This document shows, one piece after another, positions 1 to 64,000 of a DNA stretch of 64,000 nt. Made by a program: the position numbers and the translations under genes. This DNA is from Octopus vulgaris (taxonomy: Eukaryota): the NCBI GenBank assembly GCA_951406725.2, contig OX597840.1, positions 2,976,001-3,040,000 on the forward strand, written 5' to 3'. Every line of letters starts with the position of its first letter. Within the stretch, counting starts at the first letter, position 1. The notes below the pieces were generated by a model. It searched no databases. It was not told the DNA's origin and saw only the letters and a program-made list of their open reading frames with translations.

Positions 1-250
1 TAGCGGCAGACGATATACCTATTTCTTTACTGCCCACAAGGGGCTGAACACAGAGAGGACAAACAAGGACAGACAAAGGGATTTAGTCGATTACATCAAC
101 TCAGTGCGTAGCTGGTAGTTTATTTATCGATCCCGAAAGGATGAAAGGCAAAGTCGACTTCGACGGAATTTGAACTCAGAACGTAACGGCAGACGAAATA
201 CGCGTACGCGTTTCGCCCGGCGTGCTAACGTTTTTGCCAGCTCACCGCCA
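1..250 (-). mobile_element. SINE-A (tRNA-derived head, central GCCTTTCATCCTTTCGGGGTCGATAAA domain), part of a tandem multimer running off the window start
   Basis: Minus strand reads GGCGGTGAGCTGGC...GAGTTCAAATTCC (A/B-box-like) through tail CCCCTTGTGGGCAGTAAAGAAATAGG, then re-enters the body at GGTATATCGTC; same sequence recurs at about 10 other loci. Confidence 0.85.
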
Positions 251-925
<675 letters not shown>

Positions 926-998
<73 letters not shown>

Positions 999-1030
999 TG
1001 ATAATAATGATAATAATAATAATAATTATA
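926..1030. repeat. (AAT)n microsatellite, right flank of the R4/Dong remnant
   Basis: AAT array with a few GAT interruptions. Confidence 0.95.
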
Positions 1031-1136
1031 ATATATAAATATGATATATAATAATATATATGTAATAATATATATATAAATAAGTTGGTAGGTAGAGAGA
1101 AATATAGGTAAGTAGATTTCAAAGAACTTTTCATAC

Positions 1137-1207
<71 letters not shown>

Positions 1208-1279
1208 TATGTAGTGTGTGCTACATACGTAGATAGTTTCGAATGTATATCATATATATATATATATATATATTAAGCA

Positions 1280-2058
1280 TATATACATGTATGTGAATCT
1301 GTTCTGAACACAATACATACATACATACATACATACATGCCTGCATGCATGCATACATACATACATACATACATACATACATGCTTGCATGCCTACATGT
1401 ATACATACATCCACTAACGAGCCAAGAGACAGCAGCAAGGCCTCATGGATTCCCAATAATTTGTCATGAAAACCTGCAAGACGGCTCCAACAAAACCACT
1501 TCAGCGTCATTTCAAAAAGCTTGCTTGGAAGTTCTAAGCTCCTCAAAAAATGTCGAACGAGCACATAATGTATGTTATCGATAAGGGGTGGAGCGAAGAC
1601 AGAGCAGGTGCAACCATTACTAGACTATTTCTTTCGTGTCATTCAGTGAGAAAATGATGTAACGAATTATTTGAAATTTTAGAAGGAAAAAAAAACACGT
1701 TGGTTGTCAGAGGAAAATGTCATGCTAACATTCAACATGGCTTCCCTCCATGAAAGAAGATGCGTCCTTCAGAATGTCCAATGATATAACTGGATATTGA
1801 TGCTGATCTGTAATCATTCAGCTATGGTAATTTCTGATATTTAGAAGGCTTCTCTTTTACTTGTTTCAGTCGTTTGACTGCGGCCATGCTGGGGCACCAC
1901 TTTTAGTCGAGCAAATCGACCTCAAGACTTATTCTTTGTCAGCCTACTACTCATTTTATCGGTTTCTTTTGCCGAACCGCTAAGTTACGTGGACGTAAAC
2001 ACACCAGCATCGGTTGTAAAGCGATTGGGGGGGGGGACAAACACAGATACGCATAAAC

Positions 2059-2091
<33 letters not shown>

Positions 2092-2405
2092 AGTAGGTGA
2101 ATGAATTATCCTAGTATGGATAATTCGGTTAATCGATACCTGGGTTGCAAATTCACGTCAGAAAACGCGGTTGAAGCTACATGCCAAGGGTAGAAACCCC
2201 GTGTTCTTGTGTGGAAATTTGTGTGTTTATTTATATGTATAAATGAAAGAATGGAGTCGAACGAAGATTTTAACAAAATTCCTTTACTCACAACACATGT
2301 TTCGAAGACTGCATACTCTTAATTCCGAAGGAATAAAGGGTGCATTATCAACTGATAGAGGTTCCTTGTCTTTCCTGATGAGAAGACGGCATAATGCACC
2401 CTTTA
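1280..2405 (+). repeat. Source copy of a ~1.1-kb direct segmental duplication (second copy 10878-12001)
   Basis: Near-identical from ATATACATGTATGTGAATCTG to GCATAATGCACCCTTTA; duplicated ORFs visible in the track. Confidence 0.95.
1850..2060 (-). mobile_element. SINE-B 3' half
   Basis: CTTTTACTTGTTTCAGTC..GCGGCCATGCTGG..GCCGAACCGCTAAG matches the other SINE-B copies. Confidence 0.85.
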
Positions 2406-2494
2406 TTCCTTCGGAATTAAGAGTATGCAGTCTTCGAAACATGTGTTGAGAGTAAAGGAATTTTGTTAAAATCTTCGTTCGACTCCATTCTTTC

Positions 2495-2500
<6 letters not shown>
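2092..2500. mobile_element. Penelope-type mini-element in (TA)n with 110-bp inverted arms (2239-2348 / 2391-2500)
   Basis: Arms differ at about one position; 42-bp spacer; one arm continues into a tail to ~2092; TA tracts on both sides. Confidence 0.75.
2364..2458 (+). ncRNA. Type I hammerhead ribozyme
   Basis: Helix I CCTT-gtc-TTTC / GAGA-gta-AAGG; core CTGATGA (2375); long stem II closed by GAAGAC/GTCTTC; GAAAC-ATGT-GTT. Confidence 0.8.
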
Positions 2501-2538
<38 letters not shown>

Positions 2539-2552
2539 GAAAGAATATATAT

Positions 2553-2663
2553 ATTAGGGAGTAAATCCCAACTTACAGGGGAAAATTAGATTTAGGATTA
2601 AATCTAATTTTACTGTATAAATATAAATTAATTTGCCTAATAGTGGTTTTATCTCTAATTTAA
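2553..2663. repeat. Bipartite TA-embedded repeat, same two ends as 48841-49052 in opposite orientation
   Basis: TTAGGGAG..CAACTTACAGGG..AAAATT at one end and AATAGTGGTTTTATCTCTAATTT at the other. Confidence 0.65.
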
Positions 2664-2671
2664 TTTATATA

Positions 2672-3048
2672 TCTCTCTGTATATAAACGGCAGTTTGTCT
2701 GTGCGTGTTTCTGTGTGTCTGTTTGCTTGTACCCTCACCCTGACCACGGCTTCCAACCGATTCTGATGAAACTTGACACACACATAGCCCAATGTCATAA
2801 TTCAAAACTAACGCAGAGAAAATTTTGAAAAGTTCCCCCAGTTCTGAATAAAATCGATAAATTCGACATGGGGTCAAGAATCAGAAACACAAACTGTATA
2901 GGGGACGCAACTCCACCTTTTTTTACTCTCAAAAAAAATTTACCATCATTTTTTTCCATTTTTTTGCTATTTTTTGGCTATAACTCTCTAAAAATGCTTT
3001 ATAGTTATTTCCCTTACAAACCTGAGCAACGCCGGGCGATACTGCTAG
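2672..3048 (+). mobile_element. Non-autonomous Helitron
   Basis: A^TC start, CTAG^T end, subterminal GC hairpin CCTGAGCAACGCCGGG, no TSD. Confidence 0.85.
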
Positions 3049-3496
3049 TGTATGTATAAGAGGAATATGCACCAAGGTTGATTCCTTGTACGCTACAAGA
3101 AAACGCTAAATCGCCCTTTCACGAAGAATAGGTTCACAAAAATTTTAGCAGACGCCAGAACGTATGCGAGCAAGACAAATGAATGGAGACAAAATAAAGC
3201 AATTAACTTCATACGTCGAGATTTCGCTATTAATGATTGCTAACCAAATCAGCTGTAGCCCGTCATGAAGTCGTTGCGAGATACATAATCAACGGAATCA
3301 GATACAAACCGTCGCCATGACAGAGAATATGCATATAAAGTCCCACCAATTATGCATCGAAAATATCCGTCCAAACATTTTTTACCCTCATTATTTAAAT
3401 TTTAAACATCCACGTTCTTTACCCGGTGGATTCGCTACGGAACTTTATTAGCCGCAGTGTACTCTTCGTTTTGGCGCACTAGCATGAATATATATT

Positions 3497-4313
3497 ACTC
3501 TTTACTCTTTTACTCTTTTACTCGTTTCAGTCATTTGACTGCAGCCATGCTGGAGCACCGCCTTTCATCGAGCAACTCGACCCCGGGACTTATTCTTTTT
3601 GTAAGCCCAGTACTTATTCTATCGGTCTCTTTTGCCGAACCGCTAAGTAACGGGGACATAAGTACACCAGCATCGGTTGTCAAGCAATGCTAGGGGGACA
3701 AAGACAGACACACAAACACACACACATACATATATATATATACATATACACGACAGGCTTCTTTCAGTTTCCGTCTACCAAATCCACTCACAAGGCATTG
3801 GTCGGCCCGGGGCTATAGCAGAAGACACTTGCCCAAGATGCCATGCAGTGGGACTGAACCCGGAACCATGTGGTTGGTTAGCAAGCTACTTACCACACAG
3901 CCACTCATATATTATTTTTTTACTTGTTTCAGTCATTTTTAATGCGGCCATGCTGGAGCACCGCCTTTCATCGAGCAAGTCGACCCCGGACTTCTTTTGT
4001 AAGCCCAGTACTTATTCTATCGGTCTCTTTTGCCGAACCGCTAAATAACGGGGACATAAACACATTAGCATCGGTTGTCAAGCAATGCTAGGGGGACAAA
4101 CACAGACACACAAACACACACACGCATATATATATATATACATATATACGACGAGCTTCTTTCAGTTTCCGTCTACCAAATCCTCTCACAAGGCATTGGT
4201 CGGCCCGTGGCTATAGCAGAAGACACTTGCCCAAGGTGCCACGCAGTGGGACTGAACCCGGAACCATGTGGTTGGTTAGCAAGCTACTTACCACACAGTC
4301 ACTCCTGCGCCTA
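3497..4313 (-). mobile_element. Two head-to-tail SINE-B copies (3497-3907, 3920-4313)
   Basis: tRNA-like head GGCGCAGGAGTGGCTGTGTGGTAAG..GGGTTCAGTCCC, CTTGGGCAAGTG core, internal (TA)/(TG) tract, GAGTAAAA tail repeats. Confidence 0.9.
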
Positions 4314-4564
4314 TTCATATTTGGATGAATATTTTCGATATATAATTGGCGAATCTTGAATTCATCATTCAAGGCCATGCGTCAGAGTGACTGAAATTTA
4401 ATGACGGAAACAAGTAAAATATGACAGATAGACTATATAATATGATCCCAGACTACCTATCATATCGAAGAGCCTGGCAACGAAACATCAAAGTTTCTGT
4501 ATGTATTTACTAAAGCTGCAAGAAATAGCAACTAAATTTTGCACGTTGCAGTTTATAAGGAATA

Positions 4565-4772
4565 AAGGACTCGCAGCTTTCTCCGTCCGGGTTGCGGATC
4601 CTAGAAATAAGCTGCCGGACGAGATAGTGAAGATGCCGACGGCCGCTCGGTTCAAAGTCTCTCTTGACCAGAAATGGCTTGAACTCTTTGTATAACCACC
4701 CTCCCTGTACATAACTCCCTGTCCCCCTACATGGCTCTGCTTTTGCTTTTTGAGCCAATAAAAATTGGATTT
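4565..4772 (+). mobile_element. CR1-like LINE 3' end
   Basis: FSVRVADPRNKLPDEIVKMPTAARFKVSLDQKW matches the CR1-group C-terminal motif FSxRVxxxWNxLP..FKxxLD; homologous to 48073-48457. Confidence 0.75.
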
Positions 4773-4794
4773 AAAATTGAGTTCAACAACTTAT

Positions 4795-5205
4795 AGGCGC
4801 AGGAGTAGCTGTGTGGTAAGTAGCTTGCTTACTAGCCACATGGTTCCGGGTTCAGTCCCACTGCGTGGCATCTTGGGCAAGTGTCTTCTGCTATAGCCTC
4901 GGGCCGACCAATGCCTTCTGAGTGGATTTGGTAGACGGCAACTGAAAGAAGTCTGTCGTATATATGTATATATATATATGTACGAGTGTGTATATTTGTG
5001 TGTCTGTGTTTGTCCCCCTAGCATCGCTTGACAACCGATGCTGGTGTGTTTACGTCCCCGTCACTTAGCGGTTCGGCAAAAGAGACCGATAGAATAAGTA
5101 CTGGGCTTAGAAAGAATAAGTCCTGGGGTCGATTTGCTCGACTAAAGGCGATGCTCCAGCATGGCCGCAGTCAAATGACTGAAACAAGTAAAAGAGTAAA
5201 GAGTA
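4795..5205 (+). mobile_element. Full-length SINE-B
   Basis: Complete head, core, internal microsatellite and AAAAGAGT tail. Confidence 0.92.
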
Positions 5206-5850
5206 TAAGATAAAAACGTGGTATTCATGTGTTGCAGTCTTTGACTTTTATTTCTACTGGATCAGACATTTGCCTGGGGCTAAAAAATACTTTTAAGCAA
5301 GTATAAAAGGAAAGAAATGTAGACACGGCTAAAGATGTGTCATCGCCATCGCTGCCAGCATCAAAACCGTCATTACCGTAATTGGAATATCTATGGCTTC
5401 TGTCGTTGTTTGCGATATTGCATTGGAATAAGGAAACCATATTTATTACAAAGAAGTTACGTAACAATAAATAGGATGGCTATAATGAGGTAATTGACAT
5501 TTGACAAAATCAATTAGAATCGTCACGAAGATAAACGATAAAAAATATAATGGTATGTTTTGTTAGTGACGACTTAGCGCGGCTGAAGGTAACCTGATGG
5601 AAATTGTAACAGAATATATATTTCGGAGTTATGTTTGTCTGGGATCTGGTCTGATCTACGAGTATGTGTTGAAACTAAAACATTTCCAGTGTGGTAGATA
5701 ATTATCAGTTGGTGAAAAACCAACACTAATATATCTGTTGACTTCATTTAATATTTTTTTATTATATGGTGCCCAAATATTCATCACCTCAAATGCAAAC
5801 TGGTAACTAACGCAATTCCATTGAGACAACGGTATATTCTATTGTTATAA

Positions 5851-6081
5851 AGGCGGCGAGCTGGCAGAAACGTTAGCACGCCGGGCGAAATGCTTAGCGG
5901 TATTTCGTCGGCCGTTACGTTCTGAGTTCAAATTCCACTGAGGTCGACTTTCCCTTTCATCCTTTCGGGGTTGATAAATTAAGTACCAGTACGCACTGGG
6001 GTCGATGTAATCGACTTAATACCTATGTCTGTCATTGTTTGTCCCCTCTGTGTTTAGCCCCTTGTAGGTAATAAAGAAATA
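5851..6081 (+). mobile_element. Full-length monomeric SINE-A with ~18-bp target-site duplication
   Basis: GGTATATTCTATTGTTAT before and GGTATATACTATTGTTAT after the element. Confidence 0.9.
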
Positions 6082-6163
6082 GGTATATACTATTGTTATG
6101 AGAAGTCCAGATACTGAGAAGTGAAGAAGCTTAACATACATATCGATGTATATCTCTCTCTTT

Positions 6164-6230
<67 letters not shown>

Positions 6231-6249
6231 GTATATATATATATATATA

Positions 6250-6412
6250 TACTTTTCTCTTTTCTTTTATTTGTTCCAGTCATTTGATTGCGGCCTTTAG
6301 AAGAGCAAATTGACCACAGGAGTTACCTTGGGGAAGTGTCTTCTTTTACAGCGTCGAGCCGATCAAAGCCTTGTGAGTGGATTTGATAGAAGGTAATTGA
6401 AAGAAACTATCG

Positions 6413-6471
<59 letters not shown>

Positions 6472-6945
6472 TTGTGTGCCTGTGTTTATCCCCCACCAAC
6501 ATCCCTTGACAAACGATGTTTTGTAATATTTTGTGACAACCAGTACTTAGCTCAACAAAGCTTTTAGATTTTACTTTTGACAATCTTTTTCTAAAAAAGT
6601 GAAACCGGTCAAGTGAATAAACATCTTTTAAAATTGCATTTTCAAACCTTCTTTCATATATAATTCTACTCGTGCGGTACCTTACAACTTCAATTTGTTA
6701 TATATATATATTTGTGAGTGTGTTTATGTGTCTGTGTTTTTCTCCTCCCCCACAACATCGCTTGACAAGCGATGCTGGTGTGTTTACGTCCCTGTAATTT
6801 AGCGATTCGGCAAAAGAGACCGAAAGAATAAGTACTAGGCTTACAAAGAATAAGTCCTGTGGTCGATTTGCTCGACTAAAAGCCGTGCCCCAGCATGGCC
6901 GCCGTCAAATGACTGAATCAAATAAAACAGTAAAAGAGTAAAATA
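6250..6945 (+). mobile_element. Rearranged SINE-B interrupted at ~6520-6700 by a hammerhead-like insert
   Basis: SINE-B core and 3' half; segment CCCC..CAACATC.CTTGACAA.CGATG duplicated on both sides of the insert. Confidence 0.7.
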
Positions 6946-7397
6946 CAGTGCAATGATACAGGTGAAATGATATTTTGAAATTAAAACTGCGAATTTTCCA
7001 GAAATGACGACAAAATATCTCTGTCTACTTTCGCCTATCATTGAGTAATTTTGTATTTTTTAACACAATACGTCTTTTAAATTGTTTCTCCTGGTTGCGA
7101 CACCGTGGCTTCACAGCGTTTAATGACGGCCAAACATTATGTCATATTGATAATGTTTTGTGTGTGTGTATGTGTATGTGTGTTTGTGTGTGTGTGTTTA
7201 TACATACATATACATATTTATACAATCACTCGCAGGAATCGACATCAGGACCATGATTCGAGTAGCCTAGCTATTAAGGCATGCATCGTGACAGATACAG
7301 ACACTCACACACACACACAAACACAAACACATACACACACACATACAAACATGCATGCACAAACATGAACACATACACATATGTGGCTGTGACAGAC

Positions 7398-7855
7398 GGA
7401 GGAATGACTGTGTGGTAAGATGCATGATTTCCAAACCACATGGTTCCGGGTTCAATCCCACAGAGTGATATCATAGGCACGTGTCTCCTACTAGAAGCCT
7501 CGGACCGACAAAAGCCTTTTAAGTGGATTTGGTTAACGGAAGCAGAATGAAATCTATCATACATTGTGTGTGTTTGTGTGTGTATGTGTATGTGTGTGTA
7601 TGTATGTGTGTCTGTGTATGTGTGTGTGTGTGTGTCTGTTTGTCTGTTTTTATCCCTCGTAAATGACATACGCTACTTTGTGATGACATACGCTACTTTG
7701 TTTCAGTATTCGTAAATTAGCGGTTCGGCAAAAATGACCGATAAAACAAGCACCAGCCTTTAAAAAGTGTAACATAGTCGATTCGTTCGCTAAGATTCTT
7801 CCAGGAAGGGCCCCAGTATGGCCGGAACCTAATGACTAAAGTAAATTAAAAGACA
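7398..7855 (+). mobile_element. Diverged SINE-B
   Basis: TGTGTGGTAAG..CCACATGGTTCCGGGTTCAATCCCAC..TTAGCGGTTCGGCAAAA. Confidence 0.75.
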
Positions 7856-8394
7856 ATACATAACAGATATTATACTCATACCAATTAGTGTAATTACCAA
7901 TTAGTGTAATTACCAAGAGGAAAAATCACACCATATATACCAACGAGCTACATATACCAAGGCCACAACTCACTCACCACAACTCAATCTACACCATAGC
8001 AGCCAAAACAGAAATATACTATGAAAACCAACAATAATTACAACACCTTTAATGGCGGCTAAACTATTTAATTTCCCTTCAGATTACATGTTTCGCTGAA
8101 ATGAAAATATTTTTCGATAAATGTCTAGGATTTTCTGCACAGCTTTTCACTCACGTCCCAGCCACATTTTCCTTCATCATCCTCTATCTTGCACTGCGTC
8201 TAATATTTCTTTTCCTTTTTCTTAATTCGTCTTCCTTTTTCATTTTGTGCTTTTTTTCTGCAATTCACAATGTGCCTTTATTTTCTTTTACTTCTTATTT
8301 TTGCTATTTTTACCAACTTTCTAACTACGGTGCCATTACGGTTTTTTTTTTCGTGCTGTAGCTGGAATGGAAAAGAAATATGAATTTTTATGAC

Positions 8395-9537
<1,143 letters not shown>

Positions 9538-9750
9538 CCACAAAAAAATAAAAAGCTAATCACCCAGACATAGTAAGGAAGGGTTAAAAACACTTGCTTA
9601 CTGATAGACATTGCAGTCCTCTCTGGCTAAAATATCGTCAAAGAAGAATTGGCGAAATTGTCAAAGTACAAAGTCCTCGAAATTGAAGTATTGAAGATGT
9701 GGGGCAAAAAGGCAAAAACAATATCAATAACAATTGAAGCATTGACCATA
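9538..9750 (+). mobile_element. Degraded R4/Dong-type RLE domain fragment
   Basis: KIKANHPDIV..TCLLIDIAV..EELAKLSKYKVLEIEVLKMWG..ISITIEAL; starts right after (AAT)n. Confidence 0.8.
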
Positions 9751-9933
9751 TTAGCCTGTCTTCTACCCTTTGGTCTATCCAGTATGGGATGACCTACCAC
9801 GGGCTTTCACTCCGCTGGTATAGCCCTGAGTGTCACTGAGGCACACATCGGAGATCTGCAAGGATTGGATTCTTTGGTGGACTCAGAAGGTAAACTTTAA
9901 CTAAAAGAAAAACGCATCTGACATAAATAGCTG

Positions 9934-10203
9934 TGAAAGACCACGTTACGCAGAGACTGTTTTTGTGATGGGATGAGATTGATACTCATATATTCTTTGA
10001 AAAACACCGCGTTACGTAGATACAGCTTTTGTGACGGAATAAGATTTATTGCACAAAACACCACGGATTCTGAAAGACACCAGATTACGTAGAGAAAGTG
10101 TCTGTGATGGAAGAAAAGGTTTACTGTATGAATAAAAAAAAACGTCCGCTATCTCTAATATTTACTTTGAAAGATGCCACGTTTCGCAGAGAAAGTTTTT
10201 CAG
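9934..10203 (+). repeat. Four degenerate ~40-bp direct repeats with unequal spacers
   Basis: TGAAAGA..C.CGTTACG.AGAGA...TTTTGTGA.GG at about 9934, 9998, 10071 and 10168. Confidence 0.7.
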
Positions 10204-10459
10204 TGCATCTCTAACATTCTAAATATAAAAATTGTTTCTTTAGAATATGGCCACCGGCATTGTTCTTAACATCAAAGACGTAAATTTTGTGTTAATACTA
10301 ATGCTTATTTTATTGGGTTTTTTTCGTTGATTTATTCAACATTGACTTAGTATTAGAAAAAAGAAAAAACTAGCAAGACAACTCAACTTATAAAGGTCGT
10401 AACATTTCTGCTATACAAGACATAACATATTAGAATATTTTATACACCCTAGATATTAC

Positions 10460-10872
10460 ATTATGGCAAGAAATAAAGCTGGTTGTCAAGGCAGCAGAGA
10501 TTACCGCAAGGTGGCCTCGTATCAGAAAATGTTAACCCTGCACAGGGTAGTGTCACCAGGACCAGTGTCAAAGGGCCAGGAAACAGGTCATCTGATGGTT
10601 TCTGGGGGATGTTTCAAATCTCTGTGGGTCAGTAGGTGTGAGCCCTGGAAGGAGCGGTGTTATTTCTTGGAAAGAAGCTGCGGAATAATAGAGCCTGGGT
10701 GGGTTATCTGTATCAAGGCGTCGGACGTTGAAAGATCCGAAATACTCAATGGACTCCCGGCAGGCGAAAGGCCATAAGTTGGTCTGTGGAGGCAGTAGAA
10801 GTCGCGTCTCCGTGGCTTTCCATCAGGGATAAGCTCGACTGCGATAAACTCGACTCTGGTTAGGTTACCTGC
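10460..10872 (+). mobile_element. Tandem array of diverged HERO/Zebulon-like non-LTR 3' ends (left part)
   Basis: Three peptide units EIKLVVKAAEITARWPRIRKC*P, KSLWVSRCEPW and RRKAISWSVEAVEVASPWLSIR, plus UTR motif GTCGGACGTTGAAAGATCCGAAATAC. Confidence 0.6.
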
Positions 10873-10877
10873 ATATA

Positions 10878-11647
10878 CATATACATGTATGTGAATCTGT
10901 TCTGAACACAATACATACATACATACATACATACATACATGCCTGCATGCATGCATACACACATACATACATACATACATGCTTGCATGCCTACATGTAT
11001 ACATACATCCACTAACGAGCCAAGAGACAGCAGCAAGGCCTCATGGATTCCCGATAATTTGTCATGAAAACCTGCAAGACGGCTCCAACAAAACCACTTC
11101 AGCGTCATTTCAAAAAGCTTGCTTGGAAGTTCTAAGCTCCTCAAAAAATGTCGAACGAGCACATAATGTATGTTATCGATAAGGGGTGGAGCGAAGACAG
11201 AGCAGGTGCAACCATTACTAGACTATTTCTTTCGTGTCATTCAGTGAGAAAATGATGTAACGAATTATTTGAAATTTTAGAAGGAAAAAAAAAACACGTT
11301 GGTTGTCAGAGGAAAATGTCATGCTAACATTCAACATGGCTTCCCTCCATGAAAAAAGATGCGTCCTTCAGAATGTCCAATGCTATAACTGGATATTGAA
11401 GCTGATCTGTAATCATTCAGTTATGGTAATTTCTGATATTTAGAAGGCTTCTCTTTTACTTGTTTCAGACTGCGGCCATGCTGGGGCACCACTTTTAGTC
11501 GAGCAAATCGACCTCAAGACTTATTTTTGTCAGCCTAGTACTCATTTTATCGGTTTCTTTTGCCGAACCGCTAAGTTACGTGGACGTAAACACACCAGCA
11601 TCGGTTGTAAGGCGATTGGGGGGGGACAAACACAGATACGCATAAAC

Positions 11648-11694
<47 letters not shown>

Positions 11695-12001
11695 GAATGA
11701 ATTATCCTAGTATGGATAATTCGGTTAATCGATACCTGGGTTGCAAATTCACGTCAGAAAACGCGGTTGAAGCTACATGTCAAGGGTAGAAACCCCGTGT
11801 TCTTGTGTGGAAATTTGTGTGTTTATTTATATGAATAAATGAAAGAATGGAGTCGAACGAAGATTTTAACAAAATTCCTTTACTCACAACACATGTTTCG
11901 AAGACTGCATACTCTTAATTCCGAAAGAATAAAGGGTGCATTATCAACTGATAGAGGTTCCTTGTCTTTCCTGATGAGAAGACGGCATAATGCACCCTTT
12001 A
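10878..12001 (+). repeat. Second copy of the segmental duplication of 1280-2405
   Basis: Near-identical; truncated inside the right hairpin arm. Confidence 0.95.
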
Positions 12002-12375
12002 TCAAGTGTAAACCATCCAAAGTGCTTCTGCGGAAGGAGTAGAGCTCGGGCCTCCGTAGCTGTGTATCAAGTATAAACCATCCAAAGTGCAATGCTACCG
12101 GTAAGAAGCTGGGATATGATCGGCCCCGGCTTAGTGCCCTATATGAGGCTGTCTGATGTTGAAAGACCTCAAGCACCTGATGAACGCTACGGAGGCGAAA
12201 ATACATCAGGTTCCCTGTGGAGGTAACTGTGCTTGTCTCAAATGTGGATCAGGAGGTGGGAGCCCTTGGTGAGGCAGTACTACAAAGGGTAGATCTAACG
12301 GGACACAACAGGCACTTAACCAACCAGGGGGAGGATGCCTGATTGTTAAAAGAGCCGAAAGATAGGAAAAGCAAA
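12001..12375 (+). mobile_element. Tandem array of HERO/Zebulon-like 3' ends (right part)
   Basis: RRRKYIRFPVEV..WIRRWEP; motifs GTCTGATGTTGAAAGACC (~12150) and GCCTGATTGTTAAAAGAGCCGAAA (~12337); 25-bp direct repeat at 12001 and 12066. Confidence 0.6.
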
Positions 12376-12447
12376 CAAACATTACTCGTAAAACGTCCCG
12401 CGGCGCCACAGGATGATATGTGTACAAAATGGTGTAGCTATTCATGT

Positions 12448-12947
12448 GACCTCCTTCGGTCATGAATAACCATGGAATTGCATCTAGAAAGTTACCCTCC
12501 GAGACACAAGTCTGGGCAAGGTTGTTTATGGAAGACCAGCAGTCGCCCACGCATACCAGCCTCCCCTCTCCACGCTACCGATGTTATCCAAGGGAAAGGC
12601 AAAGGGGCCGATACAGCTTGGCACCAGTGACATCGCAGCTCATTTATTAACGTGCAAGTAGCTGAGTATTGCACAGACACGAGTACCCTTAACGTAGTTC
12701 ACAGGAGATTCAGCGTAACACAGGGTGTGACAAGGCTGGCCCTTTGAAATACAGGTACAACAGAAACAGGAAGAAAGAGTGAGAGAAAGTTGTGGTGAAA
12801 GAGTACAGCAGGGTTCACCACCAGCCCCTGCCGGAGCCTCGTGGAGCTTTAGGTGTTTTCGCTCAATAAACGCTCACAATGCCCGGTCTGGGAATCGAAA
12901 CCGCGATCCTACGACCGCGAGTCCGCTGCCCTAGCCACTGGGCCATT
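12448..12947 (-). mobile_element. tRNA-derived SINE, chimeric, with 11-bp TSD
   Basis: Head TGGCCCAGTGGCTAGG..GGTTTCGATTCCC; TSD GCTATTCATGT at 12437-12447 and 12948-12958; 3' part shared with 23899-24222. Confidence 0.85.
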
Positions 12948-13304
12948 GCTATTCATGTAATGTTCGGAGAAAGAAAAAATTAGATACGCTGAGATTTGAG
13001 TCCACAGAATACAATCACATAACGAGCGCGATTATGGCTGTGCCCCGAAGTCAAAATAAGAGTAACACGAAGAAAGGATTTAAAGAAAGTAAAGACTTAA
13101 ACAAAACACGGTCGTTTAGTCGTTTGTTTTTTAAATACTGCCAAGTTATGAATCTCAGGACAAGGTTACCGAATCTGATGCATATTTATAAGAGTAATAG
13201 CTAAAACATATATACTTGAATATATACATTATGCACACCACTACCCACGTGTGGTGAGAAACGAGGTAAAGTGTGTGATTGAGTGTTACGGTTTACATAT
13301 ATAT

Positions 13305-14078
13305 ATTTCATTACTACCCACAAGGGGCTAAACACAGAGGGGATAAATAAGGACAGACAAAGGGATTAAGTCGATTATATCGACCCAGTGCGAAACTGGT
13401 ACTTCATTTATCGACCCCGAGAGGATGAAAGGCAAAGTCGACCTCGGCAGAATTTGAACTCAGAACGTAACGACAGACGAAATGCCTATTTCTTTACTAC
13501 CCACAAGGGGCTAAACATAGAGGGGACAAGCAAGAACAGACATAGGTATTAAGTCGATTACATAGACCCAGTGCGAAACTGGTACTTCATTTATCGACCC
13601 CGAGTGGATGAATGGCAAAGTCGACCCTGGCGGAATTTGAACTCAGAACGTAACGGCAGACGAAATACCTATTTCTTTACTACCCACAAAGGGGCTAAAC
13701 ATAGAGGAGTCAAACAAGGACAGAGAAAGGGGTTAAGTCGATTACATCGACCCAGTGCGAAACTGGTACTTCATTTATCGACCCCGAAAGGATGAAAGGC
13801 AAAGTCGACCTCGGCGGAATTTGAACTCAGAACGTAACGGCAGACGAAATACCTATTTCTTTACTACCCACAAAGGGGCTAAACATAGAGGAGTCAAACA
13901 AGGACAGAGAAAGGGGTTAAGTCGATTACATCGACCCAGTTCGAAACTGGTACTTCATTTATTGACCCCGAGAGAATGAAAGGCAAAGTCGACCCTGGCG
14001 GAATTTGAACTCAGAACGTAACGCCAGACGAAATACCGCTAAGCATTTTTCCCGGCACGCTAACGTTTCCGCCAGCTC
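13305..14078 (-). mobile_element. SINE-A tetramer: one head plus four ~183-bp body units
   Basis: Unit junction GACGAAATRCC/TATTTCTTTACTACCCAC repeated near 13487, 13670 and 13853. Confidence 0.9.
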
Positions 14079-14554
14079 ATAGATAGTAAGAAACATCTTT
14101 TAAATGACATACATGTGAACGTTTTTGCTGCAGATTTCGTGCGCGCAGATTAGAGAACTCAGATTTGATCTTTTTCGCGGGGGCATCGCGATCTCGTATC
14201 TCAAATCTATCGAAGAAGAAAAGGTGCGCCATTACGCTACAAATCATCAACGTAACTATCAATATAAATTAAGGAGTTCCTACATGCCAACAGGGTGTGA
14301 CCTTTGTGATGACTGTGCATTTGTCTAAAAGCAGAACACTTCTTCATGCATTGCCTGTCAATTGGCTGAAGCAACATTAAAGGCATCGTCATTTATGGTA
14401 TATTTGTGAATAAGTCACTAACCGAAATCAGTGGATCTATTGTTGAACGAGTCTGCCGCAGTTTTCATACGCGCACGAAGTTAAATGTCAAGAGGCGATA
14501 AAATACATCACTAAGGATAGCTATTGTTCTGGCTGTCTACCTGTAAGGACTTAT

Positions 14555-14952
14555 TGTTTTTAACTAAGAACTATAGCTTTTGCTAGCTTATGGAAAAATT
14601 GAGGATTTGATTTCGATTCTAGGGCTAGCTGGATAGCAAACGAAAATGCATCCCACGCGTTTTCTTACAGTTTCTGTAATAAATCGAGGTATTTATTATG
14701 CATTTTTCATTTAATATATATAGGAAAATGAATGGGTTATTTCCCTTAGCTGTTACAGGAAATATATGGATTTTATATGTGTGTACCCATTCTAGGGAAC
14801 CTAGCTATCCAATTATAGATTTTTGCTAAACTCCAATGAGGCTAGTAATAAACTAGATGTTATTTTAACATGTTTGCAAAGTTTCACGAAAATTCGTTAA
14901 CGGGTGTAGACGGCAACTTAACACAGACTTTCCAACAGACAATTTGCGTTTA

Positions 14953-14958
<6 letters not shown>
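14555..14958 (-). mobile_element. Possible diverged Helitron-like element
   Basis: Minus-strand start TATATAAACGCAAATTGTCTGT resembles the 5' end of the 2672 Helitron and shares a TGAAACTT motif; no clear CTAG/hairpin end. Confidence 0.35.
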
Positions 14959-15029
<71 letters not shown>

Positions 15030-15037
<8 letters not shown>

Positions 15038-15605
15038 ATTTAATTGACCCCGAAAAGGACGAAAAGCAAAGTCGACCTGGGCGGAATTTGAACTCAGAAC
15101 TTAAAGACAGGCGAAATACCTATTTCTTTACTACCCACAAGGGGCTAAACACAGAGAGGATAAACAAGGACAGACAAACGGATTAAGTCGATTATATCGA
15201 ACCCAGTGCGTAACTGGTACTTAATTTAATCGACCCCAAAAGGATGAAAGGCAAAGTCGACCTCGGTGAAATTTGAACTCAGAACGTAACGGCAGACGAA
15301 ATACCTATTTCTTTACTACCCACAAGGGGCTAAACACAGAGGGGACAAACAAGGACAGACAAACGGATTAAGTCGATTATATCGACCCCAGTGCGTAACT
15401 GGTACTTAATTTATCGACCCCGTAAGGATGAAAGGCAAAGTCGACCTCGATGGAATTTGAACTCAGAACGTAACGGTAGACGAAATACGGCTACGCATTT
15501 CGCCCGGCGTGCCAAATGTTTCTGCCAGCTCTCCGCCTTAACCAGCTCTCCGCCAGACGAAATACCGCTAAGCATTTCGTCTAGTGTGCTAACGTGTCTG
15601 CCGTT
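15030..15605 (-). mobile_element. SINE-A trimer plus an extra head fragment
   Basis: Same unit junctions near 15120 and 15306. Confidence 0.88.
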
Positions 15606-15641
15606 AATATGTCAGGGGCTGTAACAGAAATCATTGCCATA

Positions 15642-16040
15642 GTTAGCTCCACAGGGAACCTGATGTATTTTCGCCTACGTAGCGTTCATCATGTGCTTGA
15701 GGTCTTTCAACATCAGACAGCCTCAGCCGGGGCCGATCATATCACAGCCTGTTACCAGTAGCATTGCACTTTGGATGGTTTACACTTGATACTCAGTTAC
15801 GGAGGCCTGAACTTTACTCCCTCCGCAGAACAACTGATGACGTTTTGCCTACTAAAAGTTCAACAATTGTTTCGGGTTTTTCAGCCTCAAACACCTAGAT
15901 ACTGAAGACCCAACCTAGCTGCATTGTTCCCCGTCTCGTGTCCACCCACTAGCATCAGCCCTTTCAGAGCTTGAACCAAATCCACAAAGACATGGTCCAC
16001 CCGTAGCTACCTTCTGACCCACATAGCCATTCCTGAGCTT
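15642..16040 (-). mobile_element. Inverted homolog of the 12001-12230 HERO-like array
   Basis: 15648-15832 is the reverse complement of about 12026-12222 with a short deletion; extent beyond 15832 uncertain. Confidence 0.6.
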
Positions 16041-16457
16041 ATACATAGAAAGCATATTTATCAATCCTCCATACTGGAACCAAAGACATCATTGACATCA
16101 GAAACACTTCAACATCTCAAAGTTGCAGGCCCCATCACTCCCCGACCTCAATAACGCTTTTCTTTTCTAAAAAAAAACAACAACAAAAAAAGACAAATGC
16201 ATAAGTCTAAAAGGACATAAGACGGATGGTCACGCATGGAGTACGCTTATGTATGGGTGTATTGTGTCAGATTCTGATCTGGGGCTGAACGACCACAACA
16301 GCCTGAGGATGAATAACAAAAGTGTTGATGGTATTATATAAATGCTTATCATTCCGAAAGACACACCTCCGCCATAACCTCTTACAAAAGGAACAAAAAA
16401 AATCACTGATAGAGCAGGACAGATTTTTGATGCCCTGTATCAGAAGCACATAATCAC

Positions 16458-16488
<31 letters not shown>

Positions 16489-16599
16489 AACACACACACA
16501 CACACACATATATATATACAAAATCAAACACACTGAAACACAAGCAAATTTACATAATCACACGCACACAAATATTCACATATAAGCATGTTAACACAA

Positions 16600-16642
<43 letters not shown>

Positions 16643-16933
16643 CACATATATATGTATATCCAGTGTATAGATATATGAATGCACATACACACATACACCC
16701 ACAAGCGCACAAACACACACGCACATACACACACACATATATTCACAAAAACACGCACACACACACACACACACACATATATACATATATACATAAGCTC
16801 TTTAGTGTATATATATATATGTGTATACAGTGTATATATATATATATATGAATACACATACACCCACAAACACACAAACACACACGCACAGATTCAAACA
16901 CACACACAAACACACATACACACACACACACAT

Positions 16934-16986
<53 letters not shown>

Positions 16987-17518
16987 TATATATACTCATA
17001 TAGACACACAGAGACAAATATACACACCAGTTCATTTATATACGAGTTTCTTCAATATAGAATATATGGCGTTATCTCCATTAGATTATTCACGCCCTCC
17101 CCCCTATCCTCACTAGTCGAGAGGACGATAGAGACAAAAGAACTTATAGAAACACACACACACACACACACACACATACACACACACACACACAGAGATA
17201 GTCACATACATAGTACCAAAAAGTAACAAAACAACAAGTGAAGCTCCGACCATGCAAAAAAAAAAATGAATAATAATATTAAAAAAAAAAATAATAATCT
17301 AGAGAGAAACAGAAATCAATATGGAAGTACGACCAAGATATAAATTCTTCAAAGTCTTTGCAGAAATGGTTATTGATAAGTTGGCCTCCTTTCTCCAAGA
17401 TTTTTCGTCTTTTCAATACAGCATAAAATGCTTGGAACTAACATGCGTGAAACAGATATGTCTTTAATAGAAGCTAAATCACAGATCAACACCCACCTTC
17501 ACGTGTGTGCGTGTGTGT

Positions 17519-17596
<78 letters not shown>

Positions 17597-17687
17597 ATAT
17601 ATATCCATAGTCACGTGGATGTATAGTCATATAGGCACATACGCGGAAACGAGCGTAGAAATACACACGCACACACGTGTGTGTGTG

Positions 17688-17739
<52 letters not shown>

Positions 17740-17782
17740 GAGAGAGAGAGAGACAGACAGACAGACAGATAGACAGACAGAC

Positions 17783-18415
<633 letters not shown>

Positions 18416-18529
18416 ACGGAAATATTTACAAAACATTCCACTTAACATTGTTTTTTCAATTTCATTATTTTTTTTCTATTTTACTCTCAGTGGGAAAAGT
18501 CTAACAGACGGAAACCGATGCTAAATTGA

Positions 18530-18762
18530 AGGCGACGAGCTGGCAGAGACGTTTGCACGACGGGAGAAATGCTTTGTCATATTTCGTCCGCTGCTCCATT
18601 CTGAGTTCAAATACCGCCGAAGTCGACTTTGCCTTTCATCCTATCGGGGTCGATAAATTAAGTACCAGTTACGCACTGGCGTCGATGTAATCAACTTACT
18701 CCGTTTCTCTGTCCTTGTTTGTCCTCCCTATGTTTAGCCCCTTGTGGGCAATAAAGAAATAA
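18530..18762 (+). mobile_element. Monomeric SINE-A with degenerate TSD
   Basis: GGAAACCGATGCTAAATTG before, GGAAAACCATACTAAATTG after. Confidence 0.85.
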
Positions 18763-18839
18763 GGAAAACCATACTAAATTGTACACCTAGATAAAATTCT
18801 TTTAGCATATTTTAGCATTGCCTTATTATTTTAGCATTG

Positions 18840-18895
<56 letters not shown>

Positions 18896-18898
<3 letters not shown>

Positions 18899-19057
18899 CG
18901 GTGCATCGCTTTGTGGTAAGAAGCTTGTTTCCCAACCACATGGTTCTGGGTTCAGTCCCGCAGCGTGGCACCTTGGGCAATTGTCTTCTACTATAGCCTC
19001 GGTCCGACTAAAGCCTTGTGAGTGGATATGGTAGAAAGAAACTGAAAGAAGCCCGTC

Positions 19058-19114
<57 letters not shown>

Positions 19115-19320
19115 TATGTGTGTGTGTGTTTGTCTCGACCACCATCGCTTGACAACCGATATTGGTGTATTTACGTCCCCACAACTTTGCGATTCAGCAA
19201 AGCAGACAGATACAATAAGTACTAGGCTTACAAAGAATAAATCCTGAGGACGATTTCTCCTACCAAAACACAATGCTCCAGCATGGTCGCAGTCAAATAA
19301 CTGAAACACGTAAAGAAATG
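18896..19320 (+). mobile_element. SINE-B
   Basis: Head to tail match. Confidence 0.85.
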
Positions 19321-19354
19321 TATCTATATGTATGTTCGTAGAGAGAAAAAAATA

Positions 19355-19577
19355 TACGAGCGGTGGAGTTGAAAATTTCCTGGATTTCGGTAAATGAATA
19401 TACATAAGGACCAATTAAATATAATTTTATTCACCACATTCTCCTCTAAGATTCACATACATATCGCACCGGTCCTTCATTTTTTCTAAACCCTGTAAAA
19501 GAACTCGGAATGCTGGGCCTACACCCAGGCCTTTCGCGACACCCTTAAATCCAAGAACATTTCAGCACCCCGTCGTA
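19355..19577. mobile_element. Mariner-type MITE
   Basis: TA-flanked imperfect TIRs TACGAG.GGTG..TGAAA.TT.CTGG; inverted homolog at 50843-51050. Confidence 0.65.
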
Positions 19578-19843
19578 TATGTGAGTATCTATGTGAGTGC
19601 CTTTGTACTTGTTTTTATTCTTTCCGACCGTTTGACAACTCTTCAGTTTATATCCTAGTGCCGTAGCGGTTTGACATAAGAGAACGATAAAATTATCATC
19701 TTTTATATAAAAATCAAAAACACTTCAAGGCAATGCCCCAGCTTTGGCCATGGTGCAATAACTGAAAAAGTAGAAGTTAAATATAGACAATATTAATGTG
19801 TGCGTGTGCGCGTCTGGTTGCTTGTGTGTGTATACATATACAC

Positions 19844-19933
<90 letters not shown>

Positions 19934-19984
19934 CTCTAGTTTAAGCTCAGAGCTGCGGCCATGCTGATGCCCCGCCGTTTAAAT

Positions 19985-20234
19985 AAATGCGCCCATTTAA
20001 AGCCCGGCCAGGCTCATGGGCCCGGTTTCCCGGTTTTTATGGCGTATGTGGTCCCCAGCTGGAGGGGACGCCAGTCCATCGCAGCGTTACTCACTTTTGC
20101 CAGCTGAGTGGACTGGAGCAATGTGAAATGAAGTGTTTTGCTCAAGAGCACAACGCGTCACCAGCTCCAGGTATCTAAACCACAATCTCACGATCATGGT
20201 GCTGACACCATAACCACTAAGCCACGCGCCTCCA

Positions 20235-20235
<1 letters not shown>
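19985..20235 (-). mobile_element. SINE-C (tRNA-derived)
   Basis: Head GGAGGCGCGTGGCTTAGTGGTT, body CTTGAGCAAAACACTTCATTTCAC; homologs at 26610-26860 and 30160-30336. Confidence 0.85.
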
Positions 20236-20309
<74 letters not shown>

Positions 20310-20327
20310 CTCTGTATGTATATGTAT

Positions 20328-20416
<89 letters not shown>

Positions 20417-20418
<2 letters not shown>

Positions 20419-20689
20419 GGAAGGTTTACGAAAATAAACAAAAGACGAAGGCAGGTGGAGTACAAACAAATAATGTATTAGTATGGCGCTCAATAGTTAA
20501 TCCAAACATGAAAACACAAAGAGAGAGCACAACAACGCGAGGACGTGGAACAAATATAGTATTATTGGACGCTCAGGAAAGAAGGAGGGTTTAACGTTTT
20601 GAGCGGAGCTCTTCGTAGGAAACATAGGAAAAGGAAAGATCCAGAGAAGGGAGACGGAGGAAGAAAATCGCCAACGATACACACGTGGT

Positions 20690-20720
<31 letters not shown>

Positions 20721-20775
20721 TATATTTGTTCCACGTCCTCGCGTTCTGTTTTTTTGTGCTTTCTTGTTTGGATTA

Positions 20776-20780
<5 letters not shown>
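20417..20780 (-). mobile_element. Penelope-type mini-element with hammerhead-like fold, two stacked tails and an inverted arm (20718-20778)
   Basis: Minus strand GTTT-CCTACGA-A-GAGC-TCC-GCTC-AAAAC-GTT-AAAC at 20589-20623; TA tracts on both sides; tails recur at 26511-26590, 34586-34635 and 47121-47211. Confidence 0.6.
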
Positions 20781-20849
<69 letters not shown>

Positions 20850-20893
20850 GTATGTATAGATGTTTATATATATATATATATATTTAAAAATCT

Positions 20894-20930
<37 letters not shown>

Positions 20931-21962
20931 CACACACATAGGTATAAATTATTCACGTCAAAAGAAGTTCTAAGCGAGAGAACGTAAAATAAATCTTTGT
21001 TGGAAATGTGGATCTCGAAGTATATATGCAGCTATAAAAAGAGCATGTGAAAGAGATTTTTCATTCAATATTTACCTTAGATCCATTTTTCCAAAAGGAA
21101 TCTTAAGTATATTTTATTGTACATGTGCGTGGGTGTGTGTATATATGTGTGTGTGCGTGTGTTGTGTATAGCATATTTATACCTGTGTAAATATATGCAT
21201 ATATATGTTCATGCTCACACATACATAAATACATAAATACTTACACACAATAATACATACATGCGTACGTACATACATACATACATACGTACTACATACA
21301 TACATACATACATACATACATACGTACTACATAATACATATATATATACATACGTACATACATGCATACATACATTCATAGAGGGCAATTCGAGAATCTG
21401 ATTATAATAAGCAAGATTTTGGTAAAAGCAAAAAGCAAAAAGCCATAAGCAGACTGTTCTCCTTACTAAAAGCAAATACGATAATATCTTACATATGTAA
21501 TATAGAGAATGGTGGAAAAAAATCTTCAGATGAAGCGAGATTATCGAAACAATTAGAACCTAAAAACTCCCTTTAGGAGTGTGACAGAGAACTGTATAAA
21601 CAGTAGAAAAGAGGCTTAGCTGAATTATTCATTTTCACAGAATGTACTCGAAGACAATTAGCTTTTGGAAGCTTCTTTCATCTGCGAATCTGTATTCCCA
21701 AAGCAGTGTGTTTGAATTAAGCACTGCAAATTACCAAATGTATGCCGTTGCTGCTGCTACGATTTCTCGTTATATGCTAGCTGTTTACGACAGCAGTGTA
21801 AACCGAGCTGTTTAAGTGTTCGCTATTTGGCTTTAGAATTTGGAAATGTGTTATATAGATGGAGGTGATTTGATACCAGATGCGGAATACCTCAGTGGGC
21901 TATGTATATCAATATACCTAGCTATCTGTCTCTCCTCTCTCTCACTCACTCCCTGATATATA

Positions 21963-22009
<47 letters not shown>

Positions 22010-22039
22010 TTATTAGAGACAAAACCACTATTTTGCAAA

Positions 22040-22102
<63 letters not shown>

Positions 22103-22173
22103 CTCAGTTTATTAATCTATACTTCTACTTCAATTCTAATCTGTTTTACCCTCGCTCTCTCTCTACATCCATC

Positions 22174-22226
<53 letters not shown>

Positions 22227-22418
22227 AGAGAGAGAGAGAGGGAGATTTATATAGATTAATATATATAAAAATATTTATATATGAATATATACAGAAATAC
22301 ATGTATATATATATATACAGACATAAACATAATATGTAATATTTAATATAAACATGGATATCATACATAATATATATGTATATATAAATGTGTATATATA
22401 TATATATATATGTATGTA

Positions 22419-22449
<31 letters not shown>

Positions 22450-22470
22450 GTGTCTGTGTATATATACATA

Positions 22471-22555
<85 letters not shown>

Positions 22556-22670
22556 TATATGCAGACAGATACATACATAAGGATAGAAGGAGAATTACAT
22601 ACACATAGAATCATTTACAAACATCGATATAGAAATCAGTATATACACACACATACATACATACATAAAC

Positions 22671-22722
<52 letters not shown>

Positions 22723-23090
22723 CACACGCTACAAGGACAGAAAATCATATTATGGTTTGGCATATTCTATCGGTTATCATTTTCACGCATGTTAGAAGCG
22801 AAACAGATATTTTTTTACGCTTTATTAAAACGTCCAGTTACTTTGGAATAGATTTCCTTAAATTTACCAATTCCATTTCATTTCCATCTTTCGAAATATA
22901 TTAGATAATTATATTTGATAGAATTATCGGTATGAATATATTTTCAGCCGTCTAAATCTGCGTAGAGTATTCCTGTGGGTGGGTGGGTGTTGGTGCGTGT
23001 ACTCTATAATATATATGTGTTTGTGTGCGCATATGCGTATATATTTATATATGTATATATATTTACACATTACGTATACATGTATATATA

Positions 23091-23138
<48 letters not shown>

Positions 23139-23200
23139 TTTGATACTTTGATAGGTTTCGGCCATTATTGGCCCAGGCCATGTCTAACTTAATAGCACCA

Positions 23201-23237
<37 letters not shown>

Positions 23238-23243
<6 letters not shown>

Positions 23244-23470
23244 TTTATTTAAAAGCAGCAGAAATTTAACAAAAGCTCTTACTTGGAGTTTCACGTTCCG
23301 TTCGTCGGACAGTTTTGTTAACAAAACTGTCCGACGAACAGGAATCTGAAACTCCGAGTAACAGCTTTTGTTAAATTACTGCTACTTTTAAATAAAGCAT
23401 ATTACTCTACCTCTGCTATTTGAGTACTCTTTTTTCCACCTTCTCTCACATTTATGCATTTACTCCGGTA
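23238..23470. mobile_element. Palindromic Penelope-type mini-element with a hammerhead on each strand
   Basis: Inverted arms centred on GTTAAC at 23317-23322; tail to 23470; in (TA)n; same family as 36902-37133. Confidence 0.8.
23327..23364 (+). ncRNA. Minimal type I hammerhead (U4C variant)
   Basis: CTGT-CCGACGA-..-GAAACTC-C-GAGTA-ACAG; the minus-strand copy keeps stem II ACG-GAA-CGT. Confidence 0.7.
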
Positions 23471-23898
23471 TATATATATATTTATATATATATAGGCACA
23501 GGAGTGGCTGTGTGGAAAGAAGCTTGCTTCCCAACCACATGAGTTGGCGTTCAGTCCCACTACATGGCACCTTGGGTAGGCTTACAAAGAGGTAATGAGA
23601 GGTAATGGTGTCAAGAAGACGCAAAGGTGTCAAGCAATGCTGAGTAAGAGCTGAGGACGGACAGATATTTAAGCACCAGGTTCGGTTATTATGCGAATTA
23701 GGACTCCAACGTTGGTTATATATTAGTATGCATATATATAAAAAATATTAACAGAATAAGGTAAAAATATACAAGGGTGTGAAAGATTTCAGAACGTTTA
23801 TAAAGAGGTCTTACGGCTGTTTCCGGGACATTTTAAATATCCCTTCATCGGAGACGGTGCGAGAAAATGATTAAGCAATAGTTACACTATTAATGGTT

Positions 23899-24222
23899 GT
23901 CTCAGTGGTTAGAACGTCGAGCTTACGATCGTGAGGTTGTGAGCTCGAATCCCGGACCGCGCTGCGTGTTGTGTTCTTGAGCAAAGCACTTTATTTCACG
24001 TTGCTCCAGTTCACTCATCTGTAGAAATGAGTTGCGACGTCACAGGTGCCAAGCTGTATCGACCTTTGCCTTTCCCTTGGATAACACTGGCGGCATGAAT
24101 AGGGGAGGCCGGTATGCATGGGCGAATGCTGGTCTTCCATAAACAACCTTGCCCGGACTTGTGTCTAGGAGGGTAACTTTCTAGGTGCAATCCCATGGTC
24201 ATTCATGACCGAAGGGGGTTTT
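23899..24222 (+). mobile_element. tRNA-derived SINE with 9-bp TSD
   Basis: CTCAGTGGTTAGA..GAGCTCGAATCCC head; TSD TTAATGGTT at 23890-23898 and 24223-24231. Confidence 0.88.
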
Positions 24223-24260
24223 TTAATGGTTAAAGTATTGCTTAAACATCTTCTCACACC

Positions 24261-24308
24261 GTCTCCGATGAAGGGATATATAAAATATCCCGGAAACAGC
24301 TGCAAGAC
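24261..24308 (+). ncRNA. Type I hammerhead (U4C variant); inverted copy at 23808-23855
   Basis: GTCT-CCGATGA-A-GGGATAT/ATATCCC-G-GAAAC-AGCT-GCA-AGAC; the minus copy has the GTA triplet. Confidence 0.72.
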
Positions 24309-24441
24309 CTTCTCTTTATAAATGTTCTGAAATCTTTCACAGCCCCGGAGTTTTATCTCATTCTGTTAATTATATATATATATATACAATTATAAGGGAG
24401 AAAACATTCCATGCAAACTTATTTGTATGTATATACACAGA

Positions 24442-24480
<39 letters not shown>

Positions 24481-24969
24481 ACAAACACACACACACAAAC
24501 ACACACACACACACACACACACGGGTGCGCACACACACCCAGAACCATGTGGTTGGAAAGCATGCCGCTTGCCACACAGCCACTCCTGCGCCTATAAAAA
24601 ATACATATATACATATACATATGCATCTATACACATGTGCGATGAGCTATGAATTTATATAAAGCTGCAATATACGTAAATATATACATATATACATATA
24701 TCTCTATATATATACACACACTCACATATATATACATATGTATGTATATATATATATATACATATATGTATGTGCGTATGTATGTATAAGAAGAACGAAT
24801 GAGATCTAGAAGTCATGAGGTTCATTTTCAGGCCCCTCTACTGAACTTTCTGATTAATGTCACGGTGAACATAAAAAAATATGTCAGCTGTCATGTCATT
24901 AATTTTATAAACACTATACCTGTATAATTACTATAATTACTATACCTGTATAATTATTATACCTGTATT

Positions 24970-25026
<57 letters not shown>

Positions 25027-25691
25027 TAGAGACAAAACCACTATTAGGCAAATCAAACAATGAAAGACTTAAGCCAATACATATGATTAATTTATATTAT
25101 TTAAATATGTAACAAAATTATCAAAAAATATAATTAATATATATATATATGTTTGGATGTATATATATATATGTGTGTGTGTGTGTGTTTATATATATAT
25201 GTATGTATGTATGTATATATATGAACATACACAGTTATGTGTCTGTGTATATATGTTTTTGTGTCTCTGTGTAACATCAAGATTACTTTATCTTGTAGTT
25301 ACTATTTTGATGGTGTCGTTGTTCTTATGTCGATGAAAACAATATCAATTCCATTGAGATTTCAAGTTCAAAAATGTATATTTTATCATTAACAGAACTT
25401 TCTACCAATGGCAGAAATATATTTACACAATTCAAACAGTTAAACAGTCTCCAGGAGATGGGATGCGTGTCATGGTGTTAGACAGCGGTCTGTCTAACAC
25501 CATACGAAAATTATCGCCATTTTGATACGATAGTGTTGATGGCAGCAAGCTCAGATGTTTAGCTGTATCGCCATCGTTATCATCCTCATTCAGTGGTCTT
25601 ATCACTTCGGCCACATTGTTGCAGTTGCTATTCCGGTACCGTAGCCATTGCTGTGATGTTTCAAGTTGTCTTACGAACGCACTAACTGCAT

Positions 25692-25912
25692 ACTCTTTAC
25701 TCTTTACTCTTTTACTTGTTTCAGTCATTTGACTGCGGCCATGCTGGAGCACCGCCTTTAGTCGAGCAAATCGACCCCGGGACTTATTCTTTGTAAGCCT
25801 GGTACTTATTCTATCGGTCTCTTTTTGCCGAACCGCTAAGTGACGGGGACGTAAACACACCAGCATCGGTTGTCAAGCAATGCTAGGGGGACAAACACAG
25901 ACACACAAACAT

Positions 25913-25954
<42 letters not shown>

Positions 25955-26118
25955 GACAGTCTTCTTTCAGTTACCGTCTACCAAATCCACTCACAAGGCA
26001 TTGGTCGGCCCGAGGCTATAGCAGAAGACATTTGCCCAAGATGCCACGCAGTGGGACTGAACCCGAAACCATGTGGTTGGTTAGCAAGCTACTTACCACA
26101 CAGCCACTCCTGCGCCTG
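25692..26118 (-). mobile_element. Full-length SINE-B
   Basis: Consensus-like head to tail. Confidence 0.92.
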
Positions 26119-26451
26119 AAAAGAATGTGAAAAGAAAATTTTATATCTAGCTTCTTCTCTCAACAGAAGACAATCAGCAGGAAAAGATGGTACCGCTAAC
26201 GAAGTCCAATTACGAGAGATGTGCGAGTGATCCTTGTTTTACTGACGTCAACAGTAATTGAGCGTCTTAGTGCAGTGATCTCTGCAAGCTCTCTGACTGG
26301 TCAACTGTGAGCTCATGTCATCGATGCCTCACAAGAATACTGATTGTCGAAAGTTAGCAGCAGGGTTTAGATTCCAAGACATTTTGGGACTGCCATATAT
26401 TCCTGATAAACACACGCGCACACACATACATACATACATACATACATACAT

Positions 26452-26485
<34 letters not shown>

Positions 26486-26609
26486 GCACATATATATACG
26501 CATATATATATTGAGCGCCATACTAATACATTTGTTTGTTTGTACTCCACCTGCCTTCGTCTTTTGTTTATTTTCGTAAACCTTCCCGTTATATATATAT
26601 ATATAATAA

Positions 26610-26860
26610 ACAAATGCGCCCTTTTAAAGCCTAGTCAGGCTCATGCGCCCGGTTTCCCGGTTACAATGGCGTATGTCTTTCCCAGCTGGATGGGACGCCA
26701 GTCCATCGCAGCGATACTCATTTTTGCCAGCTGAGTGGACTGGAGCAACGTGAAATGAAGTGTTTTGCTCAAGAACATAACGCGTCGCCCAGTCCAGGAA
26801 TCGAAACCACAACCTTGCGATCATGATGCTGCCACACTAACCACTAAGCCACGCGCCTCC
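26610..26860 (-). mobile_element. SINE-C
   Basis: Homologous to 19985-20235. Confidence 0.85.
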
Positions 26861-26872
26861 ACACACACACAC

Positions 26873-27290
<418 letters not shown>

Positions 27291-27821
27291 CTACAACATT
27301 CACTAAAACACCTATTGTCTGATCTAGGGTTATAAAGAAACCACAGCAATGTTCGCAGCATTGCAGAGTGATCTAACTGCATCTTCAATACCTATCACTC
27401 CACACGTTGTGCATGTTTTATCAAATGCTCAAACAATAATTAATGAGACTGCTAACGCTGCAGATCTTGTTTTTTTGTTATCTTCGATCACAATGTATAT
27501 TGGACTACAAAACACCAAGTGACCTCATCTTCATTATATGTCATCACACATGTATTATTGCGAATGACATGAAATGGGTGGATTTGTTAAATGTTCGAGA
27601 ATTTATTCAGGAAATGTAGCGATAAATCAAATGTTTATTGCCATCCAGCAGCCATTTTGTTTTAGTACGACAAAAGAATTGGTCACGTAATAAAATATAT
27701 CGTATTGTCGATACTATAAAAATATTGAATAAAACAATGTATACACACACACATCCACACACACATACACACACACACATGCATGCATGCACAGACAGAC
27801 AGAGAGGCAGACAGTCAAATC

Positions 27822-27897
<76 letters not shown>

Positions 27898-28018
27898 GAT
27901 ACATACATACATACATATACAGATGGATAGATAGATATATTGATATATATATATATGTGCATACATACACACATAAACATACACACACACACACGCACAG
28001 AGAGACAGACAGACAGAC

Positions 28019-28067
<49 letters not shown>

Positions 28068-28496
28068 CATAAATAGTTGGATGGATAGGTAGATAGATGT
28101 ATTGATATATATATATATATATATGCATACATAGACGCATAAACATACACACACATACACACACATACACAAACACACACACACACACATATATATGGTC
28201 TTTATCAGTATAATAACCCCAGTATGAGACAGCTGTGAAATATACAAGTGTGTGTGTGTATGTGTGTATCTGTGTGTTTATAGATGTACGGGTGAATGTA
28301 CGTTTGTGTGTACGAAGGAGAACGTCGCTGACCATTCCGTTGATAAATTACAATAAAATTTGAAAGCTAATGTGTATTATATTAATACAAAATCCGCATT
28401 GTTTTTCTCTCACTTTTTATAGCTACACCACGACTCCAGGGCATAATCTAAGACGAAATGACAAAGTACAACCAAACATGTGACGGGGGTGAGAGG

Positions 28497-28541
<45 letters not shown>

Positions 28542-28561
28542 CATGCATACACATATATATA

Positions 28562-28945
28562 TATTGGGTTGGGGAATAGTTCGTGAGAGTTGTTTTCTTT
28601 TTCAAATTTAAAAATGCATGCAGAAATAAAACGCATTGAGAAAATGTTTTATGCTATTTGAAAGATAATTGTTTGCGCTGCAAGATAATGTGGTTTGAGT
28701 TTTTAATCTTATTGATTTTTGTGTATTCTCAGATCATTTAAGCGGAATTTCACATGAACAAAACTGAGCGTTCTCGACGCCATTTGCAATTTTCATTTTA
28801 TCGAGGTGTTAAGCCCGCCGAAGCTGCACGTGAGATTTGCGCTGTGTATAGAGAAAGATCAATGCATCAAACTACCACCCGCCTTTGGTTTTCGTGTTTC
28901 GAACGTGGGAATTTTAACCTCAAGGACAGATCATACGGTCGAAAA
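28562..28945 (+). pseudogene. Mariner transposon 5' fragment (TIR plus N-terminal HTH of transposase)
   Basis: TATTGGGTTGG TIR-like start; ORF 28754 FYRGVKPAEAAREICAVY..TTRLWFSCFERGNFNLKDRSYGR matches the mariner N-terminus ending in the GRP-like motif. Confidence 0.8.
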
Positions 28946-28969
28946 CAACATCATTGTGCCAATGCATAT

Positions 28970-29315
28970 TATTTCTGTGCTCAAATTCCGCCGAGGTCGA
29001 CTTTCCTTTTCATCCTTTCGGAGTCGATTAAATAAGTACCAGTTACGCACTGGTGTTGATGTAATCGACTTAATCCGTTTGTCTGTCCGTGTTTGTCCTC
29101 TTTGTGTTTAGCCCCTTGTGGGTAGTAAAGAAATAGGTATTTCGTCTGTCTTTAAGTTCTGAGTTCAAATTCCTCCGAAGTCGACTTTTCTGTTGATCCT
29201 TTCGAGTTAGATAAATTAAGTAGCAGTTGCGTACTGGGGTCGATGTAAACGACTGTAAACGACTGCCCCCTACCCCAAAAAATTCAGGCCTTGTGCCTAT
29301 TGTAGAAAGGATTAT
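28970..29315 (+). mobile_element. SINE-A dimer whose second unit has an alternative 3' tail
   Basis: AAAGAAATAGGTATTTCGTC junction at ~29135; second tail CCCCAAAAAATTCAGGCCTTGTGCC. Confidence 0.8.
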
Positions 29316-29581
29316 AAATAGGTACAAAAACAAACATACATATGTGTGTGTGAGTGTGTGTTGGATTGGTCAAAAAGTTTGCTCTTCTCATTTGCGCATG
29401 TGTATTTGATAAAGACCTGATACACTAACGTACATGGACGCGAACCTGCGACGCGACGCTAACGACAGGGACATATACATATACATAACAATAGGGCTTG
29501 TTATTAGCTATTGGGATAGACACATGCACAGGGACACACACACATACACGCACATATATTCGACAAGCTTCCACAAACTTT

Positions 29582-29745
29582 CTTATTTCTTTATTGCCCA
29601 CAAGGGGCTAAAAACAGAGGGGACAAACAAGTACAGACAAACGGATTAAGTCGATTAGATCGACCCCAGTTCGCAACTGGTACTTAATTTATCGACCCCG
29701 AAAGGATGAAAGGCAAAGTCGACCTCGACGGAATTTGAACTCAGA
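29582..29745 (-). mobile_element. SINE-A 3' part
   Basis: Match to SINE-A body and tail. Confidence 0.85.
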
Positions 29746-30159
29746 AGACACCACGCACTTTCTGTCTACCACAATCACTGCCAGAGCATTTGTCATTCCC
29801 GGATTAGAGCAGCAGTTACTTGCACAAGTTGTTGTACCACGGGACTGAAGCCAAAACCGCGTGGTTGCAATGCAAGTTTTTGCCATACAGTGATGCCTAC
29901 CCCTCTTCTGAAAATTCATTTTGTTCACTTACAAAGGAAGGTTGCCAAGATTAATTTGCGCGGTATAATGTAAACGGTAGATATTGTCTGTAGTTTAACG
30001 TTTTCGTTAGTTCCAAATATCTAATTTCTGTTTAATTGCCAAATAATACCAAAATAAAAGGTGGAGAATTTTCAACAATGTAAGTAAAGCACTGTCTAAA
30101 ATCCGAGACCTCATAGCGCTGGTTACCAACACTCAGTGGTGTATATGTGACCCACAATT

Positions 30160-30336
30160 GGAGGCGTGTGCTCAAGTCGTTAGAGTGTTGGACTCGTGAT
30201 TGTAAGATTGGGGTTTCAAATCCTGGATCGGAAAATACGCGTTGTAATCTCGAACAAAGCATTTTATATCACGTTGCTCCAGTCCACTCAGCTGGCAAAA
30301 CTGAGTAATTCTGCGAGGGCCTGGCGTCCCATCCAG
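30160..30336 (+). mobile_element. Diverged SINE-C
   Basis: GGAGGCGTGTGCTCAAGTCGTTAG..GTTGCTCCAGTCCACTCAGCTGGCAAAA. Confidence 0.75.
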
Positions 30337-30364
30337 TGAACTTGTACTTATGTATATTCTATTA

Positions 30365-30787
30365 TTCTCTTACTTATTTTAGTCGGTTGACTGCGAACAT
30401 GCTGGAGCACCATCTTAAAGGGTTATAGTCGAAGAAATCGACCCCAGGACTTATTCTTTATAAGCTTTGTACTTATTTTATCGGTCGCTTTTGCAGTACT
30501 GCTAGGTTACGGAAACATAAACACAAAAGCATCGGTTGTAAATCGATGGGGGTTGGGGACAAGCACAGGCACATACACGCACGCATAAATATACACAAAT
30601 ATATATATATATATATAATATAGACAGGCTTCTTTCAGTTTCCGTCTACCAAATCCACTCACAAGGCTTTGGTCGGCCTGAGGCTATAGTAGAAGACATT
30701 GAACCCGAAAACTTATGGTTGGGAAGCAAACCAGTTACCACAGTCACGCCTGCACATCCACACCTTCACAGCCACGCCTGCGCCCTA
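30365..30787 (-). mobile_element. SINE-B, internally deleted
   Basis: Consensus match. Confidence 0.8.
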
Positions 30788-30811
30788 TATATATATAAAT
30801 ATATATACATA

Positions 30812-31152
30812 TATTAAATCTCTGAGCGAGATATAAACAGTAGCAATACAGAATCGTAACATAGAATTGGCAACCAATTGTGGCGTCTTGCCTTATACAG
30901 CACAGTGACACTGATGTTTATAGCTCCAGGAAGACATCTCTTCCGGCTAGCTAACGACACACATTCTGTGTCTGATTACTATTGGCGAGGGGAGGTCATC
31001 GCTCCCATCTCTAGTCTGACGTGATACACACGGAATCGAGTTTCTGGGTGGTTGCCCGTCCTGAGTGTGTGTCAGTCACCAGCTAATGAGGAAGGCTCAT
31101 TCACACACAAAATACTATATGCTTCTTCCATATCTTGCTCAGAGATTTAATA
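30812..31152 (-). mobile_element. Mini-element with 23-bp inverted ends and decayed hammerhead (31027-31071); family of 63295-63570
   Basis: TATTAAATCTCTGAGCGAGATAT / ATATCTTGCTCAGAGATTTAATA; minus strand CACACA-CTCAGGA-CGGG..CCCA-GAAAC-TCGA-TTC-CGTGTG. Confidence 0.65.
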
Positions 31153-31371
31153 TAGTTTATTTCTCATATTTCGACATCAGCAACAGCTTGTTGCTGGAAA
31201 ATGTATATAGTACTTTGCGAGTGGAATGAATTTTCATCACTAACTGGTGATTAACGCACTCTGTAACTTCTCCCTCATCAACGCTGTCATGTCATGTTTC
31301 TCTTGGAGACGAGTATCTATCTTTAGAGCATCAACATATGTCATTCTTGGGTTCCCTCTTCTAATGTGACC

Positions 31372-31450
<79 letters not shown>

Positions 31451-31705
31451 GATATAGATACATAGATAGAGTTCGTTAAAAGAAAAATTGGGATTAAAAA
31501 GTCCTTACAGATATCAATGGAGCACTCTGTATTAAAAGAATTTGGTTGTAAATATTCAGCAATCAATATAAGTAGAATACATATAAAAAAAGGAACTCAA
31601 AGGATATCGCGGTACACGATAAACGACCTGTTCATTACATCAGTGTATAATAGATATAAAAGATGGTTTAAAGCTCTCTTCAGCCGCATACATTGTTATT
31701 CCAAT

Positions 31706-31774
<69 letters not shown>

Positions 31775-31779
<5 letters not shown>

Positions 31780-31937
31780 TTATTTTATAGAAGGAGCTTC
31801 TACAGGACTAGAACTGTTTCATTCAAATGAAACAGTTCTAGTCCTGTAGAAGCTCCTTCTATAACATAAATTAATTTACTCTGATATGTATTGACTACCT
31901 TATTTACTGTGGTTAACCCCGACTCAACCCGGGACCT

Positions 31938-31970
<33 letters not shown>

Positions 31971-32474
31971 CTTGAGGGGAGTGGTCAAGGAGTCAGTGTT
32001 AAATTAGATAGAAGAATAAATAAAAAATAAAAATAAAAAAAATAAAAATATATATATATATATATAAAAAAGGGGGAATAGAGTTTTAGGTAAATAAGGA
32101 GATTCTCACTTATACCTATGCACATATGTATACATATATACACACGCATACAAACATATATACATATACATACACACATACATACACACACATATATATA
32201 TACATATATATACACTTACACATACATATACATATCTACACATACACATATATGTATACATACACAAACTCACATGCATACAAGTATACACACATGTATA
32301 TATACACACACGACCACACATACATATACACACAGAAAAATATATATACACATGCACACACATACTCACATACACGCATACACACACAAATCCACACACA
32401 CACATGCACACACAGCACACTAGTCCCTATATACACATATATACACACATACACACATATATACACACATACAT

Positions 32475-32530
<56 letters not shown>

Positions 32531-32938
32531 GTGTACCTATGCATACCTACACATACACACATATATATATACACATACAAATACAGACCCATTCCTAATT
32601 TTAATTTTATTATCTTCGTTTATTACTTTTGTTATCTTTGGCCGCTTGGTCACAAACATCTTGGCTATGACAGCCAGTCCATTTATCTGTCTACTGGAAA
32701 ACAAGCACTCATTCACTCACGCACACTCTTTAGCACGTACACTCACTCATTCGTACACTCATACACATACACGCACGCACGCGTTATATTCATACATACA
32801 TACATCTACATACATTCACGTATATACACATACGTACGCGTACCTACAGATTCATGTCTACACTCTTAGAAGGCTAGTCTATACATATACACCAATAAAT
32901 ATAAATACACACACATACACGTACACCTACATACAAAT

Positions 32939-33005
<67 letters not shown>

Positions 33006-33640
33006 ATATATATACACATACATACATACACATACATACATACACATATATACACATATACACACATATATACACATATATACACACATACACATACATA
33101 CATATACACACATACACATACATACGTATACATACATACATACATCCATACATCCATACATACATACATATGTATGTATACATATATGTGTATGTGTAGA
33201 CATGTATATGTATGTGTAAGTGTATATATATGTATATATATATGTGTGTGTATGTATGTGTGTATGTATATGTATATATGTTTGTATGCGTGTGTATATA
33301 TGTATACATATGTGCATAGGTATAAGTGAGAATCTCCTTATTTACCTAAAACTCTATTCCCCTTTTTTTTATATATATATTTATTTTTTTTTTTATTATT
33401 ATTTTTTTTTTATTTTATTATTTTTTTTTTTAAATTTATTCTTCTATCTAATTTAACACTGACTCCTTGACCACTCCCCCAAGTATGATATTTTGCGCTA
33501 TGCCTACCCCCTAAAAGTCCCCCATAACACCCCTAAACCTGCCTAAATGTATAAATGCCATATTCTTGTTAACTAGCTTCCTGAAGATTTCTCTTGAATG
33601 AAACAGTTCTAGTCCTGTAGAAGCTCCTTCTATATAATAA

Positions 33641-33650
<10 letters not shown>
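31775..33650 (+). mobile_element. Penelope-type 3' remnant with nested inversions and a hammerhead
   Basis: Hairpin about 31775-31870; large inverted arms 31969-32264 / 33171-33485; hammerhead near the right end; TA flanks. Confidence 0.75.
33575..33625 (+). ncRNA. Type I hammerhead ribozyme
   Basis: Helix I AGCTTC/GAAGCT; CTGAAGA; short stem II TTC-TCTT-GAA; GAAA; stem III ACAG/CTGT with loop TTCTAGTC; GUA triplet ending at 33619. Confidence 0.8.
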
Positions 33651-33697
<47 letters not shown>

Positions 33698-34271
33698 CAC
33701 GAATATGAGTGTAAAGTATTCAGGTATTGGAGACAATATGTCTTGCAGCCTTGCGGTACTTAATTATATATTTACATGTTTTGTGTTCAATTCCCAACGA
33801 ACTCAAATATTTATATCATCCCTCCGAGGTCAATGACAATCTAGACCCGTTTTTCCGTACTGAGATCGATATAAACGCACGCATGCCTCTAATATATTTA
33901 TATCCTTGTGTTTTACATGCTGGGCAACCTGCATTATCCTCCCTTTATGCTTCCACCACGAACTTCAACATAGCACGTTGCTTCTTCTTCTTCCAGCGTA
34001 TTATTTACCTGGAATAAAGAAGCACAGGGAGATGGTTTCTACTTTAAGTAATCGATATTTGTGAATATGAATAGAATTTCGCGTCGTATTTAAGAAAGCT
34101 TAGTTATTTTCAGTCTAATTCTATAACACACGCATTAATGAAAAGCCATGCTTTCTAAAATTAAACAGGCGATCCCCTCTTTCTTTTATTCCTGTCCTTA
34201 AAACATCATTGCTTTGAATTCAGTTTTTGCTCTATTCAGCATTTTTGTTTCACAGATGTGCTTCAGTCCAT

Positions 34272-34772
34272 ATACTCTTTTACTCTTTTACTTGTGTCAG
34301 TTATGTGACTCTGGCCATGCTGGAGCACCGACTGTATAGTCGAGCATATCGACCCCAGGACTTATTCTTTGTAAGCCTAGTACTTATTCTATCGGTCTCT
34401 TTGGCCGAACTGCTAGGTTACGGGGACGTAAACACACCAGCATCGGTTGTCAAACGATGCTGGAGGGACAAACAGACACACAAACATATACACACACATA
34501 CATACATACATACATACATACATACATACATACATACATACATACATACATACATACATACATACTTACATACATACATACATATGTACTCCACCTGCCT
34601 TCGTCTTTTGTTTATTTTCGTAAGCTTCCCGTTTTATATATATATATATATATATACGACGGGCTTCTTCCAGTTTCCGTCTACCAAATGCACTCACATG
34701 CCTTTGGTCGGCCCGAGGCTATAGTAGAAGACACTTGCATAAAGTACCACGCAGTGGGACTGAACCCGGGAC
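34272..34772 (-). mobile_element. SINE-B with a mini-element tail in its internal microsatellite
   Basis: Consensus match; GTACTCCACCTGCCTTCGTC tail at 34586-34635. Confidence 0.85.
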
Positions 34773-34781
34773 CTATATATA

Positions 34782-34826
<45 letters not shown>

Positions 34827-34829
<3 letters not shown>

Positions 34830-35722
34830 AGGGTGGGTGGAGAGTAACTAGGCATTAGAAATTGGTTATATAATTTTAGCATTACTGAGGTCCTGACGAA
34901 AACAGACAGCATAAACGAGGATTTCTTATTTTCTTATTGTCTTATTTCTTATTTTCTAGATGGCTGGTCGTTTGACTGTCGAGGAGATCGAGCCAAAGAT
35001 TGCAGCACATTATGATGTGTGGAATTCCATTGTTTTATTTCAGAGATTGTGGCATGCATGTTTTAGGTAAGCATGCAACACTACGTCCGGAGACAATGAG
35101 AAGCTGTCATGTAAAGCTGATGACCACGGACAACGGATTCTGTGAACGATGCAAGGAGAAGTGGTCTTCTAACCTCAACCCGATCAGCGGAGAACGTGGC
35201 AACCGTGCAAGAAATGTTTAATCCTAGCCCGCAAAAGATCAACACGTCAAACAGCTCTGAAAGTAGACTAACAAGACACGTTGGGTATTGCATTAAGAAC
35301 TGACTTTTCGTCCGTGGAAACCCCATTAGGGGGAGGAGCTAAAACCCTAAGGCTGTGACCGCATAAGTCCAGAAGTCCAAAACTCCAATAAGCTCAGATC
35401 TCTTCCCATGTGACTTTTTCCCATGAGGCTACAGAAAAGAGGCGGTGTACAAGACAAAACCTCGCACGCTGGAGGACTTGGAGACACGGATTCTGGAGGT
35501 TCGCAATAATATCCCAGACGACGTCCTTCAGAAGGGTATTCATTCCGTTCTTGGCGGTTTGAGTGAACCGGTTGACGCCACTCGTGTTTACGTTGAAATA
35601 TGAAGACTTACTTTCATTTTACCATGTAATAAAGAGAATATATAGTTTGTTTCTATAAATTTGTAAAAGTAATATCGATTTTATTAGCAATATTTAATGC
35701 CTAATTACTTATCACGTACCAT
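34827..35722 (+). pseudogene. Internally deleted Tc1/mariner-superfamily transposon
   Basis: TA-CAGGGTG start and degenerate right TIR; 35391 onward translates SSDLFPCDFFP*GY.KEAVYKTKPRTLEDLE (SPDLxPxDFxLWG motif). Confidence 0.8.
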
Positions 35723-35906
35723 ATATATATCTATGTATGTATGTATGTATGTATGTATGTATGTATGTATGTATGTATGTATGTATGTATGAATGTATGT
35801 ATGTATGTATGTATGTATGTATGAATGTATGTATGTATGTATGTATGTATGTATGTATGTATGTATGTATGTATGTACGTATGTATAGAAAGATAGATAG
35901 ATAGAT

Positions 35907-36275
35907 AAAGTTTCTTTATTGGCCACACAGGGCTGCACACAGATGGGATAAGTTACAAAGTAGAGCTTTTCTTTTTGGGGATGAAAAAAAAAAGGGGGTG
36001 GCGTAGGTTTTCGATCAAGAGGGATCGTAAAAGGGAAGCAAAGAATAAAAAAAATAAAAAAGAAAATAAAAAAGAAAAAAAAGAAAATAAAGGAAAAGGA
36101 AAAGGAACAAAAGAAAAGAGAAATGAAAAAAGAAGAAAAAAGGGGAAAAAAAGGGGAAGAGGAAAAAAAAACGATCAATAGGGATCGTGTATCACAGTGT
36201 TATGATATATGGTGTGAAGGGGAAAGCAAGTAAGGTTTATCCGTGGGAACAAAAGCCTACGAAAAAGACCACGGT
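35907..36275 (-). mobile_element. LINE-like 3' UTR inserted in (GATA)n
   Basis: Minus strand is pyrimidine-rich and ends CCCTGTGTGGCCAATAAAGAAAC, running into (TATC)n; GATA repeats on both sides. Confidence 0.55.
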
Positions 36276-36360
<85 letters not shown>

Positions 36361-36860
36361 CAGACAAGCAGGCAGACAGAGGGACAGGCAGACATACTGA
36401 CATATCATCAATGAAGTCGGGTTGTTTCGCATGAGAACCCGGCCGGATTAATTGTAGACGGCTGCTTTTGACAGGACCAAATGGAAGGCGTGCTTCATGA
36501 CTCTCTGTCCATGAACCTCCCAGGATTAAGTGGGCGAAGTCTTCATTGATGAAGACTTTTTAGAGAACTTTTCCGTAATTTGAACCCATAATGTGGAGGA
36601 AAACTCAGCCGTCGAGTTTTCCTCCATATTATAACTATTGAATATATATATATATGGAAAACAAGTGAGATCCAGAGAAGCTAACGATAGAAACACGGTT
36701 TAGTGATCAAATTATTTGAATTTACACTCCAAAGTCTTTTTCAAGGACTAAGTCCACCGGGGTGAAGAATGGCTATATAAAGAATCCAGCTGACAGAGGG
36801 ATAGTGATACAAACAAGCGCGATTCGACTTGATATATAGAATATATATACACATATACAG

Positions 36861-36901
<41 letters not shown>

Positions 36902-36905
<4 letters not shown>

Positions 36906-37130
36906 GGAGTAAACACATAAATGTGAAACAAGGTGGAAAAAAAAAAGAGTACTCAAATACCAGTGGTAGAGTAATATGCTTTATTTAAAGCAGCAGAAAA
37001 TTCAACAAAATCTGTTACTCTGAGTTTCTCGTTGCCGTTCATCAGACATTCTAGCAAAAACTGTCTGATGAACGGCAACGAGAAACTCAGAGTAACAGAT
37101 TTTGTTGAATTTTCTGCTGCTTAAATTAAA

Positions 37131-37133
<3 letters not shown>
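36902..37133. mobile_element. Hairpin mini-element with a canonical hammerhead on each strand
   Basis: Arms about 36975-37048 / 37062-37133; TA flanks; family of 23238-23470. Confidence 0.8.
37061..37098 (+). ncRNA. Minimal type I hammerhead ribozyme
   Basis: CTGT-CTGATGA-ACG-GCAA-CGA-GAAACTC-A-GAGTA-ACAG; GNRA-type loop 2; GUA triplet. Confidence 0.8.
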
Positions 37134-37175
<42 letters not shown>

Positions 37176-37179
37176 TATA

Positions 37180-37645
37180 TACGACGAGCTTCTTTCAGTT
37201 TCCGTCTACCAAATCCACTCACAAGACTTTGGTGACCCGAGGCTATAGTAGAAGACACTTGCCCAGGGTGACACGCAGTGGGACTGAACCTGGAACCATC
37301 TGGTTGGTAAGCAAGCTACATACCACACAGCCACTCCTGTGCTTATATATATATATATATACATATGTGGATATGTATGCATATTTTATATATCAAGCCC
37401 AAGCTTCGTGAGTGATTTCTTTCTCCCTATATATATACTCTTTTACTTGTTTCAGTCATTTGACTCCGGCCATGCTGGAACACCGCCTTTCAGCAAGCAA
37501 CTCGACCCCGGGACTTATAAAAGTTTTAGTCAACCCAAGGCTATAGTAGAAGACACTTGCCCAAATTTCCACGCAGTGGGACTGAACCTGAAACTGTGTG
37601 ACTGGGAAGCAAACTTCTTATCACACAGCCACGCCTGCCCCTATG
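37180..37645 (-). mobile_element. Two SINE-B fragments
   Basis: 5' half 37180-37345; deleted copy 37435-37645. Confidence 0.8.
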
Positions 37646-37958
37646 TGTATATATATGAATGTATGTATATATACACACATATATATAAATACATACACAG
37701 AAGAGTTTTTAAGCATGTGATACTTGAATGTCTGTGCGTGTGAAATTTGTGTGTATGTGTGTGTAAGCGTGTGTGTGCGTGTGTGTATGGTGTATGAGTG
37801 TGTTGACAGATGGTGACGTTGACAAATTAATCATATCAATATTTTATATCCAAACAACCGTGAAATCTAACCTCAAAAAACTTGTGTAAAAGCAATATTT
37901 CTTATTTAATTATTGATTTATATTATCAGCAAAGCTTAACCTTACGTATGTGTGTATG

Positions 37959-37994
<36 letters not shown>

Positions 37995-38194
37995 TGTGTG
38001 AAAGAGAGTGGACAAATGAATAAATGATTATCTTATGGACTTCATTGCCTTACAGGCTGTTTCCGCTATAGATGCAGTGGATTAGAGTAGAGTGCTTGAG
38101 TAACAACTTGGATTTGAAGTGCAATTTACTTGGAATGGAATTACGCTCTGCGCCTCTTTATGGAACGATATCAGCGACGAGAAAGTCAATGCAT

Positions 38195-38422
38195 ATACTC
38201 TTTTACTCTTTTACTCGTTTACTCTTTTACTTGTTTCAGTCATTTGACTGCGGCCATGCTGGAGCACCGCCTTTAGTCGAGCAAATCGACCCCGGGACTT
38301 ATTCTTTGCAAGCCCAGTACTTACTCTATCGGTCTCTTTTGCCGAACCGCTAAGTGACGGGGACGTAAACACACCAGCATCGGTTGTCAAGCAATGCTAG
38401 GAGAACAAACACAGGCACAAAA

Positions 38423-38453
<31 letters not shown>

Positions 38454-38625
38454 CGACAAGCTTCTTTCAGTTTCCGTCTACCAAATCCACTCACAAGGCA
38501 TTGGTCGGGCCGGGGCTATAGCAGAAGACACTTCACTTGCCCAAGATGCCACGCAGTAGGACTGAACCCGGAACCATGTGGTTGGTTAGCAAGCTACTTA
38601 CCACACAGCCACTTCTGCGCCTATG
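38195..38625 (-). mobile_element. Full-length SINE-B
   Basis: Consensus match. Confidence 0.92.
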
Positions 38626-38813
38626 TATATTAAAAATATATATACACCTGTATTGGTTTTCTGTGTAGGAAATGACAACAGCCATGAGAAAGTCAACACA
38701 GATGTATATATATTTTATATGCATCTTTACTGACATTCTCATTTTTGATGATGTCATTCCATACACATCCGCGAAGCGAATTCTTTCCCAAACCAATCGC
38801 AATTCATATTCGA

Positions 38814-38888
38814 GGCTCTGATGAATCTATAATGTATTACTCAGACACTCAACTACGAGTGTTTCATACCGGAAACAGCTGATGGCCA
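38814..38888 (+). ncRNA. Decayed hammerhead-like motif
   Basis: GGCT-CTGATGA..ACACTC/GAGTGT..GAAAC-AGCT-GAT-GGCC; cleavage triplet not NUH. Confidence 0.4.
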
Positions 38889-39074
38889 ATGAAGTCCACC
38901 TTTGTCATCTTTCTTATTACCACTCTGTATTCAGCAGACACTTAGTTCTGAAACATACGTATATTGACTTCTACACCAGGTTATTAATCTTGCAACGCCT
39001 AAGTTAGATTTTTGTGTGTTTGTGTGAATGAGAATTGTGTGTGTACGTGTAATATGTGTTTATACATATGTGCT

Positions 39075-39394
39075 TGTGTATGTATGTATGTATGTATGTA
39101 TGTATGTATGTATGTACGTACGTGTGTATGTATGTATGTATGTATTGATGCATGCATGCATGTATGTATGTATGTATGTATGTACGTATGTATGTATGTA
39201 TGTATGTATGTATGTACGTACGTGTGTATGTATGTATGTATGTATGTATGTATGTATGTATGTATGTATGCATGCATGCATGTATGTATGCATGTATGTA
39301 TGTATGTATGTATGTATGCATGCATGCATGTATGTATGTATGTATGTATGTATGTATGTATGCATGTATGCATGTATGTATGTGTGTATGTATG

Positions 39395-39428
<34 letters not shown>

Positions 39429-39638
39429 TGTATGTATGCATGCATGCATGCATGTATGTATGTATGTATGTATGTATGTACGTACGTGTGTATGTATGTA
39501 TGTATGTATGCATGTATGCATGCATGCATGTATGTATGTATGTATGTATGTATGTACGTACGTGTGTATGTATGTATGTATGTATGTATGTATGCATGCA
39601 TGCATGTATGTATGTATGAATGTATGTATGTATGTATG

Positions 39639-39670
<32 letters not shown>

Positions 39671-39872
39671 CATGCATGCATGCATGTATGTATGTATGTA
39701 TGAATGTATGAATGTATGTATGTACGTACGTGTGTATGTATGTATGTATGTATGCATGCATGCATGCATGTATGTATGTATCTATGTATGCATGTATGTA
39801 TGTATGTATGTATGTATGTATGTATGTATGTATGTATTTATGTATGTACGTATGTGTGTATTATGTATGTAT
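39075..39872. repeat. Compound (TATG)n array with TGCA and TACG variant blocks
   Basis: Direct inspection. Confidence 0.95.
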
Positions 39873-39892
39873 GTCTCTTCTATCTGTTAATT

Positions 39893-42513
39893 ATTATAAG
39901 TCTCCCACTGAGGAGGAAGCCGGTTTCTAACAAAGATATAAATCTCCATCTTTGGGTTGTAGTTAACAGACAAATTCACATTTGGAACTTGAGAAAAGTC
40001 TTGCATATTTTTAATGTTCCACTCACAGATTGCACTTGTAAGGTACGAATTACCTGGTCGATTTCTCTTTCTGAAAATCCCAGTTTATCCAGATTCTCCT
40101 TCAAGCATTTACTAACAAAACCTAGTGCTCTAGTTATTATTGGTATGAATATGAATTCATAGTCTGGATATAGAAGCTAGATGTTTCGAAGCAGTTGTCC
40201 TTAGATATCCTCTTTTTCTTTGATTTTCAAAGAGATATTTATATCTGCAGGGCAACTGACTTCTATGATGGTACATACATTGTCCCTCTATCCCAAACAA
40301 CAATATCCGGTCTGTTATATTTACATTTGACAGAAGTTTCGATGGGAATATTCCACCAGTATTCCTTGAGTTGGTATTAATAAATGTATTCAATAACAGG
40401 GATTTTCTAAGTTTATTTCAGGGCAGTCATTTTTGCGGATAACATTGTAAATTGTTTTAGCAACAGCATCGTGCTGCATAGGGAGGTAGTACCGTGGCGA
40501 CATCCTAGGTCAGCTGCTAATTACATGCGAGATGTCTTCCACAGAGACATGACATAGTCTATACATGCAGTTGCTACTTGGGGTTACAAAGGCGTCACTG
40601 TCTCTCTTTTTCACCAGTCAGTTTGTGGCAATTTCCTTCAAAGTGTGATGTGATGTAGTGATCTTCTGTCCAAGAGAGACTGCGATTTGTGTCAATTCTA
40701 CTGTCTTCTTCAAGCTTCCGGACAACATACCCATGCATAGTCTGTTTTTCTTTGTACGCTGAGTGCTTTGCATCCAGGTCTTCTCTGAGGTAAGAGAACC
40801 TAGCTTTTTGGGGATTGTATAGGAGATCATCAGGAACTCGTACAATGTTGCTCATTTCATTTTCCAGCACTGGATTTATATATTTACCTTTGCTGCTGTT
40901 ATTCAGCATGTGCTGCCTGAGTGATACCATACGGCATTCCAGAGCTGTCTGCACTGATTTCAGGCCTCTGCTACCTTCATTTCTTCTTAAGGTGATCCTG
41001 TCAACATCACTGTTTCTGTGGAAACTCCCAGATGTCATGATTTTGCGGGTTTTGGTATCTATGGAGTGGATTTCCTCTGCATATCAATTTCCTCTACAAT
41101 CAAGCATCCCAAACGTTGGAATCAGCACTGGTACAGCAAATTCATCGTGGGATATTTATTTTGTTGTAAGAGGAGAGTTCCAACTGCCATATTTTCCTAA
41201 GTCTAGTGTAATATTCTCGGGTCACTCTATCTTTATTCACAGTGCCTTCATATGATACATTTTCGTTAATGCCTAGGTACTTCTAACATTCTTTATGTGG
41301 AATGGAGATAGAGAGACCGTTGATGCACAGGTTTTGGGTTTCAGGGACTGCCTTGCCTCATTCTATAACCAAATATGAACATTTCTTTTGGCCGAATTCC
41401 ATGCCTTGTATCAGTTGCAAATGTTATTAATTCCATTTGTTTTTTGGCATTGTTAACACTTTTTGCATAAATCTTCAGGTCGTCTAAAGAAATTATGAGT
41501 TACATTGATATTTCTAACAGTTGAGAATCCTAGCATGTAACCATTTGTTTCTGCAGTAGGAACGATAATGGATTCAGTGCCAAAATGAAAAGAGATACAG
41601 AAAGACTATCTCACTGGTATATTCTCTTTGAAATAACTATACTATTAGAAACGATTATTCTGTTCTCAGTTGGAAGGATAAGAATAGTTGTCAATGTCTT
41701 TGCGAGTATCTCTATAGCAGCAGTTAAGATAGTAGGTACCTTTGCCAGGTGTAGGCACTTCAACAGCCATGAATGAGGGATAGAGTCGAATACCTTCTTA
41801 TAGTCAAACCATACTGTCACACGGTTTCTGCGTTGTTTTCTCACTTCAGACAGCGCAGCTTTGTTTATTAAAAGTTGTTCGGCACATTCCTACACTCCCT
41901 TCTTTCCACAAGCCTGTTCATCAGTCACAATGTTGTTCAACTCACAATGATCCTGGAGGAATTTGTTGAGGCAACTTGTGTACAGTTTGTACATAATTTA
42001 TAGGCAAGCAATGAGCTTGTAGTTCCCTGCCATCTCGGTGATTTCATTTTTGGCAACAAGATTTCTCCTTGCAGTAACAAGCCAATGTGGTATATCAGTC
42101 TGACTTTCTATAGTCCTTTGGAACATACGTATCTATTGGTTTCTATAAAATGTCAACTTCTTGCACCAATATCCAATTATTAGGTCTCTTCCAGGTGCCT
42201 TCCCCTTCTGCTGTTTAACGACTGCTATATCAAAGGTGTCTGCATCAATTTTATATGACTTACTATTAGTGTTGGTACAGCCTTCTCTTTTCGTTCCATA
42301 TTTTTGACCAGAATGATGGTAGATCTTCCTGGGAAGGAGCTTTCTTGAGGGTACTGTTTTCCTTCCTCATCTCTCTGTATAATGCTTGTGAGTTGGAAGT
42401 AAACTTTCGATTGATACTGGCTCGCTCAAAAATTCGCATGCGATGACGGAGTTTCCCTCTCATCGTCCTGAGTTCATGTTCTAAAGTGATTAGTTTTCCC
42501 TCAAGAACTCTGC
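39893..42513 (-). pseudogene. Degraded R4/Dong-type non-LTR retrotransposon (RT plus RLE), 5'-truncated
   Basis: WFDYKKVFDSIPHSWL and IYQ..SLS RT motifs (41844-41600), DDLKIYA (~41485), DVDRITLRRNEGSRGL, MHGYV; many stops and frameshifts; RLE remnant about 40000-40400. Confidence 0.88.
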
Positions 42514-42606
42514 GTGAAGAGTTGCCATAAAGTTTCGTTAATTTTTTTTATTAAAGTAGAGTTGGTGAGATGTAAACTCATTTTCTCCTTACATTTTATT
42601 ATTGTA

Positions 42607-42996
42607 CTAGCAGTATCGCCCGGCGTTGCTCGGGTTTGTAAAGGAAATAACTATATCAGCATTTTTAGAGATGTAAAGTATAATAGCCATCTCAATATGG
42701 CTAACCACAAAGGGGGATGTTACTGTAGCTTTTTACGTTCTGAGATTTAATAATAATTTTTTAGAGAGTTACTTCCCTTATATATGCCAAAAATGCATTA
42801 AAAATGGGAAAAATTTATGGTAAATTTTTTTAAATCGTAGACTCATCGTAGACGCGCGCTAATACCCAGAAGGGCTCGATATGAATCACGACTATAAGAT
42901 ACCCGGTTTTGTTTAAACTGCACTGCAAAATGTGGGAGTAGTTAGGAATCTAAATCGTAGGAGACAGACGCACAACTTGACTCTTATATATAAAGA
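42607..42996 (-). mobile_element. Non-autonomous Helitron
   Basis: Minus strand A^TC..CCCGAGCAACGCCGGG-CGATACTG-CTAG^T; 3' ~60 bp shared with 2672-3048. Confidence 0.85.
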
Positions 42997-43234
42997 TTTA
43001 ACCATCCTATATAGCGGCGCACGTTATTGATGTTTTCTTCAAGTTTTTTTTTCCATCTAGGTTGTTTCCGCTTAATTTCGTTACTTAGTTCACTGAAGAT
43101 TTATCCTAGGTTTTCCTTAAGAGCAATCGCAGCAGTGTATATAAGATTATTCATATCAAACGAGGGTCGCTCATCTGCTAATCATTGAAAAGTGAGATAA
43201 ATTGGAATACGATGATTATTAAATGCACTTTATA

Positions 43235-43608
43235 TACTCTTTTACTCTTTTACTTGTTTCAGTCATTTGACTGCGGCCATGCTGGAGCACCACCTTTAAT
43301 CGAGCAACTCGACCCCGGCACTTATTCTTTGTAAGCCCAGTACTTATTCTATTGGTCTGTTTCGCCGAACCGCTAAGTGACGGGGACGTAAACACACCTG
43401 TATCGGTTGTCAAGCAATGGTAGGGGGACAAACACAGACACACAAATATATACACACACTTATATATATATAAACATACATATATATATATACATACATA
43501 CGACGGGCTTCTTTCAATTTCCGTCTACCAAATCCACTCACAAGGCTTTGGTCGGCCCGAGGCTATAGTAGAAGACATTTGCCCAAGGTGCCACACAGTG
43601 GGACTGAG
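43235..43608 (-). mobile_element. SINE-B, 5'-truncated
   Basis: Consensus match. Confidence 0.88.
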
Positions 43609-44447
43609 CACTCGCCCAGTTTCTCTCTCACTCTTCGCCTTACCCTCTTTTCCTCTTTCCTATCTCTTTCCGTCTCCTTTTCTCTCTTTCTTCGCCTTTC
43701 TCTTCAACTATTCACCTGAAAATGTAACTGACGGGCTAAATAATGGAGGAAAAGGAAATTACGCATTTCACTCACCACCACTTCCCCAGCCCCTACCTTC
43801 ACCTCCTCCTCCACCTCTCTCCCTTACTCTCCCACTTTCCCTTTCTCCCTTATCACGTGAAAGCGTTACGGACGGGCTAAGTAACGGAAGAACCGGCAGA
43901 ATTTATTGTATACTTCTCCATCCTATCATCCTATCCGTGTGACATAATATAAAGTATCAATCGAGAACTGGGAACGATTAAATTGACTATAACCATCCTT
44001 GTAAAATCTCTGATCAGTTTGCCAAAATTCTAAACAGTTCTTTATATTTACATGAATCATTCCAGCTCAAAATTTTACCAATTCCTATAATTTTAACCAT
44101 TTTTCCATTCTACTATGGCGATAAGTCCCTATATTTGCATTTCTCTTCTATACCATATTATATATTATTATTTTCGTTTGAATTTTCAGTAGGGTTAGGT
44201 CACAGAGGAAGGATATGATGGAAAAGGTGATGTCAGAAAAACTGGCGTGTTGGTCATGGTAGGTCAGGATTTTGATGCTGACTCGTATATTTGTGGTGTT
44301 TTTCTTCATTTCTTTCTTTATTTTTTTGCTTATTTTCGAAGCTTTTTAGGTATAGGCTAAGATGTCGGTAAGGGTTCAAGACTTTCTCGACGCCCAAAAT
44401 TATGTGAAATACTAAATATCTGTGTTTGTATGTGTGCACGTGTGAAT

Positions 44448-44534
<87 letters not shown>

Positions 44535-44553
44535 TTATACACACATACATATG

Positions 44554-44600
<47 letters not shown>

Positions 44601-44902
44601 GCATAAAAATATAATTATACATATATTTTTAAACTCACACATAAATGTCTATATACACATTTATGTATATATATTATTAATATAATTTATATATATGTGT
44701 GTGTGTATGTGTGTGAATACATATGTATGAATGAATGCATAGAAACGCAGCATTGTACACACACAGGCTTATATATATATATATACATATATATATACAT
44801 ATATATATATACATATATGTATATATACATATACATGTTTATACATATATATATATATATATATATATTTATATGTATATATATATATATATATATATCT
44901 GC

Positions 44903-44954
<52 letters not shown>

Positions 44955-45256
44955 TCATATGTCGTTCTGTCGGCTCTGTGTTGTGCATAGGTGTATGAAG
45001 AATCTAGAATAAATTGTGTTTGATGTAAAAATGATAACGACATCGCTGTCATAATGATCCTACTTCTCGGCAGCATCAACAACAACATCATAATCACCTT
45101 TGCGTTCATTTTGGACGTCGATGGAAGCAGCAGCAGCAATGACAGTCTTGGCGTCAACATCAGTAGCAGCGACACCTCGTGTATAATAATTCACAAAATG
45201 ACAGATACAAAACAAATAAATTAATCTTAGAATAAATAAATTATATACACACACAT

Positions 45257-45294
<38 letters not shown>

Positions 45295-45444
45295 TTACGT
45301 GTATAGATACCTATACAACCTATATAAATACCTGTACATATATATACATATATACATATATACACATATACACATATATGCATAAATATACATATATACA
45401 CATATGCACATATATACACTTATATACACATATACATATATGTG

Positions 45445-45476
<32 letters not shown>

Positions 45477-45644
45477 GGTATGTGTGTGTTTGTCCGTGTA
45501 CATATATATAGATAGACTGATATAGATATGTGTGTATATATAAATATGCATATATATGCATATATATATATGTTCATATCTATCTATATGTCTATATATA
45601 TATATTTATCAATATCTATCTCTCTCTCTATATATATATGTATG

Positions 45645-45698
<54 letters not shown>

Positions 45699-45745
45699 GT
45701 ACATATACACACACATATAGACACATATACCTATGTATCTATGTT

Positions 45746-45779
<34 letters not shown>

Positions 45780-45791
45780 AACATGTTTATG

Positions 45792-45822
<31 letters not shown>

Positions 45823-45841
45823 GCATATATATATAAGCATA

Positions 45842-45878
<37 letters not shown>

Positions 45879-45932
45879 ATATGTATATATATTTATATAT
45901 ATATAAACATATCTCTCTCTCTCTCTCTCTCT

Positions 45933-45976
<44 letters not shown>

Positions 45977-46254
45977 AAAGAGAACGGTGGAAAAAATCTT
46001 ATGTAATAAAAAATGTATGTTAGAGATGATATATTACATGACCGTGTGATAAATTATATATCAACGCTGTCTGATATTTGAGAATAGTATCACACTAACC
46101 GTGACACATTGCAACCGAAGGTGCTAGCATTATGCCACGATTTTTATTTATTTATCTAATTATTTGTTATTTTTATTTATAATTTTTCTTTATCTTTTAA
46201 AATTTGTTTTTCTTTTTTTGTTACTGAGGGACAAATAATCTAATATTTTTAAGG

Positions 46255-46585
46255 TTGAAATGGTGTTTGAGGTGGTGGTAATTGGTGGTGGTGGTGGAGG
46301 TGGTGGTGGTGGCGACGGTAGTTGTGGTTGTGGTTGTAGTGTTGCTACTGGTTTTGGCGTTGATAGTGAAGCTGGTTATGTTGGAACGAATGTTGATTCT
46401 AGTGTTGGTGGTAGTGCTGGTTACGGTGGTTGTGATTGTAGTTGTGGTGATGGTGGTAGTGGTAATGGTGATTGTGCTAGTGGTGGTGTGATCGTTGTGG
46501 TAGTAGTGCTGGTGATGGTGGTGGTGGTGGTGGTGTTTGTGGTAATGGTGGTGGTGATGGTTGCGGTGATAGTATTGGCGATGAT
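46255..46585. repeat. Degenerate (GGT/GTT/GAT)n low-complexity tract
   Basis: Direct inspection. Confidence 0.85.
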
Positions 46586-46730
46586 CTGTACGTTCAAATG
46601 CCACCGTGGTCGACTTTAGATTTCATCCTATCGCGAGTAAAATAAGTACAAGTCAAGTTCCGGGGTCGAAGTAATCGACATTCCCTTCCCCTGAAAAACT
46701 GCTGCCCCCGTGGAAAAAATTTGCAACCAT
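46585..46730 (+). mobile_element. Diverged SINE-A fragment
   Basis: GTTCAAAT..GGTCGACTTT..TTTCATCCT..AAGTAC..GGGGTCGA. Confidence 0.6.
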
Positions 46731-46849
46731 GATGAATGTCCATATTGAGCACATACTATACCCTCAATGACAAGAAGGTAGCCAAAAAATTTCCGGTCAA
46801 GGATATTGGAATATTTATTTAAGTTATCTATACCTCACGTTGTTAAATG

Positions 46850-47082
46850 TCTCTTTTACTTTTTTACTCTTCTACGTGTTTCAGTCATTTGACTGTGGCC
46901 ATGCAGGAGCACCGCCTTTAGTCGAGCAAATAGACGCCAGGACTTACTCTTTGTAAGCCTAGTACTTATTCTATCGGTCTCTTTTGTTGAACCGCTAAGT
47001 TACGGGGACCTACACACATCAGCATCGGTTGTAAAGCGATGTTGGGCAGACAGTCACGGACACACAAATATATACACACATG

Positions 47083-47128
<46 letters not shown>

Positions 47129-47210
47129 TTCCTGAGCGTCCAATAATACTATATTTGTTCCACGTCCTCGCGTTGTTGTGTTTTTTTGTTGTTTTCTTGT
47201 TTGGATTAAC

Positions 47211-47248
<38 letters not shown>

Positions 47249-47400
47249 CGACGGGCTTTTTCAGTTTCCGTCTACCAAATCCACTAACAAGGCTTTGGTT
47301 GGCCTGAGGCTATAGTAGAAGACACTTGCCCAACGTGTCATGCAGTAGGACTTAACCAGGAAACATGGTTCGTAAGCAAGCTACTTACCACAGCCACTCC
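46850..47400 (-). mobile_element. SINE-B with a mini-element tail (47121-47211) inside its TA tract
   Basis: Consensus match; insert matches the reverse complement of about 20495-20585. Confidence 0.85.
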
Positions 47401-48072
47401 AACGTATGTTCAAATTTATACCATCCGTGACCATCCCTTCATTTCTGTTTTGTTTCTTTTTGACGCTTAATATAAAATCCACTCTAAAACATATGTCCTT
47501 TAACTGCTATTATTACCATTTAAAATGGCCGCTGACATGTACTTTCGTTTCTACATTAATGAACCAAATATTTTTGTTCCATAATGTAGAAAACCCAGCA
47601 AGCATTTCCGAGACAATTCAAAAAGTTTTAGCACCACTACCATCACCACCACCACCAAAACCAACAACAACAACAACAATACCACAACCAGCAGCTCCAC
47701 TACAAGAAGGAGATGAGTGTTGTCTGTAGGTTGGCGGTGGGGGCGAAGAAAGAGAATTAAATGAAGCACTAATTTCCAAAGCAAACACAAAGAGAAAAAA
47801 ACACACACGCTCAAAATAAATAATACAAAAAAATAAAGAATGTAGTCTAATTATTTAAGATTAATTACATCAATGTTAATGACCTTTAATTAACAAACGA
47901 TATATGAAAAATGGTTTGCATGAAACGGAAGACATTTGGCAGTGGAAAACAGAATGGAGATAAATTTCTGAGTTTTTGTTTTTTGAAATGTGATCGAACG
48001 GTAATGAGACATTGTACATTGTATTCCGAAGATTTTGGCAAATGTCTGCAAAGTGGAGGATAAGTGGATCAT

Positions 48073-48457
48073 AAGACGCTCGACCTCTATTCTCTAGAAA
48101 AACGACGATGCCGTGGTGATCTCATTCTCGCTCACAACATCATAAGCGGAAAGCGTAACCTCTCGAAAGAGCTGTTCTTCACTCCTGCTCCAGAACGTGG
48201 GGCCACTCTGAAAAGCTCTATCTACGACGATTTCATCTCAATCGAAGGAGAGAGGCTTTCTCCGTCCGGGTTGCGGATCCGTGGAATAAGCTGCCGGACG
48301 AGATTCCGACGACAGCTCGGTTCAAAGACTCTCTTGACCAGAAATGGCCTGAACTCTTTGCATGAACACCCTCCCTGTACATAACTCTATGTTCCCCTAC
48401 ATGGCCTTGCTTTTTGCTTTTTGAGCCAAAAAATTAACTTAACTTAACTTAACTTAT
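48073..48457 (+). mobile_element. CR1-like LINE 3' end with (AACTT)n tail
   Basis: LDLYSLEKRRCRGDLILAHNII (RRLRGDLI motif); FSVRVADPWNKLP in another frame. Confidence 0.85.
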
Positions 48458-48732
48458 ACAAGATCCCAGTGACTATCTTTGTCTGCCCGGGTGCTGGTAC
48501 GGAGCGGATCATTTCAATATTTACTGATACGCTAGGTTCAGTAACATCAAAAAGCACAACTTTCTATGTATGTACGTATGTATGTATGTATGTATGTACG
48601 TACCTCCCGACGATGGTTTGGAGTAATTAATTATTGGATTACATTTACATATGGATTGCAATAGACATGATTAATTCTCTTTGATTTCGTCGATTCTTTA
48701 CCACTTATTATGTGTGTATATATGTATGTATG

Positions 48733-48780
<48 letters not shown>

Positions 48781-48840
48781 CATAACTTTTCATGTATTCA
48801 GTTGGTTTTGCTCGTAATATGAATATATATATATATATAT

Positions 48841-49052
48841 AAATGAGAGAAAAACCACTATTATGTAATTCAAACAATGATAGACGTAAAACCTACCATA
48901 TAGAAAAAATAAGTTATATGATAAAGCTTTTACCTAGATCAAAGTAAAGTACATAATAATAAATAAGCAGTATATAATTAGTATTAAAATTTGATTTAAT
49001 ACTAAATCGAATTTTTCCCTGTAAGTTTGGAGTTATGCTCCCTAATATTATT
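48841..49052. repeat. Bipartite TA-embedded repeat (family of 2553-2663; one end alone at ~22012 and ~25023)
   Basis: AGAGA.AAAACCACTATT and TTCCCTGTAAGTTTGGAG..CTCCCTAA ends. Confidence 0.65.
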
Positions 49053-49054
49053 AT

Positions 49055-49109
<55 letters not shown>

Positions 49110-49111
<2 letters not shown>

Positions 49112-49303
49112 TCGCCATCATAGATCGGTAGCCACTACACACATTTTTTCTCTCCTCGTTTCTTTCTGTGTCCCTTTCTGTGGAAGAGCGTAAGCTTGAA
49201 ACGTAAAAATCTTTTTTCAATTCCCGAACGTTATACTAATACATCTGTTTGTTTTCTACACCTCCTGTCTTCGTCTTTTTTTTTTTTTTTTGTGAATTAT
49301 CCC

Positions 49304-49305
<2 letters not shown>
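49110..49305 (+). mobile_element. TA-embedded mini-element with variant hammerhead (core CTGTGGA at 49178)
   Basis: CTTT-CTGTGGA-A-GAGC-GTAA-GCTT-GAAAC-GTA-AAAA; homolog of 26943-27143. Confidence 0.65.
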
Positions 49306-49368
<63 letters not shown>

Positions 49369-49389
49369 GAGAGACAGAGAGAGAGAGAA

Positions 49390-49434
<45 letters not shown>

Positions 49435-50155
49435 AACAGACAGACAGAGATAGACAGAAAAAGAAAGTAAGAGACAGACAGACACGCAGATAGGAAAACA
49501 GAGACTGACAGAGACAGAGATAAAGAGACCATATTTCCACCGATTGAATTTCCCATTAGTGTGGATATTCTTTATGTATCGCCGTTTCCTTCAGCTGTAG
49601 ATAATAGTAAAAGATCGAAGGTTATGTCACACGACTTGCGCTGAAGACGATGAAATTTCAGACACACGTGATTTACTAAATTTACAAAACTGGGCATTCA
49701 GTGGGTACAGGTGATGAAACACGCAGAGGGAATAGGAAAACGTAAGTCTGCAAATGGCGTCGATATGCACGAAGGCAATTCTCCAATAACAGAAATACAC
49801 GCTAACTCATAGAGTTGCATACACAATCACCTACACATACATACAAGGCATCGGCGGGAGTGAAAGAGAAGGCAGAGAGTGAAAGAGAAATGCAGAAAGC
49901 ATTGAGAAATGAATCGCGAATTATATCAAAAGTAAGGAATCAGGTAAATGGCTAATAAATGCATGGATGTGCGTTTGTGTAAAATGCTCTGCCTTCTTTC
50001 TCTTCAACCTTGAAGAGTTACATCAACGAACGTTAACGCTTTGCCTTTCTTCTTCCATTCAAGTTTATTCTAATGTGCATTAGGTTCCCTTTCATTTGGA
50101 ACATATATATATATGTATATGTATGTATATATATATATGTGTGTATATATATATC

Positions 50156-50202
<47 letters not shown>

Positions 50203-50287
50203 GTATATATATATATATGTGTGTGTGAGTGAGTGTATGAGGTACGTATGTATGTAGGTATGAACGTGTGTATGTATGTATGAGTGC

Positions 50288-50329
<42 letters not shown>

Positions 50330-50411
50330 ATATATATAGGAATGGTATTATTAAAATACCATCACAAGTGGTAAGCGAATTATCAGCTGTACAGGAAAAT
50401 TAATAAATATT

Positions 50412-50448
<37 letters not shown>

Positions 50449-50624
50449 TTGTGTGTGTGCGTTTGTGTGTGTGTGTGTGTATGTGTGCGTGTGTGTGTGT
50501 GTTTATGTATATATACACAAACAAATATATGCATGTTTAAACATGTAATATATATGCGTGTGTATGTATGTGTCTGTGTGTGGAGGTATATATATGTATA
50601 AGCTTATATTTATTATTTATACAT

Positions 50625-50842
50625 GGCCTGGCTCTCCGTCGGTTACGACGACGACTGTGCAGTTGATTCGATCAACGAAACAGCCTACCATAAAATTAAC
50701 GTACATGTGGTTAAGCACTCCAAGGAAACCCGTGTACGCTTGCGGTTGTTCTTCAGGAGAGTCATGGTGTGACAATACTGGCCCCTTTGAAATATAGGCC
50801 CAGATCATTTATGCTAGATGACTGGACTACAGCAACGTGAAT
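50625..50842 (-). mobile_element. Diverged SINE fragment related to the middle of 12448-12947
   Basis: TGTGACAA..CTGGCCC.TTTGAAATA and TTAACGT..A.GT.G.T.AG shared. Confidence 0.55.
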
Positions 50843-51050
50843 TACGAGGGGTTACTGAAATGTTCCTGTCTTTAATGGTATTGTGAAACGCCTGGTTAGA
50901 GGCCAAACCTTCCGTGTTCTTTTACAGGGGTTAGAAAAACTGAAGGGCTGCTGCAATAAGTGAGTACATCTCAGAGCGTAATATGGTGAATAAAATCGTA
51001 CTTACCTGATCCTCCTATATATCTTTTTTACCCGGAGTCAGAAATAATTC
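50843..51050. mobile_element. Mariner-type MITE, inverted homolog of 19355-19577
   Basis: TACGAGGGGTTACTGAAATGTTC start; TTCTTTTACAGGG.TTAGAAAAA.TGAAGG shared. Confidence 0.6.
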
Positions 51051-51383
51051 AAAGCCGACATCTTTGAAAGCGTAACTTAAGAATTTTCTAAATTTCCCTA
51101 ATGTGACGATGCTGGTATTATTCGCTGAGATAGTCAGAAATCTCGTGGGCTTGTTAGTATGCTAAATTTCCACAGTATTTTCGCATAGTCATTTTTCGAA
51201 GACAAGTGAACTACATCAGTGATAGATATGCTGAAAACACTACACAATTCCTTCAAAACAGATAACAAAATGTCGCTTGTGTGGAACATTTTCGGAAATA
51301 ATATATCATATTCTAGCTTCGATAAACCACCTAATGGACACAAAAGCTTGCTCTACCTAGAACGCTTATAACAAAATTTGTCT
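51048..51383. repeat. 336-bp repeat with an inverted copy at 59234-59569
   Basis: Co-linear reverse complement, no indels seen; ORFs 51134-51343 and 59274-59483 nearly identical. Confidence 0.92.
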
Positions 51384-51593
51384 TTAGGACAAACTCGTAA
51401 GGTCTGTTGCTCAAGGGCACGACACTCAACCGACGAGAATGTATCATAGCTCTTCGCTCCTATGTTCGAAACTCAGAGTATTATAAGAACAACTTTTTAC
51501 GGTTTATTCTATATTATAACATATATAAATAATCCTATATTTATCTAATATCGAGCTCTCATTCTTTTGCTGTTACATTTTGGAGTAGAAAAG

Positions 51594-51639
<46 letters not shown>

Positions 51640-51643
<4 letters not shown>

Positions 51644-52235
51644 CTTTTCTACTCCAGACACACGGCCCAAAATTTTTGCGGGAGAGGGCCCAGTCGATTA
51701 GATCGACATCAGTACGCAACTGGTACTTAATTTATCGACCCCGAAAGTATTAAAGGCAAAGTCGACCTCGGCAGAATTTGAAATCACAACGTAAAAACGG
51801 GCAAAATACCGCTAAGCATTTCGCCCGGCGTGGCTGTGCGGTAAGAAGCGTACTTCCCAGTCGCAAAGTTTCGATTTCAGTCCCACTGCGTGGCACCTTT
51901 GTGTAATGTCTTCTACTGTAGCCTTGGGCCGACCAAACTGAAAGAAGGCCACGTACAAATGTATATGTATATGTATATATGTGTGTGTGTGTATGTGTAT
52001 GTGTCTGTCTGTCTGTCCGTCTGTGTGTCTCTGTTTGTCTTCCCATCATCACTTGACAACAGGTGCTGGGGTGTTTACTTCACTGTAACTTAGCGGTGCG
52101 ACAGAAGAAAGCGATAGAACAAGTACTAGGCTCACAAAGAATAATTCCTGGTTTGATTTCTTTAATTAAAAAACCCTTTAAGACGGTGTTCCAGCATGGC
52201 CACAGTCAAATGACTGAAACAAGTCATTGAATAAA
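51640..52235. mobile_element. SINE-A (minus, 51640-51830) abutting SINE-B (plus, 51830-52235)
   Basis: Consensus matches joined at CGCCCGGCG/TGGCTGTGCGGTAAG. Confidence 0.8.
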
Positions 52236-52272
52236 AAAGTACTAATGGTGGAATTTACCTGTTCCGTTGCTT

Positions 52273-52325
52273 CACTGCTGACGAGTCCCAATTACTGGAC
52301 GAAACCGCGGTGCTGTGTTCTAGCT
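52273..52325 (+). ncRNA. Schistosoma-like type I hammerhead, probably inactivated (GUG triplet)
   Basis: CACTG-CTGACGA-GTCC-CAATTACT-GGAC-GAAAC-CGCG-GTG-CTGTG-TTCTA. Confidence 0.7.
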
Positions 52326-52685
52326 TGGCTCATGGGGCATTTATCTTCACTCTAATTATATATAAATGTGGTTTTTACGCAGCCATAGGAGTTTTAAATT
52401 TTTACCTCAAGGCAGCAACTTCTCTGATTCAAATACAAAATGGCTGAATATTAGCATCAAGCTGTTTTGAACCATACATGTAACTTCCAATCTATGTATT
52501 GAGTGCCCTTCTTTCATTTGTCCACTCACTCGTATGCCTGTGTGTTAGTGTGCGTGTGTGTCTGTGTGTCGCTGAGTGTTTGTGTGTGTGTGTGTGTATG
52601 TGTGTGTGTGTGTGTGTGTGTATGTGTGTGTGTGTGTGTGTGTGTGCATAAATACCTCACATCGCATCACATAACGAAACATGTA

Positions 52686-52906
52686 TACTCTTTACTCTTT
52701 ACTCTTTTACTTGTTTCAGTCATTTGACTATGGCCATGCTGGAGCACCGCCTTTTTTTCGAGGAAGACGACCCCAGGACTTATTCTTTGTAAGCCTAGTA
52801 CTTATTCTATCGGTCTCTTTGTGCCGAACTGCTAAGTTACGGAGACATAAACACACCAGCATCGGTTGTTAAGCGATATTGGAGGGACAAACACAGACAC
52901 AAAAAT

Positions 52907-52941
<35 letters not shown>

Positions 52942-53090
52942 CATATATACGACGGGCTTCTTTCAGTTTCCGGGTACCAAATCTACTCACAAGGCTTTGG
53001 TCAACTCGAGGCTATAGTAGGAGACACTTGCCCAAGGTGCCACGCAGTGGGACTGAACCCGGAACCATGTGGTTGGTAAGCAAGCTACAA
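52686..53090 (-). mobile_element. SINE-B
   Basis: Consensus match. Confidence 0.88.
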
Positions 53091-53102
53091 ACATATACAC
53101 AC

Positions 53103-53143
<41 letters not shown>

Positions 53144-53342
53144 ACAAAATTAGAGAATGGAGAAACATACTTAAATCAATAAAACATCAACTATCCGATG
53201 ATACTCAATCCATACTTTAATACACCATTACATAGGAGTAAAGGCAATATATAAAATGAAATGAGATATACAGTAATAGTAAAAGTAAAAAAAGATAAAG
53301 AGATATAAGTAAAAAATTACAAATACAATATGCAAATAAATC

Positions 53343-53458
53343 AAAACTGACAGCTGTTTCGGCAGTGAGGACAGTCATACCTCATTTAACCTATAAGCCA
53401 TAAAGGCAGGTATAAATGAGGCATTAACAAAGATGCCCCACGGCCTCTTCAGAGAATT
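53343..53458 (-). ncRNA. Type I hammerhead in the 3' pseudo-LTR (sense to the ORF)
   Basis: Reverse complement of 56651-56766. Confidence 0.8.
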
Positions 53459-53795
53459 AAATTAAATTTGTTATAATAGTGAAAAATATTATATAATCAT
53501 ATACATATAAATATAAAAATATAAAAAAGTAAAATATAAAAACTTATACATCATAATGCTACACTTGTATAATATAATACATATTTGTACAAAAAGGAAG
53601 GTAACCAGAACAAAATAAAACAAAATATATAACAGTGTATATATAATATTAATAAGTACCGATATCATACATATTTAGCTAATAGTTTTTTTTATAAAAA
53701 AAAGGGCTAACACATATGGAGATGAAAAATAATAATAATTAAATCCGTGGTACAGTTCATAAAATTCTAAAGCTATAAAAGTTAATAAAAATTAC

Positions 53796-53832
<37 letters not shown>

Positions 53833-55561
53833 GTAATAATAATAAAAAATAATAAAAATAGATACAGTTAAGTTATCACCAAGTCCATCCTTCCAAGATC
53901 GAAATAACTATGAGTTAAGAAATGCTGACCACTAGGTAAAGAAAATTTAGATTAATTCGATTGGCTATTGGTTTGAAATTTAAATCACAAAAGAAAATTA
54001 TACGGTTGGTTAGTCAGGGAACGCCAATATTCACACACGCATCTACAGATCAATCGCACATACACACATAGTTATATGTATATACATACACTTGTACATA
54101 TACATAATCATAAGCAACAACTAACACTTAGATAAACAAATAGGGAAGCAACCATGCTAACACTAAGTCCTTCAAAATTATAACTGAGCCTCAATAACAA
54201 AAAAAGAACCATCCATGCATTCTATAAAATATTTAATTAAGATATAAATGTATTTTTAAATATCAGTATGTTACTAATTCAGATAATTATTTCATGGGTA
54301 ACTTAAAATTTATAACACCGGTTTGTTGCAGAGTAAACATACGGTTGTTAGGTTTATCGTAAGTTTGTTATGATTTAAAGTACGCTAAATTATAAAATAT
54401 AAAATATAAAATATATTAATTTAGATATTATAAATAAGTCACTTATTAACTTAATAAATATAGTGCCAAAATATACCAGTTTAGGCAATAAAAAATAGAG
54501 GGGGAAGTATTAATGTAAACGCTTATGAGAACATCACAGAAATTTTAAATAAATTTTATATTATAAAGACTTAAGATGAAAAGAGATAAAATAAATAAAA
54601 AGGAATAAATACGAAGGAATAAATACGGTTATACACATAATTATAAGTACAAACTAGTATATATGTATTCATATATTATTAAAATTAAATAAAAATAAAT
54701 GATAGATATGTATGTATAAAACTACACCAGTATAAGTAAATAAGTAAAGAATAAATAGGTAACAAATTAAATGACTTGATATGTATGTAAACATCCACAC
54801 TTAAATAGGCAAATAAATAAATAAATAGAAGACTAGATGCAAATATTGATAATATTACAATAAAATGGGAAATAAATAAAAATAAATAAAGTGAATATAT
54901 ATATTTTATATTGTTGAAAGTAAATATGTATGGAAGGATAGTTTAAAGTACAGATCCAGAGGACTATAGATATAAACTAAATATATGAGGCTGGTAACAA
55001 TTATAAAGCAAAATGCATGTAAATGAGAAAATGAAAAAAATGAAAAAGGTTTATCAGTGAATAACATAAGATACAAATTAAGGTGAGTACAAAAAGACCA
55101 AATATATAATAAAAACCTTCCAAATCAGCACATACAAAAAACCCATAATCTCAACCTAAACCCACCAAACTCACAAAAGGCTCTCATATATTACATATTA
55201 TACAATATCATTACATTATCCAGAGCTAGGTATCTAACCAAGATATACATATATACTTTGCAATATACTATGCAATATTGGAAAACTTCAAAAATCACAC
55301 ATTACAAGGCAAATACCAAAATGAATATGTTATTTTATGTCATATTGCATTTCTCTTAAAAAAAACAAACAAAAACCCACATACAAAAACCAAGAAACCA
55401 ATAATACTAGACACATCCAATTAGTTATTATACAAATGTAGCTATAAAAATTATAAAATTATGAAATTTATAAATTGTATACTTTAGAATTATAGAAGAC
55501 CACAGGTATATTTAGTTAAAGAAGGGAATTAAAAAATTGATAATAGTGGAAGTGCTAAGTT

Positions 55562-56101
55562 CTATTTGAATCTAGAAAAGGTGAACGGTAGCCTATGAAT
55601 ACAAAAGAAGCTTTTCTCATTAATGTTATTAATAATTTGCCGACCCGCTTTAATAATGAAGAAAATTTCATTAATACATAGAGAGCATTTTTTATTTTTT
55701 CCATTATACACAGGTGCTGAAGTTAGTATTTTCCAGTTTAATCTAAAATCTAAGTTCTTACTTTTAAGTTCCCAAATATATGCACTTAGCCCTGTAGAGT
55801 ACATTCTATTTTTATTCCTAAAAGTATATCTATGATAATTCCATCTTTGTTTTATGCTATTCATAGTTGCCCCGATATACACTCTACTACTCAATTGTGT
55901 ATCTACAGTGCATTGGTAAACTACCTCCTTCCTGAGGCATTGATTACCAAATACACATTTATTTTTATTTCTGCAATTACAAAGATTAACAGAATGAGGA
56001 AATCTAAGATTGGACACCACCCCTATACTACTATTCACATTATAAGTGTTACAATTGTTATCATCATCCAAACCCAAAATCAACGAATGAGTTAATTCCA
56101 C
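55562..56101 (-). CDS. Penelope-type GIY-YIG endonuclease domain (C-terminal part of a broken ORF)
   Basis: CNCRNKNKC..C..EVVYQC..RVYIGAT..IKQRWNYH..F..STGLSAYIWELK..WKIL..CSLCINE..CIH. Confidence 0.9.
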   Translation of the reverse strand: MELTHSLILGLDDDNNCNTYNVNSSIGVVSNLRFPHSVNLCNCRNKNKCVFGNQCLRKEVVYQCTVDTQLSSRVYIGATMNSIKQRWNYHRYTFRNKNRMYSTGLSAYIWELKSKNLDFRLNWKILTSAPVYNGKNKKCSLCINEIFFIIKAGRQIINNINEKSFFCIHRLPFTFSRFK

Positions 56102-56163
56102 ATTATCGGCTATATTCCTATCACTAGTACTAGTATTGGTAGTAGTGGTATGATCTATTACAT

Positions 56164-56541
56164 TTATATTATCTCTGACAGGTATGGTGCACTCATTATT
56201 AGTAAGGAGGTTGCTCCCATTTGTTCCAAGAAAATTTCTATTCCTATTATTAATGAAGAGGGCAAGTTTTCCTGGTCTAAATTCAATTTTCTATCCTTAT
56301 AGAAGTGATCCAGTTTCTTGTTATTAAAAGAGGAGATGATGGTGGCTAGATTATGAGTAATGCTATATCCCACTCTAACAGTACCGTTGTTAATTAAAGG
56401 ACTAAATTTATTCCTATCCTTACCAAAATGCCTAAAAATAATATTATGCAAAGCTCTCACTATGTTTGTTTTAATCTGCATTGCATACGGGATAATCAAC
56501 CAAAGAGTATCCTTATCAGAATTAGGATTGCCTATAGAATT
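56164..56541 (-). pseudogene. Penelope RT thumb/linker remnant, out of frame with the GIY-YIG part
   Basis: WLIIPYAMQIKTNIVRAL..IIFRHF..INNGTVRVGYS..NLATIISSFN matches the PY..KTNI..KHF..N..TVKVSYS..N..II..HN pattern. Confidence 0.8.
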
Positions 56542-56650
56542 CAAGTGTAGCATTATGATGTATAAGTTTTTATATTTTACTTTTTTATATTTTTATATTT
56601 ATATGTATATGATTATATAATATTTTTCACTATTATAACAAATTTAATTT

Positions 56651-56766
56651 AATTCTCTGAAGAGGCCGTGGGGCATCTTTGTTAATGCCTCATTTATACC
56701 TGCCTTTATGGCTTATAGGTTAAATGAGGTATGACTGTCCTCACTGCCGAAACAGCTGTCAGTTTT
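56651..56766 (+). ncRNA. Type I hammerhead with ~85-nt extended stem II
   Basis: CTGAAGA (56657); GGC.GTGGGG/CCTCAC.GCC and TGCCTCATTTA/TAAATGAGGTA pairings; GAAAC-AGCT-GTC (56749-56760); helix I weak. Confidence 0.8.
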
Positions 56767-57133
56767 GATTTATTTGCATATTGTATTTGTAATTTTTTAC
56801 TTATATCTCTTTATCTTTTTACTTTTACTATTACTGTATATCTCATTTCATTTTATATATTGCCTTTACTCCTATGTAATGGTGTATTAAAGTATGGATT
56901 GAGTATCATCGGATAGTTGATGTTTTATTGATTTAAGTATGTTTCTCCATTCTCTAATTTTGTAGTATTAATTTACGGTAATATTATTACCCTTACCCAT
57001 TTAATACAATAGATGAACTGATTGCTTGACAATTTCTAACATCTATGTATTAATTTTTGTTGGGTACCTATCTAGCAGTATATTGGATATATATTATCCC
57101 ATGGTGGGTTGAATTTTCAACCCCTATCTCATT

Positions 57134-57179
<46 letters not shown>

Positions 57180-57186
57180 CATACAT

Positions 57187-57352
57187 ACGACGGGCTTCTT
57201 TCACTTTCCGTCTACAAAATCCAATCACAAGCCTTTGGTCGGCCCGAGGGTATAGTAGAAGCCTCTTGCCCAAGGTGCCAAGCAGTGGGACTCAACCCGG
57301 AACCATGTGGTTGGTAAGAAAGCTACTTACCACACAGCCACTCCTGCACCTA
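57187..57352 (-). mobile_element. SINE-B 5' half
   Basis: Consensus match. Confidence 0.85.
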
Positions 57353-57732
57353 TGTATGTATATATTTATAGCGAAGCATCGTACGCGATAACATGATATC
57401 GTTTAAACGAAAAAGGAAGCAAAAAAACCACAGGCAGCTAACTTCATAACTCAAACATTTTATGCGATTCTTAACTTCCCTGCATTGTCAATTTAAACGA
57501 AGTTTTATTTCACCCAACTCCAGTATAGTGCAAAATCCAATTAGAATTTTTTTGTTGACATCCATAATTTGGAACCAAAGTCGCATAAATAGATTCACTG
57601 AATATATCTTTAATATTTTTTAAGTAAATAAAAAAATAGTAGAATGATTATTAGATTATAATAACTCTCCAATTCTCTCTTTTCCTTGCATAATCGTGGT
57701 GGTATATCTCTTCTCTTCTCTCTCTCTTTCTG

Positions 57733-57805
<73 letters not shown>

Positions 57806-57806
57806 A

Positions 57807-57872
<66 letters not shown>

Positions 57873-58103
57873 CATTTGATAGAGAGCTTCATGAAATCAA
57901 AGCATTACGTTTAAACAGAACGCTTCGCTAAATTGCTCTCTCTGTAAAGCGAGATGAGATACGAAGCTTGCCCTCGCAGGCGTATATCCATGACAAATGT
58001 GTACTTTGGTTTGTCAGTGCGCTTTTGTATGCTCGTATGTGTGCGACTATATGTACGTGTATGTATCTGTGCGTGTGTGTATGTGTACATACATACCTAA
58101 TAC

Positions 58104-58225
<122 letters not shown>

Positions 58226-58405
58226 TATACATCTACATATTAATATATATGTATATAAACTTACATATATGTTTGTGTTTGTGTGTGTGTGTAAGTATAT
58301 ATATATATATATATATATACTAACTCAGATAATAAAATACACACGCACATATATGCCACCCTTGATGATATAAAAATTTATGTAACTATATAGAATTTGC
58401 ATGGA

Positions 58406-58491
<86 letters not shown>

Positions 58492-58529
58492 AGTATGTAT
58501 ATATATAGATAGATGGTTTTAGATAGATA

Positions 58530-58756
58530 TGCGAGTGAACTGGCCGAATCGCTTGAATCGGGCGAAATGCTTAGCAGTATTTCTTCTGCCTCTACGCTCT
58601 GAGTTCAAATTCAGCCAAGGTCGACTTTACCTGTCATCCTTTCGGGGTCGATTAAATAAGTACCAATTACGCACTGGGGTTGATGTAATCGACGTAATCC
58701 GTTTGTCTTTCTTTGTTCGTCCCCTCTGTGTTTAGCCCCTTGTGGGCAATAAAGAA

Positions 58757-58760
<4 letters not shown>
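58530..58760 (+). mobile_element. SINE-A monomer
   Basis: Consensus match, tail CCCCTTGTGGGCAATAAAGAAAT. Confidence 0.85.
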
Positions 58761-58833
<73 letters not shown>

Positions 58834-59233
58834 TGCATAAATATATATGCATATACATATGTATCTGTATATATATATATATATACATAGATATATCTAT
58901 CTAGACAGATAGATCGATAGGTAGAAAGACAGGTACGTATAAATAAAGATACATATATTAAGGTATATATGTACGTATGTATACTGCTAGATCGTACATT
59001 GCTTAATGTTTTGACTTTCCCTGGGTTTGATTCTATAATATATTCGATAATTAAAAACTTTACCAAGTAAACACCATTTAAAGCTAGTATCTCAATCGCA
59101 AATTGCTATTTAAAAATTGACATTGAGTATATTAAATGTAAACGTAAATTCATACACAGATAAAAATGTGTAGCATATTTGAATATGCAAAGAGATTACT
59201 TAAAATGCTCCTGCACATTGTTCTTCCTTCGAT

Positions 59234-59569
59234 AGACAAATTGTGTTATAAGCGTTCTAGGTAGAGCAAGCTTTTGTGTCCATTAGGTTGTTTATCGAAG
59301 TTAGAATATGATGTATTATTTCAGAAAATGTTCCACACAAGCGACATTTTGTTATCTGTTTTGCAGGAATTGTGTAGTGTTTTCAGTATATCTATCACTG
59401 ATGTAGTTCACTTGTCTCAGAAAAATGACAATGCGAAAATACTGTGGAAATTTAGCATACTAACAAGACCACGAGATTTCTGACTATCTCAGCGAATAAT
59501 ACCAACATCGTCACATTAGGGAAATTTAGAAAATTCTTAAGTTACGCTTTCAAAGATGTCGGCTTTGAA
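59234..59569. repeat. Inverted copy of 51048-51383
   Basis: Reverse-complement match. Confidence 0.92.
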
Positions 59570-60269
59570 GTAAACTTCTCATACGTTACATTATTGCTAA
59601 ACAGCGATAAGCAACAGCTATATAGGAAACTGAAGGAAGGCTCGTATACATCAACGCAAGCGAAATAATCTCTACAAAACCAAAACTGATATACCAAAAG
59701 CACACATTATATGGCAATGGCTTAATATAAATTTAAGTATCACTACTTCAATCACGTCTCTTCTTTCTGAAATACCGAGAAATGGAATGTTATAAACTAT
59801 TAAATTATTTTGCAAATTGAAACACAGCAAAAGTAAATTCGACATCCTCTGATATATAGTTGAAAGATAAAAGCCGCACATAAATGAAATAAGAATCGGC
59901 AGATTATGCACTTCTGAAACGAGTTTCATACTAACGAAACTTAAAGAAATACGATGTCTACTTAAACGTTGGATCCGAGATATTCAACAAATACTGACAA
60001 CCCAGAAAGTTTCGTTTATCACAGTGGGAAATAAAATTAACTAAATATATTATACATTAACTAAATATACTATACTGAGATTCCTATTGAAAATACCCAT
60101 ACACATGTACATCGACGATTTTCTGGATACTGACGGTGCAATCACAGTTCGACTGTAGGTATAATGGCAAATGAATACCTGAATATCTCACAAGACGGTA
60201 GAATATTTCGTTGATTGGCGATGGGTAGCCTTGTATTTTATATGTAATCATCTGAATATCTACATGTTG

Positions 60270-60525
60270 ATAGACGGTATTGTATGGTGGAAACTGTGGG
60301 GAAGCTAGGCGTATTTGAGATTGTCTGCCGCGAACCGATTTACAATAGTGGTTGATTTATATATGTCCATGCGACTTAGTGGTTCGCATCAAAACAGACA
60401 GGATAAGTACCAGAGATTTTAAAAATTAATTAGGTTCGATCTGGCGATTATTAAGTTCGATTTATCGACTGAATGCTCCAAGTTAGTACCACAGCATGGC
60501 CGCATTCGAATTACCGAAACAAGCA
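60270..60525 (+). mobile_element. Highly diverged SINE-B 3' half
   Basis: ACTTAG.GGTTCG..GATAAGTAC..CAGCATGGCCGCA..GAAACAAG. Confidence 0.55.
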
Positions 60526-61173
60526 TTCAAAGGTAAGTATTTAATCATAATTCTGCAGAGTGCCTGGTATACAAATGAATTTATAAATTACAGGTAAATA
60601 TTAATAGTAGCTTACTATACATATGAATTTACCTAAAGTTTATTTCAAGAGTAGAAGGAAAGGGTGTGGAGAGAAGAATGTTTTTTTTTCTAAAGAATAA
60701 TGTACTAACCATGAAGCATGATACGAACATTTTTGCTATTCTTTTTACTCTCCGAATAGAATAATAAGCTAAATTTACATCTGTCTAAAACTAAATAAGG
60801 AAGACTTTAAAAAAATAACTATTATTTAACTACGTTAAATGTGCAAGGTTTCTAATATACAGGTTGTTTTCACATAAATATTTATTATATGTTTGTGTCT
60901 GGGTTGAGCGTGTGAGTGCCTGTCCGTGTCCGTGTTCCTGTGTATGTGTGTATGTGTGTGTGTTTGCTTGTAAGTGCGTGTGCACGTGTGCATAATTTGT
61001 ATATATGTGTACATGCGTATGGAAGACCATATGTGTGTATGTGCATGTCAGTATATATATATATATATATATATGCAAGTATGAACGTATTTATAGATTA
61101 TGTGTGTATGTATGCAGATGTATACATATTTAGACGCATATAGATATACACATATATGTATGTATATATATGC

Positions 61174-61213
<40 letters not shown>

Positions 61214-61218
61214 GTATA

Positions 61219-61257
<39 letters not shown>

Positions 61258-61510
61258 TTATATATACATATATATTTATACCTATATACGTATATATGTA
61301 TGCTTCACATATATATATCTAAAACTCATACACATATTTACAGATGTATGTATGTCTGTATATAGATATATACAAGCATACACACATCCATAATATATAT
61401 TTATATAACGATATCTATTTACACATACATTCATATATAGGCATATACATATACAAATCCACATACACACATATACTGTGTATGAGTGTGCATATATATA
61501 AATATGTATA

Positions 61511-61549
<39 letters not shown>

Positions 61550-62048
61550 GATATGGGAGTGTCTGTGTTTGTGTCTCTATCTATATATGCAAATGGCGTA
61601 ATGCAAAACTTATTTCTGCAATTTCAATTGCATTCTTCAGACGAATTGCACCTAACCTTTCATGTTAGGCAGATATTGGACATATATACACAGAACATTC
61701 TTCCATAGCTTTTTTCTTCAATACCAGTTGCAGAACATGAAGAAGTCTTGTAGAAGAGATTAGATGCAACAACTTTACATATTTTTCTTTCATTTTATTT
61801 ATCAAGAATTTCTTCTATTTTTTTTATTTCTTTCTTCTGTTTTTTTTTTGTTTTTGTTTTGAACATTATTTATTCGCTTTTGGAAAAGAAGTTTTCTTGA
61901 AATAGTTACCACAAGCAGACACAATACTATGACGTCAATTTGAAGATGCGCCGGAAATATTAGCCACGAATGATGATCAAAGACAATAGAAAACAAGTTC
62001 TGCAACCATGTGGTATATGCTTATATATACACACACACACACACACAT

Positions 62049-62117
<69 letters not shown>

Positions 62118-62323
62118 CATGCGCATATACATATACAAATGTGTATGTATATATATATGTGTGTGTGTGTATACATACATATATATATATACACATGTAT
62201 ATATATAATATATGTATATATGCAGATATATGCATCTATACATGTATATGTGTGTGTATGCATAAACGCTTCTCTGTGTCTGGATGTAAACATACAATTA
62301 TACAACTGCAAGCATATATGAAC

Positions 62324-62394
<71 letters not shown>

Positions 62395-62536
62395 TGCATT
62401 TGTAAATTATATTTAGATAGATAGATAAACCGATATATATACGCATATATATTTTTATATACATATATCTATAATCATACGTATATACACATATATGTAT
62501 AGATAGATCTATTGATAGACAGACATACAGACAGGC

Positions 62537-62569
<33 letters not shown>

Positions 62570-62686
62570 CATACATACATACATACATACATACATACAT
62601 AAATAGATACATAGATACATAGATAGATACATACATACATAAATAGACAGATAGATACATAGATAGATAGATACATACATACATAT

Positions 62687-62753
<67 letters not shown>

Positions 62754-63294
62754 TATAGATAGATAGATAGATAGATAGATAGACAGATAGGCGAGCGAGA
62801 CAGATTGAGAGATATAGTAGATGCATACTTATCCATACTTAGACATATTCCTGTCTATAATATAACAGCTTTTGTCGTAAGCATGTATAAAACACACAAC
62901 TGTGTTCTAGTAAATCATTATTTCAATATGTTTCCTAATTTTTCTATATAAGTTTCTTATAGCCATTTTGTAATGCTAATTTCTTATATCTTTCATCATA
63001 TATCATAGACATCCATGTTTCTTTTATTTTCAGGGTGAAGTATTCGATAGTCTGTAATTCTCATAATTGGAATGCCGTGCAGTATCTACATTATTCTCAC
63101 TGAACTTGATTAGCGTAAAAATTGTAATACACGCCAGTTTTACTTCGTCTTGCAGATGGTATTGTGAAAGTCTAGAAGCGTAACTGTTTCATTGAGGATG
63201 TTTACTATTACTTAAAAATTAGCAGAAAGTCATAAAATAAGAGGAATAATACAAACAGATACAGAATAAAACGTATATATATATATACAAGCAA

Positions 63295-63570
63295 TAATAA
63301 AACTCTGAACGAGGTATAAACAGTAACTGCACAACAATGTGAGGTATATTTGCCATCTCAATATGGCTAACCACTAAGAGTGGGTGTTACTGTAGCTTGT
63401 AGCCCCAGGAGATCATCGTCTCCAGCTGGCTATTGACACACACTTTCTGTGCCCTATCGGATTTGCAAAGGGAGGTCATCCTTCCTTCGTCAACCTAAGT
63501 GATACGCACGGACTGCAGTTTCTAGGTCTTGACCCGTCATTAGCATACGACAATCATCGCTTTTTGATGA
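63295..63570 (-). mobile_element. Mini-element of the 30812-31152 family
   Basis: Shared CTCTGA.CGAG.TATAAACAGTA, TAGC.CCAGGA, GACACACA.T.TCTGTG and GGGAGGTCATC blocks; right boundary uncertain. Confidence 0.65.
63505..63549 (-). ncRNA. Type I hammerhead with a G5A change
   Basis: CGTATG-CTAATGA-CGGGTC-AA-GACCTA-GAAAC-TGCA-GTC-CGTGCG. Confidence 0.7.
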
Positions 63571-63757
63571 AAGGAGTTCCCAATGCAAATATAAAAATGT
63601 GGCTTTAGAGTCAGATCATGGCTGCTATTTTCAGCATGGTGGTATCTCGTAGATACTCTAATTTATAATTTTAATAATTATTACCTTTGAAGGTTATTTT
63701 TTCCAGGCTGATCACTTGATAAAATCGTTATTTTATTTTTAAATTAACGATCTTATC

Positions 63758-63822
<65 letters not shown>

Positions 63823-64000
63823 CAATATAAGGAATGGCCATAATAGGACATTCGACTCGCTAGAAAGAGCAGCCAATATATTTATTAATATATATATATA
63901 TATATATATATATCAGTGGAAAGGGTAAATATATTTCTATTTATTTTCATTTTTATTTATTTATAATTATTTATTCGTTTTTCGTTGCTATGAAGGTCCT

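What the first reader, a model, noticed from the sequence alone, without database searches (positions are those of the whole stretch)
53140..57140. Apparently young Penelope insertion: identical inverted arms, extended stem II hammerhead, very long 3' region
The ~427-bp arms show no difference by eye, and the GIY-YIG domain with Cys-rich linker is open for 179 aa. The ORF is cut in the RT thumb exactly where the inverted arm starts (56542), and about 2 kb of non-coding DNA separates the stop codon from the ribozyme. The hammerhead has an unusually long (~85 nt) stem II. This is the best candidate for the type of autonomous partner driving the mini-elements.
Basis: partly seen in the sequence, partly recalled or inferred. 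Interest (0 to 1): 0.7.

Follow-up and report, generated by a model that had tools for sequence, protein, structure and literature searches.

The report
Young Hydra-clade Penelope insertion, oversized ribozyme
This is a broken, recently inserted copy of a high-copy jumping gene in what is likely an octopus genome; its layout is the textbook one for Penelope-like elements, but the family carries an unusually long predicted self-cutting RNA and an unusually long end extension.

Summary
Real, and mostly ordinary. Positions 53142-57138 are two 5'-truncated copies of one Penelope-like element, joined head to head in a (TA)n tract. The arms differ only by a 2-nt gap. Protein motifs fit the Hydra clade. 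The family is young (median 0.32% substitutions to 20 best-matching copies) and abundant (1,420 ribozyme-pattern matches, 0 in the control). This copy is dead: it has no RT core and is one base short between thumb and endonuclease. Full-length 5,586-nt units exist elsewhere. Unusual sizes: an 85-nt stem II with compensatory changes, a 2.4-kb 3' region, two Asn-rich inserts and a 169-nt tail (30-40 nt is usual). All 21 inverted pairs examined have the tail on exactly one side. An apparent family-wide RT/endonuclease frameshift is probably an assembly homopolymer error: two of three informative short-read data sets and all 30 interrupted-run copies are in frame. The partner claim is not supported: the window's mini-elements share no DNA with this family and have endonuclease-coding relatives of their own. 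Sequence look-ups found no earlier scan note on this family.

The parts
53100..53141 (.). (TA)n-rich target tract, left side
   Evidence: 96 of 97 distinct free ends of the family are followed by (TA)5 within 40 nt
53142..53567 (-). left arm: tail-less 3' end of the long copy
   Evidence: same end point in 18 of 30 ribozyme-selected loci
53349..53452 (-). type I hammerhead motif of the long copy (identical to the right one)
53568..55561 (-). rest of the 2,420-nt T-rich 3' non-coding region; no ATG-started ORF over 59 aa and no window folding better than shuffles except the ribozyme
55562..55981 (-). CxCx5C linker and GIY-YIG endonuclease; Y, G, R, H, E, N, CxxC and CxH all present; stop at 55562-55564
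   Evidence: model pLDDT 92, best fold matches are GIY-YIG nucleases at weak E-values
55982..56290 (-). Asn-rich linker insert, in frame with the endonuclease
56260..56262 (-). one-base shortfall (C3; C4 in 33 of 39 copies) that puts thumb and endonuclease in different frames; real or an assembly error, undecided
56263..56541 (-). C-terminal part of the RT thumb region, 5'-truncated at 56541
56542..56968 (+). right arm: short 5'-truncated copy in inverted orientation
56657..56760 (+). type I hammerhead motif: 85-nt stem II region (56664-56748), self-complementary stem III, 2-bp stem I, predicted cut after 56760
56969..57138 (+). 169-170-nt tail = first bases of the next unit (5' leader); runs on into the ORF in tandem copies
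57139..57172 (.). (TA)n target tract, right side

Best explanation
The stretch is a dead, recent insertion of a Hydra-clade Penelope-like retrotransposon, two 5'-truncated copies joined head to head in a (TA)n tract, likely made in one event by the protein of an intact copy elsewhere. Shown: the architecture, the 5,586-nt unit, the target, two fixed 3' ends 169 nt apart, and the one-tail-per-insertion rule. Inferred, by analogy with the anole element studied in vitro (PMC11167929): a read-through RNA from a tandem copy is bound by the RT-endonuclease protein; both strands of the (TA)n target are nicked; each 3'-OH primes reverse transcription at one of two internal start sites, one at the unit boundary and one 169 nt into the next unit; both cDNAs stop early (after 3.4 kb and 0.6 kb here) and are joined at 56541/56542. 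The family likely encodes one ORF of about 947 codons. The hammerhead is predicted to cut only as a dimer or with protein help; its long stem II probably has a maintained structural role.
For: Hydra motifs DKT, RWR, CxCx5C, CxxC and CxH, and no CCHH (against PMC8557442 section 11). 96 of 97 free ends at (TA)n; 21 of 21 inverted pairs have one tailed and one tail-less end (15 of the 21 were not selected for a tail). In 5 of 20 ten-kb loci the tail runs on into the ORF; 6 of 20 hold the whole coding region. Youth: 40 best hits 98-100% identical; median 0.32% substitutions to 20 long copies. Stem II: 95% of cells paired, 5 of 34 pairs changed on both sides in 26 variants, slid controls 29-43% paired. 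Single ORF: in frame in contigs of X1 (43.2 of 43.2 depth) and X15 (986+250 of 1236), in an Octopus sinensis protein, in a sister family and in 30 of 30 listed assembly copies whose C-run is interrupted.
Against: No assembly copy that I examined is in one frame from ATG to stop (0 of 6 complete coding regions). Run X18 shows the extra C in only 5.6 of 11,018 depth; this is unexplained and may be clipping of short contigs. Clade placement rests on motifs, not on a tree with named references. Pfam gave no RT or GIY-YIG hit, the PDB profile hit to a retron RT is weak (E 0.029), and Foldseek's best is E 0.09. The age estimate uses best hits, so it is biased young. The covariation set is related by descent and includes 13 variants I picked for being different. 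Ribozyme cleavage is untested, and the priming steps come from another clade.
Confidence: 0.85

Rival explanations
1. The RT/endonuclease offset is real: the youngest subfamily has RT and thumb-endonuclease in frames offset by -1 at a G4-AA-C5 run and uses programmed slippage, or is a crippled master moved in trans.
For: In the assembly 48 of 70 listed pure-run copies have C5 and only 12 of 70 are in frame (100 of 118 matches listed, counted by hand); run X18 is almost all without the extra C; the break falls at a domain boundary.
Against: X1 (99.8% identical to L076) and X15 are in frame. Run lengths 4, 5 and 6 are mixed, even between the two halves of one inverted insertion. A control C6 run in the conserved NHPP motif is also one short in 32 of 66 assembly copies, with no such gap listed in the short-read contigs (contigs can drop variants). 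Interrupted-run copies never vary (30 of 30).
Confidence: 0.08
2. This family is the autonomous partner that moves the window's ribozyme mini-elements.
For: Same head-to-head layout and (TA)n target as the mini-elements; the family has full-length copies.
Against: No DNA similarity. Each mini family has longer copies with its own endonuclease ORF: L205 and L211 for the 37-kb element; L223, L231, L233 and L235 for the 2.3-kb element. PMC3846280 (passages read) reports no cross-mobilisation between co-resident types in a rotifer.
Confidence: 0.07
3. The arms are terminal inverted repeats of a DNA-transposon-like or gene-converted structure, not two truncated retro-copies.
For: The arms are nearly identical.
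Against: Arm length varies from under 100 nt to about 3 kb between loci while the outer ends are fixed, which is 5' truncation; direct tandems also occur.
Confidence: 0.02

Closest known systems
Hydra clade of C-terminal EN+ Penelope-like elements (Craig et al. 2021, PMC8557442; passages, sections 6 and 11, supplement parts 1-2 and search hits read)
   Same: Domain order, DKT, RW(K/R), CxCx5C, CxxC and CxH motifs, no CCHH, type I hammerhead in the 3' region, (TA)n target, inverted 5'-truncated copy, tail at one end.
   Different: Unit 5,586 nt against 2.1-2.7 kb for the families marked complete; tail 169 nt against 30-40; stem II region 85 nt against about 25 nt at most in the Hydra rows of their File S2; two Asn-rich inserts. 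By eye it is not their Hydra-1_Obim (different N-terminus and ribozyme).
Poseidon_Ac of Anolis carolinensis (Frangieh et al. 2024, PMC11167929; parts 1-2 of 4 read)
   Same: Two fixed 3' ends that delimit a tail; AT-rich target; both strands extended.
   Different: Other clade. There the start sites lie 111-118 nt inside the ORF and the ribozyme overlaps the start codon. Here both ends lie in the 5' leader, 169 nt apart, and the ATG is about 520 nt past the predicted cut.
Adineta vaga Penelope families (Arkhipova et al. 2013, PMC3846280; passages and section 7 read)
   Same: In-frame Asn-rich inserts between RT, thumb and endonuclease; inverted pLTRs; a 0.9-1.5-kb spacer before the 3' pLTR in Pen1.
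   Different: There the spacers differ between copies (captured DNA). Here the 2.4-kb region is fixed in the family, and its length is kept in a sister family at 69% DNA identity.
Minimal and palindromic-helix-III hammerheads of metazoan PLEs (Cervera and de la Pena 2014, PMC4209133; passages read)
   Same: Type I core, short stem I, self-complementary helix III suited to dimers.
   Different: Helix II there is 4-8 bp; here about 30 bp in three or four stacked helices.

Membership tests
EN+ Penelope-like element | RT followed by a GIY-YIG endonuclease | tested here: met
   YRDD and other RT motifs in full-length copies; endonuclease residues conserved in 73 relatives; fold matches to T4 EndoII, I-TevI and UvrC, all weak
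EN+ Penelope-like element | single ORF | tested here: inconclusive
   in frame in X1, X15, P0004, the sister family and 30 of 30 interrupted-run copies; out of frame in most pure-run assembly copies and in X18
EN+ Penelope-like element | partial tandems (pLTR), inverted 5'-truncated copy, tail at one end | tested here: met
Hydra clade | DKT in place of DKG; RWK motif | tested here: met
   HSDKTNN and IRWRIF (R for K) in P0001; RW[KR] in 59 of 73 relatives
Hydra clade | CxCx5C linker, CxxC and CxH around E and N, no CCHH in the endonuclease | tested here: met
   CNCRNKNKC, CSLC, CIH; only one unconserved Cys between the two core tyrosines
Hydra clade | canonical hammerhead motif and (TA)n target | tested here: met
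   cleavage itself not tested
Hydra clade | generally shorter than 3 kb (typical, not diagnostic) | tested here: not met
   unit 5,586 nt
Hydra clade | no insertion-in-fingers domain | not tested
   no alignment to Naiad or telomerase RTs was made
Hydra clade | groups with named Hydra RTs in a phylogeny | not testable with these tools
   named references were not available to the tree tools; the quick tree of 28 mostly unnamed relatives only groups it with two Octopus proteins
Naiad clade | N-terminal endonuclease, no canonical hammerhead | tested here: not met
   endonuclease is C-terminal and a canonical core is present

The most novel reading that the evidence does not exclude
This octopus lineage has turned the hammerhead's stem II into an 85-100-nt structured module that is kept by compensatory change and does a job of its own (protein docking or switching cleavage on). 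Its dimeric enzyme assigns two start sites 169 nt apart strictly one to each target strand, which would make it the clearest natural record of how Penelope inverted insertions are built.
Probability: 0.3. Interest if true: 0.5.

Novelty: new member of a known kind. Interest (0 to 1): 0.3.

Why it matters
The copy itself is a dead insertion of a known kind. The family is of some use: it is a young, abundant Hydra-clade element with complete coding regions, in a clade for which I found no biochemical study. Its long tail separates the two presumed start sites widely enough to test the two-strand priming model. Its ribozyme is missed by Rfam and is far longer than the published Hydra motifs. The work also shows that C6 runs are probably under-called in young repeats of this assembly, which would hide intact elements from ORF-based annotation.

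Tried and rejected
Intron as the fix for the RT/endonuclease offset: a phase-compatible donor and acceptor exist, but the region is open for about 125 codons, X1's contig crosses it unspliced and no joint was listed. No RNA holder is on record and X1 and X2 are only guessed to be RNA, so expression was not assessed. Rfam at both thresholds: no hammerhead. Pfam: no relevant family for 8 proteins. Hidden ORF or structured RNA in the 3' region: none beyond the ribozyme (150-nt windows, 25 shuffles each). Microhomology at the inversion junction: none seen. Target-site duplication: cannot be read in (TA)n. The careful tree did not finish; only the quick tree was seen. Presence or absence of this insertion among individuals was not tested: the read-laying runs were used on the coding region. 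Literature: six searches gave no paper on this family or on an 85-nt stem II in a PLE. PMC13282606 (passages) counts 31 recently active Penelope-like families in Octopus vulgaris, and its supplement, which I did not open, may hold this family. PMC3088659 (passages) and the retrozyme preprint 10.64898/2026.07.22.740005 (part 1 of 5) added nothing specific.

Full report
Observation. The inverted arms are real: 53142-53567 and 56542-56965 differ by one 2-nt gap and no substitution. Each holds a type I hammerhead motif with 85 nt between the two core strands that folds as a long stem (z -4.4) and that Rfam misses. On the minus strand an endonuclease frame is open for 242 codons and ends at 55562-55564; a thumb fragment lies upstream in another frame and is cut at 56541. 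The stop is 2,109 nt from the ribozyme and 2,420 nt from the end of the arm.

What it is. Searching the own genome with the right arm plus the 169 nt after it gave 2,412 first-look candidates; the 40 scored were 98-100% identical over the whole query. So 56969-57138 belongs to the element. A ribozyme pattern has 1,420 matches against 0 for the reversed control (this includes older subfamilies and a sister family, and inverted pairs count twice). In 20 ten-kb loci chosen on the thumb region, 6 hold the whole coding region and 5 show the tail running on into the leader and ORF. The unit is 5,586 nt: tail 1-169, ATG at 312, stop at 3154, ribozyme at 5263. The window therefore holds two 5'-truncated copies, 3.4 kb and 0.6 kb, facing away from each other. 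Outer ends are fixed and inner junctions vary between loci. Of 97 distinct free ends, 96 abut (TA)n; 54 are tail-less and 43 tailed. All 21 inverted pairs have one of each (one tail was scored partial by my motif test but is complete at 96%; 6 pairs came from a tail-selected search). The window copy differs from the 20 long copies by a median 0.32% substitutions (best hits, so biased low).

Protein and clade. The nearest named protein is labelled Octopus sinensis (96% identity over half the query), so the genome is likely an Octopus species. Relatives are mostly 680-800-aa RT-endonuclease proteins at 31-45% identity. The family has DKT, RWR, CxCx5C, CxxC and CxH and lacks CCHH, the diagnostic set for the Hydra clade in PMC8557442 section 11. 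The catalytic Y, G, R, H, E and N positions are retained. A confident model (pLDDT 92) matches GIY-YIG nucleases best, though only at E 0.09 or worse. Two inserts of 129 and 108 aa (25% and 20% Asn) lengthen the protein, as described for rotifer elements.

The apparent split ORF. Nearly all long copies in the assembly have RT (534 codons stop to stop) and thumb-endonuclease (444) offset by one base at a C-run. I tested whether this is biology. Short-read contigs of X1 and X15 are in frame, X2 has a clipped in-frame variant, and X18 is nearly all without the extra base. An O. sinensis protein and a sister family read through. Of the 100 listed of 118 genome matches, 30 have an interrupted run and all are in frame; the other 70 scatter as 48 C5, 11 C6, 10 C4 and 1 other, and differ even between halves of one insertion (counted by hand). 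A second C6 run in a conserved motif is one short in 32 of 66 copies. An assembly under-call explains this best (about 90%); X18 remains unexplained. The window copy's own one-base shortfall at 56260-56262 is at a site where 4 of 39 copies lose a base and may have the same cause. The copy is dead either way, for lack of the RT core.

Ribozyme. In 26 distinct variants (13 taken in genome order, 13 picked for being different) 95% of cells pair, 5 of 34 pairs change on both sides, and slid controls pair at 29-43%; relatedness inflates such counts. A sister family at 69% DNA identity keeps a stem II region of about 100 nt with a different tip, and a 3' region of about 2.2 kb whose sequence has mostly diverged. 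Stem III is self-complementary and stem I is 2 bp, the layout that PMC4209133 links to dimer-dependent, weak cleavage. The Hydra rows of the published table have stem II regions of about 25 nt at most. Another family in this window has about 55 nt, so long stems recur in this genome.

Mini-elements. The element matches nothing else in the window. The short head-to-head ribozyme elements at about 2.2-2.5 kb and 36.9-37.15 kb have 1,616 and 86 first-look candidates. Among the 25 loci fetched for each, some continue upstream into an endonuclease ORF 33-37% identical to this family's. They are truncated ends of other families. Earlier scan notes mention separate retrozyme-like repeats in this genome (unchecked); sequence look-ups found no note on this family.

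Mechanism. Shown: layout, target, two fixed ends, one tail per insertion. Inferred from PMC11167929: nicking of both target strands, priming at two internal RNA sites, early termination and joining. PMC8557442 already notes that the tail is often at one end only; the length here and the 21 of 21 rule are the additions. The role of the ribozyme and of the long 3' region is untested.

Verdict. A new, young member of a known clade with several oversized parts. Interest 0.3.

Noticed in passing
window 2228-2511, with a 98% duplicate of 2052-2406 at 11647-12002: Head-to-head 3' ends of another PLE family, with a hammerhead whose stem II region is about 55 nt; longer copies carry an endonuclease ORF about 500 nt upstream.
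   Followed up: partly
window 36900-37145: Head-to-head pair of minimal hammerheads of a third family in (TA)n; longer copies (L205, L211) carry RT and endonuclease coding sequence.
   Followed up: partly
window 52278-52320 and 38818-38890: Two more hammerhead-like cores on the + strand, one minimal and one with a long, poorly folding middle.
   Followed up: no
window 52950-53090 and 57187-57345: Copies of a common short interspersed repeat flank the insertion on both sides, same orientation (seen by eye).
   Followed up: no
window 51045-51383 and 59234-59572: A 339-nt inverted repeat, 96% complementary, brackets the element 7.85 kb apart.
   Followed up: no
L186:600-5100 (-): Sister family, 69% DNA and 78% endonuclease identity, with a stem II region of about 100 nt, a 3' region of about 2.2 kb and (AAT)n expansions in its Asn-rich insert.
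   Followed up: partly
L069:1-3800: Another Hydra-type family in an inverted pair, with two frames overlapping at the same thumb position.
   Followed up: no
G000: C6 runs in young repeat copies are one base short in half or more of the assembly copies, probably a sequencing under-call that hides intact ORFs.
   Followed up: partly
P0004, P0010: Public databases name cephalopod members of this lineage 'GATA zinc finger domain-containing protein 14-like', probably because of the Asn-rich inserts.
   Followed up: no
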